DNA of 64,000 nucleotides from sequence record ON075799; one strand, given 5' to 3'. A model generated the notes under the pieces. That model worked only from the letters and a program-made list of their open reading frames with translations, did no database searches and was not told where the DNA came from. Shown piece after piece: positions 1-64,000 of this stretch. Positions within the stretch are counted from its first letter, which is position 1. The number at the start of each line of letters is the position of its first letter. The position numbers were made by a program, and so were the translations under genes. The stretch comes from Escherichia phage vB_EcoM_TH18.

Positions 1-575
1 GCAAGTTTTGCAAAAGGTGTAAATCTTGTTAATTTTGATTTATTGGTTGGTGTAGGATCTTTTTCTACTGTAAATCCTTCCGCTATTAGTTCACGAGAGC
101 TTGTTAAAAATTCACTTATTCCTGCTTGTCCTGGGTCAACACTGAAAATTATGGTAACATCATCACCATCAAAATAAGCCTGTTTCTTAATGATAACATC
201 ACGTTCCCCAGCTTTTTTACAGAATCTCCCCTGCGTTTGAGTTGAATATCTACCATCATCAAAAAATTCAGGACAATAATCACCAGACAAATAGTAAAAG
301 CCATCATTGTCTTTACTTACCTTAACAGATGCTGTAAAGTCAGGATATCTGTTTCCAGATGTTCTTTCTGTACCTGCTTTATCATACGGACGAACAGATA
401 CAACACCGAGAGGTAAGCAGGGAACCTCTTTTAAATAAGATCTCTGGAAATAGTTTGCCCCTTCAGGTCTTGCGTTCCAGTTTCCATGCAATAACTGGGC
501 TTTTTCTACCTCTGGAAGACCTTCAAGGAATGCTAGATAATCTGGGTTATTCTCCAGCATGGGAGGATTATCGAA
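1..575 (-). CDS. terminase large subunit-like protein, 3' exon (partial, continues beyond window start)
   Basis: Minus-strand frame open from ~575 to position 1, translating DNPPMLENNPDYLAFLEGLPEVEKAQLLHGNWN...VTIIFSVDPGQAG; follows the putative intron 3' end; in-frame stop just upstream marks exon start. Confidence 0.5.
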
Positions 576-1570
576 TCCTTGTATTCAAGGTTGGACGCAA
601 CGCCAACCCCCGCACCACTACGTGCTGCTGCATGTCACCATGCAGAGTAGACTATATCACCACCCACACATAATGGGTGCTTCGCTTTTCGAACGCCATT
701 AGCTTGCGATCTACTCCCTTGCGGGATAGTCGTTGAACTACATTACCATTCATAGTTGTTTGAGATATAGATGTAAGTTTTTCTATCTTTTATTCTTCTA
801 ACAAGATTAAAACTAACACCCCATTTTTTAGATATCTTATTAATGCTTAGGATACCGTCTCTCAGATCTTCACATATCCCTATAACTTTGGATTCACTAA
901 TTCTGTTGGAAGAAGGAACCATCCTGAAATTAAACTCTTTAGAAATGTCTGGGTAGACTCTCCCAGCTTTGATACTACTAACCACAGTCTGCCCAATACC
1001 AAACATCTCACTGATATCCTTTACTCTAGCACCCTGCTCAAGTAATCTGCATATCTCAAGGGCAGTGTTATCATCAAGAGGCCTGTAACTGTTTACATAA
1101 GACTTCTTAAGCCCTATTTCATGTGCGTGATGTGTGCTTTCCTTTGCAGTTGTCCACTCAAGATTCCACGCTGCGTTATTAAGTTTGTTTCCATCTAAAT
1201 GGTTCACTTGAGTTTTTGTATCAGGGCTATCATTCTCGACAAAAGCAAAAGCAATAACCCTATGGACAAGAACTTGAAACTTTTTACCATCCTCACACAA
1301 CGTTAACATTGCATAGCCAGTTTTCTTATGGACATTAGGATGTAAAAATTTGTGGGAATACAAACTATAAATTCTTCCATCATACGTCGCACAATAATGG
1401 GAATACCCTAAAAATCCTAAATTTTTCATCTCAAACATTCTCCCTACTACAGTTTCGGAAAAGTAATTATAGCTGCTGATTGCCCTTATACAAAGGGTTT
1501 CCCAGCAATTAACGAAGTTATTCGACATGCATTACTGCATGAAGCCACTATTCTTTTAATGGTTGCGGAA
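576..1570 (-). mobile_element. putative group I intron carrying an HNH homing endonuclease ORF (boundaries approximate)
   Basis: Separates two coding segments of one ATPase gene; R-like (revcomp of gatagtcgtt ~725) and S-like (revcomp of agactatatc ~650) elements in correct order at the 3' end. Confidence 0.5.
743..1528 (-). CDS. HNH homing endonuclease (intron-encoded)
   Basis: 261 aa ORF with HNH motif HRVIAFAFVEN...VNHLDGNKLNN; sits inside the intervening sequence; start codon uncertain. Confidence 0.7.
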   Translation of the reverse strand: MSNNFVNCWETLCIRAISSYNYFSETVVGRMFEMKNLGFLGYSHYCATYDGRIYSLYSHKFLHPNVHKKTGYAMLTLCEDGKKFQVLVHRVIAFAFVENDSPDTKTQVNHLDGNKLNNAAWNLEWTTAKESTHHAHEIGLKKSYVNSYRPLDDNTALEICRLLEQGARVKDISEMFGIGQTVVSSIKAGRVYPDISKEFNFRMVPSSNRISESKVIGICEDLRDGILSINKISKKWGVSFNLVRRIKDRKTYIYISNNYEW

Positions 1571-1902
1571 ATGAAGGAAAATGAAAGCGGTTTAGGCTTT
1601 CTTTTCTCATCCTTGCCATCCCAATACTTTTCAATTAATTCTTGCTCTGAGTCACCCCAGATAAATTCTCCGTCACGTCTTATAAACCATCTAATCACCC
1701 CATCTCGTTCAGGTATAGGATATCCCTCATCGTCTAAATACCAAGAAATCAACTCCTTAATCTTATGATCTGGATCAGGGTTACAAGAGATAACCATCCT
1801 GCTCGGATATTTAGAGTTTGAACGTAGACGAGATATCAGATAATCTATCTGTGACCATGTGAATTGTGTTCCCTCATCAAAGCCGATGAAGGTATACTGC
1901 AA
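1486..1902 (-). CDS. terminase large subunit-like protein, central exon (Walker B region); ORF ends likely run into introns
   Basis: Translation FIGFDEGTQF (hhhhDE Walker B-like) ...IWGDSEQELIEKYWDG; no plausible own start; flanked by intron-like sequence. Confidence 0.5.
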   Translation of the reverse strand: MQYTFIGFDEGTQFTWSQIDYLISRLRSNSKYPSRMVISCNPDPDHKIKELISWYLDDEGYPIPERDGVIRWFIRRDGEFIWGDSEQELIEKYWDGKDEKRKPKPLSFSFISATIKRIVASCSNACRITSLIAGKPFV

Positions 1903-1904
1903 CT

Positions 1905-2160
1905 TATTGTCCCCTCAGTTCGCTACACTGAGGCGGTGTGCCAAGACACCCGCCACATGTTTCCATGTGGAACAGACTATATCTTCCATCCTTGGCGTGC
2001 CGTTTGGATCACCAATCGCTTGTGATTCTACTCTCCTACACTCATCGGAGATAGTCGTTACACCCAGATTTTATATTTCCATATTCTGTGGCACGGTATT
2101 TTCCCATAGGGAGTTCCACCGTTATAGGCACGAAGGGCAAGCTATTCACCCTGATGATCT
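1905..2160 (-). mobile_element. putative small group I intron, no ORF (boundaries approximate)
   Basis: ~250 nt non-coding insert between exons; same R-like (gatagtcgtt ~2052) and S-like (agactatatc ~1975) motifs as the other three intervening sequences. Confidence 0.45.
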
Positions 2161-3512
2161 AATTTGTTATTCTCATACTCCATGTGTCTCCACAACACCT
2201 TTGCCCCAGATGGGAAAATTGCTTCCAGAGCTTTCTCCCTGAACTTCGGCTTCCATTCCTTATCGAGTTGCAAATAAATACTTTTTGCTGTATCAAAAAG
2301 CCCACCTGCACCTGTCAATTGAGGTGTTGTCCTACGAAACATTATACATGCTGTCTGCGGGTCATCGACATAAGCAAGCGGCATCAATTGTAGGAGATAT
2401 GATTTTCCACTATTCCCAGTGACAACCACACAATCTTCTAGTCTGGTAACAAAGAAACCTGTTTGTGTTACAAAGCAGTATTTAAACCCATCCGTAGGTA
2501 TAAACTCTTTAAACTCAGCTTTTCTGTCTTTATTAGCCAGTGACCTTAATCCTTTTCCTCTAGCCATAATATTAACAGTATAACTGTCCTTTCCACTTCT
2601 TGTATCATGGTTTATGGTGGTATTATAACCAAGAGAAGATCCTACAAACTGAACAAAATCAGCGTTCATCTTATGGACAGTAAAATATCTACCTGTAAAG
2701 CTGTTATGTGTTTTACCGCCATATGGCTTACAAAAAGAACCATCCCAATGAAAAATCTCATCAAGTATTATCTCCAGTTGTTCATTTGAACACTGATAGT
2801 ATTTCTCTGTAAATTTTTTATCAGGATATTTAGGCCATACAATAACCTCGTACTGTTCCCCAGTGGTATATCTTTCACTGGGTTTTGATCCTCTATCTTC
2901 ATATCTTAATCCAAACTTTTTACAAAGTTCGATTAAGCGGTCATATTTACGCTTTTTAGCAAAGCGCATCTGTGTATAATTATCTTTCCCTTCTTTAACA
3001 ACTCTCCCATCAGCCATGACAGCAACCTGAAGCCGTAATTCCCCTTCTGTCATGTCTATCCCAGGACCATCATAGTTAAATGTAGTTATGAACTTACCTG
3101 TCCAACCTTTTTTAACAGAGTTGTTATGTCTTTCTGCCACTTCAGAAAAAGAAAGTGTTCTTGGCTGTGATTTATAGTCTGGTTTATAAATCACAGTATG
3201 TTCGTCAGATAGCTCTTGACAAATGCCATTACCTTCTATTCTTGTAAGTTTTTCGCAAGGGAGTTTAACAAACTCTAAAGGGGGGATAAATTTAGCCTCC
3301 CCAGTGGCTTTGTCATATTGCAGAATGTCCTGCCCTGACCATTCTGATATCTTAATCCAGCCAGATGGTGTCAACACCTCGTGGTCTTTAGACAAACACC
3401 CGGCGGCCCCACCAATTATTAGAATTTGGGCTTTACTCTCCAAAATCATTTTTTGCTTAGGACTGGCAGGTCCAAATACTTTACTCAAAAGACCTCCATA
3501 TTTTCTATTCAT
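2142..3512 (-). CDS. terminase large subunit-like protein, 5' exon, with in-frame intein
   Basis: N-terminus ...ILIIGGAAG then intein then SGKSYLLQLM: extein junction reconstitutes a GGAAGSGKS P-loop (Walker A). Confidence 0.6.
   Translation of the reverse strand: MNRKYGGLLSKVFGPASPKQKMILESKAQILIIGGAAGCLSKDHEVLTPSGWIKISEWSGQDILQYDKATGEAKFIPPLEFVKLPCEKLTRIEGNGICQELSDEHTVIYKPDYKSQPRTLSFSEVAERHNNSVKKGWTGKFITTFNYDGPGIDMTEGELRLQVAVMADGRVVKEGKDNYTQMRFAKKRKYDRLIELCKKFGLRYEDRGSKPSERYTTGEQYEVIVWPKYPDKKFTEKYYQCSNEQLEIILDEIFHWDGSFCKPYGGKTHNSFTGRYFTVHKMNADFVQFVGSSLGYNTTINHDTRSGKDSYTVNIMARGKGLRSLANKDRKAEFKEFIPTDGFKYCFVTQTGFFVTRLEDCVVVTGNSGKSYLLQLMPLAYVDDPQTACIMFRRTTPQLTGAGGLFDTAKSIYLQLDKEWKPKFREKALEAIFPSGAKVLWRHMEYENNKLDHQGE
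2412..3398 (-). mobile_element. putative intein with LAGLIDADG-type endonuclease domain (residues ~39-367)
   Basis: Begins CLSKDHEVLTP (block A-like), contains LQVAVMADGR and LEIILDEIFHWDGSF, ends ...VVVTGN before Ser+1; interrupts the P-loop. Confidence 0.6.
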
Positions 3513-3583
3513 ACCATAGAGGGTAGTTTACCACGAATAACGATAAAAATAAAGCCCTTATCATTAAATAAGGGCATTGTCAA

Positions 3584-3877
3584 CTATTTATCTGAAGTAA
3601 ATATTGTCTTTACATACTGTTGTAGCGTTCTTAATTTCATACGATCTTCAGCAGCCTTAATGTTGTTTTTCTTGATCACCTCTATAGCATCCGCATTACT
3701 AAGACCACCTGGCAATTTTTCAGGTTCTTTCGGTGGTATCATAGCTTCAGCGGGTGGTCTTGCTAAGATATCGCTTATTATGATCTCTTTTGCAACAGGA
3801 ACAACTCTCTCAGGCGGTGAAGTGCACCCTGTTAACATCAATAATAGAAAAGGAACCATGATGACACACTTTTTCAT
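3584..3877 (-). CDS. o-spanin-like outer-membrane lipoprotein
   Basis: Signal peptide with lipobox LTGC, proline-rich mature part; overlaps the upstream i-spanin-like gene by 4 nt. Confidence 0.55.
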   Translation of the reverse strand: MKKCVIMVPFLLLMLTGCTSPPERVVPVAKEIIISDILARPPAEAMIPPKEPEKLPGGLSNADAIEVIKKNNIKAAEDRMKLRTLQQYVKTIFTSDK

Positions 3878-4275
3878 TTCACCCCCAGACTATCGTTATA
3901 AATATCAACAAACTGGTTATCTAGGCAAACCTGTTTTCCTGCTTGTGTTTTGCTATAACTTTTAACCTTTTTATCAAGGTCTTCTTTCAGTTGGTTATTA
4001 ATTTCTCTCTCTTTCACCAACATGGTTGACAACTCATCGATCTTATCCTGCTGTTGTTTTTTAAAAGCGTTGTTGTGATCTCTAACTTGCTGGTTAATCC
4101 TCTCCCATTTAAGGTCAGTATCGCTGACACCTGCGTTGTAGGATGATGTTAACTGGTCATTATACCAATGCTTTATCTCCACAACACCCCAAACGAGCAT
4201 CACACAACACAAAACGACACCTATCTGTTTTATGTTCTTAGAAAAGAAAGTTAACAGCGTTTTAAACCATATCAT
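3874..4275 (-). CDS. i-spanin-like protein (N-terminal TM helix plus coiled coil)
   Basis: 133 aa; hydrophobic N-terminus (IGVVLCCVMLVWGVV) followed by charged heptad-rich region. Confidence 0.55.
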   Translation of the reverse strand: MIWFKTLLTFFSKNIKQIGVVLCCVMLVWGVVEIKHWYNDQLTSSYNAGVSDTDLKWERINQQVRDHNNAFKKQQQDKIDELSTMLVKEREINNQLKEDLDKKVKSYSKTQAGKQVCLDNQFVDIYNDSLGVK

Positions 4276-5609
4276 GATATATCACCATCACACTCAATAA
4301 TATTTTCAATCTTCAACGTTGTTTTTCTGTTTTCAGAAATACACAGACTATTAAAATTGCTAATATCGTACTGGATCTTAGATGTATCGCTTACAGAAAC
4401 CTCTAACAGAACTGCTCCAGGCTGATATATTGTAAACCCATAACTATCTCCCTCCCCGTTCTCACACAGAATTTTGTACTCTCCTCTTGCCTCCGCTTCA
4501 TCAACATAAAGTCTGAGAGTTGGAAAATTATTTGCTATATCTTCTTTGTGAAGCCCAACATGATGTTTATCTTTTGTTGGCATCATGAGATAGAAAACTT
4601 CCGCAGGACAAACTCCATATAGTTTTGTAAAATATTTCCTACCTGTTGCTTTTCTTAATCTTTGGAAAATACTGAACATATTAACTTTAGATACATCATT
4701 AAACGGCAACGGTTGCACAGGGGTAACATTTTTGTCTACCTGCTGGCAACAAGATTCTAATCTGTCTAGGAACTCAACCAAAGAATCAAGTGAAAACTGT
4801 TTTGTCTCATCAAAGATATCTGACAGTTTCATTCCGTACATCCCGCTAAGATGTGACTTTGCCGATTCCCAACTTTCTATCTGAAGGCTGGCAATAGCCA
4901 TAGCCAGTTTCATTGTCTCTTTTTTCGAAATTGTATAGCCACGAGATTTGTATTTTTCAGATCTCAAAAGTGATATAATCGGGTATTCAGTCTTATGATT
5001 TACAACTAAGACTCTTTGAGCAATATGTTTTAAGAAATTGCTATCAAATTCCCACACACCATCCTTGAAGTTAAAAGCGCCCATGTTGATTGTAAAATCA
5101 ACTTTGCTAAAGATATCTTCTGTTGTTTTGAACACATCCACAGCAACACACTGTAATACAGGATCCTGCCCAAAGTACAGCGTTACGCTCTTATCTGTCA
5201 CACCAACTCTGGTAAGATTTGGGAGATCATCTTCTTCAAGATGAAAATTTTCACATCTGGACAAAGGGTCTGTGAAACATAAATGCGTATCCTGCCCATT
5301 ATCAAGGTTATAAAAATACCTAAAAGTTCTTTTTTGATTTTCCCATCCGTTTGTCTGTGCGGTTAAATCATACTTTCCACTTAAAAGATTTTTATCCATC
5401 ATGTACGCAATGAATATCTCAAGATTTTCCCAAGATGGGAAATACAAATCAAGATCGTTGACTTTACTATTAGAGAACAAAGAGGTTATTGCCCCGCCAG
5501 CTATCTTAACATCCAGCTTCGACAATAAATCATAAACACCTTTTGGTATAAAAGAGCACAAAATGTCGTACTCTCTTTGAAAATCTTCTTTTTTGAAAAC
5601 ATGCAACAT
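4272..5609 (-). CDS. Pol-beta-superfamily nucleotidyltransferase-fold protein, function unknown
   Basis: Start refined to MLHVFKK (ATG at 5609); motif IAGGAITSLFSNSKVNDLDLYF fits the hG[GS]-x9-13-DhD nucleotidyltransferase signature; long C-terminal domain unassigned. Confidence 0.55.
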   Translation of the reverse strand: MLHVFKKEDFQREYDILCSFIPKGVYDLLSKLDVKIAGGAITSLFSNSKVNDLDLYFPSWENLEIFIAYMMDKNLLSGKYDLTAQTNGWENQKRTFRYFYNLDNGQDTHLCFTDPLSRCENFHLEEDDLPNLTRVGVTDKSVTLYFGQDPVLQCVAVDVFKTTEDIFSKVDFTINMGAFNFKDGVWEFDSNFLKHIAQRVLVVNHKTEYPIISLLRSEKYKSRGYTISKKETMKLAMAIASLQIESWESAKSHLSGMYGMKLSDIFDETKQFSLDSLVEFLDRLESCCQQVDKNVTPVQPLPFNDVSKVNMFSIFQRLRKATGRKYFTKLYGVCPAEVFYLMMPTKDKHHVGLHKEDIANNFPTLRLYVDEAEARGEYKILCENGEGDSYGFTIYQPGAVLLEVSVSDTSKIQYDISNFNSLCISENRKTTLKIENIIECDGDIS

Positions 5610-5660
5610 CTTAGCTATCCTTAAGTACAAAACAAGATGCGTAGAGACTAGCACATAAAG

Positions 5661-5682
5661 AAAAACCCCGCAAGAGGCGGGG
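5661..5682 (-). terminator. rho-independent terminator downstream of the tRNA cluster
   Basis: Hairpin ccccgc-aagag-gcgggg with A-run on plus strand (U-run on minus-strand transcript). Confidence 0.55.
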
Positions 5683-5814
5683 TTAGGCATAGGAGAGGAG
5701 ATTGATTGGATTATTATTATAGTTATTTGAGAAAAGTGGCGAAGGAACCTTTACATGTCGAGAGTGTCTTACCGTTTACTCAGCCACGACCCTCCTTAGT
5801 GTCCACTTTAATTC

Positions 5815-5893
5815 TGGTTGCGAGTATTGGAATCGAACCTGCAATCTTCAGGGTATGAACCTAACATGGTAAATCCATTTCCACCAATCTGCA
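5815..5893 (-). tRNA. degenerate tRNA-like element (anticodon-loop CAU; weak acceptor and T stems)
   Basis: Canonical T-loop GGTTCGATTCC, D stem and anticodon arm TTAGG-TTCATAC-CCTGA present, but T stem and acceptor have several mismatches. Confidence 0.3.
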
Positions 5894-5899
5894 ATAATT

Positions 5900-5975
5900 T
5901 GGTGTGACGGACAGGATTCGAACCTGTGACCACCTAGTCTTCAGCAAGGCACTCTACCAACTGAGTTACCGTCAC
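5900..5975 (-). tRNA. tRNA-Phe (anticodon GAA)
   Basis: Manual cloverleaf: acceptor GTGACGG/CCGTCAC, D arm ACTC/GAGT, anticodon loop CTGAAGA, T loop TTCGAAT, encoded CCA. Confidence 0.8.
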
Positions 5976-5980
5976 ATAAT

Positions 5981-6057
5981 TGGTGGGCGATGAGGGACTC
6001 GAACCCCCAAAATTCAGGTTCTAAGCCTGACATGTATACCAATTCCATCAATCGCCC
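5981..6057 (-). tRNA. tRNA with anticodon UAG (Leu-reading) but short variable arm
   Basis: Acceptor GGGCGAT/ATCGCCC, anticodon arm TCAGG-CTTAGAA-CCTGA, T arm GGGGG-TTCGAGT-CCCTC, CCA encoded; D stem has one mismatch. Confidence 0.55.
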
Positions 6058-6071
6058 ATCTATATTAACAG

Positions 6072-6263
6072 TTATGGTTTTCCACGATACACAGAAATAG
6101 TTTTCCCATTAGCATTGATAACATAAGCGGTCTGATCCTCAGACAAAAACACTTTTTGATCAATGCCGGAAATAGCTATAGACTTTTGATGAGCACAATA
6201 CCCAACAATTTTCCCACAAAAAATTTGTTCATCATTTGGAGAGACGACTTTAACTGTTAACAT
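6072..6263 (-). CDS. small hypothetical protein (63 aa) inside the tRNA cluster
   Basis: Start refined to MLTVKVV with RBS agagga 6 nt upstream; the longer ORF-track start would overlap tRNA-Pro. Confidence 0.45.
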   Translation of the reverse strand: MLTVKVVSPNDEQIFCGKIVGYCAHQKSIAISGIDQKVFLSEDQTAYVINANGKTISVYRGKP

Positions 6264-6305
6264 GGTATCCTCTGTACATTTCTGCTTTGATATGTTTATG
6301 TTTGT

Positions 6306-6383
6306 TGGTCTGTCCGGTTGGATTTGAACCAACGACCTGGTCATCCCAAGTGACCCGCGCTACCCAAGCTGCGCTACGGACAG
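6306..6383 (-). tRNA. tRNA-Pro (anticodon UGG)
   Basis: Perfect cloverleaf: acceptor CTGTCCG/CGGACAG, D arm GCGC/GCGC, anticodon arm GGTCA-CTTGGGA-TGACC, T loop TTCAAAT, CCA encoded. Confidence 0.85.
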
Positions 6384-6467
6384 AGAAATGTAGATTTTAA
6401 TTGTCCCAGAATCTACTAACTGGTATCGCTGGCTAGGTGATATCTGTGACTTGATTAAGTCAAGAAT

Positions 6468-6559
6468 TGGCGGTTCCTGAAGGATTCGAACCTTCGGTGG
6501 GGAGATTCATTCCCAACGGCTTAACAGGCCGTCACCATCGACCACTCGGTCAAAGAACC
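6468..6559 (-). tRNA. type II (long variable arm) tRNA with anticodon GUU; identity uncertain
   Basis: 92 nt; acceptor GGTTCTT/AGGAACC (one G-U), anticodon arm ACGGC-CTGTTAA-GCCGT, ~20 nt variable arm, T arm GAAGG-TTCGAAT-CCTTC, CCA encoded. Confidence 0.55.
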
Positions 6560-6568
6560 TGAATATTT

Positions 6569-6645
6569 TGGTGGATCTGGTTGGGGTCGAACCAACAATC
6601 TCTCGATTAAAAGTCGAGTGACTTAAACCATTTGGCTACAAATCC
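6569..6645 (-). tRNA. tRNA-Lys (anticodon UUU), weak D arm
   Basis: Acceptor GGATTTG/CAGATCC, anticodon arm CTCGA-CTTTTAA-TCGAG, T arm GTTGG-TTCGACC-CCAAC, CCA encoded; D stem poorly paired. Confidence 0.55.
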
Positions 6646-6663
6646 GTTAAATTATCTTTAAAA

Positions 6664-6691
6664 TAGCTAATTACTCGCACATAATTAGCTA
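6664..6691 (-). terminator. hairpin plus U-run (terminator-like) within tRNA cluster
   Basis: Inverted repeat tagctaatt...aattagcta followed on the minus strand by TTTTAAAGA. Confidence 0.3.
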
Positions 6692-6878
6692 TACGCAACA
6701 ACTCTCCAAGGAGAGCACACTAATGATCGATTACGATTATATGACTAAATTTAGACCATCATAAGTGTTTGGCTTACGCCAGTAAAGAGCGGACTGCTCT
6801 GGGGTATCGGTAAGATGGTTGCAGCCATCTACCGAAAAATCACACCAAGCAACTAAACAAGCTACATTAAAGATAACT

Positions 6879-6967
6879 TGGAGGAGGCTGACAGAATCGA
6901 ACTGTCACCATATCTCTACAGCGGGACTGGGTTCAAACCAGCTTGTGCACCATGCACCCCAGCCTCC
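6879..6967 (-). tRNA. tRNA-Ser (anticodon UGA), type II
   Basis: 89 nt; acceptor GGAGGCT/AGCCTCC, anticodon arm GCTGG-TTTGAAC-CCAGT, long variable arm, T arm GACAG-TTCGATT-CTGTC, CCA encoded. Confidence 0.7.
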
Positions 6968-7038
6968 AAAGATAGCCTCTGCCGAGGATATACACCCAAC
7001 AAAGGAGGCGCTCAGGTCAGAAGAAATCTGAGCCTTAA

Positions 7039-7132
7039 TGGAGGAAGATGCCAGACTTGAACTGGCACACCCATTTCTGGGTTACTATCTCCTTAGCAGG
7101 GAGATCCCTTACCAAATTAGGGTTAATCTTCC
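7039..7132 (-). tRNA. tRNA-Ser (anticodon GCU), type II
   Basis: 94 nt; acceptor GGAAGAT/ATCTTCC, 3-bp D stem, anticodon arm TCTCC-CTGCTAA-GGAGA, T arm GCCAG-TTCAAGT-CTGGC, CCA encoded. Confidence 0.75.
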
Positions 7133-7153
7133 AATACCTTAGTAATTAAAAAC

Positions 7154-7243
7154 TGGTGGAGAAGGAGAGAATCGAACTCTCAAGCCGTTTTACCAGTCAG
7201 CACATTTCCAATGTGCTTTCGTCGCCAATCGATTTGCTTCTCC
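7154..7243 (-). tRNA. tRNA-Ser (anticodon GGA), type II
   Basis: 90 nt; acceptor GGAGAAG/CTTCTCC, anticodon arm GCACA-TTGGAAA-TGTGC, long variable arm, T arm GAGAG-TTCGATT-CTCTC, CCA encoded. Confidence 0.65.
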
Positions 7244-7252
7244 GTTTTAACT

Positions 7253-7328
7253 TGGCAGGGGATGGTTGATTCGAACAACCGATCACGGGGTCAAAGCCCG
7301 TTGCATTAGGCCACTATGCTAATCCCCT
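7253..7328 (-). tRNA. tRNA-Gln (anticodon UUG)
   Basis: Perfect cloverleaf: acceptor AGGGGAT/ATCCCCT, D arm GCAT/ATGC, anticodon arm ACGGG-CTTTGAC-CCCGT, T loop TTCGAAT, CCA encoded. Confidence 0.85.
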
Positions 7329-7333
7329 TTTGC

Positions 7334-7410
7334 ACGAGAGTGAGGAATAGAACCTCTTAGTCACTGGTTTTGGAGGCCAGCCTTCACCCAGTGAAGTTAC
7401 GCTACTCTCA
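7334..7410 (-). tRNA. non-canonical tRNA-like element
   Basis: Good acceptor (TGAGAGT/ACTCTCG) and T-loop-like GGTTCTATTCC, but D and anticodon regions do not fold into standard arms; no encoded CCA. Confidence 0.3.
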
Positions 7411-7417
7411 TTAAAAA

Positions 7418-7975
7418 CTATTTTCGAAAAGGACTTATGAAAAATGCCAACATCACTCTCTCTCTTGAAAAAGCTCTGTCTTCAGGAACCACACTCTTCA
7501 GTTTCCAACCGACATAAATTCGCCAGTAAAATTGTTTTCCAAACAATCTAAAAGACGGGACAAACGCGAATACACCCCACGCATTGTCATTCCACATCAA
7601 CAAATAGCCTTGTTGGTTATCCTCCACATCAGAGCTTACATGGAGGTTTCCTTTCCACTTTGTCACAGATGTGATTTCACGTCCAAGTACGTGATAGGAG
7701 AAATTGTAGGCTTTATTTCTCCACAACCAAGCAACTCGTTGTAGGTAAACACCAAAACTTCCTATTTTACGGACTTCTTCCCATCTCTCTATGTGTCCTC
7801 TATCACCGTCTATAGGATTATCATATGTCTCCATCCACCTGAAAATATAAGGCAGATGCCCTGTCTTCTCATTATAGAACGGAACAACAAAAGGAGCCAG
7901 AATAACACAGAGAACCGACATAACTGGGTCAAGAGGTGCTAACAGGATCCACGATAAATATTTTAAGTATCTCAT
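7418..7975 (-). CDS. hypothetical protein (185 aa, hydrophobic N-terminus)
   Basis: ORF from six-frame track; start overlaps stop of upstream gene (ATGA). Confidence 0.5.
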   Translation of the reverse strand: MRYLKYLSWILLAPLDPVMSVLCVILAPFVVPFYNEKTGHLPYIFRWMETYDNPIDGDRGHIERWEEVRKIGSFGVYLQRVAWLWRNKAYNFSYHVLGREITSVTKWKGNLHVSSDVEDNQQGYLLMWNDNAWGVFAFVPSFRLFGKQFYWRIYVGWKLKSVVPEDRAFSRERVMLAFFISPFRK

Positions 7976-8202
7976 GCAGGATCAAGCCTAGATATAATGT
8001 ACTGGTTTAAATCTGAATATGGGAAGATACTTTCAAAGATAACCTGTTTAAATCTGAAGCCGCACAAACCGAAAAGTACCTTCTGACACTCACCAAAAGA
8101 GCAATCTTTACCAACTTTTATCACAACCGTATCGGCAATCTGCACACTTTCTATCTCTTTAGATTCATGATGCCGTACTATGATTACTTTAGAAACCATC
8201 AT
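7972..8202 (-). CDS. hypothetical protein (76 aa)
   Basis: ORF from six-frame track; translationally coupled to downstream gene. Confidence 0.45.
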   Translation of the reverse strand: MMVSKVIIVRHHESKEIESVQIADTVVIKVGKDCSFGECQKVLFGLCGFRFKQVIFESIFPYSDLNQYIISRLDPA

Positions 8203-8327
8203 ACTCGTCCATATTAAAGCCTTCTACTAAAGATAGTAGATGTCTAGGGTTGGACCGCAAACGCAACCCCATGGAATTTGTTACGGTCTTCAGTTGACCC
8301 AAGCGGATTTCATTGACATCTTTTAAC

Positions 8328-8402
8328 TGGAGCATCCAGAGGGTATCGAACCCTCGACTTCAGCTTGGAAGGCTGTAGTTTTCCCAATTAAACTATGGAT
8401 GC
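8328..8402 (-). tRNA. tRNA-Gly (anticodon UCC)
   Basis: Acceptor GCATCCA/TGGATGC, D arm GTTT/AAAC, anticodon arm (A)CAGC-CTTCCAA-GCTG, T arm GAGGG-TTCGATA-CCCTC, CCA encoded. Confidence 0.75.
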
Positions 8403-8407
8403 ATATT

Positions 8408-8483
8408 TGGTGGGAGTGGTAGGCTCTGCCCCTACGTCCTCTCGATTATCGGTCGAGCGATCTACTAACTGATCTACACTCCC
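8408..8483 (-). tRNA. tRNA-like cloverleaf with Ile-type anticodon GAU but non-canonical D and T loops and C at position 33
   Basis: All four stems perfectly paired, CCA encoded, but D loop AGTTAGTA lacks GG, T loop is GGCAGAG (no TTC), anticodon loop is CCGATAA. Confidence 0.5.
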
Positions 8484-8546
8484 AAACTGTACTGGCCCAA
8501 CAACCACGATTGGAGGGTATCGTCACACATCAAAGCCAGTACAGTT
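8484..8546. other. long perfect hairpin (13-bp stem, ~37-nt loop) between two tRNA genes
   Basis: aaactgtactggc (8484-8496) and gccagtacagttt (8534-8546) are exact reverse complements. Confidence 0.6.
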
Positions 8547-8551
8547 TTAGT

Positions 8552-8641
8552 TGGTGTGCCGTGATAGAGTCGAACTACCCGAGTCCCTTTCGAGACAGGA
8601 GATTTACAGTCTCCCCCGCTACCCCTACGGTCTAACGACAC
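8552..8641 (-). tRNA. tRNA-Tyr (anticodon GUA), type II
   Basis: 90 nt; acceptor GTGTCGT/ACGGCAC (one G-U), anticodon arm GGAGA-CTGTAAA-TCTCC, long variable arm, T loop TTCGACT, CCA encoded. Confidence 0.7.
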
Positions 8642-8642
8642 A

Positions 8643-8990
8643 TTAACCTTGTTTGAATTGAACAATATCCGTCGAGAACGGTTTAGCTGCCTTAATAGGT
8701 GCTTTTTCTGAGTTATCTTTTTCGAGTAACTCTTCGTTTTCCTCATCAAAGTAATCAGAAAGCATCTGCTCACCTTTCTCAATAACATAACGAGCTATAT
8801 TTTCTCTGATATTGTCTTTTGTATTCACATTCTTCATCAAATCCCTAAGAACCTGATGAGCTTCAGGAATCATTGCAATCAGATTCGTTTTTAAATCTAG
8901 GATATTTTTCTCTAACTGAATTGCATTAGATTCCTCTTTCAGAGGACGACCTTTTCCTCTTCTACGTTTTGTAAGCTGCTTAGTAGCCAT
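8643..8990 (-). CDS. hypothetical protein (116 aa, basic N-terminus)
   Basis: Start refined to MATKQLTKRRRGKG; the longer ORF-track N-terminus overlaps the tRNA cluster; sigma70-like promoter just upstream. Confidence 0.5.
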   Translation of the reverse strand: MATKQLTKRRRGKGRPLKEESNAIQLEKNILDLKTNLIAMIPEAHQVLRDLMKNVNTKDNIRENIARYVIEKGEQMLSDYFDEENEELLEKDNSEKAPIKAAKPFSTDIVQFKQG

Positions 8991-9009
8991 TTTAAAACCC
9001 CACTTAATG

Positions 9010-9039
9010 ATATTATCAAATAAAAACATATCTGTCAAG
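9010..9039 (-). promoter_or_regulatory. sigma70-like promoter (TTGACA, 18-nt spacer, TAATAT)
   Basis: Minus strand reads TTGACA...TAATAT shortly upstream of the ATG at 8990. Confidence 0.5.
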
Positions 9040-9075
9040 TGGTATTTTAACATATTTACCAAGAAATTGAAAGTT

Positions 9076-9152
9076 TGGAGCACGGTGTCGGACTTGAACC
9101 GACATATATCTGTTTTGCAGACAGATCCGTAACCAAATTCCAGCAACCGTGC
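9076..9152 (-). tRNA. tRNA-Cys (anticodon GCA)
   Basis: Acceptor GCACGGT/ACCGTGC, anticodon arm TCTGT-CTGCAAA-ACAGA, T arm GTCGG-TTCAAGT-CCGAC, CCA encoded; D stem weak. Confidence 0.65.
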
Positions 9153-9228
9153 AATAAGTACCCCAGGTAGAGAACCTATAGAGTGGGTCTTACGAGCCGC
9201 GCTGACGATTCTCAAGTTGGGGTTAATC

Positions 9229-9305
9229 TGGTCGAGGAGACAGGATTCGAACCTGTGACCTACGGCTTAGAAGGCCGCTGCTCTATCCAACTGAGCTACA
9301 CCCCG
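9229..9305 (-). tRNA. tRNA-Arg (anticodon UCU)
   Basis: D arm GCTC-AGTTGGATA-GAGC, anticodon arm GCGGC-CTTCTAA-GCCGT, T arm ACAGG-TTCGAAT-CCTGT, CCA encoded; acceptor has one mismatch. Confidence 0.7.
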
Positions 9306-9505
9306 AAAATAAGAATGCTTTATAGTGTATGGTTACTCAACCTCACTCCAACTTCCACAGTTGGTGCTCTACGAGCATGACTACGTTTGAAATCAACGTT
9401 GCGCACCGATAGCTTTCTCACGCATTGTATGCCTCATTCCCAACAAATGCTGATCAGACATTTATATCGAATAATATAAGCTAATACACTATAAAACAAA
9501 CTTGT

Positions 9506-9602
9506 GGCTGGGTGATGGAATCGAACCACCTATGTATTCAACGGCTTCCCCGTCTATTTTCAGGATTATAAATCCTCGCCCTTGCCAAAGGGCTTACCCA
9601 GC
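9506..9602 (-). tRNA. over-long (97 nt) tRNA-like element, anticodon arm ambiguous
   Basis: Perfect acceptor (GCTGGGT/ACCCAGC), D arm GCCC-TTTGGCAA-GGGC, T arm GGTGG-TTCGATT-CCATC; central region has only a 4-bp stem with loop TTTATAA and ~30 extra nt; no encoded CCA. Confidence 0.35.
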
Positions 9603-9604
9603 AT

Positions 9605-9679
9605 TGGTGCTCGCAGCAGGTTTCGAACCTGCAACCCCCTGCTTACAAGGCAGGTGCTCTACCGTTGAGCTATACGAGC
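9605..9679 (-). tRNA. tRNA-Thr (anticodon UGU)
   Basis: Acceptor GCTCGTA/TGCGAGC, D arm GCTC/GAGC, anticodon arm CCTGC-CTTGTAA-GCAGG, T arm GCAGG-TTCGAAA-CCTGC, CCA encoded. Confidence 0.85.
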
Positions 9680-10044
9680 AATAAGACATTGCTTCCGATT
9701 AACAGCCTTGAGGCTTTACAGACCATATCTTGTGAGCCATAACCTGTGCCAAGGATTTCAGATGATAAACGAAATTTTATCTTTCAAGAGTCAACTTTCA
9801 AGTTTCATCTTTTACATTTAACCATTGACCTTTATTGTATGAACTTTTACTTAGTGGAAACAACAAGGCATCTTCGTGTGCCTCGCTGCATCTATGTCCT
9901 GTATTATCCTCATACATATACGATACATGGTGGGGGATATTTAACCTCCAACCCCCAGGAGGCAAGATGATGTAAACTTCGTTAATCAAAAGCAATGTTT
10001 TAAATTTCAAAACAAAGGAACGATAATGATATTATCAGAGCCTT

Positions 10045-10692
10045 TTAGAGAGAGTGCTCAATCTCAATTTCTGTCTTAGCGTTTGACTCAGACAACGCAA
10101 AATCAACGTTAGACAAGAAATCTTCAATCTCTTCTTCAAGAGAACGAATCTTAGAAGCCAGTTCAAGAGGATCCACAACCGATGGTGTGTTCATCATTCG
10201 AATAGGAGCTTCCACAGTCTTAATCTGCTCTGCATCTGGCGCTTTATCACGTTGGATATATGGCGCTCTTGCATTTTCAAGTTTATCTTCCAGAGATTTT
10301 TCTTCTTTTGCCAGAAGAAGCTGTGCAGAAGCACGCTGTGCACAAAGTTTGTTTAACAACTCTTGTTTAAAGCAAATCGTCCGTTTGCGTTCGATTGCCT
10401 CAGCAACTGTCATAGACACATTACCAATTTTGACAATTGTCTCAGCATTAGACTTAACAATTTTTGCTTTCAGTTCATCACGCACTGCCAAGAGGTCTTG
10501 CAGACTTTGATAGTCGTTGATCGCAGATTTCTTAAAATCATCAACAGAGCCGATATAACCCGGAATCTTACAATTATTCTCAGTTCCTTTTGCAATCTTA
10601 ATACAATCAAGATTGTAGATACGCTTATTGATCTTATCTTCAATTTTAGAGATAGAAGCAAGTGCACGAGTTACGGAAATCTTAGTAGACAT
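10045..10692 (-). CDS. hypothetical protein (215 aa, charged coiled-coil-like)
   Basis: ORF from six-frame track; charged, heptad-like composition. Confidence 0.55.
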   Translation of the reverse strand: MSTKISVTRALASISKIEDKINKRIYNLDCIKIAKGTENNCKIPGYIGSVDDFKKSAINDYQSLQDLLAVRDELKAKIVKSNAETIVKIGNVSMTVAEAIERKRTICFKQELLNKLCAQRASAQLLLAKEEKSLEDKLENARAPYIQRDKAPDAEQIKTVEAPIRMMNTPSVVDPLELASKIRSLEEEIEDFLSNVDFALSESNAKTEIEIEHSL

Positions 10693-10765
10693 GCGATCTC
10701 TCCTATGTAAATCAGCTTTGATAAAGTAACTATCCAGAAAAACAAAAACTATGTCAAGAAAAATT

Positions 10766-10957
10766 TTAATCTTTTACAGCATCTTTTATAGAATCACAAA
10801 GATCTTGAACAACATCAGATGTCGGTGACAAAATCATCTCGTCGGCTGCTGCTATAGCATCTGATGCTAAATCAACAAACGGAGTTGTTACCGCAGAAGT
10901 CACTTCAACAGCCGTTATTGTTACTTCGCTTGCAATCTTAAGCAAAGATCCTATCAT
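10766..10957 (-). CDS. hypothetical small acidic protein (63 aa)
   Basis: ORF from six-frame track in an otherwise gene-free gap. Confidence 0.4.
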   Translation of the reverse strand: MIGSLLKIASEVTITAVEVTSAVTTPFVDLASDAIAAADEMILSPTSDVVQDLCDSIKDAVKD

Positions 10958-11033
10958 AATCTCAACCCTCCTGAATATCCGTGATTCCCTTTATTTAACG
11001 ACGCTGGCTCACGGTGGCACTCTCGTCAATAAA

Positions 11034-11357
11034 CTATTTTTTAGTTTTCTTACCGTTTTCTACAGAAATGCTTGTTTTCTGTTTCGCTTCTCGTTCGCGC
11101 TTTGTTTTCCCAGTGCGAATACGATATGAAGCAGAAATAACTTCACCACCAATGACACGAGACACAGATTCGTAATACATTTCAGTATTACCGTCTTCAT
11201 CTTTGCGTTTTTTCAGAACTGCTACAGTTTGCGTTTTACCACCAAGGCGCACATCGTGCGGTGCAGAATGTGTCTGCGTGGATTTTGATCCAAACTGAAA
11301 AGGTTGCTTTATCGCCTCGATAGCTGACACCTTTTTAGCAGACTGTTTCTTAGCCAT
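11034..11357 (-). CDS. hypothetical basic protein (107 aa)
   Basis: Start refined to MAKKQSAKK with strong RBS ggagga upstream; lysine/arginine-rich. Confidence 0.55.
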   Translation of the reverse strand: MAKKQSAKKVSAIEAIKQPFQFGSKSTQTHSAPHDVRLGGKTQTVAVLKKRKDEDGNTEMYYESVSRVIGGEVISASYRIRTGKTKREREAKQKTSISVENGKKTKK

Positions 11358-11408
11358 TAAGTTTTCTCCTCCGAAAACAATAAACATAGTTTATTTCGTG
11401 TGCCACAT

Positions 11409-11485
11409 TTGGTGGCCCCTGCTGGACTTGAACCAGCGACCAAGCGATTATGAGTCACCTGCTCTATCCAACTGAGCTAAGGGGC
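11409..11485 (-). tRNA. tRNA-Met (anticodon CAU; initiator/elongator/Ile2 not distinguished)
   Basis: Acceptor GGCCCCT/AGGGGCC, D arm GCTC-AGTTGGATA-GAGC, anticodon loop CTCATAA, T arm GCTGG-TTCAAGT-CCAGC, CCA encoded. Confidence 0.8.
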
Positions 11486-11818
11486 CGAATCTCTTAATAT
11501 GAGATGATATTATCCTGTATGATCTACATTGTCAAGAGATATTTTAAAATTTTATACATCCCAGTTTTCTTCTTGATAACAACCTTCCCCGAATCCAACT
11601 TCTTTTTCAAAATCAATACCTTTTTTCATACATTCCTCACATTAACAGATATTGTTTTCAAACTCAAAACGTAAAATACGAACTCTGTCAATACACTGCT
11701 GTAATCTACAAAGCAACAACTCAACTTGTTTATGCGTCTCTTCAGTATACGTTTTGGTCATCTTGCTTTTCTCCGTGATCTTTTCATTGCAGCTTCTGCA
11801 CGTCTTTGTTTACGATTT

Positions 11819-12067
11819 TTAGATGGTTGTTCTAAGGATCCTGATAACGTACTTTGTTGTGCTAATCCCTTCGATGGGGTAGAAATAATATAATCCCCCT
11901 TCTTCACCGAACGATGCAATATATTTCCAGGATTCAATTCCAAAACCAGTTGTAGAAAAAGCGACATCATCCGCTTCTTCAAGCGCATCATCATGTGTTT
12001 TATGGAAAGACTCATGTTCTACGTACTCCCCGTTATCAGACTTAAGAACCATTTTTAATTTAAACAT
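11819..12067 (-). CDS. hypothetical acidic protein (82 aa)
   Basis: ORF from six-frame track with ggtga RBS-like sequence upstream; preferred over the overlapping frame 11758..12015. Confidence 0.45.
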   Translation of the reverse strand: MFKLKMVLKSDNGEYVEHESFHKTHDDALEEADDVAFSTTGFGIESWKYIASFGEEGGLYYFYPIEGISTTKYVIRILRTTI

Positions 12068-12135
12068 AACAAATCACCACTAATTTTATTTTTATCTTGT
12101 TATTAGATCTTATCAGTGGTGTTTATTTTTGTCAA

Positions 12136-12342
12136 TTAAACTATTCCAAAAGCCTTGACACCACGCTCGTATTCTGCTACTGCAAGCTCATGAGGAGAAA
12201 GGTCACATGAGGCATCCTTGCAAAGACCGACTTCGATGTAATGTTCTTCTAGTCCATCAAGGATATCTGGCTCCCACGCTTTTTTCATGTCTGGATGGAC
12301 TGATGCACGATTTCTATCGTACTTCGCTACGAGATTTCTCAA
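12136..12342 (-). CDS. hypothetical protein (68 aa)
   Basis: ORF from six-frame track, downstream of the nadV terminator. Confidence 0.45.
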   Translation of the reverse strand: MRNLVAKYDRNRASVHPDMKKAWEPDILDGLEEHYIEVGLCKDASCDLSPHELAVAEYERGVKAFGIV

Positions 12343-12354
12343 AACATTCTCCTC

Positions 12355-12382
12355 AAAATAAAAACCCCTCCATGTGGAGGGG
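12355..12382 (-). terminator. rho-independent terminator after nadV
   Basis: Hairpin cccctcca/tggagggg preceded on the plus strand by an A-run (U-run on the minus transcript). Confidence 0.55.
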
Positions 12383-12395
12383 AATGATTATGGTG

Positions 12396-14111
12396 TTAAA
12401 GCTGTGATAAGGCTCTTTGGCGAATTTCTTCAAGATCCTCATCCACAAGCAGCTTACCATTAACAAAAACTGTTCTAAGCTCGTTATCATGGTCAGATAC
12501 TTGGTTAATACCAAGATTATCTACCAGCTTCAACTCGCCATCATCACCACGAATAACTTTAACAAAACCTTTCGCAGATTTCTTCCCAAGATCAGTCTTA
12601 GGCTCTTTTACGACCATTACTTGTCTGCCATCAATCACAGCACCAGTAGCTTTTACAGCCATCCCAAGAGAATCACGGGTTGTATATTGCGTTGTATAAG
12701 ACCCTACACCAAACACAATGTTACTGGAAGCAAACCCTCGTTCTTCAAGGCGCTCAAAGATCTCTTTAGCACGGGAGATTGTGATAGAGTCTCCGTAGAT
12801 TAAACCAACATGGCTATCAAGAACTTTGTAACCCAAAGAGTTTACACTACCACCAAAGATTTCCCACAAGCATTGTACAGCACCCTTAACTTCCTCTTTT
12901 GTCAGATAATTTGTAAATTCATCACCTGTCAAAGATTTCCAATCTACGAGGTTGCCTTCCGAATCTCGCATCCATGAAGTGTCTCTGGACATCTCGTATA
13001 AAGTGACATATTTGCCATTTTTAAACAGCACAGCATCCATGTCACAGCACTGCCCCGTTGCCCATTCTTCCTGAGAGCACACGCGATAACCAGCAATGAT
13101 GTGCTCTGGGATCCCACTGTCAGGTCGGAAGACCAGCTTGCCATCACGAGACATAATCTCATCTTTCAGGATTTTTGCTGCCTGTGTAATGATTGCCCAA
13201 AAATCATAGCTGTCAGCGACGTATGAAGCATAACCTGATGGGAAAATCTCTGTCACATAACGCTTTAAGAACTCAACTTCAGCACGAAAACGTGCTTCAT
13301 CAAGCGGCATATCAGGATTTTCCTGCTGGATACGCTCAACAATAAAACCAATGTTCGTTGTCGCTACGCTATGCTCAGATGCGGGAATAGACCCAGCAAC
13401 AAAGCGACCTTTCATGTTGTAATAGCGATTTGCGTAAACAATCGCTGGAATTGTATCTGTGCCCATTGAGCTAATCAGTTGCCCAAATTCGCTCTGTGCT
13501 GCGTCATGTGTTCCAGCTTCACCACGGTATGCAAAACAATGGTTCTGGAAAGGAACATGATCGTTGTTATCACATGTTTTCTTTGCCCACAGTTCTGATA
13601 GTTTACGGTATTGCCAGAAAGTCGTTGCCGTGGTAATTGTCTTCCAAGTCTCCGATGAGATCACGCTCTCAAGGAAGTTCGGCAGCCAGTAAAAATCAGG
13701 ATGCGTGTTCTGAATCGTGAACATGGGAACCTGAACAGGAACAAGAGTTCCTTCAGGCAAAGCCCTAATTTCAATTGGGAGATAACCAAGGTCATGCAAT
13801 TTCTCAAAACCCCAAGTTTCAACAGCATCCTTCCCAATGCTCAAATCACAAATCTCTTTGTAATCCTGAATCGCCTTTTCTTTCGGTAAAGCGAAGAAAT
13901 TATTATTAAACATGTCGATCAGGAACCACTTGATAAATCCCTGAAGACCTGCAAACATCACACGATGGTCATCATCTGCAAAGTGTACAAAGTGTTTCAC
14001 ATTGCGTGGGGTCATGTTGTCTTGAACAAACTGTGAACGTCTATCGTACATCGAGATGTGACTTGGTTTATAAAAATCTGCGAACAGCAATGGACTTTCT
14101 TTGTGAAGCAT
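12396..14111 (-). CDS. nadV: nicotinamide phosphoribosyltransferase (NAMPT/NadV family)
   Basis: 571 aa; overall resemblance to the NAMPT family by eye (not searched); adjacent to a PRPP synthetase gene. Confidence 0.7.
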   Translation of the reverse strand: MLHKESPLLFADFYKPSHISMYDRRSQFVQDNMTPRNVKHFVHFADDDHRVMFAGLQGFIKWFLIDMFNNNFFALPKEKAIQDYKEICDLSIGKDAVETWGFEKLHDLGYLPIEIRALPEGTLVPVQVPMFTIQNTHPDFYWLPNFLESVISSETWKTITTATTFWQYRKLSELWAKKTCDNNDHVPFQNHCFAYRGEAGTHDAAQSEFGQLISSMGTDTIPAIVYANRYYNMKGRFVAGSIPASEHSVATTNIGFIVERIQQENPDMPLDEARFRAEVEFLKRYVTEIFPSGYASYVADSYDFWAIITQAAKILKDEIMSRDGKLVFRPDSGIPEHIIAGYRVCSQEEWATGQCCDMDAVLFKNGKYVTLYEMSRDTSWMRDSEGNLVDWKSLTGDEFTNYLTKEEVKGAVQCLWEIFGGSVNSLGYKVLDSHVGLIYGDSITISRAKEIFERLEERGFASSNIVFGVGSYTTQYTTRDSLGMAVKATGAVIDGRQVMVVKEPKTDLGKKSAKGFVKVIRGDDGELKLVDNLGINQVSDHDNELRTVFVNGKLLVDEDLEEIRQRALSQL

Positions 14112-14174
14112 GATCTCAACCCTCCAACCTAAAAGCGTATTTTTTCACTAAAACGTATCTTTGTCAAGATGTAA

Positions 14175-14984
14175 TTAAAAATTTTCTGTCCAGTCGTAGT
14201 ACGCATAGATTTCGTCAACGCCACCGTTGAGAATAAATTCTTTCCCACGAGAGAAAATCCCATGCGTGACATACAAGATAACACGTTTAGCACCAGCAGC
14301 TTTCAAGGCTTGAGCTAAGTTTGTAAACGTAAACCCACCATCGCAGATATCATCAACAATCAGGCACATCTTCCCATCGACATCACCAAACACTGTTGTG
14401 CCTGTGATTGCCCCTGTTCCCACATCACGGATTTTACCAGCTTCAACCACAGATAGTTCCAAGGCATCAGCTACCTTCTGGGTCTTCTTGCGTGCACCTG
14501 CATCTGGAGCAACCAACACAAGCGATTCGTCCGTAAGCAGATCAAAATCAAACTTCATGTTCAAGAACAATTCAGTCTGAGAACGAATTTTCACGTTATC
14601 AAGCAGTGCTGCGGATACGTCACTGTGTGGGTCATCGACGATGACTTTGTGGAAACCCAGCGAGTTAATCATTGTGGCAAAGACTTTCACCGACAGAGCT
14701 TCACCAGGGTTCATAACTCGGTCTTGTCGAGCATACGGGATGTACGGCAGGTGTAAAACCTTTTCCACACCAACATCCAAATTGCCAAGACGATTGACTG
14801 CATCAACAAGCAACGCAAGACACATCACATCTTGGGAGTGCTTAATGCGAGCGAAGATATCCACAAAACCAATCGAACCCTTAGGGATATAGTGCATATC
14901 GATCTTCACCTGCTCCTCACCACCACTGAAGGTAAAATGGTCAACTGGAACATGCAACTTGTTCAAACTCAAACGAATATTCAT
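14175..14984 (-). CDS. prs: ribose-phosphate pyrophosphokinase (PRPP synthetase)-like
   Basis: Motifs PYIPYARQDR, VAPDAGARKK and PRPP-binding LIVDDICDGGFT match the Prs family pattern. Confidence 0.7.
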   Translation of the reverse strand: MNIRLSLNKLHVPVDHFTFSGGEEQVKIDMHYIPKGSIGFVDIFARIKHSQDVMCLALLVDAVNRLGNLDVGVEKVLHLPYIPYARQDRVMNPGEALSVKVFATMINSLGFHKVIVDDPHSDVSAALLDNVKIRSQTELFLNMKFDFDLLTDESLVLVAPDAGARKKTQKVADALELSVVEAGKIRDVGTGAITGTTVFGDVDGKMCLIVDDICDGGFTFTNLAQALKAAGAKRVILYVTHGIFSRGKEFILNGGVDEIYAYYDWTENF

Positions 14985-15382
14985 GATTTATCTCCTCTAG
15001 CACGATTGACGATAATATAATTTCTTGGTTTCACGTTACCATCAGAATCCTGAAATCCTGATCTGACACGCCTGACATAACCAAAGCTCTCCATCCGAGA
15101 CAGAAATTCAGACACTTTGGTTCGTGAGTTTTCGTTCCACCCCAACAGACCACACAAGGATTGCTGTGACGGAAAGAATACCAGTTCCCCACCCAAGGGG
15201 TTCCGACTCTTGAAATACTCGTATCTCCACAACAAGCGTATCAGTCTTTGCAGATCGCTTGGTGATAACCGTTCATCAAAAACCCACTCTGTCGGCACAG
15301 CGATGTACGACCCAGCTTTCGGATTTACATGGAAACCCCCAACATTCGATTTCAAGGCAAACTCCGGTGTGTAATTCAACAC
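14981..15382 (-). CDS. hypothetical protein (133 aa)
   Basis: ORF from six-frame track; first minus-strand gene beside the AT-rich strand-switch region. Confidence 0.5.
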   Translation of the reverse strand: MLNYTPEFALKSNVGGFHVNPKAGSYIAVPTEWVFDERLSPSDLQRLIRLLWRYEYFKSRNPLGGELVFFPSQQSLCGLLGWNENSRTKVSEFLSRMESFGYVRRVRSGFQDSDGNVKPRNYIIVNRARGDKS

Positions 15383-15452
15383 CGAGAATGCTACTCATAA
15401 CACCACACAATGTCAACCCCTCCCATATGTCCCCATTTCAGGGACATTATGA

Positions 15453-15540
15453 TCTAATATAATATATATTATATAATATAATTTAATATAATACTACGTA
15501 TTATATATATTATAATATATATATATAATTTATATAAAAT
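15453..15540. repeat. AT-only low-complexity repeat tract (TA/ATA-type)
   Basis: ~90 nt of taatataatatatattatataatataatttaatataat... between divergent gene blocks. Confidence 0.8.
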
Positions 15541-15640
15541 ACACTAAGTCTTGAAGAATGTCAAGACTTGATTTTAAATATTTTTGTTGATATGATTCGA
15601 TTGAGTCGAATCGTATGGTTCGATGATTTCGAATCATAGA
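15541..15640. promoter_or_regulatory. cluster of palindromes at the divergent intergenic region
   Basis: agtcttga-agaatg-tcaagact, gattcga-ttgag-tcgaatc and atgattTCGAAtcat dyads next to the AT tract. Confidence 0.5.
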
Positions 15641-15976
15641 GTTCATGTTGTTTTGCCTGAAATCGTGAGTCGATGAGACTCTTCAGGCAATACGTGAGTG
15701 TGTAAGATGCTCACTGCGCTGATAGCTTGTGATCATCTAACCCTCATGAGCCATTCTGAGATAAACCCACATCAACAAACCCCACAGGTTTGTCTCTGTG
15801 TGTTAATCTCAATCATGGATTCGGGTTGTCACAAGTCACTATGTGACTCTGTGTGGGGATTTCGAATGTGTACCGGAGCATGGCGCACAGGACTGGTTCA
15901 TCTGTCCGTCTCAACTGGGGCGCGGCGGGGGTTAAGGTTTAGTTTTACGTTTTGTGTGGGTGTGGAGGAGAGTTTT

Positions 15977-16255
15977 ATGGCCTACGATGAAAATTCTATC
16001 CGGGTGCTGTCACCTGATGATATCAAACAACGATTTGACTGGGTACGCATCGGGGATTTGGTTCACGAATATAACTTACCTGTGGATTGGGTCAGACGTG
16101 GCTTTGAAGCGTGCTGGAGGTTAAACATCGAGCCTGATTATTTTATCAACAAGTACATCCTCAAGCAGGATGTTGAACCTGTACCTGATTTCGAGGTTGT
16201 TTTTAAAGAGATTGTTATGGAGTCTCGATTCAAGGATCAGGTATGCTCCAGGTAG
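15977..16255 (+). CDS. hypothetical protein (92 aa)
   Basis: Start refined to MAYDEN with RBS ggaggag 6 nt upstream. Confidence 0.55.
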   Translation: MAYDENSIRVLSPDDIKQRFDWVRIGDLVHEYNLPVDWVRRGFEACWRLNIEPDYFINKYILKQDVEPVPDFEVVFKEIVMESRFKDQVCSR

Positions 16256-16373
16256 TCTCAAAAACGCACCTGTGAATCAGATTTGCAAATGTAGTCCACA
16301 GATAGGTAAAAACATCAACGCAAATCGATTCTCCGCTGGATCTACAGAGTAAATTTTCAATTTTCGGAGAAAA

Positions 16374-16748
16374 ATGATGAAACGTACCATGACAGACAAA
16401 GAGCGCGAAATTGCCCTCCAGTTAGCAAGAGAAAAAAGAGAGCAACAAAAGCGAGAATGGGCTGCGCTGGCAGAAGCGGGAAAAATACGCCAACATTTCG
16501 CTGACGCTAATCACTGGGCAAGGCTCCGTAGTCAATACGGGATTACATCTCCGTACAAATTAGCTCCGGCAGAAAGTGATCATGGCATGAAAATTCTTAG
16601 ACGAACGATCAGACTGACCGGAGGATTCGAGTGGTTCAATGAGTCTTTCGGTATGGACATCAAGCAGTTTGTCAGAATGAACCCTACGTGGTCTGCATAC
16701 GCTATTCAGGGGGTAATCCTTGAAGAGTGGGATGATTATCAGAATTGA
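16374..16748 (+). CDS. hypothetical protein (124 aa)
   Basis: ORF from six-frame track with ggaga RBS. Confidence 0.55.
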   Translation: MMKRTMTDKEREIALQLAREKREQQKREWAALAEAGKIRQHFADANHWARLRSQYGITSPYKLAPAESDHGMKILRRTIRLTGGFEWFNESFGMDIKQFVRMNPTWSAYAIQGVILEEWDDYQN

Positions 16749-16841
16749 TTTTTGTTGTGTTTCTGGTAATCAACTGGTATGTTTATTACAGGGAGTGATA
16801 ACCACTCCCGTGTTACTTGTTTTATACAGGAGTATTAATAT

Positions 16842-17465
16842 ATGTCTTGGCCTTTTTTGATTTATCTTATTGATGTTCTTAGCACAGACGGGAAGTATGA
16901 AGGTTGGGGATTCTTGTTGTTTCTGTGTGTTATTGTATACATGCTGATGCGTATTCTTCCAAAGATCCTCGAAGAACCTAAGCTGGATATCTATCCAGGA
17001 CAAAACCTTGTTTTAGCACAAGACTGGTCACGATTTAAAGCCGGAGATGTTCTTGTTGTGAAGGATACTGCGGGTGGTGATGTTCTTCTTCGCCACGGGG
17101 AGGAATCACTTGGTTCTTGGGTGAGTAAGAGCATTTTACGAAAAGTGTGTAAACTTGATGAAAAACAAGGATATATCCCACAGCAAGATGCGATGGAAAC
17201 ACCGCGAAAGTTAACTGTGATTGCTATGGTTGTCTGTGTGATGGGTATTCTATACGCCAACTTCATGCCGCAGAAAGAGACTTCTTACAAGATGCTTGCT
17301 GCGTATGTTGGTCAAAACATTGTAGAATCTCCAAGGACTCAACAACTTGCGGATAGCACAATCAAGTATCTGGATGCCCAAATCAAGAAGTACACTCAAG
17401 AATTAGGTGATACTTCAGGAGTGGCGAGTAAGGATTCTAAGCCTGGTGAGAAGGTGAAAGAGTGA
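16842..17465 (+). CDS. hypothetical membrane protein (207 aa, 2-3 predicted TM segments)
   Basis: Hydrophobic stretches FLLFLCVIVYMLM and LTVIAMVVCVMGILYANF; aggag RBS. Confidence 0.55.
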   Translation: MSWPFLIYLIDVLSTDGKYEGWGFLLFLCVIVYMLMRILPKILEEPKLDIYPGQNLVLAQDWSRFKAGDVLVVKDTAGGDVLLRHGEESLGSWVSKSILRKVCKLDEKQGYIPQQDAMETPRKLTVIAMVVCVMGILYANFMPQKETSYKMLAAYVGQNIVESPRTQQLADSTIKYLDAQIKKYTQELGDTSGVASKDSKPGEKVKE

Positions 17466-17827
17466 TGGGAAAGTCATTTGAAACAAAACGAATAGCGTTG
17501 GACTTTGATGATACTTTCACGCTAGAGCCTGAGAGATGGTCACAATTTGTTGCTCTATTTGCAGCAAAGGATTCAGGTTGGTGTGTTAAATTTGTTACTT
17601 ATCGCTTCGATTCAGATGATAACTCTGATATCCAGTTTTGGGCTGAAAAACTAGGTATCGGAATAATTTATTGCAATGGTGTCCAGAAAGCACAAGTTTG
17701 TGCGGAACTTGGCTGGATCCCAGATGTGTGGATAGACGATTTTCCTGTTCTCATCCCTGTGAAACAACAACTACAGGGTATGCTTTTAGGGATAGAAAAT
17801 AACGAAGAAAAACATAATGTTAAGTAG
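17462..17827 (+). CDS. hypothetical protein (121 aa)
   Basis: ORF from six-frame track; start overlaps upstream stop (translational coupling). Confidence 0.5.
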   Translation: MMGKSFETKRIALDFDDTFTLEPERWSQFVALFAAKDSGWCVKFVTYRFDSDDNSDIQFWAEKLGIGIIYCNGVQKAQVCAELGWIPDVWIDDFPVLIPVKQQLQGMLLGIENNEEKHNVK

Positions 17828-18064
17828 TTTAAGGGGGAGTGTTGAGAAGCATTGCGTATTACAAATTCAAATGTTGGGAGAAACTCTATGATTTGAGCTA
17901 CCTTATTTTTGGGAATCTCCCTGTCACTGAAGACATTAAACACAAAATGTATCTTTCATACATGAAATACCGTCTCCACGAAAGAAAGAGTGGTTGATGA
18001 GAATGTTATAATGCCCTGTAGAGAGTGTCTACAGGGCTTTAATGCTTAATCACAGGACTTACCA

Positions 18065-18895
18065 ATGACAAGTATTTTACACACGACAGGTATTTTACCA
18101 CACTATCAGAAGGAATATTCTTTCCCTGATTTATCTGGGGATATGTTGCAAATATACGACAAAGTGCAAGGCGAAGTGTCGGAGCTACAATTTAGTTCAG
18201 ACCCTGATGATGAGCAAGAGTTTGATAAACAGATTTGTCGTGTAGAAAACGAGCTTATAGAGCTACAATCATTAGCCAAATCAACAGATATCGAAGACTT
18301 AAGGCGACACGTTGAGAATCTTGAAAATTTAGTGTTCGGGCTTTCGCAAGCTATTATAAACATTGGTGAAATTGCTAAAATTGCCTCTGACAAGTTGCCA
18401 GACAACACAGAAGATATTGAAGAAGCGTTGCAGAATATCTGCTATGAAGGAAGTTCTGCTCTCGGTTGTGAATGTAATCTAGGAAATGCTCTTGAAGAGC
18501 GTGGGTGGAACCTGTTCCAAAAAACTTTTGTTTATCGTGTTATTGGTGGTGAGTTTCCTCGGCTCATACAACTTAATGCCCTTTTTGGAAACAGCCAGGG
18601 TGATAATATTGCATTAGGTATTGATGGCTGGTTCTGTTTAAGAGGTAAAGAATTAGCATTTTGTTGTGGCGATGATGTGTTAATTCTCAATGCTTATAAA
18701 CCAGGTGTTGAAATAACAACAAAATTAAATGGTAAGTCCACTAAATTTCACACCAGAGAGTTGGAAGATATTTTCATGGACATATTTGATCCTACAGAAG
18801 ACGAAATTCTTATGTATGAAATGACCAGTGGAAAAAGATATGATATTTTGTCGTGGAGAAATATTTTTGGCAAGAAGAGAAAGCCTGTAGCGTGA
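18065..18895 (+). CDS. hypothetical acidic protein (276 aa)
   Basis: Long ORF from six-frame track on the plus strand. Confidence 0.55.
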   Translation: MTSILHTTGILPHYQKEYSFPDLSGDMLQIYDKVQGEVSELQFSSDPDDEQEFDKQICRVENELIELQSLAKSTDIEDLRRHVENLENLVFGLSQAIINIGEIAKIASDKLPDNTEDIEEALQNICYEGSSALGCECNLGNALEERGWNLFQKTFVYRVIGGEFPRLIQLNALFGNSQGDNIALGIDGWFCLRGKELAFCCGDDVLILNAYKPGVEITTKLNGKSTKFHTRELEDIFMDIFDPTEDEILMYEMTSGKRYDILSWRNIFGKKRKPVA

Positions 18896-19158
18896 TATTT
18901 TATCACTGATATTTGTTTTCCCTGTGATATTTTTGTCACAGGGAAAGTTTCAATAGTGGATATTTTCTTGATACTTTAAATTCCTACCAGAAATTTAAAT
19001 TCTGTAAATTTAGAAAACTATTACTTATAGGCGTTTCGACACAATTTTGTTATGAAAGCCTTGTTTTTATATAAAAACCTGTTTTAGCATGGGTGGTAGG
19101 ATCACACTCCATACTACCTTTATTCCTACAGATGAGCATCTCCATGTTCGAAAACTCG

Positions 19159-19370
19159 GTTCTCGATCGAAAATTCATTTTCCAGATCGTATTTGCTCCT
19201 TACGGAGAAAATTTTTTAGGGCTACAAGTTTCAGTTCTCGATCGGTTTTTCGATTTCAAAATCGTATTTGTTTTTTCTTGCGAAATTTTTCGCACGCTCA
19301 GTTCTCGATCGAGTTTTCAAAATCGAAATCGTATTTGCTCTATAGTGCGAAAAAATTTTTATGGGTATCA
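19159..19370. repeat. three tandem ~67-75 bp repeats with internal dyads
   Basis: Units begin gttctcgatcg at ~19159, 19234, 19301 and share ...atcgtatttg...gcgaaa; internal palindrome tgcgaaatttttcgca. Confidence 0.75.
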
Positions 19371-19742
19371 TAATTCTATCACACACTTAAACGCAAAGCA
19401 ACATAAAAATTTTTGTTGAATGATAATCATTCTCATTTGCAGAATGACAGGTAGGATCAGTGTCTTATCCTCCCCCGTTGACCATCGTCGCCGTAGTTTG
19501 AAGTTTATAGCCGTTCTCGGCTTATCTCTTTGTTAGAGATAGATTACCATAATTGATAAAGAAAGCAAGCGTTAATTGTAATCTTTACGTTTCTTTACAA
19601 ATTTATTTTAGACAAACTACCGGCGATCGACCTTCCAACCAGCGCCCTGGTATGTTAGCCCCGCCTTTACGCCGTGGGGATGGCGTTGCCTCTTCTGTAT
19701 GTTAGGCATTATAAGCCCAATCCCTGGGCTTGTCAAACATTT

Positions 19743-20006
19743 TTATTTATTTTCTTGCCAGGTTAGGACACCTAACCAGAAATGGCAATCACCTTTCGCC
19801 CATTGTGGTATATTGCTTTCTTTCCCACCTTCCCGCGCCCAGGAATAACCGCCCGTGTAACTTTGTAATTGATAACTATCCTCGACCTTATAATCTGACA
19901 GGTTGAGAACTGTTTCTACCTTTAAGCCTGTTGCGCTCGCTACCTGGTGGATAGTTCCCCCTTGCCAGCCTAACGCGTGCATAAGGTGCATTGTGGTAGT
20001 GGTCAT
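19743..20006 (-). CDS. hypothetical protein (87 aa)
   Basis: ORF from six-frame track with gagga RBS upstream on the minus strand; isolated between plus-strand blocks. Confidence 0.45.
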   Translation of the reverse strand: MTTTTMHLMHALGWQGGTIHQVASATGLKVETVLNLSDYKVEDSYQLQSYTGGYSWAREGGKESNIPQWAKGDCHFWLGVLTWQENK

Positions 20007-20102
20007 TTTTTCTATTCCTCTGTTAGTTGGTTGTCAGAATTGTATCTATAACCAACCAGGTTAGCAAGATAAATAAAAGAGAAAAATTTTTTAAAAATAC
20101 TA

Positions 20103-20131
20103 TTGACAGCTAGATAGTATAGGTCTACTAT
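20103..20131 (+). promoter_or_regulatory. sigma70-like promoter (TTGACA, 17-nt spacer, TACTAT)
   Basis: Consensus -35 and near-consensus -10 about 55 nt upstream of the ATG at 20186. Confidence 0.55.
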
Positions 20132-20185
20132 GTGCACATCAAGGCGATACACCGCCACCAACCAACCTAAAAGGGGTAAATCAAT

Positions 20186-20809
20186 ATGAAAACCATTGTT
20201 AACGCTGAGAATGTATCTTTCGATAAGTTGAACGACGCACAAAAAGAAAAAGCCATTGATCTTATTCGTGAGCGTGAAAGAGAAAGCGCCGATAATTTCT
20301 TTGCGGATAGTGTCATTGAAGACTATAAGAATGACATTTTACCAGAGTACGGGATCGATGACGCGGTTATCTATTGGTCAGGATTCTGGTCGCAAGGCGA
20401 CGGCGCATCTATCAGCACTGATCGCGTGGATATTGAAAAATTTTTAAGAAAAGTTAAATCTTTAACAAAATTTAGAGGTATCCGCAAACTATTTGATCTT
20501 GGTGAATATAGTCAGTTATACGCAAGCATTGAGCGGGATAATTACAGCCGCTACCATCATGAAAATACTGTTTCCGGTTACGTTGAAACTATGTATTGTG
20601 GTGATTTAACGGCAAAACAGGAAGATCTAGCCAATCAGCTTGAAAACTTGTTAACTGAAACGATCCGCGATCTGTCTTGTAAACTTTACAGAGATTTAGA
20701 ATCAGCCTATGATGACCAGTTTACAGATGAAGCCATCACCGAATCAATTGAAGCCAATGATTATCGTTTTGATATTGATGAAGATGGAGAAGTTTACGCT
20801 ATCGCTTAA
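20186..20809 (+). CDS. hypothetical acidic protein (207 aa)
   Basis: ORF with RBS aaaggggtaaatcaat-ATG and own promoter. Confidence 0.6.
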   Translation: MKTIVNAENVSFDKLNDAQKEKAIDLIRERERESADNFFADSVIEDYKNDILPEYGIDDAVIYWSGFWSQGDGASISTDRVDIEKFLRKVKSLTKFRGIRKLFDLGEYSQLYASIERDNYSRYHHENTVSGYVETMYCGDLTAKQEDLANQLENLLTETIRDLSCKLYRDLESAYDDQFTDEAITESIEANDYRFDIDEDGEVYAIA

Positions 20810-20896
20810 AAGTACTTGCATTCAGTTTTAAAATAGTATTATACTACTAAAACAGGACGGGGAACTGCTCCCCGTCACATTCAGGAGATCATCAAA

Positions 20897-21109
20897 ATGG
20901 CTAATATTCGCACCTTGTTAAAAAATGCAAAGCAAGTTTTATTTTCCGATCACGATTATTTCAATAAAGACATTACAGGCGTAAAGAATATCAAAGACGT
21001 AAAAAATGTCATGGGTATCTATTGCAATATGAAGCGAGTAGGCACATTTGGCAATAAAGTATTATATCAGGCAGGTGACTATAATTTTACTTTGACAATT
21101 ATTTCATAA
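20897..21109 (+). CDS. hypothetical protein (70 aa)
   Basis: ORF with RBS caggaga; GC hairpin in 5' UTR. Confidence 0.5.
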   Translation: MANIRTLLKNAKQVLFSDHDYFNKDITGVKNIKDVKNVMGIYCNMKRVGTFGNKVLYQAGDYNFTLTIIS

Positions 21110-21174
21110 AACCACTTGCAAAGTTATATAGCTCTGTTATACTACCAACATTGACAAACGAGAGGTAAATAAAA

Positions 21175-21531
21175 ATGGCAATCCAGGCAATCATGTTAGA
21201 ACTTACAGATTTCCGTAATACTGTAAAAAATTTATCTAAGAAACAGGTTGACAATATCATCAACGGATACCGTAGCAAGATTAAAGATCTTCCGCTTAAA
21301 CGCGATCAACATGCGGCTAATATGATGTTTAATGCTATGATTAAAAAGATGATCCAATGTGATCTTTCTCTGGCTTATGAATACGCTGGCGATCTCTTTG
21401 CAACGTATAACAAGCCCGTGCTAGGTATGAGCACCACGGAAGAATTACACGCCTTAAATCTGCGGCAAGATGCTTGGGATAATATGCACCGCGTTATGGT
21501 GTGGGTAGAAAGCGGTAAAATTTATCAATAA
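21175..21531 (+). CDS. hypothetical protein (118 aa)
   Basis: ORF with RBS gagaggtaaat. Confidence 0.55.
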   Translation: MAIQAIMLELTDFRNTVKNLSKKQVDNIINGYRSKIKDLPLKRDQHAANMMFNAMIKKMIQCDLSLAYEYAGDLFATYNKPVLGMSTTEELHALNLRQDAWDNMHRVMVWVESGKIYQ

Positions 21532-21586
21532 AAGTAGTTGACTTTTAGTTATGCCGTGATAGAATACACGGCATAGATAAGAGAAA
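21531..21586 (+). promoter_or_regulatory. promoter with dyad operator-like element, copy 1 of a 56-nt direct repeat
   Basis: TTGACT-17-TAGAAT with inverted repeat atgccgtg...cacggcat bracketing the -10; near-identical copy at 25765-25820. Confidence 0.6.
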
Positions 21587-21607
21587 CTACTTATCAGAGT
21601 TTAAAAG

Positions 21608-21826
21608 ATGAAAAATATTACGGGTAAAACCGAACTATTAAAGGCGCTTTCTGTTGGTGAGTCAGCTTTATGGGTATGTGAAAAAGATCGCCTACCATCG
21701 CGAGAGATGGCCTTATTTAAGGCTTTATCTCTGAAGCTGAAAATTAAATTATCCCAAAAATTAGCGGTTGTTGCCGCACCGAGGGAAACCGCTTTCAGTG
21801 TTGTAATGGTTAAACGGTTGGAGTAG
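21608..21826 (+). CDS. hypothetical protein (72 aa)
   Basis: ORF downstream of the repeat promoter; RBS weak. Confidence 0.45.
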   Translation: MKNITGKTELLKALSVGESALWVCEKDRLPSREMALFKALSLKLKIKLSQKLAVVAAPRETAFSVVMVKRLE

Positions 21827-21912
21827 AAAAAAATTAAAAATTATCTTGACAAGCAAAACAGCAAAAATTAAACTTACACACAGTTAAACAAACAATATTG
21901 ACGAGGTAAATC

Positions 21913-22284
21913 ATGAAACAGTTAACCGCTTCCCAAAAAACAATGATCCGTGAGTATGTTTTAAATTCTCTTTCTTTTGATCTTGAATCTGATCTCAAAC
22001 AAGATCAGATTCAAGAATTAAAAAACCGCTTTGAATCTGAATACTGGTACGATAGCAACAAGAAACGCTATCAAAATGATAAAGTACAAGGCCTTAAAAA
22101 CTGGCTACAAGGCTTGCCAAGCGGTGTTGATATTGATTTCACTTATTACGATATTGAGCAACGCCTTAAGGATTTTGGAATCATCACCGACACGACCAGA
22201 GAAAGCACCATTGAAAAATATGTTTCTGAGTGGTGGGATCTAGTAGCGCCGTTTTATGTGGGTCTGATCGTAAACTTAAAATAA
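21913..22284 (+). CDS. hypothetical protein (123 aa)
   Basis: ORF with RBS gaggtaaatc and upstream TTGACA-17-TAAACT. Confidence 0.55.
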   Translation: MKQLTASQKTMIREYVLNSLSFDLESDLKQDQIQELKNRFESEYWYDSNKKRYQNDKVQGLKNWLQGLPSGVDIDFTYYDIEQRLKDFGIITDTTRESTIEKYVSEWWDLVAPFYVGLIVNLK

Positions 22285-22361
22285 TTCTTGAAAACTGTTT
22301 TAAATTGGCTTAAATTAAAGGGGTGAATTTAATCACCCCCAACATGAAAGAGGTTAATCAA

Positions 22362-22673
22362 ATGAATACTTATTTTTCTACTCGTTCACTTGCACGCATT
22401 GCAGCGAAAGAAACAGGCGGTAAAGTTTTAGACAATGGCAAAGATTCACCGATCGGTAAACGTTGGCAGGTTATCCCCGGTTATGTTGTCGAAGCCTCCC
22501 AGGATACAGCAAAACAACGCGCGGAGATGGAAAATAAACCAGTAGTTACCTTATCCATCGGCAAGCGTAGCAATGTAGCGAATAAAGCCCGTAAGGCGCT
22601 TTATTACGCCATCAATTACGCAAGAAATAATAAAACTGTACCAGTTTATCATAAGCGTTCATTTAAGAAATAA
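22362..22673 (+). CDS. hypothetical basic protein (103 aa)
   Basis: Start refined to MNTYF (RBS agaggttaatcaa); ORF-track start is a GTG inside the 5' UTR hairpin. Confidence 0.5.
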   Translation: MNTYFSTRSLARIAAKETGGKVLDNGKDSPIGKRWQVIPGYVVEASQDTAKQRAEMENKPVVTLSIGKRSNVANKARKALYYAINYARNNKTVPVYHKRSFKK

Positions 22674-22743
22674 TTTTTAATTAGATAAAAAAGCGCCCTA
22701 GGAAATGGGCGCTAAACAAAAACACTTAAAGAGGTAAATTATT

Positions 22744-23094
22744 ATGACTAATATTGCAGAAGCTTTTCAAAAAGCTATCGAAAATAAAAACGCTGAGTTG
22801 TCTTTAACTTCTCTGGATTTTACGGATGTGTACGGTAACACTTATTTTGTTTATGAGCTTGCTTTTACTTGTCCTGAGTTAAAAACATGGGAAACGTTGC
22901 ATAAATCTCGCGAGCTGCAATATGGTTATGGCGATCATGTTCTTCATGTTGCAATGAAAGACCTTTCAACTATCGCCGAGGTAAAATCTGAGGCCGCATA
23001 TATTACCCGTTGGGCGCATGACAACGGCTTAAAAATTAGTGTCAACAAGCGCACCAATTGCCGGAAAAAAGATTTAAAACAGTTTATCGCTTGA
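22744..23094 (+). CDS. hypothetical protein (116 aa)
   Basis: ORF with RBS agaggtaaatt; GC hairpin in 5' UTR. Confidence 0.55.
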
Positions 23095-23119
23095 TCCTGT
23101 TAATCATCTTGGTGGTTGT

Positions 23120-23470
23120 ATGATTCAGTTTTATATAATCATCGCGGCGCTTGCAATTTACTTAGGATTGCACAAAAAAGTATTCAGGTTAATTCTCTGG
23201 TTTTATTACGAGTACAGGATCAGAATGGTTTTCCATTATATTGAATACTCTTTCCACGGTGAGAGATACCACACAAGGAGATCCGGCCCATTAAATGATC
23301 TTGAGGGAAACGGTTTAATCTGTGAGGTTAAAAAGCGTGGCGGGAAAATTCTTTACCACAAAGAGGGCACTTTTGATTATATTGATGAGGTGATTAATTT
23401 TAGGCAACAAGCCGTAAAAGATCACGCAAGCAAAATAATCAACGGCAGCTATAAACGCAAAGCGGGGTAA
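23120..23470 (+). CDS. hypothetical protein with N-terminal TM helix (116 aa)
   Basis: N-terminus MIQFYIIIAALAIYLGL hydrophobic. Confidence 0.5.
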   Translation: MIQFYIIIAALAIYLGLHKKVFRLILWFYYEYRIRMVFHYIEYSFHGERYHTRRSGPLNDLEGNGLICEVKKRGGKILYHKEGTFDYIDEVINFRQQAVKDHASKIINGSYKRKAG

Positions 23471-23471
23471 T

Positions 23472-23654
23472 ATGCGGAATTTTGAAAAAATTGTTAAAGC
23501 TAATCGCCTGGAATACGGGGAAACAGACGAAAAACGGGAACGGGTAGGCAAACGCCACAAGCCTAAAAAGGTTCCTAAATTGTGGTGCCCTGATAAATAC
23601 GACCACAAATTAAAACAACGCATCGCTGAAAAACAGCGATTAAATGCAAGATAA
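23472..23654 (+). CDS. hypothetical basic protein (60 aa)
   Basis: ORF immediately followed by a rho-independent terminator. Confidence 0.45.
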   Translation: MRNFEKIVKANRLEYGETDEKRERVGKRHKPKKVPKLWCPDKYDHKLKQRIAEKQRLNAR

Positions 23655-23660
23655 CAGACA

Positions 23661-23686
23661 AGGCCGGAACTATCCGGCCTTTTTAG
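23661..23686 (+). terminator. rho-independent terminator
   Basis: aggccgga-actat-ccggcct followed by TTTT. Confidence 0.7.
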
Positions 23687-23873
23687 CACCTAGTAGCGCC
23701 TGTAACGATTAAAAAGGCCAACGGTGGCATGATGCACCACAAAATAAAATAGCTCGTTAGAGAGTGTTTTAGAGGCCTTAAAATCGATCCGAAAAATATC
23801 TATAAAAATGCTTGCAATGCTTTCCCGCTATCGTTATAGTGTTCCCAACAAGCAAGCAAACGAGGTAACGGCA

Positions 23874-24011
23874 ATGATTGAGATTCTTAAAAATCCTATT
23901 TTGTGTGGTATGGTTGTTTCTGTGTCACTTCCGATCGTGCTGTTAGTCGTTAGCGAAATAGATGATTTTATTTTCAATAAAAGACTTGCCAACAAGTCAA
24001 AAACAAATTAA
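23874..24011 (+). CDS. small membrane peptide (45 aa)
   Basis: Start refined to MIEIL with RBS gaggtaacggca; hydrophobic core LCGMVVSVSLPIVLLVV. Confidence 0.4.
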   Translation: MIEILKNPILCGMVVSVSLPIVLLVVSEIDDFIFNKRLANKSKTN

Positions 24012-24048
24012 TATAGTACCAACATACTAACTAGCGAGGTGATTTAAT

Positions 24049-24267
24049 ATGTTTGGTTTTATTGTTCTATCTTGTTCTCTTTCTGTTACTGCTGCAAAGG
24101 TAGAATGTAACTACACTGTAAAAGAGACTTTTAATGATGAAAAGTCTTGCAATGTATACGAAAATAATTATAAACTAGGAGACGGGGAGCAGTTCGGGAT
24201 CTGTGATGAATTAAAGGACGGTATCAAGAAAGGCGATAAGCGCCCGATCTTGGTCCTGAAAAAATAA
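24049..24267 (+). CDS. small secreted or lipo-protein (72 aa)
   Basis: N-terminal hydrophobic segment MFGFIVLSCSLSVTAA; RBS gaggtga. Confidence 0.5.
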   Translation: MFGFIVLSCSLSVTAAKVECNYTVKETFNDEKSCNVYENNYKLGDGEQFGICDELKDGIKKGDKRPILVLKK

Positions 24268-24308
24268 TTTTTCTAATCATGTTGATCAATTTTTAAGAGG
24301 TGAATAAA

Positions 24309-24596
24309 ATGTTTGAAGTTTTCGCGGGTATGTGTTTTTATACAGCTTTGGCAATTCGTCAGTGTGATGATTATATCGTTGAATCATACGATGATCAGCT
24401 GACTTGCGAAATAGTCGCTAATGACTACGGCAAAAAAGATCGCTGGATTAATCCGGCTTGCATACCATCCCCAGAGGTAGAAGCCATGCCGGAAGGGGAA
24501 GAGGTATCAGATCCAGTTGTGGCGGTATCCTCCTTTTTCGTTGACAACCTGGACGCCCAAGAATTGATCGACATGTATGTAAAAAATCAAAAATAA
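24309..24596 (+). CDS. hypothetical acidic protein (95 aa)
   Basis: Start refined to MFEVF (RBS aagagg 8 nt upstream); ORF-track GTG start lies in the RBS. Confidence 0.5.
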   Translation: MFEVFAGMCFYTALAIRQCDDYIVESYDDQLTCEIVANDYGKKDRWINPACIPSPEVEAMPEGEEVSDPVVAVSSFFVDNLDAQELIDMYVKNQK

Positions 24597-24602
24597 CGCT
24601 TG

Positions 24603-24640
24603 ACGTTGATTTGTGCCGCTTTATAATAGGCGGCATAGGC
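24603..24640 (+). promoter_or_regulatory. sigma70-like promoter (TTGACG-17-TATAAT) with dyad around the -10
   Basis: Inverted repeat tgccgc...gcggca flanks TATAAT; shares CGGCATA motif with other promoters of this block. Confidence 0.5.
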
Positions 24641-24686
24641 AAGCGAAAGCGGATATAAATCTTAAACAAGTTAAGAGAGGTAAATC

Positions 24687-25007
24687 ATGGAACAAGCGAA
24701 TAAATTTTTCTTTCTGGCTGGGATCGTGGATAATGTGAAATGTGATTTCAAGCGTGAAAATGATAAGACGTTACTCACTTTCTGCGATATGCTTGATCAT
24801 GAGAATGCCGACACGTTACGAATCGAGATCCGCACGATAACCAATATCGACAATTTAAGCCGTTTAATTTATAAATCTCATTCTATAGCCTACAACCTGG
24901 AAACATCAACAAGCTGCCTCCAACAAGGAGAGAGCTTGCCCATTCTAAATAGTGCCGATGTATTTGGCGCGGTTGTTGCAATTGTAAATGATGTTTTTTC
25001 TCGTTGA
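24687..25007 (+). CDS. hypothetical protein (106 aa)
   Basis: ORF with RBS agagaggtaaatc. Confidence 0.55.
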   Translation: MEQANKFFFLAGIVDNVKCDFKRENDKTLLTFCDMLDHENADTLRIEIRTITNIDNLSRLIYKSHSIAYNLETSTSCLQQGESLPILNSADVFGAVVAIVNDVFSR

Positions 25008-25223
25008 TTGGTGTTAATATTATGTTAGAGAATATTGTGTTCTTGTGTGGTGTCGTTCTTGCTGTTGTGGTTGGCCTCCTGGCGACGATGGCGAATATTG
25101 TGATCTCAAACAACCTGGCAGGGTAAAAATTTTTAAAAATAGTATTGACATACTTGCGGCATATGGTATTATTTACCACATGAAGGGGCAAGATTGACTT
25201 GCCTCACTAACGAAAGGTAAATA

Positions 25224-25493
25224 ATGATGAACATTTCTAAAACTACTTTTAACTTTGCTAAAAAGCGCGGTATTGAGCTTGAGCTGATCGAAGCGGATGA
25301 TCGCTTGGTCCTGGCTTTTTATGAGGCTAAAAATGAATGTGAATGGATGTTCTCTTATAATGTTAATCATGATTGCCTAACATGGCGCGGCAATATCTAT
25401 CTTTCAAACGAAGTAAAAGAGGAGTTACCCGCCACGATCACGACTGAGAAAAAACTACGTGAGGTTATTGATTTCATCTCTAAAAATATCTAA
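25224..25493 (+). CDS. hypothetical protein (89 aa)
   Basis: ORF with RBS aaaggtaaat and TTGACA-17-TATTAT promoter upstream. Confidence 0.55.
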   Translation: MMNISKTTFNFAKKRGIELELIEADDRLVLAFYEAKNECEWMFSYNVNHDCLTWRGNIYLSNEVKEELPATITTEKKLREVIDFISKNI

Positions 25494-25540
25494 GATTACA
25501 TGAAAAGGGGCGAAAGCCCCTACCGAAGAAGGTAATAAAA

Positions 25541-25765
25541 ATGGATAAAGTAACAAAGATTGAGCATGAGGTAATTGACTTGGCACGGGCCAACAAGCCA
25601 TTTGATAAGATTTATTCTAAGGAGAATAAAGAGATCTTGAAAGACCTAACGCAAGGTCAAAAAGATGGCTTGCGCCGCTTATATCGTGAGGCGTATGACT
25701 ATTTTCGTTGGTGGGAAATAGAAGAGGCTAACGCGAAAATAGAAGGCCTAGAAAATTTAGTATAA
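25541..25765 (+). CDS. hypothetical protein (74 aa)
   Basis: ORF with RBS gaaggtaat; GC hairpin ggggcgaaagcccc in 5' UTR. Confidence 0.5.
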   Translation: MDKVTKIEHEVIDLARANKPFDKIYSKENKEILKDLTQGQKDGLRRLYREAYDYFRWWEIEEANAKIEGLENLV

Positions 25766-25820
25766 AAGTAGTTGACTTTTAGTTATGCCGTGATAGAATG
25801 CACGGCATAGATAAGAGAGA
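25765..25820 (+). promoter_or_regulatory. promoter with dyad operator-like element, copy 2 of the 56-nt direct repeat
   Basis: Differs from the 21531-21586 copy by a single base (tagaatG vs tagaatA). Confidence 0.6.
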
Positions 25821-25860
25821 CGGCACAAGCCATTGATTAAACTTAAAGAGGTAAATTATT

Positions 25861-26262
25861 ATGAATACTTACAAAACTGTTTTTAATTTCGACAATTTCA
25901 AAGCTATCTGCGACGACCAGATCGGCAAGTGCCGTAAAGAAAAAGGATTCTATAAATCTTATAAGTTGATTGCGGTTGTTGATGAAGAGATCACCGAAGT
26001 GGCAACGCTCAACCTGTACCACACTAACGCTACTAATTACGCTTGCTTATGGATGCACTGGGCCAATATTAAAGGTTGGGATCATGGCTATGTTGGCGGG
26101 AAAGCAAGCGGATACGGTTACAACAGGGAGGAGGCCGCGATCCATGTCGCAGCTAATAAACTCGGTATCACTGGCAACTGGTTTAACGGTGAACAATTGT
26201 TAGATGCAATGGCACGTAATTTTGATATGAAAGGCGCGAAGGTTATCTGCTGCAACGCGTGA
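25861..26262 (+). CDS. hypothetical protein (133 aa)
   Basis: ORF with RBS agaggtaaatt downstream of repeat promoter copy 2. Confidence 0.55.
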   Translation: MNTYKTVFNFDNFKAICDDQIGKCRKEKGFYKSYKLIAVVDEEITEVATLNLYHTNATNYACLWMHWANIKGWDHGYVGGKASGYGYNREEAAIHVAANKLGITGNWFNGEQLLDAMARNFDMKGAKVICCNA

Positions 26263-26309
26263 TCACTCAATAGCGGGGAATATTCCCCGCTTATAGATAG
26301 GGCATAATC

Positions 26310-26768
26310 ATGATTTACGATCTTAAATATTACGACGAATTGAGTATTGCAGCACAATTAACCGCCCGTGTCAATATTATAGCAGACCTGGAAAATCACC
26401 ATAGAAAGCGCATAGTCCAGACTATAGCCAGTTTTAAAAATGATCCTCATAAAGTGATTAATGACACGAAGCACATTCAACGCCTCATAAACGGCGCAAA
26501 GACGCTTTATAGTGTACGTCATTACGGGGATGATTACCTTATAAAGTTTATTCGTGATAATCGTTTGATCTTTACCCCTGGTGGTAGCTATATAACCTAT
26601 AGCGACGGCTTTATGATGATTATTGGAGGTAAGGAATACACCCCCACGGCCTCACAACAAAAAGCATTGAGAGAGCTTTATATAGCCATTAATGAGCGTG
26701 GTCAATCATATCATGATTGGTTATATAGAATGCACCACAAAATAAAAATTTTTATGATTCCCGCTTGA
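26310..26768 (+). CDS. hypothetical protein (152 aa)
   Basis: ORF from six-frame track; GC hairpin agcgggga...tccccgct upstream. Confidence 0.5.
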   Translation: MIYDLKYYDELSIAAQLTARVNIIADLENHHRKRIVQTIASFKNDPHKVINDTKHIQRLINGAKTLYSVRHYGDDYLIKFIRDNRLIFTPGGSYITYSDGFMMIIGGKEYTPTASQQKALRELYIAINERGQSYHDWLYRMHHKIKIFMIPA

Positions 26769-26846
26769 CACCTACATAAAAACGCCTTATTATCTATCTC
26801 ATAAGGCGGGGAGCGGTTCCCCGCCACACTTAAGAGGTAAATAATC

Positions 26847-27236
26847 ATGCGTAACCTGGTTCATGTTTCCAACGTTGAAAAATTCCAATCTTTACAGGCT
26901 ATCGTAAACGATACAGCGCCTTTTATCGTTAAAGGCTTGATTGCCAGAATGCAACAGAAAAAACCTGAAATCTGGGCTAATTATTGCCTTGATAATGATG
27001 ATCAGGCTGCCGCTTTCATGGTTGGCGAACTGCTGGGAAGTGTAGGGAACATGCTACCGGAAAACATCGCAGAAGAGATCACCTACCGTTATAATATGGC
27101 GATAACTTATCAGGAAGTCGCACAATTTAACCTGATGGATGACGACGAACAACAGGATCAGGAAATTTTCTGGGAGTATGCCGACCGCCAAGCCGTTTTT
27201 GATGAGCGGTTAGAGATGTACTATAACGAATGGTAA
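26847..27236 (+). CDS. hypothetical acidic protein (129 aa)
   Basis: ORF with RBS agaggtaaat; promoter TTGACA-17-TTATTA with dyad cgccttat/ataaggcg. Confidence 0.55.
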   Translation: MRNLVHVSNVEKFQSLQAIVNDTAPFIVKGLIARMQQKKPEIWANYCLDNDDQAAAFMVGELLGSVGNMLPENIAEEITYRYNMAITYQEVAQFNLMDDDEQQDQEIFWEYADRQAVFDERLEMYYNEW

Positions 27237-27332
27237 TAAACAGGCCGCTAATATGCGGCCTTTAATTTTTCTATTGACAATATCGCACTAACCTTTAAAA
27301 TGTTCTTTGTTAAGTATCTTTAAAGGTGTAAC

Positions 27333-27512
27333 ATGTTCCAATCAATCATTGATATTCTATCAGTCGCTAATAACGTGATGAACGTAATTACAATGATTAA
27401 ACTTGTTGCGTGGTTTGTTTCCGGGGATTATCGCTATATTAAATGGCGCAAGCCAACCATAAAAGACGTAGTGAAGATCTCATTTGAAGCAATGACAGAA
27501 TATTATCTATAA
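27333..27512 (+). CDS. hypothetical small protein (59 aa), not in ORF track (<60 aa)
   Basis: ATG at 27333 with RBS aaaggtg; translation MFQSIIDILSVANN... Confidence 0.4.
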   Translation: MFQSIIDILSVANNVMNVITMIKLVAWFVSGDYRYIKWRKPTIKDVVKISFEAMTEYYL

Positions 27513-27868
27513 CGATTATTTTTTGTTGACATCCAAAAGATTTTTCAATACCATTGATCACATAAGGGCGGCAATGATGCTGCCCACAACTGAAAGAGAA
27601 ATCACCATGGCGCTTAAAAAACTAACAAGTAATACACGTTGGGATGAAATCGGCGGGGAAGTATACATTTTTACCCGTAAACCAGGTGACCAAAAATGAT
27701 CAAAGGCTTTTACTTGCCACCCTGCAACCATAGACCTGATAAAAAGGGAAGGTTTACGCGAAGCAGTAGCAAGAAGTTTACTGATCCCTTATAAAAAATA
27801 GTTTGAAATTAATTTCACTATTGATAAAATATTATATAAAACTTTAACCTAAAAAGGGGTAAATTAAT

Positions 27869-28069
27869 ATGAAACGTTTTACTTATGGTGTGGTTGATGG
27901 TTATGTATCTAACCGTTTTTACAATACCGAGCGTGGTGCTAAAAATGCGGCTACCCGTGAACATGGCAATAGTGTAAATTTACAAGTTGGCTATATTAGC
28001 AAAATTAGCGGTATGTTTATTCCGGTTGCTCAACGCGGCATGTATTGCATAAACTGGATGCCAATGTAA
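27869..28069 (+). CDS. hypothetical protein (66 aa)
   Basis: ORF with RBS aaaggggtaaat. Confidence 0.5.
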   Translation: MKRFTYGVVDGYVSNRFYNTERGAKNAATREHGNSVNLQVGYISKISGMFIPVAQRGMYCINWMPM

Positions 28070-28084
28070 AAAGGAGTAATAAAA

Positions 28085-28276
28085 ATGGATGTATCACAAG
28101 TTAGAAAGGTATTAGCAGCGTTACGCTATCACAATCATAGCAAGGTGAAGAATGATCCTGATTATGTTGATTCAAGTCTGGAGGAAGACACCTTGCAAGC
28201 TATAAGCCATATGCAGGAATTGCTTAAGCGTATGACAGAGAAGAACAGATCTGACTATATAGGTGACGAGATCTAA
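28085..28276 (+). CDS. hypothetical protein (63 aa)
   Basis: ORF with RBS aaaggagtaat. Confidence 0.5.
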   Translation: MDVSQVRKVLAALRYHNHSKVKNDPDYVDSSLEEDTLQAISHMQELLKRMTEKNRSDYIGDEI

Positions 28277-28372
28277 TCTTTACAATCTCGCCTATTGACA
28301 CCGGATCACGCTTACATTATTATCTATCTTGTAGGGCAAGCAATACCGCAAGCCCACAAAGAGGACAATAAA

Positions 28373-28741
28373 ATGAGCAAATCAGCAATTAAAGCACTTG
28401 AAAAAGCGCAAAAAGTGATCGCTACTTCCACCACTGGCGCAAGTATTAATCTGATCGCTTACTTGGAAGATGAAACTATCCGTAAAAATTGGCGTAATAC
28501 TGATTTGCTGGCTTGCTTATTGATTAATAGTGTTGCTAATGCTTTCCAGTGTGAAACAGCCGAGAGCCTGGAAGAAAACTTGTTTGACAATATGGATCAA
28601 GCCATTGAAACCTATATCCAATCAAATCTGGATAGCTGGAACAGTAAAACATGGCCCGACAGCTTACGCGATACAACTGACCAACTGATCCGCCTTGCGG
28701 TGATGGTTGAACGCGATAACGTTTACAGCCGCACAAAGTAA
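28373..28741 (+). CDS. hypothetical protein (122 aa)
   Basis: Start refined to MSKSAIK with RBS aagagga; promoter TTGACA-17-TATTAT upstream. Confidence 0.55.
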   Translation: MSKSAIKALEKAQKVIATSTTGASINLIAYLEDETIRKNWRNTDLLACLLINSVANAFQCETAESLEENLFDNMDQAIETYIQSNLDSWNSKTWPDSLRDTTDQLIRLAVMVERDNVYSRTK

Positions 28742-28750
28742 GATAGTACA

Positions 28751-28779
28751 AAGGGCGCTTAATGCGCCCTTTCTTTTTG
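28751..28779 (+). terminator. strong rho-independent terminator closing the plus-strand block
   Basis: aagggcgc-ttaa-tgcgccctt followed by TTCTTTTT. Confidence 0.75.
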
Positions 28780-29165
28780 CCCTAACAAACATGATAAGTT
28801 TTATCTATCAAAACACCACACAGAAAGAAAGTGAATAAAACGCGGTATCGAGCTAAACGAGGGTGGGCAATACAACGGCAAGGCTAAACAATTAAGGCTG
28901 TTATAACGCGATTTAGGCCGCTTAAAATCGATCCCCACCACAAACAACACCCACAAAATGACCAAAACGACACAACATGACTTAAATGATAACCATTCCC
29001 AACAACATAAGCATTTTTATGCAATTTGAGTGAATATCTATTTAAATGATAATGACTCTCAACAACAAACTAACACGACCGAAGCGATTCAATCGCCTAC
29101 CACAAAATTAATCACTTGTAAAGAGTAATTTGAAAAAAGCTGCGTAGGTGGCGCGACCGTAGGGA

Positions 29166-29440
29166 GCGACACAATAACGCAGTAGTAGCCCCTCACCCCT
29201 CCTTCCAGTCGCCCCCGGTATCGGGGCAGCGTTATTGTGTCGCTAAGCGACAACGCGTTAACAATTTTGCAAGATTTTATTAATACTTTAACTGTTATAA
29301 TTTTATTGCAAAATTGTTAACCTACTGCGTTATTGTGTCACGTAGTGATTAGTTACATATGTAACTAACAGCTATCACTGCAAAATTGTGTCACGTAGTG
29401 ATTAGCTGAGAATCAGCTAACCCGTAAAACGGGCTAAATT
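29166..29440. repeat. cluster of inverted and direct repeats flanking an AT-rich core (candidate origin or regulatory hub)
   Basis: gcgacacaataacgcagtag at 29166-29185 with reverse-complement copies at 29229-29243 and 29321-29340; 16-bp dyad 29257-29272/29306-29321; direct repeat attgtgtcacgtagtgattag at 29332 and 29385; palindromes gttacatatgtaac and agctgagaatcagct. Confidence 0.7.
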
Positions 29441-30604
29441 GTGTCCGGTACGGATGAGATAATCTCTCATTAATCCCCGATTATTACGCAGTAAATCACC
29501 ATGAATCACCTGTTTTTAACCCTGTTATTGTGTTCTTGCCCAGGGATAACCGCTTACTATGCGGTTAAATGCTGTATAGTCGCTACGCGATTAAGCGCGA
29601 TGCGCTTAACCTGCAAAGCAGGCTTCTAAGTGCCTGAAATGCCAGATCAATTTGGTCACTGCGTGATCATGATTGCGACAATAATTTGCTTATGATTTGC
29701 TATTTATTTGTTTGTAGTTGGTTATAGTTGTTATGGTTTGTTTGTTAATAGTTGCTATAATTTTGCTTTATTTGATTTTATTTGTTAAACACCCTTTTAT
29801 CATTCCTCTTACATTTTCGCAATATTTATTTTTGTTATCGTTTTCCCTCATTTCATTTCGTTATTGAAAACAAGAATTATTATCAATGCGCCTTAACAGG
29901 CTGACAGGTCTGTTAGTGGGCTAGCTCTCTGTGTGGTTATGTGTCGGCTGTTATTGTTAGCTTGCTTATTGTTGTGTGGTGTATGTACCAGTTAACTAGT
30001 ACATTGTGTGGTGCGCATAACGTGTATTATGTTAAATCGCTAAGCCCACAAATCAGGTGACTTGTCAATAACAATAAGTGCTGTGTGCGGTAGGTCTGAC
30101 CTATCAGTGTGCCCCTTTGTTGTGTGGTGCTTCCAATGGCTGGTCTGCCTGCTGTCTGTGCTGCGTCAGGAATCGAGGGGACTCGATCGCAATAGCTGTA
30201 AGATATTTTGTAAAGATTCGTAGTTTTTCTTGACACCCACAATCGTCTGCCTAACCCTTCAGAGATAAATACTTCAGAGATTTATCTGGGCTTTTTACCC
30301 TTCAGGTATAGAGACGTGTGTTTTATCCCTCACTTCTGAGATAAAGCCGTAGATATTTTCACTCTTCACATCATGTGCAAGTTAATACATGTATGTCTTT
30401 ACAGACGGGGTGGGGTAACAATCAGGAAGTGGTCTGGCAGTGATAACGCACTGGATAAAAGCTCTGTGTGGATTGTCGATGATATTTGTGTGTGTGGGAA
30501 ATGCTGATAGGCAAGAGATAAGACACTTGTCTCCGGCAGGGGTGGGGTGTGGAAAAGAAATGGGCCTGTCCGACCCATTGTGTTACAGAGATGAAACGCC
30601 TATC

Positions 30605-30856
30605 TCACCATTGACCAGGTAAGCCAATATCAAGGCCAAATTCGTGACATTCATCCCAGTCAAGACTTTGATTCCAGTTTGTAACTGTTTGCTCTGTGTG
30701 GTGGGTGTGTGATGCTCTCTGTGACTGCTTGGGCATCTTTTTTGTCTGGGATTTCCCGAAGAGAGGTGTGTTGTCATTAAGTCTTCCGGCAGCCTTTTCA
30801 CCCTTTTTGACTTGTCTCCCACGGGCATTCCACTGCTCCAGTGTCCTGTAACACAT
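30605..30856 (-). CDS. possible small basic protein (83 aa)
   Basis: ORF with aggaga RBS ~9 nt upstream; lies in an otherwise low-complexity non-coding region. Confidence 0.3.
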   Translation of the reverse strand: MCYRTLEQWNARGRQVKKGEKAAGRLNDNTPLFGKSQTKKMPKQSQRASHTHHTEQTVTNWNQSLDWDECHEFGLDIGLPGQW

Positions 30857-31247
30857 AAAATGATTCTCCTGTAATATCTGGTGTGGGAATGATAGTGGAG
30901 AATGTCAGTCGTGTCAAGTAGGTTGCTCAGAGGCGCTATTATAAAAATTTTTTGGTGGCTTTCTGGGGCTTGTTGTGGGACTGTAAACAAGCTGTGGAGC
31001 CAGATGTGACGGGGCTTTCAGCCATGTTGTGTGTTGATAGCAAATAAGGATAAAATAATCAATATAAATGCGGATAAATGTTGTTTTATTGCGGTTGTGT
31101 GACTAGTGTGTCAATTCTTGATAGGCTATGTCTTGTACATATTTTGTACAATTGTGTGGTGTGTGGAGTTTGGGTGGCAATTCCCCAGACGGGGTAGGGT
31201 AGGTTATGGTGGGGAGCAGGGGCATGGTTAGCCCCATATGATCAGGG

Positions 31248-31565
31248 TTATGCGTCTGTTTGTTTGAACTGGTCTTTTGAACGTATTATATAGCTGCATC
31301 CGTATTTTCTTAGCCAGACAAGTTCCCATGGACTATCACTCAGGTTCTTCCTGTTTATCTCTTTTAGCTGGGCAACCGCATCGTCCCATGATGTGACTTC
31401 GAGATAACCGATAAGACAGTCCTCTCCAAAATCTCCGTAATCAAATGTGCATCTGACCTTGGCGATAAACTCTGTTTGTGGGCTTGTTGGTTTTACAAAA
31501 GCCCGGTGAAAGATTTGTTCTGTGCAGTGCTCATTAACCCATCTGATTTGTGTGGTCATAATCAC
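31248..31565 (-). CDS. hypothetical protein (105 aa)
   Basis: ORF from six-frame track; last gene of the minus-strand block. Confidence 0.55.
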   Translation of the reverse strand: MIMTTQIRWVNEHCTEQIFHRAFVKPTSPQTEFIAKVRCTFDYGDFGEDCLIGYLEVTSWDDAVAQLKEINRKNLSDSPWELVWLRKYGCSYIIRSKDQFKQTDA

Positions 31566-31568
31566 CCC

Positions 31569-32192
31569 TCATCGTATAATTTCGCCTCGGAAAACTGTCT
31601 CTTGCTCCTGAAGATGCCTTGTCATGTAGTCTTTGATCCGATCATCAACCCATTTAATACGTTCTGGGTTGGTGTGGCAATTAGCGTTGGTACTTTCCAA
31701 CCAGTAAGCCGCCTGGTCCGTGGCGAATGGAAAATTCAATGGACGACCCGCAGCTACGAATTGTGCTTGCATCTCCCGAAGTAAGTTATCCCTTTCTCGC
31801 CATGACCAGCGCCATTCTGCATAAGCCTTCAGATTGTTTTTCAGGCCTGTCTGTGTTGAAAACTTATACCCTAAATATTTGTCAGGGTCATTAAGCCATT
31901 TCTGGTAAGCCGTGTAAAACTCATACAGTTTTTCACTTGAAACTTTTATCTTTGTTGCCTGTGTGGGTGGCAGAGGCAGATATCTCCAGTGTGTTGGTTC
32001 ACACACAATACGCGTGTCATCGTGGTAAGCATACTGAAACACACCTTGCCCAATATGAGCACCAACAAACATTTCTTTAGTGTCTGAACAGAACACCAGA
32101 ACATCTACAAAATCTTGTGGTAACTTATCGGAACACATTGCCCATGTATCTTGATGATAGGTTTTTAATTCCGCAAAAAATTTATTTTCCAT
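31569..32192 (-). CDS. hypothetical protein (207 aa)
   Basis: Start refined to MENKFF with gagggtg RBS. Confidence 0.55.
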   Translation of the reverse strand: MENKFFAELKTYHQDTWAMCSDKLPQDFVDVLVFCSDTKEMFVGAHIGQGVFQYAYHDDTRIVCEPTHWRYLPLPPTQATKIKVSSEKLYEFYTAYQKWLNDPDKYLGYKFSTQTGLKNNLKAYAEWRWSWRERDNLLREMQAQFVAAGRPLNFPFATDQAAYWLESTNANCHTNPERIKWVDDRIKDYMTRHLQEQETVFRGEIIR

Positions 32193-32194
32193 AC

Positions 32195-32383
32195 CTACAC
32201 CCTCAAAAATAAGGAAAACAGACAGGCAATCCCACCGAATACACTGACGCAACTTAGAAGAATACCCCTGAGCCTTTTCCAACCTTTAACAGAGGCACTT
32301 TCCCAGAGTCCACTGACTGCCAATACGAAATTGGCAATCCCAAGAAAGGCTAGTAGTAAATTTAATAGTATATCCATTATCGG
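32195..32383 (-). CDS. small membrane protein (~62 aa)
   Basis: Two hydrophobic segments; start ambiguous (overlaps upstream gene). Confidence 0.35.
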   Translation of the reverse strand, partial: PIMDILLNLLLAFLGIANFVLAVSGLWESASVKGWKRLRGILLSCVSVFGGIACLFSLFLRV

Positions 32384-32385
32384 CA

Positions 32386-32742
32386 TCACCCAAACCACAT
32401 TACTATCCCCAGTACCACGAAAAGAAACCCAAGTAAACAAAAGGAGGTCATTCTCTCTTTCTTTTTAAACTCTTTTGTTGGGTTGTAATTTTCCTGTTTT
32501 AATACAAGGTTCTCATCATACCAAGTAATCCGTTGCCCGTTCAGGTTATAATACCGCTTATGAAGCTGCACAGCTTTTTTGGCAATATCTCCTGTTGGGT
32601 ATGGGTTTGAGTACATGGCATCGCCATCATCTGAAACTACTGTTTGATTTATCGCATTACCATCGTAGTACACTTCCCAGCAGGATTTAGTTATAACCCC
32701 ATCAACCATGTCTTCTATGTGGTATATATTGTACTTGCTCAT
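32386..32742 (-). CDS. hypothetical protein with C-terminal TM anchor (118 aa)
   Basis: C-terminus FCLLGFLFVVLGIVMWFG hydrophobic. Confidence 0.5.
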   Translation of the reverse strand: MSKYNIYHIEDMVDGVITKSCWEVYYDGNAINQTVVSDDGDAMYSNPYPTGDIAKKAVQLHKRYYNLNGQRITWYDENLVLKQENYNPTKEFKKKERMTSFCLLGFLFVVLGIVMWFG

Positions 32743-33092
32743 ACGTACTCTTTTATCTCCTGGATTGCATCTTTCGATAGCCAGTTATCAACAGGAATAC
32801 TACTGAAATCCTTGTGCCCCTCCCTATGGTCAAGGGGACATATATCCTCTGGCACTTTAAAATGAATGCCTTCGATATCGTAATAGTTTCCGTCTATAAG
32901 GGTATAGACGTGTCCTTGTATCCTGCTATAGCATATTTGTGCTTGTGGAAAAATGTGTTTAAGTACTAATGCCACCTGGTAGCACTTTCCATTCTGACCA
33001 ACCCACACACTATCTACTTGTGGTGGGAAAATATCTCTGATTTTTCTTATCAAAGATGTTATATGGTTCTCTACACAACCTGCCATACTCAT
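32739..33092 (-). CDS. hypothetical protein (117 aa)
   Basis: ORF from six-frame track; coupled overlaps with neighbours. Confidence 0.5.
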   Translation of the reverse strand: MSMAGCVENHITSLIRKIRDIFPPQVDSVWVGQNGKCYQVALVLKHIFPQAQICYSRIQGHVYTLIDGNYYDIEGIHFKVPEDICPLDHREGHKDFSSIPVDNWLSKDAIQEIKEYV

Positions 33093-33385
33093 CGCCTTGT
33101 TTTTAGCAGTGCCTTGAAAAATTTTCTCGCTGCTTTTTCTGCTTGCCCCTTACGAGAAAACTCATTCTCTCTGAATCTCCATTTCCCAGTGTCCTCGTCC
33201 TTCCAGACTTCTGTGTCAAGGAAATCAAGGATAGTCATCTTGTCTATGTACATAGTGCTTGGAATCATTCCAATATCCTCATCTGTAAACCAGTATTTTA
33301 TAACTCCGTTATAGACTTCTCGGAGGTACTCTCTACGATCATTACCAGAAATCATATTTTTCCCTGATAGCTGCTCCCAGTCCAA
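33089..33385 (-). CDS. hypothetical protein (98 aa)
   Basis: ORF from six-frame track. Confidence 0.5.
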   Translation of the reverse strand: MDWEQLSGKNMISGNDRREYLREVYNGVIKYWFTDEDIGMIPSTMYIDKMTILDFLDTEVWKDEDTGKWRFRENEFSRKGQAEKAARKFFKALLKTRR

Positions 33386-33527
33386 TACCGATAGCTAATA
33401 ATACTGCCACAGTGATCAACCAAAAGAGATAAGCATTGCCAAAAATGGTTGTTGGAAACACAACAATGAACAAAACAAGCAGTACGACAGGAACCCCGAT
33501 ACACAAATTCTTCAGCACTTCCTTCAT
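33342..33527 (-). CDS. small membrane protein (61 aa, two TM helices)
   Basis: Sequence almost entirely hydrophobic (VVLLVLFIVVF...LITVAVLLAIGIGLGAAI). Confidence 0.5.
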   Translation of the reverse strand: MKEVLKNLCIGVPVVLLVLFIVVFPTTIFGNAYLFWLITVAVLLAIGIGLGAAIREKYDFW

Positions 33528-33529
33528 AA

Positions 33530-33820
33530 TTACAAACTATCCTCTTTCTTTGGTAAAGGTTTAAAGCATGGCGGTAATTCACCACCTAACGACCAACGTA
33601 GAAGATAATTATATCCTGGAAGTCTCTTGATACCGCCTTCTCCTTTATACACCCACGGAACAAGCGTAGATTCAAATTTTCTCTTGCCTGTCTTTGACTC
33701 ATACAATAGCCACATACCTTTGGTATTGGTTCCTGTATCCGTCCAGTTTATCTGCCACTCTGATGTTCCCACTAATTCGAAATTGTCTGTTTCTTTCTTT
33801 TTCTTAAACCATCCAAACAT
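33530..33820 (-). CDS. hypothetical protein (~96 aa)
   Basis: Start tentatively MFGWFKKKK; ORF from six-frame track. Confidence 0.45.
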   Translation of the reverse strand: MFGWFKKKKETDNFELVGTSEWQINWTDTGTNTKGMWLLYESKTGKRKFESTLVPWVYKGEGGIKRLPGYNYLLRWSLGGELPPCFKPLPKKEDSL

Positions 33821-33977
33821 TACTCTATCCTTACTGATACATATCGCCATGTTCTTTTGTAATATTCTACAGTTTCCTTCAGTTTGTCAAGAGGTACTTT
33901 GGTTTTCAACACCCACCAGTTTCCCAAGTATTCGGCAGAACATGCACTCATCCTGCCACATATGGTATACGTTGCCA

Positions 33978-34178
33978 CTACATCCTCCACGTTAGTTTCT
34001 GAGCGATCTCTAACAAGGCATCTATCTTGTGCATATACTCTTTCCTTTTCTCACTACCAGGAGGGAATTGGTCTCTCGTTTGCATCAAGGTTTTTATCTC
34101 TTCAGACAGATGATTAAGGATTTCAACGCGCTCACGTTTTCGACCTAGTTGCTCAATTTCTTTATCACGACAATTCAT
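33978..34178 (-). CDS. hypothetical protein (66 aa)
   Basis: ORF from six-frame track; divergent from the plus-strand gene at 34258. Confidence 0.45.
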   Translation of the reverse strand: MNCRDKEIEQLGRKRERVEILNHLSEEIKTLMQTRDQFPPGSEKRKEYMHKIDALLEIAQKLTWRM

Positions 34179-34194
34179 AATACACCCTACAGTG

Positions 34195-34223
34195 TTGTCA
34201 AACTATGAGAGTATGATAATATA
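34195..34223 (+). promoter_or_regulatory. sigma70-like promoter (TTGTCA, ~16-nt spacer, TAATAT)
   Basis: Upstream of the lone plus-strand gene starting at 34258. Confidence 0.45.
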
Positions 34224-34257
34224 TGGTGCAACAACTTACAATAGCAGGAGACGATTT

Positions 34258-34539
34258 ATGACTGTAAAAATCCCTAAAGGTGGCAGACCAGATAGAAATG
34301 CATGTGACATGCGTGTAAGGGTAGGGAGAATGTGTCTAATTTATGGAATAACTTATCCACCAATGGTGCGACTTAATGGTAAAATATGTAAGGTCATCGA
34401 CATACCAAAAGATAACACAACACGCTTCTTGTGCAAGGTCAAAGATGAAGAGAAGGTTTTTAACATCCCACACAAAAACCTAACAGTTTTGGATCTTAAT
34501 GACAACATTGTTATCTCTAAATACCGTTGTATAAGCTAA
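34258..34539 (+). CDS. hypothetical protein (93 aa), lone plus-strand gene within the minus-strand block
   Basis: Start refined to MTVKIPKGG with RBS aggag; own promoter and terminator. Confidence 0.5.
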   Translation: MTVKIPKGGRPDRNACDMRVRVGRMCLIYGITYPPMVRLNGKICKVIDIPKDNTTRFLCKVKDEEKVFNIPHKNLTVLDLNDNIVISKYRCIS

Positions 34540-34542
34540 CAT

Positions 34543-34566
34543 AAAAGCCCCGCATGGGGCTTTTAT
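34543..34566. terminator. bidirectional rho-independent terminator
   Basis: aaaagccccg-cat-ggggctttt with A-run and T-run on either side, between convergent genes. Confidence 0.7.
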
Positions 34567-34568
34567 GT

Positions 34569-35309
34569 TTATTCAAAATCATCAACACCACTATCGGTAA
34601 GGTTTTCTCTGCTTGAAGGTTTTGTCGAAAGAACTTGCTCAAGCAGAGAGGAAAATTTCTGCAAATTACTTACAGAAGAAGTACCTGCTGCCATGGCAAG
34701 CATATCCACTTCTTTTTCGGTAGGTTGAGCCCAGTCTAGAAACATCTCTTTCATGTACAACGTTGATGACCCTATTGGTGTGGCGAGGTCAACCCTATCA
34801 GCATAGATCCAGAAAAGAACCTCTTTCTCTATACATACACACAAAGCAGCACCCAACGAGTATCCTGTAACGATGGATGGATATCTTGCAACGAGGATCT
34901 CGACATTCAGGTCATCCCAGTGAAATACAACACCCAAATACTTCATACCCACAATGTCTTCCACTGCGGGTTTTAGCTCCTCATGGGAAGAAAGGGAGTC
35001 ATAGTTAATATTCTTTATGAATTTAAGAACGTCTTGGCGGTTGTAGGCACAATCGTTATCACCTTGCTTCCAATAACCCCAAAATGAAGTCGATAAATTC
35101 AACCAAAAACTTGCAGTTGTCCCTAATGTCTCAGCCAGTTTTTCAGCCACATCTTCTGATACTTCTTCCATGTTATAAAGGATGGTTCTCAACTTATTTA
35201 CCGGTATACCAGATTTGTCGGCAAGATCATCCACACACCAACCTAATGGATCTAGATATTCGTGGATAATAACCTCACCTGGTGATACTGGTGCTCTTTC
35301 TTTTAACAT
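34569..35309 (-). CDS. HTH (XRE/HigA-like) DNA-binding domain fused to an unknown C-terminal domain
   Basis: Start refined to MLKERAP; N-terminus PGEVIIHEYLDPLGWCVDDLADKSGIPVNKLRTIL resembles HigA/XRE HTH; ~180 aa C-terminal part unassigned. Confidence 0.55.
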   Translation of the reverse strand: MLKERAPVSPGEVIIHEYLDPLGWCVDDLADKSGIPVNKLRTILYNMEEVSEDVAEKLAETLGTTASFWLNLSTSFWGYWKQGDNDCAYNRQDVLKFIKNINYDSLSSHEELKPAVEDIVGMKYLGVVFHWDDLNVEILVARYPSIVTGYSLGAALCVCIEKEVLFWIYADRVDLATPIGSSTLYMKEMFLDWAQPTEKEVDMLAMAAGTSSVSNLQKFSSLLEQVLSTKPSSRENLTDSGVDDFE

Positions 35310-35365
35310 TCTTGCTCCTCTATCTATATCAGAAAACCCTGCAAAGCAGCAGGGTTCTGTCACTC

Positions 35366-35569
35366 TTAACACTTAGGTGAGCATTTATCGCACGAACATG
35401 AAATTCCGTGGAAACACAATCCTGTCCCGTCTTTCTTGACCCCTGTTCCACCACACTGGGGACAACTATCGTGTAAACATTTTGTTTTTGTTGTCTCCTC
35501 TTTATCTTTATTAAAGAGGTTTTTCATAATCATTTTCTGTTGTTCAATCGTAAACATTTGCGTCCCCAA
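35366..35569 (-). CDS. small Cys-rich (zinc-binding-like) protein (67 aa)
   Basis: CPQCGG...CFHGISCSCDKCSPKC cysteine pattern. Confidence 0.5.
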   Translation of the reverse strand: MGTQMFTIEQQKMIMKNLFNKDKEETTKTKCLHDSCPQCGGTGVKKDGTGLCFHGISCSCDKCSPKC

Positions 35570-35850
35570 AATCTTTCAAGTGCTTCTGCCTCTTCCATGT
35601 TCGGGAAGATACCGTAGAAACAGAACTTACCTTTAGAGAAGTACGGAATAAATACCCGCCCATCACTGGTTTCAAACATCTTATCAAAATTTGGTAGCTT
35701 CAGGTGTGATTTTATAGCCTCTTTAATACTTTTATCCCATTGATGCTGCCATTTACAGGCTTTTAGGTATTCACTAATATTGTAAGAACCTACTCTCCTC
35801 AAAATACTGGTGAGAAACTTTTTGTTTTTACGAATAATCTTCTTTTTCAC
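35530..35850 (-). CDS. hypothetical protein (106 aa), paralog of the next gene
   Basis: N-terminus MKKKIIRKNKKFLTSIL similar to MKKKLARRNKLFLSKSL of 35828..36133. Confidence 0.5.
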   Translation of the reverse strand: MKKKIIRKNKKFLTSILRRVGSYNISEYLKACKWQHQWDKSIKEAIKSHLKLPNFDKMFETSDGRVFIPYFSKGKFCFYGIFPNMEEAEALERFWGRKCLRLNNRK

Positions 35851-36133
35851 TCAAAAGCCTCATTTCTTCAAACTGCTCTGGTGTCAATAAACTTGTTCCT
35901 ACACGACTGCCATTACCACACATAAGAGGTACGGCAATCATATGGCTATCCTTTTCTGCATTACCTAAATCAAGGTACTCCCCATAACGTTTGATAAGTC
36001 GAATGCTCATTTTTGAATTAGCTAAAGCCCTTGTGTTATAGAGATAATCCTCAAGGTACAAATGTAGATCGTTTGCCACCTTTAAAGATTTTGATAAGAA
36101 TAATTTATTACGCCGTGCCAGTTTTTTCTTCAT
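35828..36133 (-). CDS. hypothetical protein (101 aa), paralog of the previous gene
   Basis: Shared N-terminal basic motif with 35530..35850. Confidence 0.5.
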   Translation of the reverse strand: MKKKLARRNKLFLSKSLKVANDLHLYLEDYLYNTRALANSKMSIRLIKRYGEYLDLGNAEKDSHMIAVPLMCGNGSRVGTSLLTPEQFEEMRLLSEKEDYS

Positions 36134-36326
36134 ACACCCCTCGCTTGTGCCTGTACATTGCCAGAGGCCATACAGAACTCACTATAAAGCATTTCCATGC
36201 CCAACCCCATGCAGTTTTTGGTGCATAGACCTGTTCAAGTGTTTTACTATTCTCCATCTCTGCGGTATGCACAAACCATACCGCAATATACAATGTAACT
36301 GTAATGTAGATAAAGCTATTAATCAT
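36108..36326 (-). CDS. small membrane protein (72 aa)
   Basis: Two hydrophobic segments (FIYITVTLYIAVWFV; CFIVSSVWPLAM). Confidence 0.45.
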   Translation of the reverse strand: MINSFIYITVTLYIAVWFVHTAEMENSKTLEQVYAPKTAWGWAWKCFIVSSVWPLAMYRHKRGVYEEKTGTA

Positions 36327-37380
36327 TCATCTTATCCCAACACATTTGTTGCGCTGTCATCAAGACGTCAGCAGCAAAATCAAGGTCTGTTGACTTCGGT
36401 AAATGCGTGCTCTTGTACAGAGTGTTACGAATATAATCATCCTTCTCTTCTGCCCAAGCCAAGAGCTTCTCCAAAGACCATGCACCATTCCTGATTGCAA
36501 GAAGCTCCTGAGCATCAGGTCTTTTTACTAAGACTTTACCTTCTGCTAGGATCTCCTCAGCCATACGCATCAATCTTACCAAATGGAGAGCATGTTTGCA
36601 ATCGTACCCGTACTTTTCTTCTAAGTCATGCCGAACCAGATTTCTGTTTTTAACCCATGCCCAGTAGTTCTTATGTTTTTCCTTTGCTTGTTTATGCTCC
36701 TCTGCCAGATATTTAACAATTAAAATTGGCTTACGTCTCTTATCCTCGTCAGAGAACTGCTCGTAAGGAACTTTACGAATAGAACCATCAGAGTTAAACA
36801 AGCCAGCATTGTCGTGTGTTCCGATCACGCCATAGATATTATCACCCATGGGTAAAAAGACACACAACTTGTTAAGATCATCCAACATTTTCTGGAAGTC
36901 TTTGTGTTTTGTAAGATTATCATCCATCCACGAGTGTGTCAAGCGCATGAACTCTTTTTGTGTTGGTTGCTCTTTAGGTTGCGGGTTATTAATCCATTTA
37001 TTATGGCCTTTGATACGCTTAAGTTGCGCCATCGCATACCCAGAAAAAGTAAAAGCAACTTTGCTGGATAGGAGTTTTGGCGCTTGCTCGCGTAGGTACT
37101 CGTAAACATCTGAAGTTTGCAGAATGTCACCTCTATCAACAAACATAAGCTCGATGATGTTTGGGTTCATATCAACGAACAACTTCATGTAGTTTGTTAG
37201 CTCATACAGCTTACCATCCTCTTCATCAATAAGGGTCATTTCTCTGTCAACGAAAAATGGGGTAAGAATGCTTTTAGGCTCTGCACAATAAATTCCGCGA
37301 ATATCCACATCGGATGTTGGTAAGTTAGTTCCATATGCAATGCTGCCGGAGTAACAGCGCATTAGTTCTAGTTTCTTCAT
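36319..37380 (-). CDS. Pol-beta-superfamily nucleotidyltransferase, function unknown
   Basis: N-terminal signature YSGSIAYGTNLPTSDVDIRGIY (GS-x9-13-DhD) typical of minimal and cGAS/DncV-like nucleotidyltransferases; 353 aa. Confidence 0.6.
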   Translation of the reverse strand: MKKLELMRCYSGSIAYGTNLPTSDVDIRGIYCAEPKSILTPFFVDREMTLIDEEDGKLYELTNYMKLFVDMNPNIIELMFVDRGDILQTSDVYEYLREQAPKLLSSKVAFTFSGYAMAQLKRIKGHNKWINNPQPKEQPTQKEFMRLTHSWMDDNLTKHKDFQKMLDDLNKLCVFLPMGDNIYGVIGTHDNAGLFNSDGSIRKVPYEQFSDEDKRRKPILIVKYLAEEHKQAKEKHKNYWAWVKNRNLVRHDLEEKYGYDCKHALHLVRLMRMAEEILAEGKVLVKRPDAQELLAIRNGAWSLEKLLAWAEEKDDYIRNTLYKSTHLPKSTDLDFAADVLMTAQQMCWDKMND

Positions 37381-37739
37381 TCTCGTACCTTTGTGCTTTT
37401 TCTTACATTATCCCAAAAATCAAGGATATTTTGGTATCGGATCTTGTCTTCCATATATTCAGCCTCATCACGAAGATCGCATACATGGTCTATTAAGGCA
37501 CACACTTCATTATAGTGTTCTGTATCACTTGTGATGTGCTTAATCATACAAGATCCTGCTTTCCACTTTGAAAGTGAGTATCTCAGATTATCATCTTTCT
37601 CTGTGGGGGACGCGTCAACTAATATTTTTGCCTTATTGCCTTTTATCTTTTGTACCACCCCTCTGCGCAATTCATTATTACCCCAATAGATAAATACTGT
37701 ATCGCCAACAAACAGTTTTGTTCCGCTTGCGTCTCTCAT
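37377..37739 (-). CDS. hypothetical protein (120 aa)
   Basis: ORF from six-frame track; coupled to the nucleotidyltransferase gene (overlapping stop/start). Confidence 0.5.
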   Translation of the reverse strand: MRDASGTKLFVGDTVFIYWGNNELRRGVVQKIKGNKAKILVDASPTEKDDNLRYSLSKWKAGSCMIKHITSDTEHYNEVCALIDHVCDLRDEAEYMEDKIRYQNILDFWDNVRKSTKVRE

Positions 37740-37740
37740 T

Positions 37741-38085
37741 TTAAGACCCTAGTAAGAAGAAATAATAAATGGTTATTGCTGCAAAGTAAGTAATCCCGCT
37801 CAATAACCCAAACCAACATTGCTTGGCAGTATAAACTTTCTCTGACAAAAGATTATTCCCTGCTACAATATGCCTACACAACCAAACTCCCATCAAGAAT
37901 CCACCTATTAAGCCACCCGTCGGAGGTGTTAACATGGTGATCATTGCAAGACCTTCAAGCAAAGAGAATATTAAAAAACATGGGAATGCTTTTCTTTTAC
38001 ATTTAAAACCTTTTCCATCGACACAAACTTTGGCTAGGCTTGCTATGCAAAAGACCGTCCAAAGCACATACAATGTATAAACCAT
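37741..38085 (-). CDS. membrane protein (114 aa, 3-4 TM helices)
   Basis: Highly hydrophobic throughout. Confidence 0.5.
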   Translation of the reverse strand: MVYTLYVLWTVFCIASLAKVCVDGKGFKCKRKAFPCFLIFSLLEGLAMITMLTPPTGGLIGGFLMGVWLCRHIVAGNNLLSEKVYTAKQCWFGLLSGITYFAAITIYYFFLLGS

Positions 38086-38149
38086 AATCCACTTAACCTT
38101 CGAATGTTAACCTCTCCTATTCTATCAGAGAGGTTTCAAAAATGATCTA

Positions 38150-38647
38150 CTACTCACCTTTTAGCTTAAAACTTTTCAACGTTTTGATAAAGTCTTTCTC
38201 TGCTGGTGTGTAAGTGTGAACTAAACCTGTTTCTTCACAGGTGTAGGTATCATTAACCTCCATTGCATGTTGAGGGATAAATGTACCTTCAGGAACAGGC
38301 TTATATTCTGGGTTGTAGATAAACTCCGGCAGCACAACAGCCACAGCAGTCATTGCTCCATTCAAGGCTTCCTCTTCTTCACGCCACCAAGCATATGGAT
38401 AAGTTTTGAGAGGCATAAGTTGAGCAAGAAAATCTTGGAGTACTGACTGATAACCACCATTTAAAATAATGATGGTCTTATCTTTTTCTCTCCAACATTT
38501 CAACCAGTGGTGTGCGGTTAACTCCTCTGGCGCTCCTGCTGGTTGGTCATACCATGTCATGAGTTCCGCAATAGCATGTGCCGATTGGATACCTGCATGG
38601 ATACCGGAGATATACTGATTAACAACACAATACATTCTTGTTTTCAT
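38150..38647 (-). CDS. hypothetical protein (165 aa)
   Basis: ORF from six-frame track. Confidence 0.5.
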   Translation of the reverse strand: MKTRMYCVVNQYISGIHAGIQSAHAIAELMTWYDQPAGAPEELTAHHWLKCWREKDKTIIILNGGYQSVLQDFLAQLMPLKTYPYAWWREEEEALNGAMTAVAVVLPEFIYNPEYKPVPEGTFIPQHAMEVNDTYTCEETGLVHTYTPAEKDFIKTLKSFKLKGE

Positions 38648-38862
38648 TTTTCTTTCTTCCTAAAGATTATTCTATCTTCACTAAAAATTTCCTGTAACCC
38701 AGCAGCTATCAGTGCAAATATTGCTACCCACCATACAACTAACAGGAGTACCCCAACAAGCAAATCTCTACCTGTGATCTGTTGCTCAACCCTGTAGGTA
38801 ATAATAAAGAAAGCTACGGATACTAAAGCACCAACAAAGAAGTAGATAAACACTTCAGTCAT
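38644..38862 (-). CDS. small membrane protein (~73 aa)
   Basis: Start refined to MTEVFIYFF (ggaga RBS) to remove the frame overlap with the upstream gene. Confidence 0.45.
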   Translation of the reverse strand: MTEVFIYFFVGALVSVAFFIITYRVEQQITGRDLLVGVLLLVVWWVAIFALIAAGLQEIFSEDRIIFRKKEK

Positions 38863-39173
38863 TATCTCTTTTCTCCAAGTACCTTTTTTACCATAAGGGC
38901 CACAACGTAAATTCCCACAAGACAAATCCAGAATGTGAAAATAATAGGTAAAAGCATTACCGCAAGCGTTATAAACAGTGGTCCTGCAACAGTGACGAAT
39001 GCTGTTCCAAGCAACAACAAAAATACTACATATCTAACCGTTTCATCCACCTTCTTAAGATACACACCTAAACACACAGAAGACAATAGGAATGATAGAA
39101 TGGACAGCAACAGATACCAATTATCAATGAAAATGACAATTGGACTAGCAACATTTTCTAACCACCACATCAT
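38862..39173 (-). CDS. membrane protein (103 aa, 3 TM helices)
   Basis: Hydrophobic throughout. Confidence 0.5.
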   Translation of the reverse strand: MMWWLENVASPIVIFIDNWYLLLSILSFLLSSVCLGVYLKKVDETVRYVVFLLLLGTAFVTVAGPLFITLAVMLLPIIFTFWICLVGIYVVALMVKKVLGEKR

Positions 39174-39187
39174 ATATTCATACCTCT

Positions 39188-40432
39188 TTAGAATAACATA
39201 TCCCTGCTAATTGCTTTACGAATAGCATCAATACGGGCTACTCGCACAGCTTCACCAATCTCTTTACCCTTCTTACCTTTTTCCAGAAGAGGGTTTGTGA
39301 TAGCTTTAGAATCAACTTTTGTCATAGCGTCATAGGCTTCCAACAAAATATGACCTTGAAGGTAAGGTTTATGCCTAAAATCACCACCTCTTCCTTTAGC
39401 ATCACAATAACATGCATCTGCAAGTGTGTAAACCTTCATTTTCTGATCAGCTTGTCCAGCAGCTTCAAATATTTTCATGATGCTTTTTGGTTTCAAACCG
39501 TTGTTACCATCTGTGGGAGAGATGGCGTGCACTTTTGTGTGATTTTCTGCAACATATTTTGCCGTGTCACGATAGATATTATAAATCTTTAACCTTTCGC
39601 ACAAAGATTGGATAACATCCGCACCAGCTTTTTCATGACCATGCAAATTACCATTGTTCTTGTAAGTTACAGCTTTGCCAAAATCATGGCAAAGCACAGC
39701 AAACTTGGTCAGTGGATCAGCTTCTAATTCATCGGCAACCCGTAACGCTAGAATTGTATGAGTGTAAGCATCCCCTTCTGGGTGGTGTTCTTTAGGTTGT
39801 TGTACACGACGCAGGGCTTCCAGTTCAGGAAGCTCGCCAATACGTCCCATATTGACAGCAAAAGATCTGAAATAATCACTCTTTAAGGCTTTCAACATTT
39901 CATTCCATTTACGCTCGGCGCTTATTTCTGCCAAAGAGTGTCGGTTGTCATAAGCCAGTTTAAAAGTCTCTGGGTGGATATGCCATTCTTCCCCAAGCTG
40001 GGCTTTAAATCTAAACAGGCGTAGAATACGTAACGGGTCTTCAATAAATGCCTGTGATGTATGACGTAATGTTTTAAGTCCTAAATCAACCTGGCCACCA
40101 AAAGGATCAATAATCTCACCACTGTCAACATCCATCGCCATGGAGTTGATGGTTAGATCTCTACGTGCCAAATCCTCTTCCAGAGTTACATCTGGGCTAA
40201 AGCATACCTCAAATCCTTTATGGCCTTCGCCTGTTTTTCTTTCTGTGCGTGCAAGAGCGTACTCTTCTTTTGTTTCTGGGTGAAGATAAACTGGAAAAGA
40301 TGCGCCAACTTGTGTGAACCCTCTTTTCAACATCTCTTCATGCGTAGCTCCAACAACAACATAATCACGGTCTGATAATTCACGACCCAATAATTTATCT
40401 CTAACCGCCCCACCTACCAAATATACCTTCAT
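39188..40432 (-). CDS. cca: tRNA nucleotidyltransferase (CCA-adding enzyme) with HD domain
   Basis: Start MKVYLVGGAVRDKLLG...DRDYVVVG (class II head) and HD-domain region; ATGA overlap with upstream stop. Confidence 0.85.
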   Translation of the reverse strand: MKVYLVGGAVRDKLLGRELSDRDYVVVGATHEEMLKRGFTQVGASFPVYLHPETKEEYALARTERKTGEGHKGFEVCFSPDVTLEEDLARRDLTINSMAMDVDSGEIIDPFGGQVDLGLKTLRHTSQAFIEDPLRILRLFRFKAQLGEEWHIHPETFKLAYDNRHSLAEISAERKWNEMLKALKSDYFRSFAVNMGRIGELPELEALRRVQQPKEHHPEGDAYTHTILALRVADELEADPLTKFAVLCHDFGKAVTYKNNGNLHGHEKAGADVIQSLCERLKIYNIYRDTAKYVAENHTKVHAISPTDGNNGLKPKSIMKIFEAAGQADQKMKVYTLADACYCDAKGRGGDFRHKPYLQGHILLEAYDAMTKVDSKAITNPLLEKGKKGKEIGEAVRVARIDAIRKAISRDMLF

Positions 40433-40701
40433 TTCTTCACCCACATGTTCATATAATTAACAATATCTTTTATGGTTCTCTTGCCGTCCAGTGGATAAAC
40501 CATGTCATCGCTCATCCCACCGTGTTTTAGCATTGCTACCAGCCTAGTATATACCCCTTTTGGTCTTTTGCAAGTTCTTTTCTTCCATTTATGACCGTCT
40601 GGGGAGTACTCCTTATCTTCAAGAGAGATATGAAGTATATCTCCTATAAACTCTTTTGCCTGTGTGCTGTAAAGTGGACGGTAGAATATGTAGAATTTCA
40701 T
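40429..40701 (-). CDS. hypothetical protein (~90 aa)
   Basis: Start tentatively MKFYIFYRPLY; stop overlaps cca start. Confidence 0.45.
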   Translation of the reverse strand: MKFYIFYRPLYSTQAKEFIGDILHISLEDKEYSPDGHKWKKRTCKRPKGVYTRLVAMLKHGGMSDDMVYPLDGKRTIKDIVNYMNMWVKK

Positions 40702-40760
40702 CGCTTGCTCCTTTGTTGTAATAACAATACCAGTGCAAGCCACCTGTGTCAACACATAAA

Positions 40761-40785
40761 GAAAAACCCGCTAAAAAGCGGGTTA
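40761..40785 (-). terminator. rho-independent terminator (hairpin usable in both directions)
   Basis: aacccgc-taaaaa-gcgggtt flanked by A/T runs. Confidence 0.6.
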
Positions 40786-40790
40786 ATCTC

Positions 40791-41072
40791 TTACCATGTT
40801 ACAAATATGTTTATAGATGTGCCTTGTTTTGTTGGTTGATAGCTAATAATATCCACCATGAAACCACCACCACGAAGATCGCCAACAATATGAGGCAGGT
40901 AATCACCCATTTCCTCCGGGAACTGTAGTGACATACCCATTCCAAATAGACCTTTCTTTGCACATTGGCTTATCCCGTTTACTATCTGGTCGTACAGTTC
41001 CACCAGAGATTTTGGGGTATCCTTCTTTGACTTGTTCGCTATCTCTCTCATTTTGCTGGCGACATTTGCCAT
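40791..41072 (-). CDS. hypothetical protein (93 aa)
   Basis: Strong RBS aagaggtaaaga upstream; overlaps the 3' end of the methyltransferase ORF in another frame. Confidence 0.5.
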   Translation of the reverse strand: MANVASKMREIANKSKKDTPKSLVELYDQIVNGISQCAKKGLFGMGMSLQFPEEMGDYLPHIVGDLRGGGFMVDIISYQPTKQGTSINIFVTW

Positions 41073-41583
41073 CTTTACCTCTTAAAAAATAGAAAGGCTT
41101 CAAATTAAGGGTGTTCTTTTTGTCCCACACATACCATGCATACCCGCTTCCATCTGTCTTACCATCCTCTGTAAAAGATGGTCTTTGAGAAAGTACAAGC
41201 AGAGATGTTGGGGGATTATCTTGCCACCACTCCCACCTTTTCATACTTTCAAGAAAACCAAGACGTAGAAGCATGATAACGACATCAGCATCACGTAGAG
41301 CTTTCTCAACAAACTCTTGAGCCAGTGAGTATGGAGGGTTAGAGATTATGATGTCTGTGTGATTATACTCTGTTGTCAGATAATCAACACCTTGGCGTAT
41401 TTCTCCCCAAGCACTTCCGATTGGTAGAAAATTATAAATCCTACCGGAAGCTCTGCACGGCTCCATATATTTCTTTTTCATATCTATGGGGATGACTTCC
41501 AACAGGGCTTCAACAGCCCATACTGGGGTTTCATACGTGTCGTACTCTCTCCGATCACCCTTCCTTTTCAGAGGTGCTACCAT
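40903..41583 (-). CDS. DNA N6-adenine methyltransferase
   Basis: Motif IV DIIISNPPY; the last ~55 residues are low-complexity and overlap the next gene, so the true 3' end is uncertain. Confidence 0.65.
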   Translation of the reverse strand: MVAPLKRKGDRREYDTYETPVWAVEALLEVIPIDMKKKYMEPCRASGRIYNFLPIGSAWGEIRQGVDYLTTEYNHTDIIISNPPYSLAQEFVEKALRDADVVIMLLRLGFLESMKRWEWWQDNPPTSLLVLSQRPSFTEDGKTDGSGYAWYVWDKKNTLNLKPFYFLRGKDGKCRQQNERDSEQVKEGYPKISGGTVRPDSKRDKPMCKERSIWNGYVTTVPGGNG

Positions 41584-42530
41584 CAGTTACCAACCTTTTC
41601 GATAGTTTCTTTCAAAATATCTTCGGAAACACTAAGAATTTGATTCAGTAGAATGTCTCTTTTGTGTGGTATTACTCTGGTCTCATTCTCACCATATTGC
41701 AGGTTGTTTAATTGCGCAAGAATTTCTTTTAGCTCGTCAACGTTAAAACCATCAAAATCACGGTCGTTCAAAGTTGACATATTGAAACTAAAATTCTCGC
41801 CACCAACGGTAATGTTCATAAGCATTTCTTGTACCTCACCCTTAGGAACGGCATCTATGTTTTTGGGTGTGACATTCTTAACCACTGTTGTTTTTGTGGT
41901 TTTTAGGCCAGTTACATACCGCAAACCTTGCTGTTCTCTTCGGATATTCTCTTTATCCAGTAAAGCGGCTTCAGTGCGTACCAAAATATCTTCTTCTGTC
42001 AGCCAAACTTCCCCACCACCTTTAATGGTTTCCATTTCTTCAGGTGTTAGCACATCCTTATAGAAATGATCGAAGACACGATCAAAGTAGTCTTTTTGGA
42101 ACACAGCTTGGCGGTAAATGTTGGATCCGTCCCCGCCTATCCAACCCTGATAGTTATGGAACATAAAAATTGTCAATGGTGAGACAGTTCTGCGCTCACA
42201 TGCCAACCATAATACTGTTCCTGCTGAACACACTTGGCCTTCTGCATGAACAATAACCATGGCCTGACTTTCTCGGATGGCGCTAACGTATGCCATAGCA
42301 ATAGCAACATCCCCACCCAATGTATTTATAATAATGCGTACTGTATCCTCTGGATTGGCTGCACGAATTGTTTGTAATCGCTCTTGGTGGTCTTCCAACC
42401 AATGCATCTCATTAACGTATATGACATGATTATTAGCATGAGCACGATATGTAAAAACGTTAGCAGTCTCTACACGGTTAACATTAAAACCATTATTCAG
42501 TTTTTGCATTACAACCTTCTCCGTTTTCAA
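41583..42530 (-). CDS. ClpP-family (S14) serine protease-like protein
   Basis: TLGGDVAIAMAYVSAI and GQVCSAGTVL resemble the ClpP fold and active-site serine region; 315 aa. Confidence 0.55.
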   Translation of the reverse strand: MKTEKVVMQKLNNGFNVNRVETANVFTYRAHANNHVIYVNEMHWLEDHQERLQTIRAANPEDTVRIIINTLGGDVAIAMAYVSAIRESQAMVIVHAEGQVCSAGTVLWLACERRTVSPLTIFMFHNYQGWIGGDGSNIYRQAVFQKDYFDRVFDHFYKDVLTPEEMETIKGGGEVWLTEEDILVRTEAALLDKENIRREQQGLRYVTGLKTTKTTVVKNVTPKNIDAVPKGEVQEMLMNITVGGENFSFNMSTLNDRDFDGFNVDELKEILAQLNNLQYGENETRVIPHKRDILLNQILSVSEDILKETIEKVGN

Positions 42531-42990
42531 TGAGGATGCCCCTCAAAATATGACTATTACTCAAAAGCCAATCTATGTTTATGCCACACTCCTCATCAAC
42601 AATAACTTTGTCGCTGTACATGGAGCACCGGATAACTCTACGGGCATATTCAGCCGCTATAGCTGCTTGGTGTATAATTGTAAACCTATCGAGATCTTTT
42701 TTAGCAAGATAAATGAACTTAGATTTGCCATTCATACAGATAAGGTGCTCTAGCAACTCAATTCTGTTAGAGAACATCAATTCGGCATCCCTCTTAGCAG
42801 CACTTTCAGAATAAAACATACTAGCCAAGAAGCCTTTATTAACAATTCTCAAAGAATTAGCTACTGTGATCATATATCTATTATAAAGCTCAGTAGCCAT
42901 CTCTTCAAACACGTCAGGCTCTACAACCCCACAATTCTGTAACTTTACCAAGGTATCGTTTGTTAAGACACTGTAGACAGTACTTTTCAT
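42493..42990 (-). CDS. hypothetical protein (165 aa)
   Basis: ORF from six-frame track. Confidence 0.5.
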   Translation of the reverse strand: MKSTVYSVLTNDTLVKLQNCGVVEPDVFEEMATELYNRYMITVANSLRIVNKGFLASMFYSESAAKRDAELMFSNRIELLEHLICMNGKSKFIYLAKKDLDRFTIIHQAAIAAEYARRVIRCSMYSDKVIVDEECGINIDWLLSNSHILRGILIENGEGCNAKTE

Positions 42991-42996
42991 TGTCCC

Positions 42997-43326
42997 CTAC
43001 CTAGCAATTAAATATCGTATCTTTCCGTCATCTTCCTGATACCCGACATCTACAACATAGTATTCTCCAACATCAGGAATCAACAACTTATCCCCAACTT
43101 CATACTCTTTTTGGGTATGATACACCATTGACTCTGTAAAATATTTGTACTTATTTGTATCGTTAATGTTGCATGAAACTTCCATTTCTCCGCTCTTGTT
43201 GAGGATAAGAATATCCTCACCATTCTTTTTTCCAACCACATAACCGCCAGCCAATGTCTTGACCAAGCACAGTGTTTTATTGAGTTTGTCTTGGAACTTT
43301 GGCAAAAGAGTCCTCCATCTTGTCAA
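42997..43326 (-). CDS. hypothetical protein (109 aa)
   Basis: ORF from six-frame track. Confidence 0.5.
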   Translation of the reverse strand: MTRWRTLLPKFQDKLNKTLCLVKTLAGGYVVGKKNGEDILILNKSGEMEVSCNINDTNKYKYFTESMVYHTQKEYEVGDKLLIPDVGEYYVVDVGYQEDDGKIRYLIAR

Positions 43327-43921
43327 GGAAAGTTTTTAGGAGTTTTATTCTTTCTGGTGTGTTAAGATTAAGAGTTTTAATCCCTTTCATTTTGGCAAGG
43401 TTGACAGCAGTGGCTGTACCTCCTTTCGGGTTTCCGTTCTTATCTTCTTTTGCAAAGTAAAGCACAAAGGAAGATGGCTTTGGGTTGTTAATATTCACTC
43501 CCAATACTTGATGCACATTCCTGGAATGTAGAGCAAATGCTGCTCTGTTTCTCAGCAATGCTTGTGGGTTTGGATGCACCTTTTGTACTAACTCATTTCG
43601 GTATTCCATTTGCTCGATATACAGATGGTTAATATATTGTAAGTCATAATCCCAGTTATCGTACAAATCAGCTTCTTTATCACCAAAACCTTTCCATGGT
43701 ATGTAAATTTCTGCGAGTCTGTTACCATACAACATCTTTGTTTTATCGTCAAGGCTATTGAAATATCGCTGCATCCCTCTCTGGAACGCTGCATCGGCTC
43801 CTTCTGCCTTACCGCTCCGCAATGTAAACCCTAACCCAGCCAGTCTAAAAGCAGCGTCTTCCATGACGCTGATAACTTCTGGGGGTGTTTCACGAGAACC
43901 TACCCCAGTATAATAACGCAT
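43277..43921 (-). CDS. Rossmann-fold protein of the DprA/LOG-like (SLOG) type
   Basis: N-terminal YTGVGSRETP...SGKAEGADAAFQRG motif. Confidence 0.5.
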   Translation of the reverse strand: MRYYTGVGSRETPPEVISVMEDAAFRLAGLGFTLRSGKAEGADAAFQRGMQRYFNSLDDKTKMLYGNRLAEIYIPWKGFGDKEADLYDNWDYDLQYINHLYIEQMEYRNELVQKVHPNPQALLRNRAAFALHSRNVHQVLGVNINNPKPSSFVLYFAKEDKNGNPKGGTATAVNLAKMKGIKTLNLNTPERIKLLKTFLDKMEDSFAKVPRQTQ

Positions 43922-43929
43922 AAACCCCC

Positions 43930-44715
43930 TTATGATGCCATTGGTGTGTAAATACCTTTATCTCTGTCTTTCAACAATCCCTTGGCGATCTCCTTGACAA
44001 CACCACCACGGACTACATCCTGTAGTTGATTAAATTGAACAATACCCACACCAGAAATATTATGTCTGTGGAGAAAATCTTCAACCCATTCCAAACCAGA
44101 GACACCACGTATATCTTTTTGACTTTCATCCCCCATGATGACAAGAGTGCAATTATCTGAAATGCGAGTTACAATACTCAGCATTTCTTCTGGAGTGCTT
44201 TGTTGTGCCTCGTCAATCAGCAGGAAGCTGTTTTCATCAAACGATCTTCCTCTAATACTTTCCAACTCTTGCACCTCGATACGTCCATGCAATCCATCTT
44301 TCAATGAATTGTAATACGCCCCATCACCCATTCTTTTACGAATTGTGTCGAGCATATTTCTTACGTAAGGATATAGTTTCTCCAGAGTAGAACCAGGTTT
44401 GAAGCCTGAGGTCTTTCCCGTTTGCACATATGGTCTTGCCACAATGATTTTATCTATCTCATTTTTCCTGAGAAGATCAGCAGCATATGCAGAGGCGAGA
44501 TATGTCTTTCCTGTTCCAAAGATCCCTTTTGCTATAATGATGTTACAGGTCTTAAGTTTTTGGAGGTAATCTTGTTGCTTTCTATTCATGGCAACAAGTG
44601 CTGGGGCGCTGTTTCTATCTTCATCAAACTTAGGATTGTATTTCATCTTTCTTTCAGCGCGTGCTTTCTTCCTTGCGGCAAGTTTCAAAGCACGCGTCTC
44701 TTTACTTCTTCCCAT
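43930..44715 (-). CDS. phoH: PhoH-like ATPase
   Basis: Walker A GIFGTGKTYLA and Walker B LLIDEAQ in PhoH-typical context. Confidence 0.85.
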   Translation of the reverse strand: MGRSKETRALKLAARKKARAERKMKYNPKFDEDRNSAPALVAMNRKQQDYLQKLKTCNIIIAKGIFGTGKTYLASAYAADLLRKNEIDKIIVARPYVQTGKTSGFKPGSTLEKLYPYVRNMLDTIRKRMGDGAYYNSLKDGLHGRIEVQELESIRGRSFDENSFLLIDEAQQSTPEEMLSIVTRISDNCTLVIMGDESQKDIRGVSGLEWVEDFLHRHNISGVGIVQFNQLQDVVRGGVVKEIAKGLLKDRDKGIYTPMAS

Positions 44716-44727
44716 CAGAGGGTCTCC

Positions 44728-45432
44728 TTAAGAGTTCAGAACAGATTTAGCTTTATTATAGTATGCAGTTCTTTCAGACAGATGGTTTGTCCCACCATTC
44801 ACAAGTTTTGTTATTTTTACAATATCATCAGCATCACAAGCTGCATTAATATTCCTAGATTGCCAGTACCAACCAGCACTTAATACAGCATATTCCGGCT
44901 GCTCAAGAAGCTCTGGGTGATTAATCAAATCTATGCCTAGAGCTTTGCCACAATCTCTGTAATTGGCATAACCTGTAATCTGGATAAGGCCTCTTCCTTT
45001 ATACTTTGCCCCATCACCATCTTTTTCCGGTGTATTGCCGAGTTTTTTTGCTAGGCTACCTGTGTCATACTTGTCAAAATAGGAATCATTCCCAAGTTCC
45101 CTAACATATTTAAATTCAGCAGATTCAACCCCTATCTGGGATAGGAAACCAGCTATCCTGTTTGTGGTGTTTATATTTGTCTTTGAGAATAGCTCATTCA
45201 GAGGCTCAAGAAATTTAGAATTTCTGTTGGCTTTCGCACCTGTAGGAAAGATCTTATCTAGTTGCGATTGTGTTAGTAGTGTATTCCCCCCGTTTGTTGA
45301 GTTAGCTTTCTGTATGCATTTTTCCAATGCGGATTTAGTGGCGGGGCCATATATTCCATCAGCCCCTGATTTTCCTACACTAAAACCACCATTTATCAGC
45401 ATACGTTGAATTTCGGCTATCGCAGAGTTCAT
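44728..45432 (-). CDS. endolysin: peptidoglycan-binding domain plus GH19-type lysozyme/chitinase domain
   Basis: N-terminal ...GADGIYGPATKSAL (PG-binding-like) and C-terminal GRGLIQITGYANY (GH19 signature). Confidence 0.8.
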   Translation of the reverse strand: MNSAIAEIQRMLINGGFSVGKSGADGIYGPATKSALEKCIQKANSTNGGNTLLTQSQLDKIFPTGAKANRNSKFLEPLNELFSKTNINTTNRIAGFLSQIGVESAEFKYVRELGNDSYFDKYDTGSLAKKLGNTPEKDGDGAKYKGRGLIQITGYANYRDCGKALGIDLINHPELLEQPEYAVLSAGWYWQSRNINAACDADDIVKITKLVNGGTNHLSERTAYYNKAKSVLNS

Positions 45433-45447
45433 TTTCCCTCTTCTGTG

Positions 45448-45906
45448 TTAGCCCTCTCCAATTGCCTCACTAAAAGCTGTTTGAAAACTGGAAGCAACTC
45501 CAGCAAGTTTAATCGTAATTCTTTCTTGATAAATTGCATACGCTAGCTCATCTGGCGAGAGAGCTTCTTTCAAATGACCAGCCATTACACCCATTACTTT
45601 CTCAAGTGTATCTTCAGATAACATCTTCTTGAGCCGTTTCTGGGCTGTGTTTAACTCTTTCTCAAGAGTTGGATTAGAGTCTTTCTTAGCTTGCGCTTTC
45701 ATCATCTTCATGGAATCAATCATTAACTGAGTGTCCTCAGTCACCTGATTAATCAATCTTGGGAAGATCAATTCTGCGAAAATATAGGCCAACTCTTGAT
45801 GAGTTTTAAGGAGTAAACTATCAATCGCTAGTTTTGGTGCGTACAAGTTTTCTTCATTAATGATATCTGCCATGATATTATCCTCTACGGGTTGCTCGTG
45901 CTGCAT
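45448..45906 (-). CDS. hypothetical protein (152 aa)
   Basis: ORF from six-frame track. Confidence 0.5.
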   Translation of the reverse strand: MQHEQPVEDNIMADIINEENLYAPKLAIDSLLLKTHQELAYIFAELIFPRLINQVTEDTQLMIDSMKMMKAQAKKDSNPTLEKELNTAQKRLKKMLSEDTLEKVMGVMAGHLKEALSPDELAYAIYQERITIKLAGVASSFQTAFSEAIGEG

Positions 45907-46024
45907 TATCAGCCATTACCTGAAACAATTCCTCTTCGGTAATTTTTCTTTTCTTGCGTTTTCCACTGCGCAGCGCCAGCGCAAGCTCTTTTTCATATGC
46001 TTTTCGTAGAGTTTTCTTACTCAT
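45878..46024 (-). CDS. possible small basic protein (48 aa), not in ORF track
   Basis: ATG directly after nrdG stop with RBS aggaga; MSKKTLRKAYEKELALALRSGKRKKRK... Confidence 0.35.
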   Translation of the reverse strand: MSKKTLRKAYEKELALALRSGKRKKRKITEEELFQVMADNAARATRRG

Positions 46025-46498
46025 TTAAATCTCCTCTTTCCACAAACCATCTTTTTTAACCCACATTTTTTGGTTATCAGAACCCCTGAACCTTTTGGTT
46101 GTAGGCTTAGACATATCATACTTACCATCTATAACAATGTCAACAAGATTTTTAATACTTTCAGGTATTTCTTCAAATAAATATCCTGTCCACAGCCAAA
46201 TGTCTTTATCATCTCCGTAAACTGACCGTACCTTTAAAATAATCTTTATAACACCATCAATATTTTGTGGATCAAGTGGTTCCCCACCTAAAATTGAGAG
46301 TCCTTTTATTTGCTTACGTGCCAAATCCTTTATAATTCTATCTAAGTGTTCGTCTGTAAACATTTCACCATAGCTATATGACCAAGCTCTTTGGTTAAAG
46401 CATCCGCGACAACAATGACCACATCCGCTAACCCAGAGGGAGCATCGCACTCCCTCCCCGTTGATCATATCTGTTGGTTCATAACCGCAGAAATTCAT
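46025..46498 (-). CDS. nrdG: anaerobic ribonucleotide reductase activating protein
   Basis: Cys cluster SGCGHCCRGCFN typical of the NrdG glycyl-radical activase; adjacent to nrdD. Confidence 0.85.
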   Translation of the reverse strand: MNFCGYEPTDMINGEGVRCSLWVSGCGHCCRGCFNQRAWSYSYGEMFTDEHLDRIIKDLARKQIKGLSILGGEPLDPQNIDGVIKIILKVRSVYGDDKDIWLWTGYLFEEIPESIKNLVDIVIDGKYDMSKPTTKRFRGSDNQKMWVKKDGLWKEEI

Positions 46499-46875
46499 GT
46501 ATGTTTCACTCTCTCTACAACTTCTTGCATCTTACCCTTGTTATAAGGACGGCTGTTTGGAGCAGACAAATATCCAGACACACGTCTAATCACACTTATT
46601 GTTTCTTCATCATGATTGCCACAAGAAGGGCACTCGAATCCCTTAGCTGTGGCCTTGAACTCACCAGAGAAACCACACTCGTAACATCTATCTACAGGCT
46701 GATTTATACCAAAATAAGGGATGTGTTCATATCCATAATCCACTAAGGCTTCCAACGCTTGCATGTTGTTTCTTAGATTAGGAACTTCCACATAACCTAT
46801 GTTACCACCATTGCTTATCTCAGCAAACCCACATTCATAATCCCATTTGGAGAATGGATCAGACGTTTTCCACAC
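46495..46875 (-). CDS. nrdD: anaerobic ribonucleotide reductase NrdD, 3' exon (glycyl-radical and zinc-ribbon region)
   Basis: CYECGFSGEF...CPSCGNHD zinc ribbon and RRVSGYL glycyl-radical motif. Confidence 0.75.
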   Translation of the reverse strand: MWKTSDPFSKWDYECGFAEISNGGNIGYVEVPNLRNNMQALEALVDYGYEHIPYFGINQPVDRCYECGFSGEFKATAKGFECPSCGNHDEETISVIRRVSGYLSAPNSRPYNKGKMQEVVERVKHT

Positions 46876-46879
46876 TGGT

Positions 46880-47240
46880 TGATGAAACGAGTTTGTCAGA
46901 TAATCTCTTTCGATTAATCCTGGGTATGCTTCTTTAAGTTTTGTGGCAAATTTATAACACAGAGATTCTGCCGATGTACCGCTGCTTTCGCAGTATTTTC
47001 ACGGACTAGACTATATCACGATCTTGTGACCACTCACAAGACCCTCCACATTTCGCCATTCAAGGCTACTCTACTCGCTTCTTCACATCAGGTGAAGCTG
47101 ATGCTATGCTTTCGATAGTCGTTAGAGACAATCTCTTGCCTACGGGGTTAGCTCTGCCCCAACAGGGTTTAGCCTTTCTTACCAGCTTATTGTTTATTCA
47201 GCTATGCCCGTTTAGTGGAGTTATTCGACAACCATCACTG
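46880..47240 (-). mobile_element. putative group I intron in nrdD (no ORF; boundaries approximate)
   Basis: ~360 nt non-coding insert between nrdD segments; R-like gatagtcgtt (~47120) and S-like agactatatc (~47003) elements. Confidence 0.5.
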
Positions 47241-47753
47241 GTTGAAGGCCCAATTGTGTTTAGGCGTGCCATATAGGCTAAATGCTAAACCACTTCGCTC
47301 TTTAAAATCAGCACAAATATCCTTCATATATTTCAAGATATTCATTGCCATCTCTTTACGAACTGGTTCGCCATACAAAATTTCAACTGCTTCATAAAGA
47401 CCCACATAGCCAATACTGATTGATGCGTAGCCATTAAAGAAGAGTTTACTAATCTTTTCATCAGGTCCGAGCCGTGCAATAGCCCCCTCCATAAACATTG
47501 TGGGATTCTGGGATGCTTTTACATCCATCAATCTACCGACTCTAACCATGTGCGCTTTATACGCCATTTCCATGTGCTTTTCAAGCAATTCGGTAAACAG
47601 AGTTTTCTTAGATTTTGCTTCTGCTGCAATCATAGGTAAGTTTAGAGAGACAACACCAAGATTGAATCTACCATCATATTTCTCACCATGTTCTGTTGCA
47701 TAATAAGATAAGAAACTTCTACACATTATGTTCGAAGTGGTTCGCAAGGCCAC
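47235..47753 (-). CDS. nrdD: anaerobic ribonucleotide reductase NrdD, central exon (ORF ends extend into introns)
   Basis: In-frame segment between two intron-like inserts, assigned to nrdD by position; true exon limits likely ~47245-47725. Confidence 0.6.
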   Translation of the reverse strand: MALRTTSNIMCRSFLSYYATEHGEKYDGRFNLGVVSLNLPMIAAEAKSKKTLFTELLEKHMEMAYKAHMVRVGRLMDVKASQNPTMFMEGAIARLGPDEKISKLFFNGYASISIGYVGLYEAVEILYGEPVRKEMAMNILKYMKDICADFKERSGLAFSLYGTPKHNWAFNQ

Positions 47754-47985
47754 TCCCGCACCACTACGTGCTGCTGCATGTCACCATGCAGACCAGACCA
47801 TATCTTCATGCTTAAAGCATGTCTGCCGTTTGGGGTGTCATCAGCTTACACTCTACATCCCTACATTCATCAGGATTGGTCGTTAGGCATTTACGGTTGA
47901 TACCGATTTAGCACGGGATTCCCTCCATAGAGGATTCCCCCGTTTAGGCAGATTTTACATGAGCAGTTATAGTTTACCCATGCTT
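47726..47985 (-). mobile_element. putative group I intron in nrdD (no ORF; boundaries approximate)
   Basis: Non-coding insert with a 38-nt block (47755-47792) identical to one in the terminase intron (609-646); S-like agaccatatc and R-like ggtcgtta elements. Confidence 0.5.
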
Positions 47986-49142
47986 GTAACACGCCCGTCT
48001 GAAGAACCTGTTACCTTTTTATTCAACGGTACAGATATGAAATCTGGATAAATCCTTTCAACACAACACTCCATGGCTAATTGCTTTAAGTCGTAGTTGG
48101 GATCGCCAGGTTTCATGTTTACACCATCTTCCAAGAAGAAGATAACTTTTGGAAAAACAGGTGTGACTTTGTCTTTGCCAAGTCCGTTTTTGTGAACAAG
48201 AAGATAATTCTTTGTAATCATTCTCCCAAAATAGGAAGTATCAAGCCCAAGACTCAAGGTGATAAATGGGCATTGACCGTTAGCACTCATCAAGGTATTT
48301 ACCTGATAAAGCAATGTCTGCATAGCATCGTAAACATCTTTTTCCGTCATCTGCATAGCTACACCTTCTGGGTCTGGCAGCCATTGCTCCTGACAAAATT
48401 TTAGATTTTTATCGTAACTTGCCTTGGCATATTGTTTTAATCCTTCATCAATATGGGTGTATGACTGACCACCATATTGAACCGAAGAAACTGATTGGGA
48501 TATCTGGCTAAGAATGGTACAGGCAACACCTATCGATTTCGGCTTTTCTATTTTTGCATTGCCAATTTTAAAACCGTTCTCCAACATATCCCTATAATTT
48601 ACAAGACTGCAATTAGTTAATGGGCTTATCAAATAATCTAAGTCATGTATATGACCATAACCATTTGTATGCCATTCAGCCAATTCTTTTGGTAGAATTT
48701 GAGTTAGTGAGACGTGCTTGCTAAGGATACCCGCGAGAAGATCACGATGGCTACTAACCACCCCACTTGGTTTATTAGCGTTTTCTTTAGTAAATTCATC
48801 GGCAGTTTGTTCTAAGAATCCCGTAATATCTGCAAACAGTTTTCCTTTACCTTCCCTAACGTTATCACGCGTTTTACGATATTCAATATACGCCCGTGCA
48901 GCGTTCTTGAGGTCAAGATCCATTAGTGAATCTTCCACAATGCGGTGAATATCACAAACAGCCACTTTCTCTTGCGGTGGTTCTGATTTTTCCAGAGTTT
49001 CATAGGCTTGCTCGCCAACTGCACACGCCAGAGGATATGATTTCTCACCATAACCAGCAGCAATTAAAGCGGCTTCTGCCGCTTTAATAACTTTCACACC
49101 ATCATAATCTTCTTCACGCCCATCACGTTTAACAACTTTCAT
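47967..49142 (-). CDS. nrdD: anaerobic ribonucleotide reductase NrdD, 5' exon (N-terminal region)
   Basis: N-terminus MKVVKRDGREEDYDGVKVIKAAEAA (ATP-cone-like); ORF 3' end likely runs a few codons into the intron. Confidence 0.75.
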   Translation of the reverse strand: MKVVKRDGREEDYDGVKVIKAAEAALIAAGYGEKSYPLACAVGEQAYETLEKSEPPQEKVAVCDIHRIVEDSLMDLDLKNAARAYIEYRKTRDNVREGKGKLFADITGFLEQTADEFTKENANKPSGVVSSHRDLLAGILSKHVSLTQILPKELAEWHTNGYGHIHDLDYLISPLTNCSLVNYRDMLENGFKIGNAKIEKPKSIGVACTILSQISQSVSSVQYGGQSYTHIDEGLKQYAKASYDKNLKFCQEQWLPDPEGVAMQMTEKDVYDAMQTLLYQVNTLMSANGQCPFITLSLGLDTSYFGRMITKNYLLVHKNGLGKDKVTPVFPKVIFFLEDGVNMKPGDPNYDLKQLAMECCVERIYPDFISVPLNKKVTGSSDGRVTSMGKL

Positions 49143-49145
49143 TGT

Positions 49146-49415
49146 TTATTCCCCCAGTTCAGTATTAATAAACGCAATAAATTCATCTGCCGTGCCAACA
49201 TATACAGTATCGACACCGCACTCATAAAAAATCCGTGGGACTGTTTTTGGGATAACAGGAGAGCATTTTAAGACCAATTCCTCTTTGGTGAAATCTTCTC
49301 CTAATTTCTTATAGATAAAGTTAAGTCCTTTTTGTTTTGCAAACTCTTTTGCTCTTACACAATGAGGGCAATTATCTTTCCCATAAATTACAAACGTGCA
49401 TTCTTTAAAGTTCAT
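49146..49415 (-). CDS. glutaredoxin/thioredoxin-like redoxin
   Basis: Start refined to MNFKECTFVIYGKDNCPHC (CxxC active site); next to nrdB. Confidence 0.7.
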   Translation of the reverse strand: MNFKECTFVIYGKDNCPHCVRAKEFAKQKGLNFIYKKLGEDFTKEELVLKCSPVIPKTVPRIFYECGVDTVYVGTADEFIAFINTELGE

Positions 49416-49416
49416 C

Positions 49417-50505
49417 TTAAAAATCCCAGATTTCTTCTTCTGCATCATTCACCGTTGTGTTAACACGATAGTCTGTGTTGGACATTTCTTGGTTAGCCGT
49501 CTGCTGCAATGCAGGATTCATCCATACTTGCATTAACGGTAAAGGGTCTTTGGAAGGAGGGTTGAAGTCCCTATCAAATCCAAAATGGTCATAGATAGGA
49601 GCACAATTATAATCAACCCACTCTTTCAGCAATGATTCGTTAAGGCCAATGATTGCCCTACCATCACTGAAGATATAGTGACTCCAACTATACTCTTTAA
49701 ATCTAACTTCGTCAAGAATTTCTTTCAATTCATGTTTGATGGCATTAAAGCTGTTCAACCATACAGGATCTTCTAACAGAATTTCAATAATTGCAAAGTC
49801 GTTTTTTGTATGGAGAATCTCATCAAGCATTATTTTTTGCACAAGCTGTGCAACTTGAACAAAAATCCCCTGTTCCGCTAGAGCAAATGTGCACGCAAAA
49901 CTGGATATGAACTCTATGGCCTCTAGGCCAAGCAGAGCAAACATAGCTCTCAGAATACCTCTACGGATATCTTCTTTATCTATAGAAGCAGGATCCAGTC
50001 TGTATTTAGCACCAAGAACTTCTAGTTCACGCATATATTTGACAATGACACCAGATCTGTTTAAAACTTCTTGGTTGTTTTGTACTTCTTCAATAATTTC
50101 TCGTGCATTTGGCAAACACTGTCTGACAATTTCTGAGTATGTCAAAGCATGAAGCACTTCGATTTCTGCCTGTTTCATCATCAAAGCGTATAATTCACTG
50201 TTTGTGATGAATGGGGCAAATAAACAGATAATTGATTGCGCTGCAACACTATCAGCTTCCCATTGCCACATCAAAGTTTGCACCATAACATCATAGGTTG
50301 ATTTACTGCATGTAGCAAAATCTGAAATTGATTGTACTAAATCAACTTCGTCTTCTGACCAGTCTTGCTCTTTTTGTTTTTTATACAAATCGAAAAGTTT
50401 TGGGTATTTTTTATTAATGGAGTCATACATCCCCATCTGCTGACCAAGAAACAGAGGGTAATCCCCAGTTTTATGTGCTGTGTTTTCTGTATTGAATAAT
50501 GCCAT
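49417..50505 (-). CDS. nrdB: ribonucleotide reductase small subunit (class I beta)
   Basis: 362 aa; assigned by overall resemblance to the R2 family and position directly downstream of nrdA. Confidence 0.85.
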   Translation of the reverse strand: MALFNTENTAHKTGDYPLFLGQQMGMYDSINKKYPKLFDLYKKQKEQDWSEDEVDLVQSISDFATCSKSTYDVMVQTLMWQWEADSVAAQSIICLFAPFITNSELYALMMKQAEIEVLHALTYSEIVRQCLPNAREIIEEVQNNQEVLNRSGVIVKYMRELEVLGAKYRLDPASIDKEDIRRGILRAMFALLGLEAIEFISSFACTFALAEQGIFVQVAQLVQKIMLDEILHTKNDFAIIEILLEDPVWLNSFNAIKHELKEILDEVRFKEYSWSHYIFSDGRAIIGLNESLLKEWVDYNCAPIYDHFGFDRDFNPPSKDPLPLMQVWMNPALQQTANQEMSNTDYRVNTTVNDAEEEIWDF

Positions 50506-50516
50506 TTAAACCTCGA

Positions 50517-50539
50517 TGAAAAAGGGGCTTTCGCCCCTT
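50517..50539 (-). terminator. hairpin plus U-run between nrdA and nrdB (terminator/attenuator-like)
   Basis: aaaggggc-tttc-gcccctt; on the minus strand followed by TTTTTCATCGAGG and the nrdB RBS. Confidence 0.5.
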
Positions 50540-50545
50540 AATAAA

Positions 50546-52861
50546 TTACAATGCACAACTCTCGCAGTACGGATCTTCAACTGAACTGTCTGCAATCAAA
50601 GGATAGTTCTTTTTAGTTTCTTCCTCAGCTTGTCTCTTCGCGTGAAGTTCCGCTGTCAAGGAATCACCAGCACCAACCTTAGAATTTAGATAGTACCACG
50701 TTTTCATACCCACTTTTGTTGCTTTGATAAGATACCCTAGCTGCTCTTTCATAGAAATCTTACCATCTTTTTGTTTGGTGTAATCAAGGTAGAGATCTGC
50801 ACTGATCGTCTGCCCAGTAAATTTCTGGAATAGAGCATAGATATCTATCATGTCATTTGTTGGTGTATCCCAAGCAGATGTGTAGTAATCTTTTAATTCT
50901 TCATAATCAGGGACAATAAAAAGAACCTGACCTTGAGGTGATTTTTTAAAGATCACATGATCACGAACAGGGTATATACCATTTGTTGTGTTTGTTGCCA
51001 AAGACGAACTTTCGTTCGGCATGTAGGCTTCCAGCACACTGTTCCTTATTCCACCAAAATCAATAATCTCCTTGCGTAATGACTCCCAATCCTGTTTGAG
51101 TGTGGGATCCTCCACCACACTATCAATCGCCTTATTATAGGTATCGATCGGTAGCCAGCCAGACGGGTATTTTGTTTTACCAATCCACTCACAAACACCA
51201 CGTTCTTTAGCTAACCGCAGACTTGCCTTATGAAGGCTGTAGCTGTGCAATTCAGCTAAATCATGTACCAACTGTTTGCTCTCAGGAGAACCATAAGGAA
51301 CTCTATGTGTCGCAATATAATGTGCCACGTTTGTGATGCCAACACCAATAGACCTGCGTTTTTTAACTGTACTCTCCATATTTTCATACGGATAGGTCAT
51401 GATATCCATCACGTTGTCAATCATGAGTACGGTATAGTATGCCACATCTTCATATTCTTCTGGTTTAACTCTGCCAGCAACCAACGAGGCCAAGAAGCAC
51501 AAAGCAACTTCACCATCTTCAGCATCATACTTGAAGAGGTTACGCATATCTGAATAACCTTTTGTTGGGAGTGATATCTCACAACACAGATTGCTTGAAT
51601 AAATAATTTCCTTAAATGGGGTGTGTCTATTCATCTCGTCAGTCCAGTAAACATAAAGTCTACCAGTTTCTGTACGCTGGGTAATTATCTCTATTGCCAA
51701 ATCTCTTGCCTTAATCCAAGTTTTTGGAATAGAAGCATCTTTGGCAATCTTATCAACTTCAGAGTCAAACTCCTCCATTGTCATAGTGAACATCCCATCA
51801 TGGAGTTGTGGGGCATCTTTATAAGATACCAGCATCCAATCCAAGTTTTTCGCAACACGATTGACAAAAGATTTGTTAATACCAACGGAATAATCCATTG
51901 TGTTAATTCGCTTAGATGTCACAGTCATAGGGTTACGTAAGCGAATTAATTCATCAATTTGTGGATCAAGAGCTAAGAAAGAAACTGTTGCTGAACCACC
52001 TCTGGACTGTTGCCTATTCTCTTTTACCCCAGCATCAATACCACGATAGTAAGGTAGTTTGCCCATATGCTTGATTGTGTTCCCTCTAACACCATCACCA
52101 ATAGAGCGAGATGCTAGATAATAACCAATACCAGCTTGATTAACAGTCATCGTATATGCAACTTCTCGTGCAACACCGATGGATTTAGCTGTATCGTCTG
52201 CCTTGATTACACAACATGAAGCATATCCTGTTTTTCCGGTACGAAGCCCGTTAAGGTATGGTGTCGGGGCGTTAATCTTAAGATCAGACAAATATGTGTA
52301 CAATTTTGTCACATCTTTAATACGACGAGCCTTGGGCATATTCTTCATAACTGCCATTGCCATCCCCATAAACATCATCTGCGGGGATTCAAAAAGGATG
52401 TCATTAACAGCGTCCTTAATACCGTACTTATCACGGAACTGTTTCAATACAGCATACCCATAAGACAGGTCTTTACTATGGTCGATAACAGCTTCTAATG
52501 CTGTTAGTTCCAAACCTGTGTATTTCATATCTTCCCAATAGCCTGAATCAACCATACGGTGATAGAAATTTGGCAAACTAGGAATTTTTGTGAACCCACC
52601 AAAGGCTTCTTTATAAATCTGCCCGACTAAAACTCTACCAGCCATCCGTGCATGTGCTTCATCTTTACGGCTAATACACGCATCTATAATAGCTTGGTTA
52701 ACTTCTTTTGTTGTGCAACCATCATATAATCTTCTATATGCGTCAAGAGCAATGTGTGACCAGTTGCCGTTGCCATCATCACCAAAAATGGCAGCTTTGT
52801 TAAGACGCTCAGGATCGAACACTACCTCTGACCCATCGCTTTTAATAACTTTAGTAATCAA
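50546..52861 (-). CDS. nrdA: ribonucleotide reductase large subunit (class I alpha)
   Basis: 771 aa; ATP cone VIKSDGSEVVFDPERLNKA and catalytic region NLCCEISLPT. Confidence 0.9.
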   Translation of the reverse strand: MITKVIKSDGSEVVFDPERLNKAAIFGDDGNGNWSHIALDAYRRLYDGCTTKEVNQAIIDACISRKDEAHARMAGRVLVGQIYKEAFGGFTKIPSLPNFYHRMVDSGYWEDMKYTGLELTALEAVIDHSKDLSYGYAVLKQFRDKYGIKDAVNDILFESPQMMFMGMAMAVMKNMPKARRIKDVTKLYTYLSDLKINAPTPYLNGLRTGKTGYASCCVIKADDTAKSIGVAREVAYTMTVNQAGIGYYLASRSIGDGVRGNTIKHMGKLPYYRGIDAGVKENRQQSRGGSATVSFLALDPQIDELIRLRNPMTVTSKRINTMDYSVGINKSFVNRVAKNLDWMLVSYKDAPQLHDGMFTMTMEEFDSEVDKIAKDASIPKTWIKARDLAIEIITQRTETGRLYVYWTDEMNRHTPFKEIIYSSNLCCEISLPTKGYSDMRNLFKYDAEDGEVALCFLASLVAGRVKPEEYEDVAYYTVLMIDNVMDIMTYPYENMESTVKKRRSIGVGITNVAHYIATHRVPYGSPESKQLVHDLAELHSYSLHKASLRLAKERGVCEWIGKTKYPSGWLPIDTYNKAIDSVVEDPTLKQDWESLRKEIIDFGGIRNSVLEAYMPNESSSLATNTTNGIYPVRDHVIFKKSPQGQVLFIVPDYEELKDYYTSAWDTPTNDMIDIYALFQKFTGQTISADLYLDYTKQKDGKISMKEQLGYLIKATKVGMKTWYYLNSKVGAGDSLTAELHAKRQAEEETKKNYPLIADSSVEDPYCESCAL

Positions 52862-53136
52862 ACATTCTCCTTCTCTTCTACATCATATCTAGCCAAAAAT
52901 AAAGCAGCTTCATCATTAAGATCTTCTTTTAAAGAGTCTCTATCATCTGCAAGGATATTAATTACTTTTCCTGTGTATGCGTCATAATAAACATCATCAT
53001 ACATCTTGCTATCATCTGTAAGATCATTAAAATATAACCACCCAGCATAATGATATTTATCATCAAAACCGCGATCTTTCCATTTGGTCTTTTCTCGTGC
53101 CATTAATCCCCCAGACCAAACATATCGCCAAGCCAT
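52858..53136 (-). CDS. hypothetical protein (92 aa)
   Basis: ORF from six-frame track; coupled to nrdA. Confidence 0.5.
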   Translation of the reverse strand: MAWRYVWSGGLMAREKTKWKDRGFDDKYHYAGWLYFNDLTDDSKMYDDVYYDAYTGKVINILADDRDSLKEDLNDEAALFLARYDVEEKENV

Positions 53137-53579
53137 GATTCATCTTTAGAATCAAAGTTAATATCTAAACTCTGCTTTCTTTCTCCACGCTTTGTGTATT
53201 TTCTGACATTGACTTTTTCTGTCACAGGAAGATCATACGGAAGATCAATAACAAATTCCATATCCTTTTCTGAATACATTTCTACATCAAGAATATCTAT
53301 GCCATTATAAATTCCTGCGTATGGATAATCATTCCTCATATCACCTACAAAAATTGTTGTTTTTCTATAGGTTGATGGGTAGTTGGCACAACGAACATTC
53401 TTGTTGTGTAGCATTGTAATATGTTTAGGAAGTCCATCAGCATCACTGACTTGGAATCCAATAGCATACAACGCAGCACGAAGTTGATTTTCTTCTTTAA
53501 TATTAAAACCGGGGATTGTGCGAAGAAAGTCCAGCGTCACAGAAATATGCTGTGTAGGTTTACGTTTTGTTTTTTTCAT
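53103..53579 (-). CDS. hypothetical protein (158 aa)
   Basis: ORF from six-frame track, downstream of a sigma70-like promoter. Confidence 0.5.
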   Translation of the reverse strand: MKKTKRKPTQHISVTLDFLRTIPGFNIKEENQLRAALYAIGFQVSDADGLPKHITMLHNKNVRCANYPSTYRKTTIFVGDMRNDYPYAGIYNGIDILDVEMYSEKDMEFVIDLPYDLPVTEKVNVRKYTKRGERKQSLDINFDSKDESWLGDMFGLGD

Positions 53580-53638
53580 ATATTCTCCACCACATTTGCA
53601 AACTAGGGGACAAATAGCCCCCTATACATCATGCAAAC

Positions 53639-53668
53639 ATAATATGTATTTTTATTAAATTTGTCAAC
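53639..53668 (-). promoter_or_regulatory. sigma70-like promoter (TTGACA, ~18-nt spacer, TATTAT)
   Basis: Consensus hexamers on the minus strand ~50 nt upstream of the ATG at 53579; GC hairpin in the UTR. Confidence 0.55.
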
Positions 53669-55553
53669 CTGCCACAACATTGTTGGGAACTAGTTGGCGG
53701 TATTGTACCCACCCACGTAGATTTCCTGACCACATGTTTCCCTTTCTATCCATATGCGTCACGCCGTCACTTGCCTGTCCATCCCACCACAATGAAGCCT
53801 CATTCTCCAACATAGGTGTTGCAACATGCTCAAAAGGAGAGGCGTGTACCTTATCACCACTTGTTAACTTTTTATAGATATCAAGGGCTTTATCCTTAGT
53901 GTTGTTAAGCACGCGATAAGAGACTTGTGCACAACAAGACACAGAAATAGCAATTGCCTCATCAACACGTAGCATCACAGGTTCGTTGTTTTCGTCTAAA
54001 ACACAATACCCCTGAAATTCTCCAACACCCTCACCAACCTCAACTGTGTAGAGGTGCGCTACATATGGGGTGTGCCACTGCCCAGGTTCTAATGGTTCAG
54101 GTACAGACTCATCCACAGCTTGTTTCATGAGAGATGCTAGTTTATGGATCGTCGGGTCCGCATCTCCATCTTCGCGCAGATGGAAAAAATTATTCCAATC
54201 CGTAGCAGTAACAACAGTTTTCATCCTCTGGAACGGTTCCAGTAAGCGATTTGCCACCTGCTTGTGGTATCCAGCTTGTGAGTATGCTTCGGCAAAACGT
54301 GATGCACTTAAAGCCGCCAATTGCCACCAATCCTCTGGGGAATATCCAGCATCTATTTCAGCATTGTGATTACCATCATCTTGCATACCAGGTTTATTCT
54401 TACCAAATTGAACAGGCATGGCAGGATTTTTTCGTACTTGCTCAATCATCTTAGAGATTGGAATTGCTCTGCTACTCATGGCATTCCTGCTAAACAGTCT
54501 ATGCGTCATAAGTTCACAGTTCCCACTGATAAATACGACACCTTCCCTTCGAACAACCACGTAGGAGGTGTCTACACTTACACAATACACCTTCCCTACA
54601 TAGTCCTCATACTCGAAGATATCTTTATCCTGCCTTAGACTAATGTAGTTCGTAACTTTAAATGAGCATTTATACAGAGAGCCATACTTACGAATATTCA
54701 CAGAGTCACCATTCAGGTGAGCTAACACCTGAATTTGGTTAATCAGTGTTTTGGATGTGGTGTTATACTCCATGTTGTCAATATTGCCGTCTGAGAGTAG
54801 CAATGCTCTCTTAAATAAGCGGTACTGCTCCTTATTTAACCCTCTGATATATTTTGGTAATTTTTTCTCCCCTTCTCCAGTGTAACATGCTTCTGTTAAT
54901 GGGTTTTTATTAAAACTGATAACTATATCGTCCCCATATATAGAGGTGCTATATTCGTATCCACACTCTTCAAGGATACGTGTAACTTCCTGTACCTTCC
55001 GAGACTTTTTAAAGTGGAAGTTTGCCTTATTCCCCTTTTCTGGGGTATGCCCATCAGCAGCAAACCAAACACAAAATTCAATCTCCGCATCAGAAAGGTC
55101 ACACTTTGCATCCATTACCCCAGACTGCTCGATACGTAATGTTCCATAGTCTCCTACAAGTTCCTCAGCAAGAATCGTCTTACTTACAAATTTACCCCCA
55201 GTGGTCCTTTTTTTTTTCGTAAGGACTCGATGCTTGTCTGTAACAAGCATGGGGAACTTCTTCTTGTTCAGAGATACCATCCGATGACGACCTTCGTTCT
55301 CTATGTGTGCGGATGGGGTTACAAAGCTAATAGCTCCTGTTGTATCATCATACTGTGCTACCTTAGCATTGAGTGCAAATACTTCCCTGAAAGATCTGAA
55401 CTCTGGCAATTCCGAGTTAATCTGACTGAGTATCTCTGTCTTCTCGTCAAAGCAGTGAATAATGCGAGGGTATTCCAACTCAAAAGTGGTAATTCTGATA
55501 CCTTGTGGGGAAATACTGTCAGCTACGATATGTACAGAAATCTGATTATTCAT
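53664..55553 (-). CDS. thyX: ThyX-like (flavin-dependent thymidylate synthase family) protein containing an in-frame intein
   Basis: Extein motifs ELMTHRLFSRNAMSSR (RHR-x7-S-x-R spacing), NFFHLR and SPFEH; 312-aa insert with intein and LAGLIDADG features. Confidence 0.55.
   Translation of the reverse strand: MNNQISVHIVADSISPQGIRITTFELEYPRIIHCFDEKTEILSQINSELPEFRSFREVFALNAKVAQYDDTTGAISFVTPSAHIENEGRHRMVSLNKKKFPMLVTDKHRVLTKKKRTTGGKFVSKTILAEELVGDYGTLRIEQSGVMDAKCDLSDAEIEFCVWFAADGHTPEKGNKANFHFKKSRKVQEVTRILEECGYEYSTSIYGDDIVISFNKNPLTEACYTGEGEKKLPKYIRGLNKEQYRLFKRALLLSDGNIDNMEYNTTSKTLINQIQVLAHLNGDSVNIRKYGSLYKCSFKVTNYISLRQDKDIFEYEDYVGKVYCVSVDTSYVVVRREGVVFISGNCELMTHRLFSRNAMSSRAIPISKMIEQVRKNPAMPVQFGKNKPGMQDDGNHNAEIDAGYSPEDWWQLAALSASRFAEAYSQAGYHKQVANRLLEPFQRMKTVVTATDWNNFFHLREDGDADPTIHKLASLMKQAVDESVPEPLEPGQWHTPYVAHLYTVEVGEGVGEFQGYCVLDENNEPVMLRVDEAIAISVSCCAQVSYRVLNNTKDKALDIYKKLTSGDKVHASPFEHVATPMLENEASLWWDGQASDGVTHMDRKGNMWSGNLRGWVQYRQLVPNNVVAG
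54519..55454 (-). mobile_element. putative intein with LAGLIDADG-type endonuclease domain (residues ~34-345)
   Basis: Begins CFDEKTEIL, block-B-like VTDKHRVLT, LAGLIDADG-like FCVWFAADGHT and FKRALLLSDGNID, ends ...VVFISGN before Cys+1. Confidence 0.6.
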
Positions 55554-55873
55554 TATAAAGCCCCTTCCAGTTTCTTTAGAAAGTCATCTTTAAAACTATC
55601 TACCAGTTTCATATATTCTTCTGCAATCATATCCTCAATAATCCCACGGCGTTCAGAATATTTTTTATCGAAGGAGATCATTTCTTCGATTTCTTCTGCG
55701 GTGAAGATTTTTAAGTGCATATCGTTAATAATTTTAGTAACAAATTCCTCTGTGATACCCAGATCTTCAATTGTGATCCCTGTTCCTTCAAGGCCAAGGA
55801 TAGGGATGATTTTACCTGCACGAGCAATCATTTCAGTCTTAAGGTATTCAAAAGATTCTTTTTTCAACATCAT
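55553..55873 (-). CDS. hypothetical acidic protein (106 aa)
   Basis: ORF from six-frame track; stop overlaps the next start (TAATG). Confidence 0.5.
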   Translation of the reverse strand: MMLKKESFEYLKTEMIARAGKIIPILGLEGTGITIEDLGITEEFVTKIINDMHLKIFTAEEIEEMISFDKKYSERRGIIEDMIAEEYMKLVDSFKDDFLKKLEGAL

Positions 55874-56067
55874 CTTCCTCTCTTTTTTATCTTGAACTTT
55901 GTTTGTGGATCCATGCCAGCTTTAAAAACAAGATATCTTGTAAGAATATCGTTACACATATCGCTGGTAGCTTTAAAAGATATTAAGAAGTCTCCACTCT
56001 CTGTGAAAACTTCTACCCAATCTCCATATTTTACTACAAAATCACCTTTTGTGCATCGTCTAATCAT
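55870..56067 (-). CDS. hypothetical protein (65 aa)
   Basis: ORF from six-frame track. Confidence 0.45.
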   Translation of the reverse strand: MIRRCTKGDFVVKYGDWVEVFTESGDFLISFKATSDMCNDILTRYLVFKAGMDPQTKFKIKKRGR

Positions 56068-56669
56068 GCTATATCTAAAACAAAATCACGTATTGTATAC
56101 CAATCATCTGTTTCAAGGTCTAGGGATGTCTTTAATTCTTCAGACTGATCGTAAGGTGTTTTAAATTTAATTTTAATAACCTCTGGACCAAACTGATTAA
56201 GGAACTCATTCCTATCATCAATAATAACATCAACATCTACCCCAGCTTTATGCTTTGTTGCATAGAAAGCATGACCGGAACCAGGCTCTAGGCTGAAAAA
56301 CTCTTCTGTTTCTCTTTTTAGAAAGCGCACTTTAGATGAAAAATGACCTTTCATGCAATAAGAGACAAAATGATTAAAATGACCAGCTTTAGCCCATGCA
56401 GCCACGGCTTCCACTGCACCGGGGAGAGGTTTCAACTTATCGTAAAGATAAGGATCCTCCCAAAATTCATAAGGACTAAGCTGATGCACCTTCGCAGGTG
56501 GGAAATACTTAGAAACATTGTAATACAGCATACCTTGTGGATTAGGTGGTGGTAATGATAAATCCATTTTAACACCATAAACCTTTTCCAACCACTCAAT
56601 CCAAGGTGTTCCAGAGTCAACAAATGTCAAATCCACATCAATTCCGATCTTAAGCCTGTTCATCCTCAC
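56064..56669 (-). CDS. HAD-family phosphatase (5'-nucleotidase/deoxyribonucleotidase-like)
   Basis: N-terminal motif IGIDVDLTF (DxDxT HAD motif I). Confidence 0.55.
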   Translation of the reverse strand: MRMNRLKIGIDVDLTFVDSGTPWIEWLEKVYGVKMDLSLPPPNPQGMLYYNVSKYFPPAKVHQLSPYEFWEDPYLYDKLKPLPGAVEAVAAWAKAGHFNHFVSYCMKGHFSSKVRFLKRETEEFFSLEPGSGHAFYATKHKAGVDVDVIIDDRNEFLNQFGPEVIKIKFKTPYDQSEELKTSLDLETDDWYTIRDFVLDIA

Positions 56670-57274
56670 TTCACCTCACCAAGACCAGTTACTGAAAAAA
56701 CGAACCACTTATGGATTGATTTGGCACACTCTTCCATCTTACCATCAATATTCTCGAAATCTCTTTCGTACCCTCGGATCCCGTCTAAACAGAGCCAATT
56801 ACGACTATCATTGCCCCAGTCGCAACCTTCTCTGTGAATACGTGCCAAGAAGAATTTACCGCCAGTTTCATAGGCATAGTTGGAAAGCTCAAGAATCTCT
56901 TCTTTAAAACCACCATCTGAAAAAACAACCAACCACGCTTCTTGATAATTTTTCTTTAAGTTCTCTACAGCAGCTTTGCCAAATGCATTCTCACCGAAAA
57001 TTGGTTTAATCACATTCTCTGAACAATGGATCATCCATTCTCGTGGTGAAACATGCTTTCCATCAATTTGCAGGTAAGGGCACGGTTTTTCTTTGTATCT
57101 ACGGTCATAAAGACTGTTCCATAAATCTTTTGAAACTCCAGAAGACCTAACAGCAACTTCAAAAAGCAATTTCTTCACTTCTTCGTGAAAAACACCAGAA
57201 ATATTCTCACACAAATAAGAGCAAATAGCGTCTTTTCCAGCACCAGGTGGTGCATTTAAAACAAGAATATGCAT
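56666..57274 (-). CDS. P-loop kinase (deoxynucleoside monophosphate kinase-like)
   Basis: N-terminal Walker A ILVLNAPPGAGKD; size and context fit a phage dNMP kinase. Confidence 0.55.
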   Translation of the reverse strand: MHILVLNAPPGAGKDAICSYLCENISGVFHEEVKKLLFEVAVRSSGVSKDLWNSLYDRRYKEKPCPYLQIDGKHVSPREWMIHCSENVIKPIFGENAFGKAAVENLKKNYQEAWLVVFSDGGFKEEILELSNYAYETGGKFFLARIHREGCDWGNDSRNWLCLDGIRGYERDFENIDGKMEECAKSIHKWFVFSVTGLGEVK

Positions 57275-57288
57275 TCAATCTCCAACAA

Positions 57289-58263
57289 TCAGATGATATT
57301 GACAAGAGTATTAGCCATCTCTTCTTTGGTGCGGATATTACGTCTATCACGCATAACAGATCCGCAACATTCGCAACGGTAAGCCTGGAATTTTGATAAA
57401 TATGTTGTCCCTACCTTACCATCCATAACTGACAAATTATCAGAATTGCATCTTACGCAACGAAGCCCCACATTATCATCCGGCTCATTAAAAAGCGTAA
57501 CGTTAGGATGTTTTTTCATAAAAGGTCTTACTTTAAGGTAAATACCTTCCAGTGTTGGAATATCACCAATATTATAGTACTCCATTTCCTCAAACGCCTT
57601 AACATCTCCGTGGCAGCATCGTTTCCACAAAGAGATCCCTTCGTGGTGTCTTTTACGAGCTTCCAGTTGAAAGTAGTTACACGCAGCTTCTAAGGAGTTA
57701 GAAGGTAATGAAAAAGCATTCTTTAACTCAGCAAGAGTATCAATAACAATATATGGCGAGGGGGGGTTCATACCATGAAAAGCAAATCTTTGGTTTGCCC
57801 AACCCTTATCAAATTTAGCATTATGTGCAATAAAAATATCACACTCATCCAGAATATGCCACAAATCTTCCACAAGCTCTCTGTCATTATGGATATCTGT
57901 TTTAAATGTTTCGTAGTCAGGTAATTTACGACTTAATATTGCGGGGTTGTCTAACCACTTTCCTGCCCATGTTAACATATATGGTTCGCTCTCTACGTGG
58001 GACGGAGAGATGTTTTCTTTAACTCTTCTAAAAACCCAAGCCAATGTTGGTGCTACTTCCACATCACCAAGAAAAATCTTTGCCCCTGGTTTTTTAGTTA
58101 GGACTTCGACAATCTGTTTTGATGCCCCAGCATTCTGAGCGTGAGCTTTAAGAACTAACCTGATATGGGACTCTTTGCTTTCTTTTCCCAGATACCGACG
58201 AGCTATTTCTCTGTTGCTCAAGCCTTTAGATTTTAACTCTAGAATTTCTTCTGCACTAAGCAT
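57289..58263 (-). CDS. DEDD-family 3'-5' exonuclease with N-terminal HTH-like and C-terminal zinc-ribbon segments
   Basis: Exo motifs IFLGDVEV (DxE) and IAHNAKFD (H-x4-D); C-terminal CVRCN...CECCGS. Confidence 0.65.
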   Translation of the reverse strand: MLSAEEILELKSKGLSNREIARRYLGKESKESHIRLVLKAHAQNAGASKQIVEVLTKKPGAKIFLGDVEVAPTLAWVFRRVKENISPSHVESEPYMLTWAGKWLDNPAILSRKLPDYETFKTDIHNDRELVEDLWHILDECDIFIAHNAKFDKGWANQRFAFHGMNPPSPYIVIDTLAELKNAFSLPSNSLEAACNYFQLEARKRHHEGISLWKRCCHGDVKAFEEMEYYNIGDIPTLEGIYLKVRPFMKKHPNVTLFNEPDDNVGLRCVRCNSDNLSVMDGKVGTTYLSKFQAYRCECCGSVMRDRRNIRTKEEMANTLVNII

Positions 58264-58475
58264 TACACCTCTCTAACAAACTCGATGATATCGTTAACAG
58301 CAAAATCACGGACATCACCCTTGTCGATATCGTATGCCCTCATTAACCATTGGGGTTTTTTGTGATAAGGGGTCGTTCCAAACCACAATTTTGGGTCTAA
58401 AACATTCCTGTACCCACACTTACCTTTCCAGTTTTTATAATAAAAACGTAGAGGGTTATTCAAATCTTCAGCCAA
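58263..58475 (-). CDS. hypothetical protein (70 aa)
   Basis: ORF from six-frame track. Confidence 0.45.
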   Translation of the reverse strand: MAEDLNNPLRFYYKNWKGKCGYRNVLDPKLWFGTTPYHKKPQWLMRAYDIDKGDVRDFAVNDIIEFVREV

Positions 58476-58755
58476 ACTTCTCCTCCGTCTGCCTCACAAA
58501 TTCCTTCAAATACAAGATGATACTATCCTGCTTCTTAGCAGTTGAAGGAATGTCTAATCCAAGGTCTTGTTTTGCTCTTTCGATAATCTTTTCATTAGAG
58601 CATCTTCTTAAGAATTTTAGCATGTCATCCTTATATGAGGGATGTAATGGGTAACTGCTAAAATCCCTCTCAAGATAATCTGCAAGGTTTCTTAATGCTG
58701 TAGACAAAGATGTTTCTGTGTGAAGTGACACATACTTCATCCAAGCCTTCAACAC
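58468..58755 (-). CDS. hypothetical protein (95 aa)
   Basis: ORF from six-frame track. Confidence 0.45.
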   Translation of the reverse strand: MLKAWMKYVSLHTETSLSTALRNLADYLERDFSSYPLHPSYKDDMLKFLRRCSNEKIIERAKQDLGLDIPSTAKKQDSIILYLKEFVRQTEEKFG

Positions 58756-58979
58756 GTAACCTTCGAAAGTGTTAACACACTGACTAAGGACTCCACGGCA
58801 TTTTCCTTCAAAATGGTCATGATCAAGACAAGGGTTGCGAAGTGGCTCACCTAAAACAGGATCAAGACCATTCTGGTCTAAGATCAGATATTCTCTAAAC
58901 TCAGCTATTTGCTTAGGATTTTTTAACCAGAGACTATCGTTGAGAGGGACGCTTACTGCTTTCTTCCTTGGCTTACGTT

Positions 58980-59609
58980 TTACTTTCTGTTGTTTTTGTC
59001 TTTTTCTTGGGATAATTCCTCCAAGAATTTTTTACCTATTAGGTAAGCATCAGCATAATCGGATTTACCAGCAGCCAATGTAATACCATCTAACCAACCA
59101 GGACAAACACAATCAACAGCTCGTATCATGTGTGATTTTTCCATCTTTACTTTACGAGATGAGTATACCTTTTTCCCAGTCTTTTTGTCAAGTCTTTCTT
59201 TAACTATTTCTCTATCTTTTTCTGGGAGTAAGTTTCTGGCAAAAGACTTTAGAGAAGTTGGTGGTATTTTATGTATATTATCAAGCCACTCAGGTGATTT
59301 ATCACATAAGGCATAGACAATGCAATGGAACAAACCTGCCAAATCACGCGTCGCATTCCCTACAGATCCGAAACTCAAATCCTCCATCACATACTTATCT
59401 ATCTTGTACTTATCAACTAATTCCAAGATCTTTTGAACTATGTGTCTGATTTGTTCGTAGACTGTATCGTAATAAACGACATCTTTATTTTTCTTAGACC
59501 TGCTGGAGTTAGATCCTGTTCTAATCATCTCTCTATATATGGGAACACCATGCTCCCATATAACAACAGCGCAGTGGGAGATTGACTGGTCAACCGACAT
59601 CAGTCGCAT
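58980..59609 (-). CDS. RuvC-like Holliday junction resolvase
   Basis: N-terminal MSVDQSISHCAVVIWE, central VMEDLSFG...NATRDLAGL and C-terminal DYADAYLIG resemble RuvC catalytic motifs. Confidence 0.6.
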   Translation of the reverse strand: MRLMSVDQSISHCAVVIWEHGVPIYREMIRTGSNSSRSKKNKDVVYYDTVYEQIRHIVQKILELVDKYKIDKYVMEDLSFGSVGNATRDLAGLFHCIVYALCDKSPEWLDNIHKIPPTSLKSFARNLLPEKDREIVKERLDKKTGKKVYSSRKVKMEKSHMIRAVDCVCPGWLDGITLAAGKSDYADAYLIGKKFLEELSQEKDKNNRK

Positions 59610-59919
59610 CTAAACCCCCGCCAAAATCTTCAACAGCCTGATCTTTAAATAAAACTAAACCACATTCTAAATCACCATGCAACACACTTGTCAGAAGAAC
59701 TAGTCTTTCTCCTTCTACCAACTCACAATCTTCTAAAATCTGTGCAGCAAACATTTTATCCTTGTTTATAAAATCATCCTTAAAAAGGATATGATCACCA
59801 TTCTCATCTTCTACTAATTTCCACTGCCCTGTACCAACCAAGAACTTCGGTTTCAAAGACGATACAGAAAGTGCTTGGGAGTCCCTCATCACAGCTTCTA
59901 TAATCATCACATCTATCAT
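59590..59919 (-). CDS. hypothetical protein (109 aa)
   Basis: ORF from six-frame track. Confidence 0.5.
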   Translation of the reverse strand: MIDVMIIEAVMRDSQALSVSSLKPKFLVGTGQWKLVEDENGDHILFKDDFINKDKMFAAQILEDCELVEGERLVLLTSVLHGDLECGLVLFKDQAVEDFGGGLDATDVG

Positions 59920-61049
59920 AGTACCCCTACCCTTTTCAATTCTGTTGCTAGTGTTGTTTTATCATTGGGGTGTCTTTTCATGTAAACCATCTGGAAAATT
60001 ACAGATGCCCATTGACCAGCACTCATCTTTTTAAGGCTTCCATCCCAAGATGTAAATTCAACCCCGTTTGGAAACCATGCCTTATACTGGTCAACAATTG
60101 CTTCCCACATCTCTTTTTCTGTTCCAAGATGCCCGATCAAATTGAAAGCCGCAGTATCCCCAAATCTTCCGTTTATATCAAAGCACTGGTATGGCTTAAT
60201 ATTGTCAGAAATATCACCACAAAGCATCTGATAACCGAAGAACTTTTTGCCCCAGCCTTTAATCTTACTACCTTCCATCCATATTTCACCCATTGAGTCA
60301 TCAATCAGCATTGGGGTTGGATGTTTCCACTGCTTCTCCCCGTTATCGCGCATCGTATCAAATAGCAGACCTGGTGTTCCTTTCTGATCCTTATCGAAGG
60401 ATGCTATCAAGAAATTAAACTTACCTGTCTTCTTATAATTTTCCCACCCTGTGTACATTAGTACGGATAAGTAATCATCTGCTTCAACACCATTGATGAC
60501 TTTTGCATTGTACTTCTTCTTAACGTAATCTCGCGTTTCCTGTAAAAGCAACGGCCTGAGTAGATCTTCCCTATTACCTTTATATCTTTCTGGGGCAGGA
60601 AGCATAAGACGGAAATTATTCTCGCCACCAAGAACACCAACACCTTGCTTGCTGCTAATTTCAAGATGATCAAAAATAGCATTAATCTTCATTTTTAGGA
60701 GATGCAAGCAATTCTCAACAGGCTCTGGTGTTTGGATATCCTCAACAAGGAAGTCTTCCCTCGTCCATGGTGTAAATGATTTTCCTGCGGCCTTCGCTTT
60801 CATTTCCATATTAGCATTTTGGTCTTTTAGCCAACCGCCTACAACTTTTTTTGTTGATCCCCAAAACTCTGTGCGATTACGAAACTCTTTAGATTTCCCA
60901 GATTTAATATGCGTCGCTCGGATGGTTCTTTTTTCAGAGCCAGCAGCCGATACGTAACATGTTTGATCTAAATCCAAGACAATTACACAATCATTTGTGA
61001 TTTTATCTTTCCAGTTTTTATCGTATGGATACCCCACAACACCTCTCAA
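59916..61049 (-). CDS. 5'-3' exonuclease / flap endonuclease (FEN family)
   Basis: N-terminal VIVLDLDQT and the hallmark GVEADDYLSVL motif. Confidence 0.7.
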   Translation of the reverse strand: MRGVVGYPYDKNWKDKITNDCVIVLDLDQTCYVSAAGSEKRTIRATHIKSGKSKEFRNRTEFWGSTKKVVGGWLKDQNANMEMKAKAAGKSFTPWTREDFLVEDIQTPEPVENCLHLLKMKINAIFDHLEISSKQGVGVLGGENNFRLMLPAPERYKGNREDLLRPLLLQETRDYVKKKYNAKVINGVEADDYLSVLMYTGWENYKKTGKFNFLIASFDKDQKGTPGLLFDTMRDNGEKQWKHPTPMLIDDSMGEIWMEGSKIKGWGKKFFGYQMLCGDISDNIKPYQCFDINGRFGDTAAFNLIGHLGTEKEMWEAIVDQYKAWFPNGVEFTSWDGSLKKMSAGQWASVIFQMVYMKRHPNDKTTLATELKRVGVL

Positions 61050-61483
61050 GTATTACCTAAATAATCTTTCAAATAGCTAACGTCAAGTTCCCATTCCTGA
61101 CGCTTACTTCTCTCACGATACAAAGCAAATGCATCTTCAACATATTTTTCGGCTACATGTTGGGGGATGTTGTTGACTTTCATGAAATGCTTCAAAGCTA
61201 TATGCCCTCTACCTCGTAAACTAGCCAAACCGATATGTTTAACTTCGTGACACGATGGACATAGTGCAATAAGACCTTTCAGGGTGATCTTACCATCTTC
61301 AAAATCCCACACCTCGTGGCATTCAACAGGGTGTTTATGCCCTTTCCCTCCGCAGATTTCACATTTGTAACCTGCCTCTACATAACATTTCTTTCTTACC
61401 TTGTCCCATTCTGATTTTGATAAGTAAGAACGTAGATTGTTGAACCATGCCGTTTTAGGTACTAGCTCAATAGTTAATTTCAT
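61046..61483 (-). CDS. zinc-binding HNH-like protein (145 aa)
   Basis: CEICGGKGHKHPVECHEVWDF and CPSCHEVKH motifs. Confidence 0.45.
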   Translation of the reverse strand: MKLTIELVPKTAWFNNLRSYLSKSEWDKVRKKCYVEAGYKCEICGGKGHKHPVECHEVWDFEDGKITLKGLIALCPSCHEVKHIGLASLRGRGHIALKHFMKVNNIPQHVAEKYVEDAFALYRERSKRQEWELDVSYLKDYLGNT

Positions 61484-61661
61484 TCTTATTTCTCCCGAAG
61501 TACATATGCAAAATTCTCATCCAACTAGGCATTGGTAAAAGAGCCAGTAGAGAACATATCATTAATGCCTTCAAATCATAATCTTGGCAAACAAGCCATC
61601 CAATGCTTACCAAACATAAAGACAGGATAAAACTTAACAACATTATTAACATATTTTTCAT
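61467..61661 (-). CDS. small membrane protein (64 aa)
   Basis: Hydrophobic segments LIMLLSFILSLCLVSIGWL. Confidence 0.45.
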   Translation of the reverse strand: MKNMLIMLLSFILSLCLVSIGWLVCQDYDLKALMICSLLALLPMPSWMRILHMYFGRNKNEINY

Positions 61662-61681
61662 AACAATCTATGTTCTATGTT

Positions 61682-61879
61682 TTAATGAAAGGTTCTTTTT
61701 GATGGGCAGCTTCCAGCACCTTCTTTAACCACTGCTTCTGTTCTATGCCCGTCGCTATAGATACAGACTTTGGAATCACCATCACGATATTCTGCCTCAA
61801 GGCTCAAGGTGTTTGTGGTAGAAATTGCTAGAGGACTAAACAGAAGTGATGAGAAGAGGATAATGTTTTTAGCTTTCAT
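61682..61879 (-). CDS. small secreted protein (~65 aa)
   Basis: Start refined to MKAKNIILFSSLLFSPLAIS (signal-peptide-like). Confidence 0.45.
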   Translation of the reverse strand: MKAKNIILFSSLLFSPLAISTTNTLSLEAEYRDGDSKVCIYSDGHRTEAVVKEGAGSCPSKRTFH

Positions 61880-61892
61880 TTTTACCACCTTT

Positions 61893-61920
61893 GAAAAAGC
61901 CCGATGAAAGCTCATCGGGC
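61893..61920 (-). terminator. rho-independent terminator after the SPFH gene
   Basis: gcccgatga-aagc-tcatcgggc preceded on the plus strand by gaaaaa (U-run on the minus transcript). Confidence 0.65.
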
Positions 61921-61933
61921 ATACGGTATATTA

Positions 61934-62824
61934 TTACTTACCTGTAGGTAATGTTACAAACGGGGCTTGTGCTCCACTAGTCATATACACAGGTGTTACA
62001 CCATTCCATTTATTAATTGCTTCAAGCTGCATAATCTCTGGATTTTTACGCAGGGCAGCACCACGTAATTCAATAGACTCTGCATCACCTTTGGCAATCA
62101 GAATTTTGGCATCTGCCTCGCCTTGTGCCTGTAGACGTTTAGACTCAGCCTCACCACGAGCAGCCTCGATACGTTTCTGAGCTTCAGCTTTCACTTGCTG
62201 AATTTCGTTTTCACGAAGCAGTGCTTTTTGGGTTGCTTCGATCTTAGCATTGATGGAAGCCGTCACCTGTGGTGGATACACCAGATCGTCTGTATAAGAC
62301 AGCTTCACAAGCACAATACCAACAGGATCAAGTTTTTGTTTCAGATGCTTGGTTACACGCTCAAGCAGTTGTGTTTTTCCATCTCCAGCTAGTGTACCGA
62401 TATCCATTGAACCAGCTTCCTTGATCAAGGCATCAGAGATATTCTGGCGAATATTTACCTCTGTAATTTCTTGCACACCTTTACGGTACGTCTGGAAAAT
62501 AGTTGTTACTTTAGAACGATCAACATAATATTCAACACCAATTTTCGCAGAAACTGTCATAGAGTCTTTTGTCTGGAAATTGAATGGTTGATCATAGTTA
62601 TGCAACTGGTTAAAAGTCGGGAACTGATAAATCTCTTCGTTCCAAGTCAGCCAGTATTTACCTACCCCAACTTCTTGTTGTTGGACACCTTTTTCATCGC
62701 CGTACAGGTCAACTTTAACGCCAACGTAACCTGCTGGAACGGTTGCACGCTCACAACCTGTCAGACCAATTGCAGAGACTGCAAGAATACCTGCAAAAAT
62801 AACTCGTTTAATAGATTTAAACAT
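61934..62824 (-). CDS. SPFH/band-7 (stomatin/prohibitin/HflC-like) domain lipoprotein
   Basis: Signal peptide with lipobox LTGC, SPFH-like core, C-terminal coiled coil QKALLRENEIQQVKAEAQKRIEAARGEAESKRLQAQGEADAK. Confidence 0.7.
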   Translation of the reverse strand: MFKSIKRVIFAGILAVSAIGLTGCERATVPAGYVGVKVDLYGDEKGVQQQEVGVGKYWLTWNEEIYQFPTFNQLHNYDQPFNFQTKDSMTVSAKIGVEYYVDRSKVTTIFQTYRKGVQEITEVNIRQNISDALIKEAGSMDIGTLAGDGKTQLLERVTKHLKQKLDPVGIVLVKLSYTDDLVYPPQVTASINAKIEATQKALLRENEIQQVKAEAQKRIEAARGEAESKRLQAQGEADAKILIAKGDAESIELRGAALRKNPEIMQLEAINKWNGVTPVYMTSGAQAPFVTLPTGK

Positions 62825-62837
62825 TAAAACAATCTCC

Positions 62838-63050
62838 TTACTTTTTACGTTTCCCAGTCTTCTTCTTAGAAGACTTGCCTAAGAATACCTTACGCCCCCA
62901 GACAAAAATAATCATCGGAGACACAAGCAACATTGCAAATCCACACACTACCATCAGTGTGTCTTTTGCAGACAGCATTGTTGGCACTACAAATCCAATA
63001 ATGACACAGATAAAAACAAGAATACCAACGCAATTTAAATACGTCTTCAC
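62838..63050 (-). CDS. small membrane protein with basic C-tail (70 aa)
   Basis: Two TM-like segments then KSSKKKTGKRKK. Confidence 0.5.
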   Translation of the reverse strand: MKTYLNCVGILVFICVIIGFVVPTMLSAKDTLMVVCGFAMLLVSPMIIFVWGRKVFLGKSSKKKTGKRKK

Positions 63051-63052
63051 AA

Positions 63053-63370
63053 TTATCCCTCACTACCAAACAAAATATCCACCTCAGCCATTTGTTCGAT
63101 CTTCTCTTCAAGATCTTTACGTTTCTTTCCTGCTTGGTATTGTCGATCAAACAGAGCATTGATCATGGCATTAATAAATTTAGGATCGTAGCCGTGACTT
63201 TCTTTTTCTACTGAAACGATATCTTTAAGCATGTCACCTGCGTCTTTTTGCATGATGCGAGCTTCAACACCTTCCAAGATAACTTTTTTCAGTCGATCGC
63301 ACTCGACAGGATCAGAAGGTAAAGTATTTTTCAGTTCAATTTTTGTTTTAGGCATACGTGGCATTTTCAT
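63053..63370 (-). CDS. hypothetical protein (105 aa)
   Basis: ORF from six-frame track. Confidence 0.5.
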   Translation of the reverse strand: MKMPRMPKTKIELKNTLPSDPVECDRLKKVILEGVEARIMQKDAGDMLKDIVSVEKESHGYDPKFINAMINALFDRQYQAGKKRKDLEEKIEQMAEVDILFGSEG

Positions 63371-63428
63371 CTCCTCTGTCTACGTATAAATTTAATTATA
63401 AAATTTTTATATGGTTTGTCAAGGGGTG

Positions 63429-63635
63429 TTAAAGAAAATCTACACCAACCAAATCACCATCACAACGAGCAATATTATCTGCCACACTGCTAAGTTCATA
63501 GACATAGCAAGTATGAGCATATTTCTTAGCTCCACCCCAACGACGCTTCACAACAAAGCGTACAACACACTTCTGAAACAGTGTTTCTGTACCACCGCGT
63601 TGTTCTATCTTCTTGATAATATCTTCGATATTCAC
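63429..63635 (-). CDS. hypothetical protein (68 aa)
   Basis: ORF from six-frame track; hairpin agcccctcataaggggct downstream. Confidence 0.45.
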   Translation of the reverse strand: MNIEDIIKKIEQRGGTETLFQKCVVRFVVKRRWGGAKKYAHTCYVYELSSVADNIARCDGDLVGVDFL

Positions 63636-63690
63636 TTTTCACCACACTTCCAAAACAAGCCCCTCATAAGGGGCTATTGTTATAGATTGA

Positions 63691-63993
63691 TTATACTTTA
63701 ATAATTGGTTCAACAAAGGTAATTGGTTTCATAATTTTACCATTGCCATCCATAAAAGCAACACGTTCACCGACCTGAGCATGGATTACAGAATTATAAC
63801 GCCCTTTTGAACGGCGTTCAATCTCTTTACATTCAAACTCCAACATCTCAAGTTCTTTATCCTTGTAGTCAGGATATTTAACAAGTAGTTGTGTGATTGT
63901 TGGGAATTTAGAGTCGTTGGAATTAAGAACCTCTTCCATATTGTATCCAAGATTGATATCCAAATTATAGCATAAAGCCACAACTTGTTTCAA
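63691..63993 (-). CDS. hypothetical protein (100 aa)
   Basis: ORF from six-frame track near window end. Confidence 0.45.
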   Translation of the reverse strand: MKQVVALCYNLDINLGYNMEEVLNSNDSKFPTITQLLVKYPDYKDKELEMLEFECKEIERRSKGRYNSVIHAQVGERVAFMDGNGKIMKPITFVEPIIKV

Positions 63994-64000
63994 AATCTCT

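Follow-up and report, generated by a model that had tools for sequence, protein, structure and literature searches.

A Vequintavirinae tRNA-Ile(GAU) gene with a D-loop/T-loop elbow apparently rebuilt by co-variation

The tRNA gene cluster of Escherichia phage vB_EcoM_TH18 (ON075799) contains a 76-nt cloverleaf whose D- and T-loops depart from those of canonical elongator tRNAs, which raises the question of what such an RNA is and what its altered corner might be for. The original prediction, made without database searches, described fully paired stems, an encoded CCA, C at position 33 and the T-loop GGCAGAG. It reasoned that both partners of the D-loop/T-loop contact had been lost, and suggested a tRNA-like RNA with a different role or a tRNA with an unusual fold. 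We address this question within the 64 000 nt of phage DNA that were analysed (the window), using the features listed in Table 1.

Table 1. Features of the tRNA-Ile locus and its surroundings in window coordinates
Feature	Coordinates	Strand	Details
tRNA gene cluster	5815..11486	minus	16 ARAGORN-called tRNAs, the tRNA-Ile gene and two weak tRNA-like candidates
tRNA-Gly	8328-8402	minus	5 nt downstream of tRNA-Ile
tRNA-Ile(GAU) gene, 76 nt with encoded CCA	8408..8483	minus (8483→8408)	gene position n = window coordinate 8484-n
Encoded 3′ CCA	8408..8410	minus	discriminator A73 at 8411, directly before
T-loop GGCAGAG	8424..8430	minus	G54 (8430), G55 (8429), C56 (8428), A57, G58 (8426), A59, G60
Anticodon arm CUCGA/UCGAG	8441-8457	minus	loop CCGAUAA 8446-8452; C33 = 8451; GAU = 8448-8450
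D-loop AGUUAGUA	8463..8470	minus	A14 G15 U16 U17 A18 G19 U20 A21; A18 = 8466, G19 = 8465
tRNA-Tyr	8552-8641	minus	upstream of tRNA-Ile; 68-nt hairpin between them

Read on the minus strand, the gene is GGGAGUG UA GAUC AGUUAGUA GAUC G CUCGA CCGAUAA UCGAG AGGAC GUAGG GGCAGAG CCUAC CACUCCC A CCA. It forms a standard 7/4/5/5 cloverleaf with an 8-nt D-loop and a 7-nt T-loop, in which 21 of 21 stem pairs are Watson–Crick; the paired stems, the encoded CCA, C33 and the GGCAGAG loop are thus all as originally described. The minimum-energy fold is exactly this cloverleaf (−26.6 kcal/mol, 60% of the ensemble, z −2.6). Covariance-model scoring, which had been proposed as a check, also identifies a tRNA: the Rfam tRNA model RF00005 scores the gene at 53.4 bits against a gathering score of 29, with E-values of 1.2e-8 for the whole window and 7e-11 for a search of the local region. 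A purpose-built tRNA covariance model gives 75.3 bits, a score that is not independent, the gene being one of the 12 training sequences. Among other Rfam matches, that to permuted tmRNA (15 bits, E 0.5) is noise, and the 'Plastid-ycf2' matches are antisense artefacts, falling on the strand opposite ordinary tRNAs. ARAGORN makes no call at 8408–8483 in either the whole window or the local region, which is a limit of the tool and not evidence against the gene. Measured against a canonical elongator, the tRNA has G19 and C56 in place, with A for G18, G for U54, G for U55 and C for U33.

The window is 98.6% identical over 900 bases to Escherichia phage Av-05 (Vequintavirinae, Avunavirus) and 100% identical to Escherichia phages 18-1-2, 19-1-2 and 24-2-1. 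CCA is encoded in all 16 ARAGORN-called tRNAs of the cluster, and these other 16 tRNAs of the window all have a GUUC(R)A T-loop and a GG D-loop. Together with the tRNA-Ile gene and the two weak candidates they bring the count to ~19, versus nine tRNAs reported in the Av-05 genome paper (PMC4463512); the GenBank record of Av-05 has no tRNA annotated in the tRNA-Ile region. The order tRNA-Tyr–tRNA-Ile–tRNA-Gly is common to the window, PVP-SE1, Seu621/KpS8, Mydo and Hena1, and identity to the annotated tRNA-Ile genes of PVP-SE1, Seu621, Mydo, Hena1 and 4MG is 75–88%. Judged by its sequence and position, the gene is the tRNA-Ile(GAU) of the Vequintavirinae. The PVP-SE1-like tRNA-Ile(GAU) (Seunavirus; Mydovirus KpS8 group) resembles it in slot, ~88% identity, acceptor stem, anticodon arm, C33, A18-G19 and G55-C56. 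It differs in having A54·A58 where the Av-05 gene has G54·G58, in three compensatory stem-pair changes and one variable-loop change, and in being annotated, whereas the Av-05 gene is not. A BLAST search with the 76-nt gene against 5,426 complete E. coli genomes gave no match at E ≤ 0.01, and thus no prophage copy was found. The host ileV gene is too diverged for that search and was therefore obtained by accession for comparison.

The identity elements for E. coli IleRS, which we take to be A73, G34, A35, U36, A37, A38, U12-A23 and C29-G41 (a set reportedly due to Nureki et al. in 1994), are invariant from E. coli ileV through the phage and array genes in a 12-sequence alignment. Position 4-69 is A-U in the phage tRNA-Ile versus C-G in E. 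coli. Substitutions elsewhere follow the fold closely. The Av-05 and PVP-SE1 genes differ at nine positions, eight of which form four coordinated pairs: three double changes in stems (7-66 A-U→G-C, 11-24 C-G→A-U and 50-64 C-G→U-A, with PVP-SE1 given first) and the 54/58 contact, where A·A in PVP-SE1 has become G·G in Av-05 on both sides together. Position 47 is the sole unpaired difference. For nine random substitutions, at least three compensatory pairs with none broken would be expected with P = 1.1e-5. Across the 12 Ile sequences, including E. coli ileV, 100% of the stem cells of the alignment pair, with 15 of the 21 pairs changing on both sides; none of 500 shuffles matches that pairing, and slid registers do not come close either.

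These comparisons dispose of one alternative. A decaying pseudogene or a chance cloverleaf might be suspected from the rejection of the gene by ARAGORN, from the missing annotation in the Av-05 record and from the tally of only nine tRNAs in the genome paper. Neither would be expected to give an Rfam E-value of 1e-8, a full set of 21 Watson–Crick stem pairs or an allele family conserved in at least 24 phage records. The pattern of compensatory substitution (P ~1e-5) effectively refutes this explanation, and on the evidence of the sequences a pseudogene or chance cloverleaf is excluded. The gene is a genuine and probably functional phage tRNA-Ile, and as a tRNA it is ordinary.

The D-loop register is set by the canonical orthologues, which have AGTTGGTA (FBB1, KaOmega) versus AGTTAGTA in the tRNA-Ile. 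The D-loop AGUUAGUA is aligned to AGUUGGUA of the canonical orthologues, which makes position 18 an A and position 19 a G. The reported absence of G18 and G19 is therefore correct for G18, which is replaced by A, but G19 is kept; similarly, the T-loop has lost U54 and U55 of the TTC motif but keeps C56. No shifted register with canonical loops is available, since the Rfam alignment, the fold and 11 orthologues agree on a single register. The argument that both partners of the D-loop/T-loop contact are gone does not survive this alignment. The outer G19-C56 pair is unchanged, and the inner contacts are altered on both sides, from G18·U55 to A18·G55 and from U54·A58 to either A·A (PVP-SE1 group) or G·G (Av-05). 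T-loop alleles related to GGCAGAG are AGCAAAG and AGCGAAG, both from the PVP-SE1 group.

We surveyed elbows more widely with a general tRNA covariance model built from the window's tRNAs, scanning the window and 36 phage loci. This yielded 433 hits, of which 389 were distinct; 367 remained once well-formed T and acceptor stems in register were required. A MAFFT alignment was dropped for counting the 18-55 and 19-56 combinations, because D-loops of unequal length were off by one column; instead, we made a rule-free count of the D-loop dinucleotides present for each T-loop class. Among the 367 distinct phage tRNAs, GG occurs in the D-loop of 350 of the 352 with U55-C56, and A18-G19 in six of the six with G55-C56. 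The same correspondence extends to the outer pair: all six U55-U56 tRNAs have G18-A19, making 19-56 A-U, and two of the three U55-G56 tRNAs have G18-C19, giving C19-G56. At positions 54/58 the combinations are U/A (355), A/A (5), G/G (3) and A/U (2), with C/G and U/G as single outliers; no A/G mixture occurs.

The six G55 tRNAs are the Ile genes of PVP-SE1, KE22, Seu621 and Av-05 and two tRNA-Val genes (GAC and CAC) of an unrelated IMG/VR viral contig (L032), whose T-loops are GGCAGGA and GGCAGAG and whose D-loops are AGUUAGGA and AUUCAGGA, respectively. When bacterial genomes were scanned for the anticodon arm, A18·G55 also came to light in tRNA arrays of Verrucomicrobia, in most members and in many isotypes (9/11, 11/12 and 5/7 well-formed tRNAs at loci L044, L045 and L060). 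The T-loops of these arrays are UGCRA, or AGCRU with 54/58 reversed. Joint change of both partners, together with recurrence in unrelated tRNAs, points to compensation and not to loss. As far as comparison of sequences can tell, the elbow has been rebuilt by co-variation and the L-shape should be preserved. The G19-C56 face is a docking surface for RNase P, the ribosome and T-boxes (PMC4810234). The suggestion of a tRNA with an unusual fold thus came near the evidence, in that the interior of the elbow is non-canonical, but the lost-contact reasoning behind it is unsupported and compensation would preserve the L-shape. That the gene encodes a functional tRNA-Ile with a compensated elbow appears to us probable. 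Our coverage of the literature, which was incomplete and so gives weak evidence of novelty, turned up no described natural A18·G55 elbow and no T-loop escape by a phage tRNA.

Known tRNAs with unusual elbows differ from this one in several ways. The eukaryotic cytoplasmic initiator tRNA-Met has an A54·A58 Hoogsteen pair (PMC7912444) and, in many species, C33 (PMC5041475), both of which are found in the PVP-SE1 allele; it keeps G18 and Ψ55, however, and belongs to another domain of life with another role and anticodon, so that the resemblance is local only. The non-proteinogenic tRNA-Gly of Staphylococcus aureus, used in cell-wall synthesis, is aminoacylated without the G18 and U55 elements (PMC4574755). 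It has U18U19 or C18U19 and no C56, and the 19-56 pair is lost, whereas the phage tRNA-Ile keeps G19-C56 and changes 18 and 55 together; the combined loss of G18-G19 and U55-C56 that marks the S. aureus type is not seen here. Finally, tRNA-Pyl and the type II tRNAs of animal mitochondria function without G18, G19 or TΨC motifs (PMC7609411), but they do so with altered stem lengths, small D-loops and other tertiary networks, unlike the fully standard cloverleaf of the phage tRNA-Ile.

Variant and canonical elbows are found on the same backbone. Twenty phage records, from Salmonella Seunavirus and the Klebsiella Mydovirus KpS8 group, share the AGCAAAG allele with 100% identity over 42 nt, and the canonical UUCAAGC allele is present in 11 records. 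Between Mydo (canonical) and Seu621 (variant), the flanks are 96–100% identical and the Ile genes 85.5%; the differences all lie in the D-arm and T-arm and are all paired, and the acceptor stem and anticodon arm are identical. From these sequences, the pattern looks like patch recombination or allele replacement in otherwise near-identical genomes. Klebsiella pneumoniae K23 is the recorded host of both Seu621 and the K54 recombinants, which carry the canonical elbow. The existence of canonical-elbow relatives on the same recorded host means that the variant is not required.

C33 is distributed differently from the elbow. Every phage orthologue, whether its elbow is canonical or not, has the loop CCGAUAA, and C33 is invariant across the phage and array tRNA-Ile sequences aligned. 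The E. coli ileV loop is CUGAUAA, with U33 (given also in PMC12482277). U33 is near-universal in elongator tRNAs and C33 occurs mainly in eukaryotic initiators (PMC5041475). Exact copies of the 20-nt anticodon arm CTCGACCGATAATCGAGAGG, which carries C33, occur in combination with a wide variety of acceptor stems in 25 viral loci and 25 bacterial contigs, versus seven viral loci for the U33 version of the same arm, frequencies that are biased in that all surveyed loci were recruited via the Ile anticodon-arm pattern. At the bacterial loci examined, C33 arms always lie within dense tRNA arrays and not in rRNA operons. C33 has been reported as an anti-determinant for bacterial t6A37 enzymes (PMC9654439). 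Against one anticodon nuclease, the K. lactis gamma-toxin, the change U33C made no difference (PMC2275089). Neither van den Berg 2023 (PMC10264068) nor the Sf14 study discusses C33 of tRNA-Ile or T-loops. The U36 A37 A38 determinant for t6A37 is present in the phage tRNA-Ile; because of C33, escape from the modification is predicted, and t6A37 would be absent. In E. coli, t6A37 is a positive element for IleRS, and its loss could cost rather than benefit.

What could be gained from such a tRNA? The rebuilt elbow may hide the tRNA-Ile from host enzymes or nucleases that read the normal tRNA corner. In our model, the phage tRNA-Ile would be co-transcribed with the neighbouring tRNAs, processed and charged by host IleRS, and would then read AUU and AUC, which make up 5.2% of codons in the long ORFs of the window. 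Its elbow would keep the outer G19-C56 pair, with A18·G55 replacing G18·Ψ55 and G54·G58 replacing T54·A58; in the absence of U54 and U55, neither m5U54 nor Ψ55 can be formed. Two sites cut by known tRNA nucleases, the U54|U55 'UUC' site and the C32|U33 site, are missing from this tRNA, which has G54-G55 versus U54-U55 and C33 versus U33 in E. coli ileV. The likeliest gain would be continued decoding of AUY codons during an attack on host tRNA-Ile or under the action of host T-loop-directed enzymes.

Escape from T-loop- or anticodon-directed host enzymes would agree with literature of 2024–2026. The Schlafen nuclease CbCash cleaves the T-loop on the 5′ side of U55, and mutating either U54 or U55 alone abolishes cleavage; it cleaved 28 E. 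coli tRNAs, and most tRNAs were cut at U54|U55 (PMC13462974). The same study described T-loop cutting by a bacterial Schlafen in 2026 and leaves open whether phage tRNAs are targeted (PMC13462974). CdiA-CT EC536 cuts tRNA-Ile(GAU) at C32|U33 (PMC11724271), and tRNA-Ile(GAU) is a secondary target of HepS, a Salmonella prophage nuclease (PMC13043305). Evasion of nucleases by changes in the arms and loops of phage tRNAs is established for Lys, Tyr and Thr (PMC10264068; PMC12445682). The examples are T5-type tRNA-Lys against PARIS AriB, tRNA-Tyr against the retron PtuAB and tRNA-Thr against P2 OLD, to which the anticodon-loop variants of mycobacteriophages may be added. In these cases, the phage isoacceptor differs from its host counterpart exactly at the nuclease sites, and the tRNA-Ile here similarly has C33 at the CdiA-CT EC536 site and G54-G55 at the Cash site. 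The established cases differ in two respects: their changes fall within the anticodon stem or loop, whereas the most striking change here is in the elbow, and they come with demonstrated resistance or rescue. Three points run against escape. The altered elbow is found in only one of the ~19 tRNAs of this phage, the remaining tRNAs would still be put out of action by a broad T-loop nuclease such as CbCash, and canonical alleles work on the same host.

Considering the reading as a whole, an elongator tRNA-Ile(GAU) with a compensated elbow whose benefit is escape from host enzymes, we assign it a probability of roughly 0.4. Escape from tRNA-directed host enzymes is favoured only slightly over neutral compensated drift, which holds that the tRNA-Ile is functional but that its unusual elbow and its C33 have no selective effect. 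A phage tRNA is active for minutes, in a cell that can do without T54, Ψ55 and Gm18; inner elbow contacts could therefore drift as long as every change is matched by a compensating one, and on this explanation the same elbow would recur because few alternative solutions are structurally viable. Drift is a serious contender, if one to which we would give somewhat less than even odds. Approximately 6% of the surveyed phage tRNAs have a non-canonical elbow, spread over Ile, Val, Lys, Pro, Leu, Glu, Asp, Phe, Ala and Gly, and almost all of these have the matching partner change. The single affected tRNA in this phage fits drift, as does the coexistence of canonical and variant alleles in near-identical phage genomes on the same host. 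It is less easily reconciled with the positions involved, since the four that deviate (18, 33, 54 and 55) are all sites or determinants of host enzymes. Nor does it readily account for the conversion of whole Verrucomicrobia arrays to G55/A18 in at least 12 isotypes, which is hard to obtain by independent drift, for an allele that 20 records from different hosts share unchanged along 42 nt or for the excess of C33 over U33 (25 versus 7 loci) on an otherwise identical anticodon arm.

It is also conceivable that the RNA acts outside translation, occupying a host nuclease or tRNA-binding defence protein in the manner of a decoy or sponge, or serving as the ligand of a quality-control protein. The joint absence of U33 and of G18, U54 and U55, which are near-universal in elongators, would fit such a role. 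The Verrucomicrobia arrays with the A18·G55 elbow adjoin a Ro60/TROVE gene, and bacterial Y RNAs are ligands of Ro60. A precedent is provided by the S. aureus non-proteinogenic tRNA-Gly, which has altered D- and T-loops and is diverted from the ribosome (PMC4574755). A decoy, however, would have no need of GAU, A37, A38, A73, U12-A23 and C29-G41, which are invariant in all orthologues, and the G19-C56 face is kept. The gene stands in line with ordinary tRNAs, and canonical-elbow orthologues fill the same slot in relatives, which marks it as the slot of a decoder. The tRNA-like RNA with a different role that was originally suggested thus finds little support, given invariant Ile identity positions, an encoded CCA and compensatory substitutions in the stems, and we regard this explanation as improbable.

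Returning to escape, a broader form of the proposal can be considered. The combination of A18·G55, G19-C56 and 54·58 as U·A, A·U, A·A or G·G may represent a distinct, recurrent and selected 'orthogonal elbow' of accessory tRNAs in phage clusters and bacterial arrays, some of the latter beside a Ro60 gene. Such an elbow would keep the face read by RNase P and the ribosome while removing the substrates of TrmA, TruB, TrmH and Schlafen/Cash at U54-U55 (and G18), in tRNA-Ile together with a C33 that blocks t6A37. We consider this generalization speculative and rather unlikely. If true, the orthogonal elbow would be the T-loop counterpart of the known anticodon-loop escape in phage tRNAs.

Several consequences follow for phage tRNAs. 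Genes with altered elbows escape ARAGORN, and the tRNA-Ile locus is absent from the GenBank annotation. The near-universal contacts G18·Ψ55 and T54·A58 have a viable and repeatedly used alternative in A18·G55 with purine·purine 54·58, and such alternative contacts are useful for work on RNA structure and for the design of orthogonal tRNAs. Phage tRNAs are now seen as a counter-defence against host tRNA nucleases, and the documented escape changes are all in the anticodon arm. Both the recurrence of the compensated elbow and a possible connection with T-loop-directed defence deserve an experiment, for which Mydo and Seu621 constitute a natural near-isogenic allele pair that would allow a direct test of the canonical against the rebuilt elbow.

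The GGCAG T-loop and A18–G19 D-loop of the Av-05 tRNA-Ile(GAU) are shared by two tRNA-Val genes of L032, an unrelated viral contig on which genes for an SNF2 helicase and a phage integrase also lie. One T-stem of the L032 tRNA-Val genes, GCAGG/CCUGC, is that of the related phage PVP-SE1, and the other, GUAGG/CCUAC, is that of Av-05. Further phage tRNAs have compensated elbows, in which D-loop/T-loop contact positions (18/55, 19/56 or 54/58) are changed on both sides together. Among these, U56 occurs together with G18–A19 in Ile, Lys, Pro and Leu tRNAs, giving an A19–U56 pair, G56 occurs together with G18–C19 in Val and Gly tRNAs, and positions 54/58 are reversed to A54...U58 in one Ile (AUCGUCG) and one Glu tRNA.

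The A18–G19 D-loop is also found in tRNA arrays on three Verrucomicrobia contigs (L044, L045 and L060), where the majority of tRNAs, of at least 12 isotypes, combine A18–G19 D-loops with G55 T-loops of the form UGCRA or, with 54/58 reversed, AGCRU. Housekeeping genes (pyruvate kinase, UbiA) lie upstream of the L044 and L045 arrays, and a gene for a Ro60/TROVE-vWA protein lies immediately 3′ of the array in both (Pfam PF05731, E 1.7e-18 and 2.1e-13, respectively). Known ligands of Ro60 are the tRNA-like Y RNAs.

The GenBank record of Av-05 (KM190144.1) annotates zero tRNAs in the region matching the window cluster; the genome announcement reported nine (PMC4463512). Several members of the cluster are unusual or weak. 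The 'tRNA-Asn(GUU)' has a discriminator G and a long variable arm, a class-II-like body that is atypical for Asn, and the PVP-SE1 annotation likewise contains an Asn gene of 85 nt and a Lys gene of 86 nt, both over-long. The weak candidate downstream of tRNA-Thr has a 7-bp acceptor stem, a variable region of ~30 nt, a canonical T-loop (UUCGAUU) and a 3′ end of C-ACA, not CCA; its anticodon loop can be read as UUUAUAA, with anticodon UAU for codon AUA, whose frequency in the window is 12.3 per 1000 codons. Its slot in PVP-SE1 holds a second gene labelled 'tRNA-Ile', whose loop (AAGAUUC) is odd. The degenerate tRNA-Trp-like gene, at the position occupied by tRNA-Trp in PVP-SE1, scores just 16.5 bits with the covariance model built from the window tRNAs and 32 bits with the tRNA-Sec model.

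The spacer hairpin beside the tRNA-Ile gene has a closing stem of 14–15 bp (−26.3 kcal/mol, z −4.5), and 0 of 200 shuffles were as stable. In Seu621, tRNA-Ile is immediately followed by an unrelated insert of 84 nt that contains an inverted repeat. Both may serve as processing signals or represent small palindromic insertions. Elsewhere in the window, a group I intron match spans the full-length model.

Coordinates of the features in the window and in other loci
Feature	Location	Strand	Details
tRNA cluster	window 5815-11486	-	at least 17 clear tRNA genes
'tRNA-Asn(GUU)'	window 6468-6559	-	ARAGORN; 92 nt
tRNA-Lys(UUU)	window 6569-6645	-	anticodon stem exactly that of Av-05 tRNA-Ile
Degenerate tRNA-Trp(CCA)-like gene	window 7333-7411	-	T-loop UUCUAUU
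Spacer between tRNA-Tyr and tRNA-Ile	window 8484-8551	-	68 nt; long hairpin
Weak tRNA candidate	window 9506-9602	-	Rfam 33.1 bits; directly downstream of tRNA-Thr
Group I intron	window 47774-48014	-	Rfam RF00028, 79.8 bits, E 1e-18
tRNA-Val genes (CAC, GAC)	L032 11454-11526 and 12229-12301		IMGVR_UViG_3300000271_000011
Further compensated elbows	L016 7240-7314 / L031; L020 4003-4075; L036, L038, L041; L035		
tRNA array	L044 2804-5840		Verrucomicrobia/Akkermansiaceae MAG contig; with ORF 6252-7757(+)
tRNA array	L045 3080-5336		Verrucomicrobia/Akkermansiaceae MAG contig; with ORF 5279-7018(+)
tRNA array	L060 6479-8000		Verrucomicrobia/Akkermansiaceae MAG contig
Example contig with C33 tRNA-Ile arm	L055		NZ_JACHHZ010000006; Povalibacter uvarum

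Within the window, the anticodon arm of tRNA-Lys (CUCGA-CUUUUAA-UCGAG-AG) differs from that of tRNA-Ile (CUCGA-CCGAUAA-UCGAG-AG) solely at positions 33–35. The exact C33 tRNA-Ile arm is also present in Acidobacteriota, Steroidobacteraceae and Verrucomicrobia (bacterial contigs L043–L067). In the bacterial loci examined it is located in dense arrays of 10–25 tRNA genes, and rRNA operons are not its setting. In phages and bacteria alike, the C33 tRNA-Ile therefore seems to be a marker of accessory sets of tRNAs.

Follow-up and report, generated by a model that had tools for sequence, protein, structure and literature searches.

An inter-tRNA hairpin of Escherichia phage vB_EcoM_TH18 and the structured spacers of phage tRNA arrays

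The tRNA array and the hairpin within it

The 64,000-nucleotide stretch of the Escherichia phage vB_EcoM_TH18 genome analysed here (sequence record ON075799; referred to below as the window) contains a tRNA array that lies entirely on the minus strand, with 16 tRNA genes called in the window by ARAGORN. At the locus of interest the order in the RNA is tRNA-Tyr (GUA anticodon; 8641–8552, called by ARAGORN), which ends in CCA, a four-nucleotide single-stranded linker of sequence ACUA (8551–8548), a hairpin (8547–8484), and a tRNA-Ile(GAU)-like gene (8483–8411, with an encoded CCA that extends it to 8408). The next gene in the precursor, tRNA-Gly (UCC anticodon; 8328–8402, minus strand, found by both ARAGORN and Rfam), starts 5 nt past tRNA-Ile. 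Upstream of tRNA-Tyr is an open reading frame of 115 amino acids (8643–8990, minus strand; phrog_3330, function unknown) that ends 1 nt before the tRNA gene, and a consensus scan places a putative sigma-70-like promoter ahead of it (TTGACA, 17 nt, TAATAT, with a TG; 9010–9038, minus strand). The promoter and the close junction between the reading frame and tRNA-Tyr suggest an mRNA–tRNA co-transcript. The proteins encoded beside the hairpin belong solely to families of unknown function (DUF7338, phrog_3330, and others).

The downstream neighbour, tRNA-Ile(GAU) (8408–8483), was missed by ARAGORN, but it matches the Rfam tRNA model with 53.4 bits against a gathering score of 29 and has a cloverleaf as its minimum free energy (MFE) structure; its homologues in three other loci (L009, L034, and L036) are called as tRNA-Ile (gat) by ARAGORN. 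It has several unusual features, including a C in place of the near-universal U at position 33 (anticodon loop CCGAUAA), the T loop GGCAGAG, and a D loop that lacks GG. Its 21-nt anticodon arm, GCTCGACCGATAATCGAGAGG, is present exactly in tRNAs with unrelated acceptor stems, on 8 IMG/VR and 31 metagenome contigs, and relatives with a non-canonical T loop (AGCAAAG, GGCAGAG) also have a D loop devoid of GG. These unusual loops may be linked to the anticodon-loop changes that evade host tRNA nucleases (PMC10264068). We note also two further minus-strand segments that ARAGORN does not call, a match to the tRNA-Sec model at 7336–7407 (32 bits) and a tRNA match at 9506–9602 (33 bits).

The arms of the hairpin, 8484–8496 (AAACTGTACTGGC) and 8535–8547 (GCCAGTACAGTTT), are exact reverse complements that form 13 perfect base pairs with 38 nt between them, as a first-pass annotation of this DNA had noticed; that annotation ended the element at 8546 with a length of 63 nt, which is one base short, as the right arm runs to 8547 and the full element (8484–8547) is 64 nt. 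In the minus-strand RNA the 5′ arm of this inverted repeat is AAACUGUACUGGC (8535–8547) and the 3′ arm is GCCAGUACAGUUU (8484–8496), the last base of which, 8484, is position −1 of the downstream tRNA. It adjoins G1 of that tRNA at 8483, the end defined by Rfam, and the hairpin was thus correctly described as abutting the tRNA 5′ end. Its arms and loop had also been judged wrong in size for a tRNA arm, and this agrees with the lack of any tRNA match on 8484–8547, either with the Rfam tRNA model RF00005 of clan CL00001 (at E ≤ 1 in a 6.5-kb search, or E ≤ 10 in a 79-nt search) or with ARAGORN.

Folding of the sense RNA places additional structure in the 38-nt interior (8497–8534, minus strand). 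In both the MFE and centroid structures there is a G/U-rich middle helix closed almost exclusively by G·U pairs, and above it an apical 5-bp stem (8519–8523 with 8506–8510) that carries an 8-nt loop, ACCCUCCA, at 8511–8518. Beyond the 13 perfect base pairs these contribute about 10 extra pairs, 6–7 of which are G·U, interspersed with small internal loops, and the sense hairpin is predicted to fold as an irregular, quasi-continuous helix about 24 bp long. Its MFE is −26.0 kcal/mol (z = −4.25), a value that none of 200 shuffled sequences equals, whereas the antisense strand, in which the middle helix cannot form, reaches −22.6 kcal/mol. The window contains six perfect stems of at least 13 bp with loops of no more than 60 nt, the hairpin and five others, compared to 0.095 per dinucleotide shuffle, and the hairpin is therefore not a chance feature. 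At 19351–19414 there is also a perfect 13-bp inverted repeat composed only of A and T, with a 38-nt spacer; its arm and loop lengths are those of the inter-tRNA hairpin, and its sequence is unrelated. A further region, 29165–29400, contains two 16-bp perfect inverted repeats (29165–29180 with 29229–29244, and 29257–29272 with 29306–29321) together with repeated GCGTTATTGTGTC motifs, and looks like a set of iterons or operators.

Several other identities were considered and rejected. The sole match among curated RNA families (Rfam 15) is a truncated one to atpB RNA, with 11.1 bits against a threshold of 37.4 (E = 0.84), which we take to be due to chance. The element is not an intrinsic terminator on the tRNA strand, as the loop is 38 nt, none is called by a terminator scan, and the RNA-strand stem is followed by GGGAGUG without a U-tract, in agreement with the absence of a U-run reported earlier. 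A consensus scan identifies no promoter inside the hairpin, and the open reading frames at 8474–8788 (minus strand) and 8510–8635 (plus strand) overlap tRNA genes and are considered spurious.

Distribution and origin of the hairpin

The hairpin region is 100% identical in Escherichia phages 18-1-2, 19-1-2, and 24-2-1, and 99.6% identical in Av-05 (Vequintavirinae, Avunavirus). A BLAST search of phages with the hairpin alone recovers just five records, all of the Av-05 type, the remaining matches being noise at E = 7; pattern scans of IMG/VR with the arms and with the core recover Av-05 alone, and two contigs (L020 and L024) with the Av-05 version of the hairpin emerge from a metagenome scan that used the neighbouring tRNA as its anchor. 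The only variation is at position 8545, where Av-05 and these two contigs differ in a manner that creates an uncompensated U·U mismatch at the third pair from the base. Because there are no more than two sequence variants, and the single difference between them breaks a pair, selection on the 13-bp stem is not demonstrable.

The hairpin is single-copy in the window, each phage record contains it in one place, and BLAST finds zero copies in 5,426 complete E. coli genomes. These observations, with the recovery of Av-05 only from IMG/VR, dispose of a dispersed mobile palindrome of the REP or MITE kind. An arm-pattern scan of GTDB genomes gave 27 hits, where the chance expectation, estimated at roughly 14, is taken as comparable; about half of these hits are Pseudomonas REP sequences, which have an unrelated G+C-rich core and 10 nt of the arm in common. 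No diverged homologue was found in IMG/VR, in phages, or in the E. coli or GTDB genomes.

In the sister Vequintavirinae the spacer between this tRNA-Tyr and tRNA-Ile is just 6 nt long, either ATTAAT or AAACAA, as seen in Salmonella phage 41 and in several Klebsiella phages (including Mydovirus), and in the Klebsiella Mydovirus genomes the synteny of the reading frame, tRNA-Tyr, and tRNA-Ile is retained, including the same end of the upstream reading frame. The 6-nt spacer of these relatives indicates, by parsimony, that the hairpin is an insertion of about 62 nt in the Avunavirus lineage; no target-site duplication was found at the insertion. Since the relatives have the same two tRNAs without the hairpin, it is not needed for their maturation. 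It had been proposed that the element might be a small structured RNA, with its stem to be sought in related phages; the hairpin is indeed present in Avunavirus phages, but it is absent from all relatives outside the genus, where the tRNAs are 6 nt apart, and this absence argues that it is not a conserved structured RNA. Judged by these sequence comparisons, the hairpin is young and genus-specific, and it is probably dispensable. An IMG/VR phage (L007) has a different structured insert, of 88 nt, at the Tyr–Ile junction.

Structured spacers in other phage tRNA arrays

Hairpins are not confined to this spacer. Among 17 phage loci, 11 of the 48 distinct inter-tRNA gaps of 35–140 nt fold with z < −3, compared to 5.3% of control 80-mers from the window, and a comparison of the two strands in 57 spacers (19 phage loci) finds that of the tRNA-sense RNA stabler than the antisense by a mean of 2.65 kcal/mol (38 versus 18; Wilcoxon p = 0.0013), figures that are to be read with the caveats that some gaps hide unrecognised tRNAs or promoters and that related loci are non-independent samples. 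Long spacer hairpins are present also in rV5-like, T5-like, and Felix-O1-like arrays. For example, a 10-bp stem that encloses 45 nt is found in Salmonella phage 41, located 4 nt past tRNA-Gln and 3 nt ahead of a tRNA-His-like gene, and a shortened form of it, with a loop of 4 nt, occupies the Gln-to-His junction of the Seunavirus KE23 (L047). Comparison of the Gln-to-His hairpins of L001 and L047 shows two adjacent pairs swapped from CA/TG to TG/CA, a compensatory change. Klebsiella Mydovirus phages have an element with an 11-bp stem 4 nt past tRNA-Ile. A fixed offset of 4 nt past the CCA holds for four perfect-stem cases, but it was rejected as a general rule, as the offsets of all spacer hairpins span about 0 to 9 nt.

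The relationship between the TH18 hairpin and these other spacer hairpins is one of analogy, not homology. Local alignments with the inter-tRNA inserts of L007, L009, L001, and L044 score no better than shuffles, and no shared loop motif or sequence was detected with the analogous hairpins in other phages. Nor does the hairpin belong to a conserved motif of the same array described below, as a cmsearch at E ≤ 10 with the model of that motif (model R1, from alignment A2) finds 9153–9229 and not 8484–8547.

This second element, a structured RNA that is conserved and some 70 nt long, lies about 600 nt from the hairpin, between tRNA-Arg and tRNA-Cys (9153–9228, minus strand). Its core is GCGCGGCU(C/G)G(U/A)AA(G/C)ACCCACUC; the apical loop is of the GNRA type, and there are two outer stems. 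The element occurs at differing junctions in the inter-tRNA spacers of Avunavirus, Mydovirus, Seunavirus, a Stephanstirmvirinae-like contig, and three unclassified contigs of 73–90 kb. Compensatory changes are seen at 7 of its 17 predicted pairs, and a search of Rfam with a limit as permissive as E ≤ 10 returns nothing for it. The element has the look of a previously undescribed phage RNA motif, one of greater interest than the hairpin. The two elements are alike in occupying inter-tRNA spacers of the same array, in size, and in having a closing stem near both tRNA ends; they differ in that the GCGCGGCU motif is conserved, with compensatory changes, in at least four named phage groups, while the hairpin is missed by its covariance model.

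An inter-tRNA element of about 74 nt is found in Klebsiella Mydovirus (L009, 4068–4141; also L034 and L036) and in a Stephanstirmvirinae phage (L044, 392–461; also L045). Its 52-nt interior is 94% conserved between the two at different tRNA junctions, and the closing stem is wholly different in sequence, yet still paired; it has no match in Rfam. A conserved 60-nt spacer downstream of a tRNA, mostly from Lys to Asn, is present in seven loci (L008, L009, L034, L036, L047, L077, and L078), and folds as a hairpin but also contains TTGCAA, 17 nt, and TAAAGT. The presence of this sigma-70-like promoter indicates that a conserved inter-tRNA spacer is in some cases an internal promoter instead of an RNA element, and the Lys-to-Asn spacer hairpin of Mydovirus and Seunavirus, which overlaps it, was dropped as evidence for conservation.

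In soil metagenome loci (L014, L016, L019, L031, L035, L038, and L040) many inter-tRNA spacers of 60–130 nt are near-perfect hairpins of about 15–30 bp. Several are built of repeat units of about 7 nt, with z from −7 to −14 and no asymmetry between sense and antisense strands, and the sequence varies among contigs at the same tRNA junction. We have found no description in the literature of inter-tRNA hairpins in phage arrays.

Possible roles of the hairpin

The hairpin belongs to a known kind of element, the structured spacers of tRNA operons. The interpretation that we favor, tentatively and short of conviction, is that it is a self-contained structured spacer in a polycistronic pre-tRNA, acting in cis and removed during processing. 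The proposal that it might be a processing or stability element thus survives insofar as a cis-acting pre-tRNA element is the most reasonable reading, but neither RNase III nor RNase E, the enzymes that had been named, is singled out. In the scheme that we infer for transcription, cleavage, and role, a precursor containing the reading frame, tRNA-Tyr, the hairpin, tRNA-Ile, and tRNA-Gly would be transcribed from the minus strand, with the hairpin folding on itself; RNase P would cut at +1 of tRNA-Ile, leaving the 3′ end of the hairpin at 8484, the base of the stem; an endonuclease, which by analogy with the maturation of tRNAs in E. coli would be RNase E or RNase P, would sever the ACUA linker to free the 3′ end of tRNA-Tyr; and the hairpin would be released as a by-product of about 64–68 nt. 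Its role in cis would be structural, keeping the inserted RNA from mispairing with the adjacent tRNAs and from being exposed as naked untranslated RNA.

Modelling of the precursor supports such a passive, insulating role. In the MFE structure of the 149-nt interval from tRNA-Tyr to tRNA-Gly, the hairpin and the tRNA-Ile cloverleaf remain separate domains. With the native hairpin in place the cloverleaf pair probabilities are 0.83 for tRNA-Tyr, 0.88 for tRNA-Ile, and 0.91 for tRNA-Gly, identical to those with the hairpin deleted, whereas with 200 shuffled spacers of the same composition the mean for tRNA-Tyr is 0.50, half are below 0.5, and 2% match the native value, this in silico test being one of thermodynamics that leaves modification and co-transcriptional folding aside.

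The processing of E. coli tRNAs offers the closest parallel. RNase P cuts every tRNA 5′ end there and can separate polycistronic tRNAs unaided, and RNase E or RNase P cuts 1–7 nt past the CCA, ahead of the trailer hairpin (PMC2190699, PMC4176162, PMC5291269). In proK, proL, proM, leuX, valU, and lysT, the trailer or spacer hairpins are removed endonucleolytically just past the CCA (PMC5291269, PMC4176162, PMC2190699). These hairpins start, like that of TH18, a few nucleotides past an encoded CCA and their removal requires that RNase E or RNase P cleave a short linker, as is predicted for the phage hairpin; release of the downstream tRNA by RNase P, as in the polycistronic E. coli operons, is likewise predicted here. 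The E. coli hairpins differ, however, in being Rho-independent terminators with short loops and U-tracts at operon ends, whereas the phage hairpin lies within the array, encloses a structured interior of 38 nt, lacks a U-tract, and adjoins the following tRNA with no spacer between.

Several points count against the spacer interpretation, including the uncompensated variant at 8545. A perfect 13-bp stem exceeds what mere foldedness needs; the ACUA linker is a poor RNase E consensus site; and a stem that reaches position −1 should hinder RNase P and not help it. The three basal A-U pairs may need to fray to admit the enzyme. A stable stem extending as far as −1 is an obstacle that RNase P and RNase E have to get past at this site.

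With similar reserve, we see the hairpin as plausibly one instance of a recurrent habit in phage tRNA arrays, and not as a conserved trans-acting RNA. By itself it matters little, being a young insertion that illustrates the amount of structured filler tolerated by a phage tRNA operon. The wider pattern is more useful, in which hairpins on the sense strand are enriched in phage inter-tRNA spacers and some are conserved with compensatory changes; it suggests that tRNA arrays carry extra processed RNAs, or obligatory punctuation for folding and processing, that annotation pipelines ignore.

A second explanation, unlikely in our estimation but with several points in its favor, is that the hairpin is a functionless palindromic DNA insertion, arising perhaps as a template-switch product or as the scar left by a mobile element or a homing event, which is tolerated because it folds on itself and is removed with the spacer. 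Its restriction to one genus with an ancestral state that lacks it, the perfect arms that fit a recent event, and a sole variant that breaks a pair without compensation would all be accounted for, and the ancestral spacer ATTAAT of the Klebsiella phages is itself palindromic. However, neither a second copy (in the window, the phage collection, IMG/VR, or the E. coli genomes) nor a target-site duplication accompanies it, the middle helix of G·U pairs forms solely on the sense RNA, and phage inter-tRNA spacers as a group are enriched for hairpins and better folded on the sense strand.

Cleavage by RNase III is also to be considered. Substrates of this enzyme of the T7 R1.1 type comprise roughly two helical turns and may contain an internal loop. 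The TH18 hairpin has in common with these sites and with the hairpin before the T4 tRNA-Gln a length of about 60 nt, a series of lower stem, internal loop, and upper stem, and a location between two functional RNAs. If the host enzyme cut the helix of about 24 bp, it would part tRNA-Tyr from tRNA-Ile, with exonucleases and RNase P trimming the short tails, and it would remove a blunt 13-bp hairpin trailer that would otherwise stop 3′ exonucleases. The 13-bp lower stem, internal loops, and upper stem of the phage hairpin resemble the T7 sites in size and layout, and the T4 hairpin, of 11 bp, is about 11 nt upstream of tRNA-Gln, where a cut by RNase III has been reported. The TH18 helix is nonetheless interrupted and partly G·U, the element is not conserved, and relatives process the same tRNAs without it. 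We consider an RNase III site distinctly unlikely.

We give little credence to a broader proposal, that the hairpin, together with the GCGCGGCU motif and the element shared by L009 and L044, belongs to an undescribed class of non-tRNA cassettes that are released as discrete small RNAs by the enzymes of tRNA processing and have roles in trans in the infected cell. One end of each would be set by RNase P, and the released RNAs could be decoys for RNA-targeting host defences or an anti-Shine-Dalgarno mimic; a parallel is provided by a herpesvirus, in which RNase Z frees pre-miRNA hairpins that are linked to tRNAs.

It is somewhat more doubtful still that the hairpin is by itself a discrete, stable small RNA, released by RNase P as are the non-tRNA RNAs of the T4 cluster and acting in trans, with its CCUCC loop pairing with Shine-Dalgarno sequences or the RNA titrating a protein. 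E. coli yields small RNAs from tRNA spacers, such as 3′ETS-leuZ and the ITS fragments, which are Hfq-dependent sponges with defined complementary seeds; the likeness is that an RNA cut from a pre-tRNA spacer could persist past processing, whereas no target or Hfq-type features are identified for the phage hairpin. The predicted processing sites flank the hairpin precisely, its blunt stable stem should resist exonucleases, and the apical loop ACCCUCCA contains the anti-Shine-Dalgarno core, but the window contains the extended 12-nt complement of the loop no more often than expected (6 matches versus 5.8), and anti-Shine-Dalgarno targeting was rejected. Conservation outside the one genus is absent, there is no Rfam match, and the analogous hairpins of other phages share neither its sequence nor a loop motif. 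RNAC and RNAD of T4 are further non-tRNA segments in a phage tRNA array, co-transcribed and co-processed with the tRNAs and of unknown function (PMC3014915). They are spaced comparably, 1 and 6 nt from their neighbours in the T4 record, the phage hairpin having 4 nt upstream and 0 nt downstream. They are, however, multi-branched RNAs of 119–139 nt, with a tRNA-like T arm in RNAC, whereas the TH18 element is a single 64-nt hairpin with another fold and no T arm, and is absent from sister genera.

That the hairpin is a terminator or attenuator, in which a 10-bp core stem followed by TTTTAGTT on the plus strand would stop antisense transcription that enters the tRNA array and the minus-strand structure would pause RNA polymerase, is very improbable: the plus strand does read GCCAGTACAGTTTTAGTTGG after the stem, but the loop is 38–44 nt, the consensus scan finds no terminator here, there are no evident plus-strand genes nearby, and the tRNA strand has only three U residues past the stem, all of them paired.

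A larger type of inter-tRNA RNA is found in three other loci (L005, L036, and L007), in spacers of 132–134 nt that lie either between tRNA-Glu and the next tRNA or between tRNA-Trp and tRNA-Gln. Although ARAGORN does not call it, this RNA is tRNA-like and multi-branched: a stem of 8–9 bp closes it, three or four hairpins lie inside, and its 3′ end reads CACCA.

Follow-up and report, generated by a model that had tools for sequence, protein, structure and literature searches.

A conserved tRNA-derived RNA with a rebuilt lower half in the tRNA clusters of Vequintavirinae phages

The tRNA cluster of Escherichia phage vB_EcoM_TH18 contains, among ordinary tRNA genes, a 97-nt element that resembles a tRNA at its ends and departs from one in its centre. 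Is this element an unusual tRNA, or an RNA that retains the tRNA fold for a purpose other than decoding? In the window (the whole 64,000-nt stretch of record ON075799 that was analysed), the tRNA cluster occupies ~5.8–11.5 kb on the minus strand and comprises 16 tRNAs called by ARAGORN and one, at 8411-8483, added by Rfam; the element lies inside it. ARAGORN called no tRNA at 9506-9602 in the window. The Rfam tRNA model RF00005 matches exactly these positions on the minus strand (33.1 bits, gathering score 29; E=5.5e-4 when 8 kb were searched), but to do so it has to insert 26 nt and tolerate an anticodon stem of 4 bp. A first-pass annotation had described a tRNA-like gene with a canonical acceptor stem and T arm and an aberrant centre, a description that is confirmed by the sequence itself, by RF00005 and by the minimum-free-energy fold. 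The gene, its parts and its upstream neighbours are laid out as follows:

9506..9602, minus strand: whole tRNA-like RNA gene, 97 nt, with its 5' end at 9602 and the discriminator C at 9506
9596..9602, minus strand: 5' strand of the acceptor stem, GCUGGGU, forming seven Watson-Crick pairs with 9507-9513
9507..9513, minus strand: 3' strand of the acceptor stem, ACCCAGC, the partner of 9596-9602
9578..9593, minus strand: D arm, GCCC-UUUGGCAA-GGGC; alternatively a 6-bp stem GCCCUU/AAGGGC with the tetraloop UGGC
9577 and 9561, minus strand: invariant G residues flanking the anticodon-side arm
9562..9576, minus strand: anticodon-side arm, AGGA-UUUAUAA-UCCU, with 4 bp and a 7-nt loop, or 6 bp and the triloop UAU
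9531..9560, minus strand: expanded 'variable' region of 30 nt, AAAAUA-GACGG-GGAAG-CCGUU-GAAUACAUA
9555-9560, minus strand: conserved A-rich strand AAAAUA of this region
9540-9554, minus strand: extra hairpin GACGG-GGAAG-CCGUU
9531-9539, minus strand: conserved 3' strand GAAUACAUA of the extra region
9514..9530, minus strand: T arm, GGUGG-UUCGAUU-CCAUC, with a 5-bp T stem
9605..9679, minus strand: tRNA-Thr(UGU), directly upstream, ending in CCA followed by a 2-nt spacer (ARAGORN; RF00005, 73.6 bits)
9774..9801, minus strand: promoter-like site TTGAAA-16-TAAAAT upstream of tRNA-Thr, matching a sigma-70-like consensus at 10 of 12 positions

The minimum-free-energy structure is the five-arm fold described above (z = -3.3 against shuffled sequences), with the anticodon-side arm extended to 6 bp and capped by the UAU triloop. 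The acceptor 5' strand is joined to the D arm by the dinucleotide AA. The 3' side of the element lacks an encoded CCA and reads CACAAG instead, unlike the canonical tRNAs listed for the window, 17 of 17 of which encode CCA. The D arm, previously called standard, is present, but it carries A8, U14 and U15 in place of U8, A14 and R15, and its stem may extend to 6 bp around a 4-nt loop, the arrangement of tRNA-Sec. The other features that had been pointed out are borne out by the sequence: a 4-bp stem with the loop UUUAUAA, ~30 extra nucleotides holding a small hairpin, and a length, 97 nt without CCA, beyond that of class II tRNAs. A small intron or insertion was considered and rejected, as removing ~21-25 nt at any place fails to yield a 5-bp stem and 7-nt loop together with a variable loop of 4-5 nt. 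The gene specifies a structured, tRNA-derived five-arm RNA that keeps a tRNA's upper half and elbow but has a rebuilt lower half.

The element stands alone in the window. A covariance model of the family scores it at 100.2 bits as a single copy, the next best match being tRNA-Cys with 23 bits. Two further loci had been listed as similar oddities, and neither remains one: 7334-7410 is a divergent tRNA-Trp(CCA), the PVP-SE1 homologue of which is annotated as tRNA-Trp, and 5815-5893 is a weak tRNA-Met-like sequence with 25 bits, under the gathering score. The family model gives no score at either locus. Neither the ARAGORN tmRNA search nor Rfam returned a tmRNA match. When applied to the rV5 homologue, ARAGORN reports a 'tRNA-???' with a 4-base anticodon, and it misses nearly all members of the family.

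To define how far the family extends, we searched phage, metagenomic and bacterial sequences. Homologues of the 97-nt unit were found by blastn in 163 phage records. The window comes from a Vequintavirinae phage: over the 301 bases around the element, Escherichia phages 18-1-2, 19-1-2 and 24-2-1 show 100% identity and Av-05 (genus Avunavirus) shows 98.7%. In rV5-like phages, the BLAST match covers query positions 3-98 only, with ~94% identity and unalignable flanks. Pattern scans, BLAST and metagenome matches yielded 23 distinct variants, which come from Vequintavirus, Avunavirus, Seunavirus, Mydovirus, Henunavirus, Raoultella phage Ro1 and metagenomic contigs; one variant lies outside Vequintavirinae, in Salmonella phage UTK0002 (Schitoviridae, Ithacavirus). 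The metagenome and genome scans used a permissive gapped pattern and gave at least 270 loci, all of which were screened with the family model. At least five of these belong to the family, each of them metagenomic and Vequintavirinae-like; no bacterial genome is represented among the matches listed. Because the scans were permissive and the matches are at least those listed, the observed distribution (Vequintavirinae and one Schitoviridae phage) is a lower bound. A host origin was rejected: blastn against 5,426 complete E. coli genomes gave no match at E≤10. In phage V18, a deletion chimera that joins the 5' part of tRNA-Tyr to the 3' part of the element has destroyed the latter, so the element is dispensable at least in culture. 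Most records leave the gene unannotated, and elsewhere it is labelled tRNA-Lys, tRNA-TERM/sup(tca), tRNA-OTHER or 'hypothetical protein'. Full-text literature searches returned no description of this RNA; in a survey that lists about 10,000 candidates for structured RNAs in viruses, tRNA-like ones are mentioned only generally.

The fold was evaluated in an alignment of 18 variants. This alignment includes related sequences, so that counts of its cells overstate the number of independent events; pairs with double changes, together with slid controls, are the more robust measure. Standard pairing is found at 98.9% of 378 stem positions, and 10 of the 21 pairs show compensatory double changes. 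When the partners were slid by 1-3 columns, 0-1 double-change pairs were seen, and none of 500 shuffles reached the covariation score. RNAalifold independently predicts the same helices. The acceptor stem is 100% paired across the 18 variants, with double changes in three of seven pairs and with G1-C72 and C2-G71 invariant. Covariation is also seen in three of five pairs of the anticodon-side stem and in three of the four outer pairs of the D arm. A 6-bp D stem with a 4-nt loop is predicted by both RNAfold and RNAalifold, but the inner UU/AA pairs that it adds never vary, and covariation therefore cannot confirm it. The T arm is likewise 100% paired: U51-A63 alternates with C-G and G50·U64 with G-C, and the T-stem G·U pairs, present in 11 variants, are readable only as minus-strand RNA. 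The elbow pair, formed by the second D-loop G with T-loop position 56, is G19:C56 in 11 variants and U19:A56 in seven, with no mismatches. The seven U19:A56 variants may go back to one common event, which is still a compensated one, and the covariation of this pair argues for a preserved L-shaped elbow.

A direct comparison of the window with rV5 gives the same picture. The two copies differ at seven of 97 positions, of which four make up two compensatory pairs, two fall in loops and one is the discriminator. The pair changes convert G4-C69 to A4-U69 and, in the extra hairpin, ACGG/CCGU to ACGA/UCGU; no helix is broken. As judged from these patterns of substitution, the gene is kept by purifying selection across Vequintavirinae, a subfamily with phages of E. 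coli, Salmonella and Klebsiella, and the element is neither a chance cloverleaf nor a decaying pseudogene.

The genomic setting is that of a tRNA operon. The promoter-like site at 9774..9801 is, by consensus match, a candidate start of a unit that would comprise tRNA-Thr, the element, a 190-nt RNA, tRNA-Arg and tRNA-Cys. In most relatives the element begins 1-5 nt past the CCA of another tRNA. In rV5, a ~100-nt spacer lies between tRNA-Ser and the element, ordinary tRNAs are found on both sides and no ncRNA is present downstream of it. Many genomes carry further conserved structured non-coding RNAs directly after the element, and the window has a structured RNA of ~190 nt just downstream. Among the neighbouring ORFs, Pfam confidently matched only DUF7338 and two NAD-salvage enzymes, NAPRTase and PRPP synthetase, and the rest had no confident match; a partner protein is not evident among these ORFs, and TROVE and RtcB domains are absent from them. 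The same Pfam search revealed no aminoacyl-tRNA transferase of the Fem, GNAT or L/F-transferase type near the cluster. About 4 kb from its tRNA cluster, rV5 encodes an RnlA-like RNA ligase, a phosphoesterase and ORF81, which contains a P-loop (GSGKS) and which we read from this motif as a putative kinase. None of the three has a homologue within the 64-kb window.

The anticodon-side arm is where the element departs from a decoding tRNA. It measures 15-16 nt, compared with the usual 17, and is bordered by an invariant G on each side. It consists of 4 bp and a 7-nt loop in the window, rV5 and the Hena1 type, and of 5 bp and a 6-nt loop in Seunavirus and Mydovirus. The loop variants are UUUAUAA, UUUUUAA, CAUCAAA, AAUCAAG, CCAUCCAG, CCAGCCAG, CCCUCCAG, CCUUCCAG and CCCUCAAG; position 33 is U, A or C among them and A37 alone is constant. 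The loops of the window and rV5 are formally normal (7 nt, U33 and A37), but the family departs from the canonical set of a 5-bp stem, a 7-nt loop, U33 and a purine at 37. At the anticodon position, the window and Av-05 have the triplet UAU, rV5-like phages have UUU, and most of Seunavirus and Mydovirus have UCC (4MG has GCC); UCA is found in Hena1, UTK0002, L022 and NINP13076; the loop CAUCAAA occurs in Hena1, UTK0002 and L023. The anticodon is thus not conserved among orthologues. It even switches between near-identical bodies, from UCC in KE22 to UCA in NINP13076, from UCC in GAP31 to GCC in 4MG and from UAU in the window to UUU in rV5, and position 33 is the sole difference between L070 and L142 in the anticodon-side comparison. 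The loop had been said to read UAU: the triplet is there, but it varies among relatives and we assign it no decoding function.

Canonical decoders coexist with the element. The canonical AUA decoder of the window is the gene at 11410-11486, which is labelled 'tRNA-Met(CAT)' and shares 96% identity with E. coli tRNA-Ile(CAU), and PVP-SE1 has an annotated canonical tRNA-Gly alongside its UCC-type element. Canonical tRNA-Lys is absent from rV5, which has six canonical tRNAs only, so that a decoding role is conceivable there. At the acceptor end, the discriminator is U, C or A in the family and C73 in the window, and rV5 also lacks an encoded CCA; outside Vequintavirus and Avunavirus, all or almost all members have U73 and an encoded CCA. 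The combinations A73 with UUU, and U73 with NCC, G1-C72 and C2-G71, resemble the identity sets of E. coli tRNA-Lys and tRNA-Gly, respectively.

The second rebuilt part lies between the anticodon-side arm and the T arm and measures 30-39 nt across variants. Its 5' strand G(A/U)AAAA (with A44-46) and its 3' strand AUACAUA are invariant in the alignment, leaving 6-7 unpaired invariant nucleotides on one side of the hairpin and 9-10 on the other. A hairpin can be folded in nearly every variant, less cleanly in L025, although the sequences that form it are unrelated. In GAP31, 4MG, BIS47, KPP-1, L070 and L142, which represent three genera, the 72-nt body is 99-100% identical and the extra arm 23-70%. 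Conversely, one arm type (loop AACUAACAGUA) is found on three different bodies. The extra hairpin thus behaves as a swappable cassette on a constant body.

Two tertiary contacts were considered and rejected. Loop-loop kissing (UCCA:UGGA in Seunavirus, GCCA:UGGC in 4MG) looked like covariation, but L070, KPP-1, L025 and Ro1 share the loop without any UGGA, UGGAG lies within the arm's own stem in KE22 and BIS47, and NINP13076 has changed UCC to UCA without a compensating change. Pairing between the two conserved single strands is possible in Hena1 only (AUGU/ACAU) and is not conserved.

To place the family among known RNA classes, we compared it with several tRNA-like systems. With canonical tRNA (RF00005), it shares a 7-bp acceptor stem, a 5-bp T stem, a 7-nt T loop and the elbow pair, all supported by covariation. 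With tRNA-Sec (RF01852), it shares a long extra arm and the G19:C56 elbow, and its D arm may form a 6-bp stem with a 4-nt loop; the loop CAUCAAA of the Hena1 type differs from the model consensus CUUCAAA at position 33 only. No dedicated Rfam family matches: RF00005 responds for the window, and RF01852 for Hena1, PVP-SE1 and SalP219. The tRNA-Sec model outscores RF00005 for Hena1 and PVP-SE1 and the reverse holds for the window copy, but the tRNA-Sec scores, 39 bits in Hena1 and 27 in both PVP-SE1 and SalP219, stay below the gathering score of 47. A clean canonical fold was therefore obtained from neither covariance model, as RF00005 needs its insertion and tRNA-Sec is sub-threshold. Structurally, the acceptor/T branch of the family is 7/5, whereas that of tRNA-Sec is 8/5 (a 13-bp branch); A8 is unable to pair with the residue after the T stem, and the tRNA-Sec alignment shows non-standard pairs at stem ends. 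The anticodon stem has 4-5 bp in the family and 6 bp in tRNA-Sec. The discriminator of tRNA-Sec is G73, whereas the window combines UAU with C73, and the UCA relatives combine U73 with A33 or, in NINP13076, with a 6-nt loop and C33. Like the class II tRNAs for Leu, Ser and Tyr, the family has a cloverleaf with a hairpin between the anticodon and T arms, and the best non-family matches of its model (29 bits) are phage genes for tRNA-Tyr in which '...ACAUA' precedes the T stem. Unlike them, it has a 30-39-nt region, a truncated anticodon arm, triplets other than those of Leu, Ser and Tyr, and 97 nt without CCA.

In allo-tRNAs (Mukai et al. 2017, PMC5389517), the acceptor/T branch is 8/4 or 9/3 and the anticodon stem is long; some are phage-encoded, and it has been suggested that they act as regulatory non-coding RNAs. 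They resemble the family in their tRNA-Sec-like D stem-loop, long extra arm and diverse 'anticodons'. In contrast, the family has a 7/5 branch in 18 of 18 aligned variants and a short anticodon-side stem, and it resides in enterobacterial lytic phages. The species 1 and 2 RNAs of T4 (rnaC and rnaD) are, like the element, stable non-tRNA RNAs located within a phage tRNA cluster directly after a tRNA, and rnaC ends in a tRNA-like T arm, CCGGG-UUCGAAU-CCCGG. Unlike the element, they are 119-139 nt long and lack a full cloverleaf; in the T4 locus, the family model found nothing at rnaC or rnaD, its sole match being tRNA-Thr with 22 bits. By analogy, they may be regarded as the nearest functional counterparts, without homology, and to our knowledge their own function is still unknown. 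The bacterial Y-RNA-like RNA YrlA is reportedly a non-decoding tRNA mimic with an elbow and D and T arms that is sometimes phage-encoded. The 5' and 3' ends of YrlA form the helix that binds Rsr (Ro), leaving no free acceptor end, and its gene is linked to rsr or rtcB. The family thus shares with YrlA the copy of the tRNA elbow and of the D and T arms, but its own termini form an acceptor stem with a discriminator and, in most members, CCA. We rate the family as a tRNA-derived or tRNA-like phage RNA without the defining features of tRNA-Sec, allo-tRNAs or class II tRNAs.

What, then, does this RNA do? The short arm, the loops without U33, the unstable triplet and the coexisting decoders have to be weighed against the points that favour decoding, and on balance they place a tRNA mimic first and an unusual decoder second. 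Tentatively, and from sequence comparison, we favour a non-decoding mimic that would be matured by the tRNA-processing machinery and act via a tRNA-binding partner. A bona fide elongator tRNA, whose codon would be AUA (Ile) here, AAA (Lys) for rV5, GGN (Gly) for Seunavirus and Mydovirus and UGA for Henunavirus, and which a host synthetase would charge, is in our estimate unlikely. It would account for an RF00005 score above the gathering score, for the central triplet between U33 and A37 in the window loop, for the lack of tRNA-Lys among the six canonical tRNAs of rV5 and for the tRNA-Lys, tRNA-TERM and tRNA-OTHER labels given to homologues by other annotators; A73 with UUU, and U73 with NCC, G1-C72 and C2-G71, would also fit the Lys and Gly identity sets. 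However, a stem of 4 bp or a loop of 6 nt, with A33 or C33 in many members, is hard to reconcile with decoding, and a triplet that switches between almost identical bodies would lead to mischarging or miscoding. With the code 11 of these phages, the UCA versions would act as opal suppressors, the window copy has C73 and no CCA, and canonical tRNA-Ile2 (in the window) and tRNA-Gly (in PVP-SE1) exist next to the element. Furthermore, ~25 extra nucleotides with invariant single strands have no known parallel in decoders, and ARAGORN recognizes hardly any of the members.

The remaining explanations each capture part of the evidence. A tRNA-shaped 'punctuation mark', which would attract RNase P and 3'-end processing so that neighbours such as the ~190-nt RNA are separated or protected, fits the position of the element, usually directly after a tRNA and in many genomes directly before structured ncRNAs. 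RNase P, however, requires the acceptor/T minihelix only, so this role leaves the covariation of the D arm, anticodon-side arm and elbow as well as the A-rich strands unexplained; with ordinary tRNAs on both sides and no downstream ncRNA in rV5, we consider it improbable. An aminoacylated carrier for a non-ribosomal reaction, comparable to the non-proteinogenic tRNA-Gly used for peptidoglycan bridges or to the substrates of other aa-tRNA-dependent transferases, would explain why the acceptor end is conserved and the anticodon arm dispensable. The (near-)invariance of G1-C72, C2-G71, U73 and the encoded CCA outside Vequintavirus and Avunavirus, the resemblance of an NCC-like loop with U73 to Gly identity and the conserved elbow speak for such a carrier, but no aa-tRNA transferase of the Fem, GNAT or L/F-transferase type was seen near the cluster, the window copy has C73 without CCA and the loop triplet is not conserved, which makes this role rather improbable. 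We know of no aa-tRNA transferases in Vequintavirinae phages. We give little credence to a tRNA-Sec-type RNA or opal suppressor relic: the possible 6-bp D stem with its tetraloop, the long extra arm, the CAUCAAA loop and the rank of RF01852 as top Rfam match for Hena1 and PVP-SE1 are outweighed by scores that all remain below 47, the 7/5 branch, the 4-5-bp anticodon stem, a discriminator of U, C or A, and UAU in the window. Least credible of all is a decaying tRNA pseudogene or chance cloverleaf, to which the aberrant centre, the absence of CCA from the window copy and the V18 deletion might point. This reading is refuted by the covariation, and conservation across genera, compensatory changes, the absence of helix-breaking substitutions, flanks that have diverged past alignment, and a body that is 99-100% identical across three genera all contradict it.

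Judging from established tRNA biology, the life cycle of the element might be as follows. It would be transcribed together with the phage tRNA operon and released by RNase P at G9602, 2 nt past the CCA of tRNA-Thr. Its 3' end would be trimmed by host exonucleases and then completed by the CCA-adding enzyme, a step needed in the window and rV5, and the matured RNA would fold into an L shape. In a non-decoding mimic, the invariant body could be what allows the RNA to be processed, to remain stable and to be recognized by a tRNA-binding protein, and the fast-evolving anticodon-side loop and the swappable arm could form a specificity module. Its most plausible role would be that of a decoy or competitive ligand of a host factor that binds or attacks tRNA, for instance a toxin, a nuclease involved in defence or a modification enzyme; it might also be an adaptor for a phage protein. 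The combination of an invariant body with fast modules makes a decoy or ligand of a host tRNA-directed factor the most economical reading. To go further and call the element a modular arms-race effector, for example an RNA that inhibits, or acts as a decoy for, immune nucleases or toxins directed at tRNA, or else a charged carrier for non-ribosomal transfer, is more speculative, and we hold either to be doubtful. A preprint documents phage tRNAs as counter-defences (bioRxiv 10.1101/2023.03.15.532788). Together with the ligase, phosphoesterase and P-loop ORF near the rV5 cluster, these counter-defences provide leads, and leads only, towards a link with defence. On the other side, anticodon nucleases would find a poor copy of a real anticodon loop in a 6-nt loop or one with A33, the neighbouring ORFs offer no evident partner protein, and V18 has lost the element.

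These findings bear on a group of phages that is widely sequenced and includes candidates for therapy and biocontrol: Vequintavirinae comprise rV5, PVP-SE1, GAP31, the Klebsiella Mydovirus phages and some members of the BASEL collection. Labelling the gene as a 'suppressor tRNA' or 'tRNA-Lys' distorts assessments of codon usage and safety. The element is probably a clean natural case of a tRNA fold retained for a non-decoding purpose, with an invariant body and two fast-evolving modules. It adjoins at least one further uncharacterised conserved structured RNA, and the ~1 kb 'tRNA-free gap' of these phages is a candidate reservoir of phage non-coding RNA function. The RNAs in this gap may bear on how phages cope with tRNA-targeting defences; if the decoy reading is true, the element would represent the first RNA-only tRNA-mimic anti-defence family.

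Directly after the tRNA-like element, in the interval that separates it from tRNA-Arg, lies a second conserved structured RNA:

Window 9313-9501, minus strand: conserved structured RNA of ~190 nt, between the tRNA-like element and tRNA-Arg.

Its ends are joined by a terminal stem of 13-19 bp. Homologues likewise come after the element in the phages GAP31, SalP219, 4MG and PVP-SE1 and in the relatives L070 and L142. An RNAalifold consensus of four sequences contains 56 pairs, 18 of which show compensatory double changes. The hairpin loop CUGAUCA is invariant, and its UGAUCA part is self-complementary. A GCUC...GAGC helix resembles a D stem. A search of Rfam with this RNA gave no match.

A third conserved structured region is found in relatives, outside the window:

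Relative L002, about 440-630, and relatives L011, L001, L021, L070, L142 and L127: conserved structured region of ~190 nt.

Several genomes of the Seunavirus, Henunavirus, Mydovirus and Ro1 types carry it after the element; in PVP-SE1, its terminal stem is formed by CAUCUUAUGUACGGG...CCCGUACAUAAGAUG. The element and both ~190-nt structured RNAs fill an unannotated 'gap' of ~1 kb in the PVP-SE1 tRNA cluster. GenBank labels for the element itself range from none to a 'hypothetical protein' CDS, tRNA-Lys, tRNA-OTHER and tRNA-TERM/sup(tca), as exemplified by the records JX181824.1 (185-268), PP856721.1, MZ326168.1 and MN732867.1 (50338-50445).

Other tRNA genes and tRNA-like sequences of the window cluster:

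Window 5815-5893, minus strand: 'tRNA-Met(CAT)' as called by ARAGORN.
Window 6468-6559, minus strand: 92-nt tRNA with anticodon GUU (Asn).
Window 7334-7411, minus strand: divergent tRNA-Trp, loop CUCCAAA, anticodon CCA.
Window 8408-8486, minus strand: tRNA-Ile(GAU), 53.4 bits with Rfam.
Window 11410-11486, minus strand: gene labelled 'tRNA-Met(CAT)'.

The first-pass annotation had named 7334-7410 as a weaker oddity similar to the element. This gene is instead a divergent tRNA-Trp, and its homologue in PVP-SE1 is annotated as such. It combines a C31·A39 mismatch and a 4-bp T stem with a 6-bp D stem (CUUCAC/GUGAAG) closing a D loop of 3 nt, and CCA is not encoded. ARAGORN makes no call here, and the Rfam tRNA-Sec model scores 32 bits, below its threshold. 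The sequence at 5815-5893, likewise named as a weaker oddity, scores 25.1 bits against RF00005, short of the gathering score. Pairing by hand gave an acceptor stem with two mismatches and poor T-stem pairing, and this locus may be a degenerate tRNA.

The tRNA(GUU) has a class II body, with a 3-bp D stem, a long variable arm and G73; PVP-SE1 and the relative L025 likewise have long tRNA-Asn genes, of 85 and 86 nt respectively. The tRNA-Ile(GAU), not called by ARAGORN, carries the T loop GGCAGAG rather than UUCRANN. The gene at 11410-11486 is 96% identical to an E. coli tRNA-Ile of the ileX type, whose anticodon is CAU; this identity makes it almost certainly a tRNA-Ile2 that would decode AUA once lysidine-modified.

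Protein genes are also found near the tRNA clusters:

Window 12396-14984, minus strand: NAD-salvage genes for nicotinamide/nicotinate phosphoribosyltransferase and PRPP synthetase.
Phage rV5 (L304) 9707-11715, equal to DQ832317.1 65706-67714: metallophosphoesterase, ORF81 and RnlA-like RNA ligase.

The NAD-salvage genes are located just past the window's tRNA cluster. The three rV5 genes lie ~4 kb from the rV5 tRNA cluster, and ORF81 contains a P-loop motif (GSGKS). The three possibly constitute an RNA healing-and-sealing set. A tblastn search of the 64-kb window revealed no homologue of any of the three.

In Escherichia phage V18, the element is present only as part of a chimera:

Phage V18 (L018), KY683736.1 about 56779-56870: deletion chimera.

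The 5' two-thirds of a tRNA-Tyr(GUA) are joined to the element's 3' third, and the two acceptor strands have lost their match. In this 129-kb phage, tRNA-Tyr(GUA) and the tRNA-like element are both inactivated.
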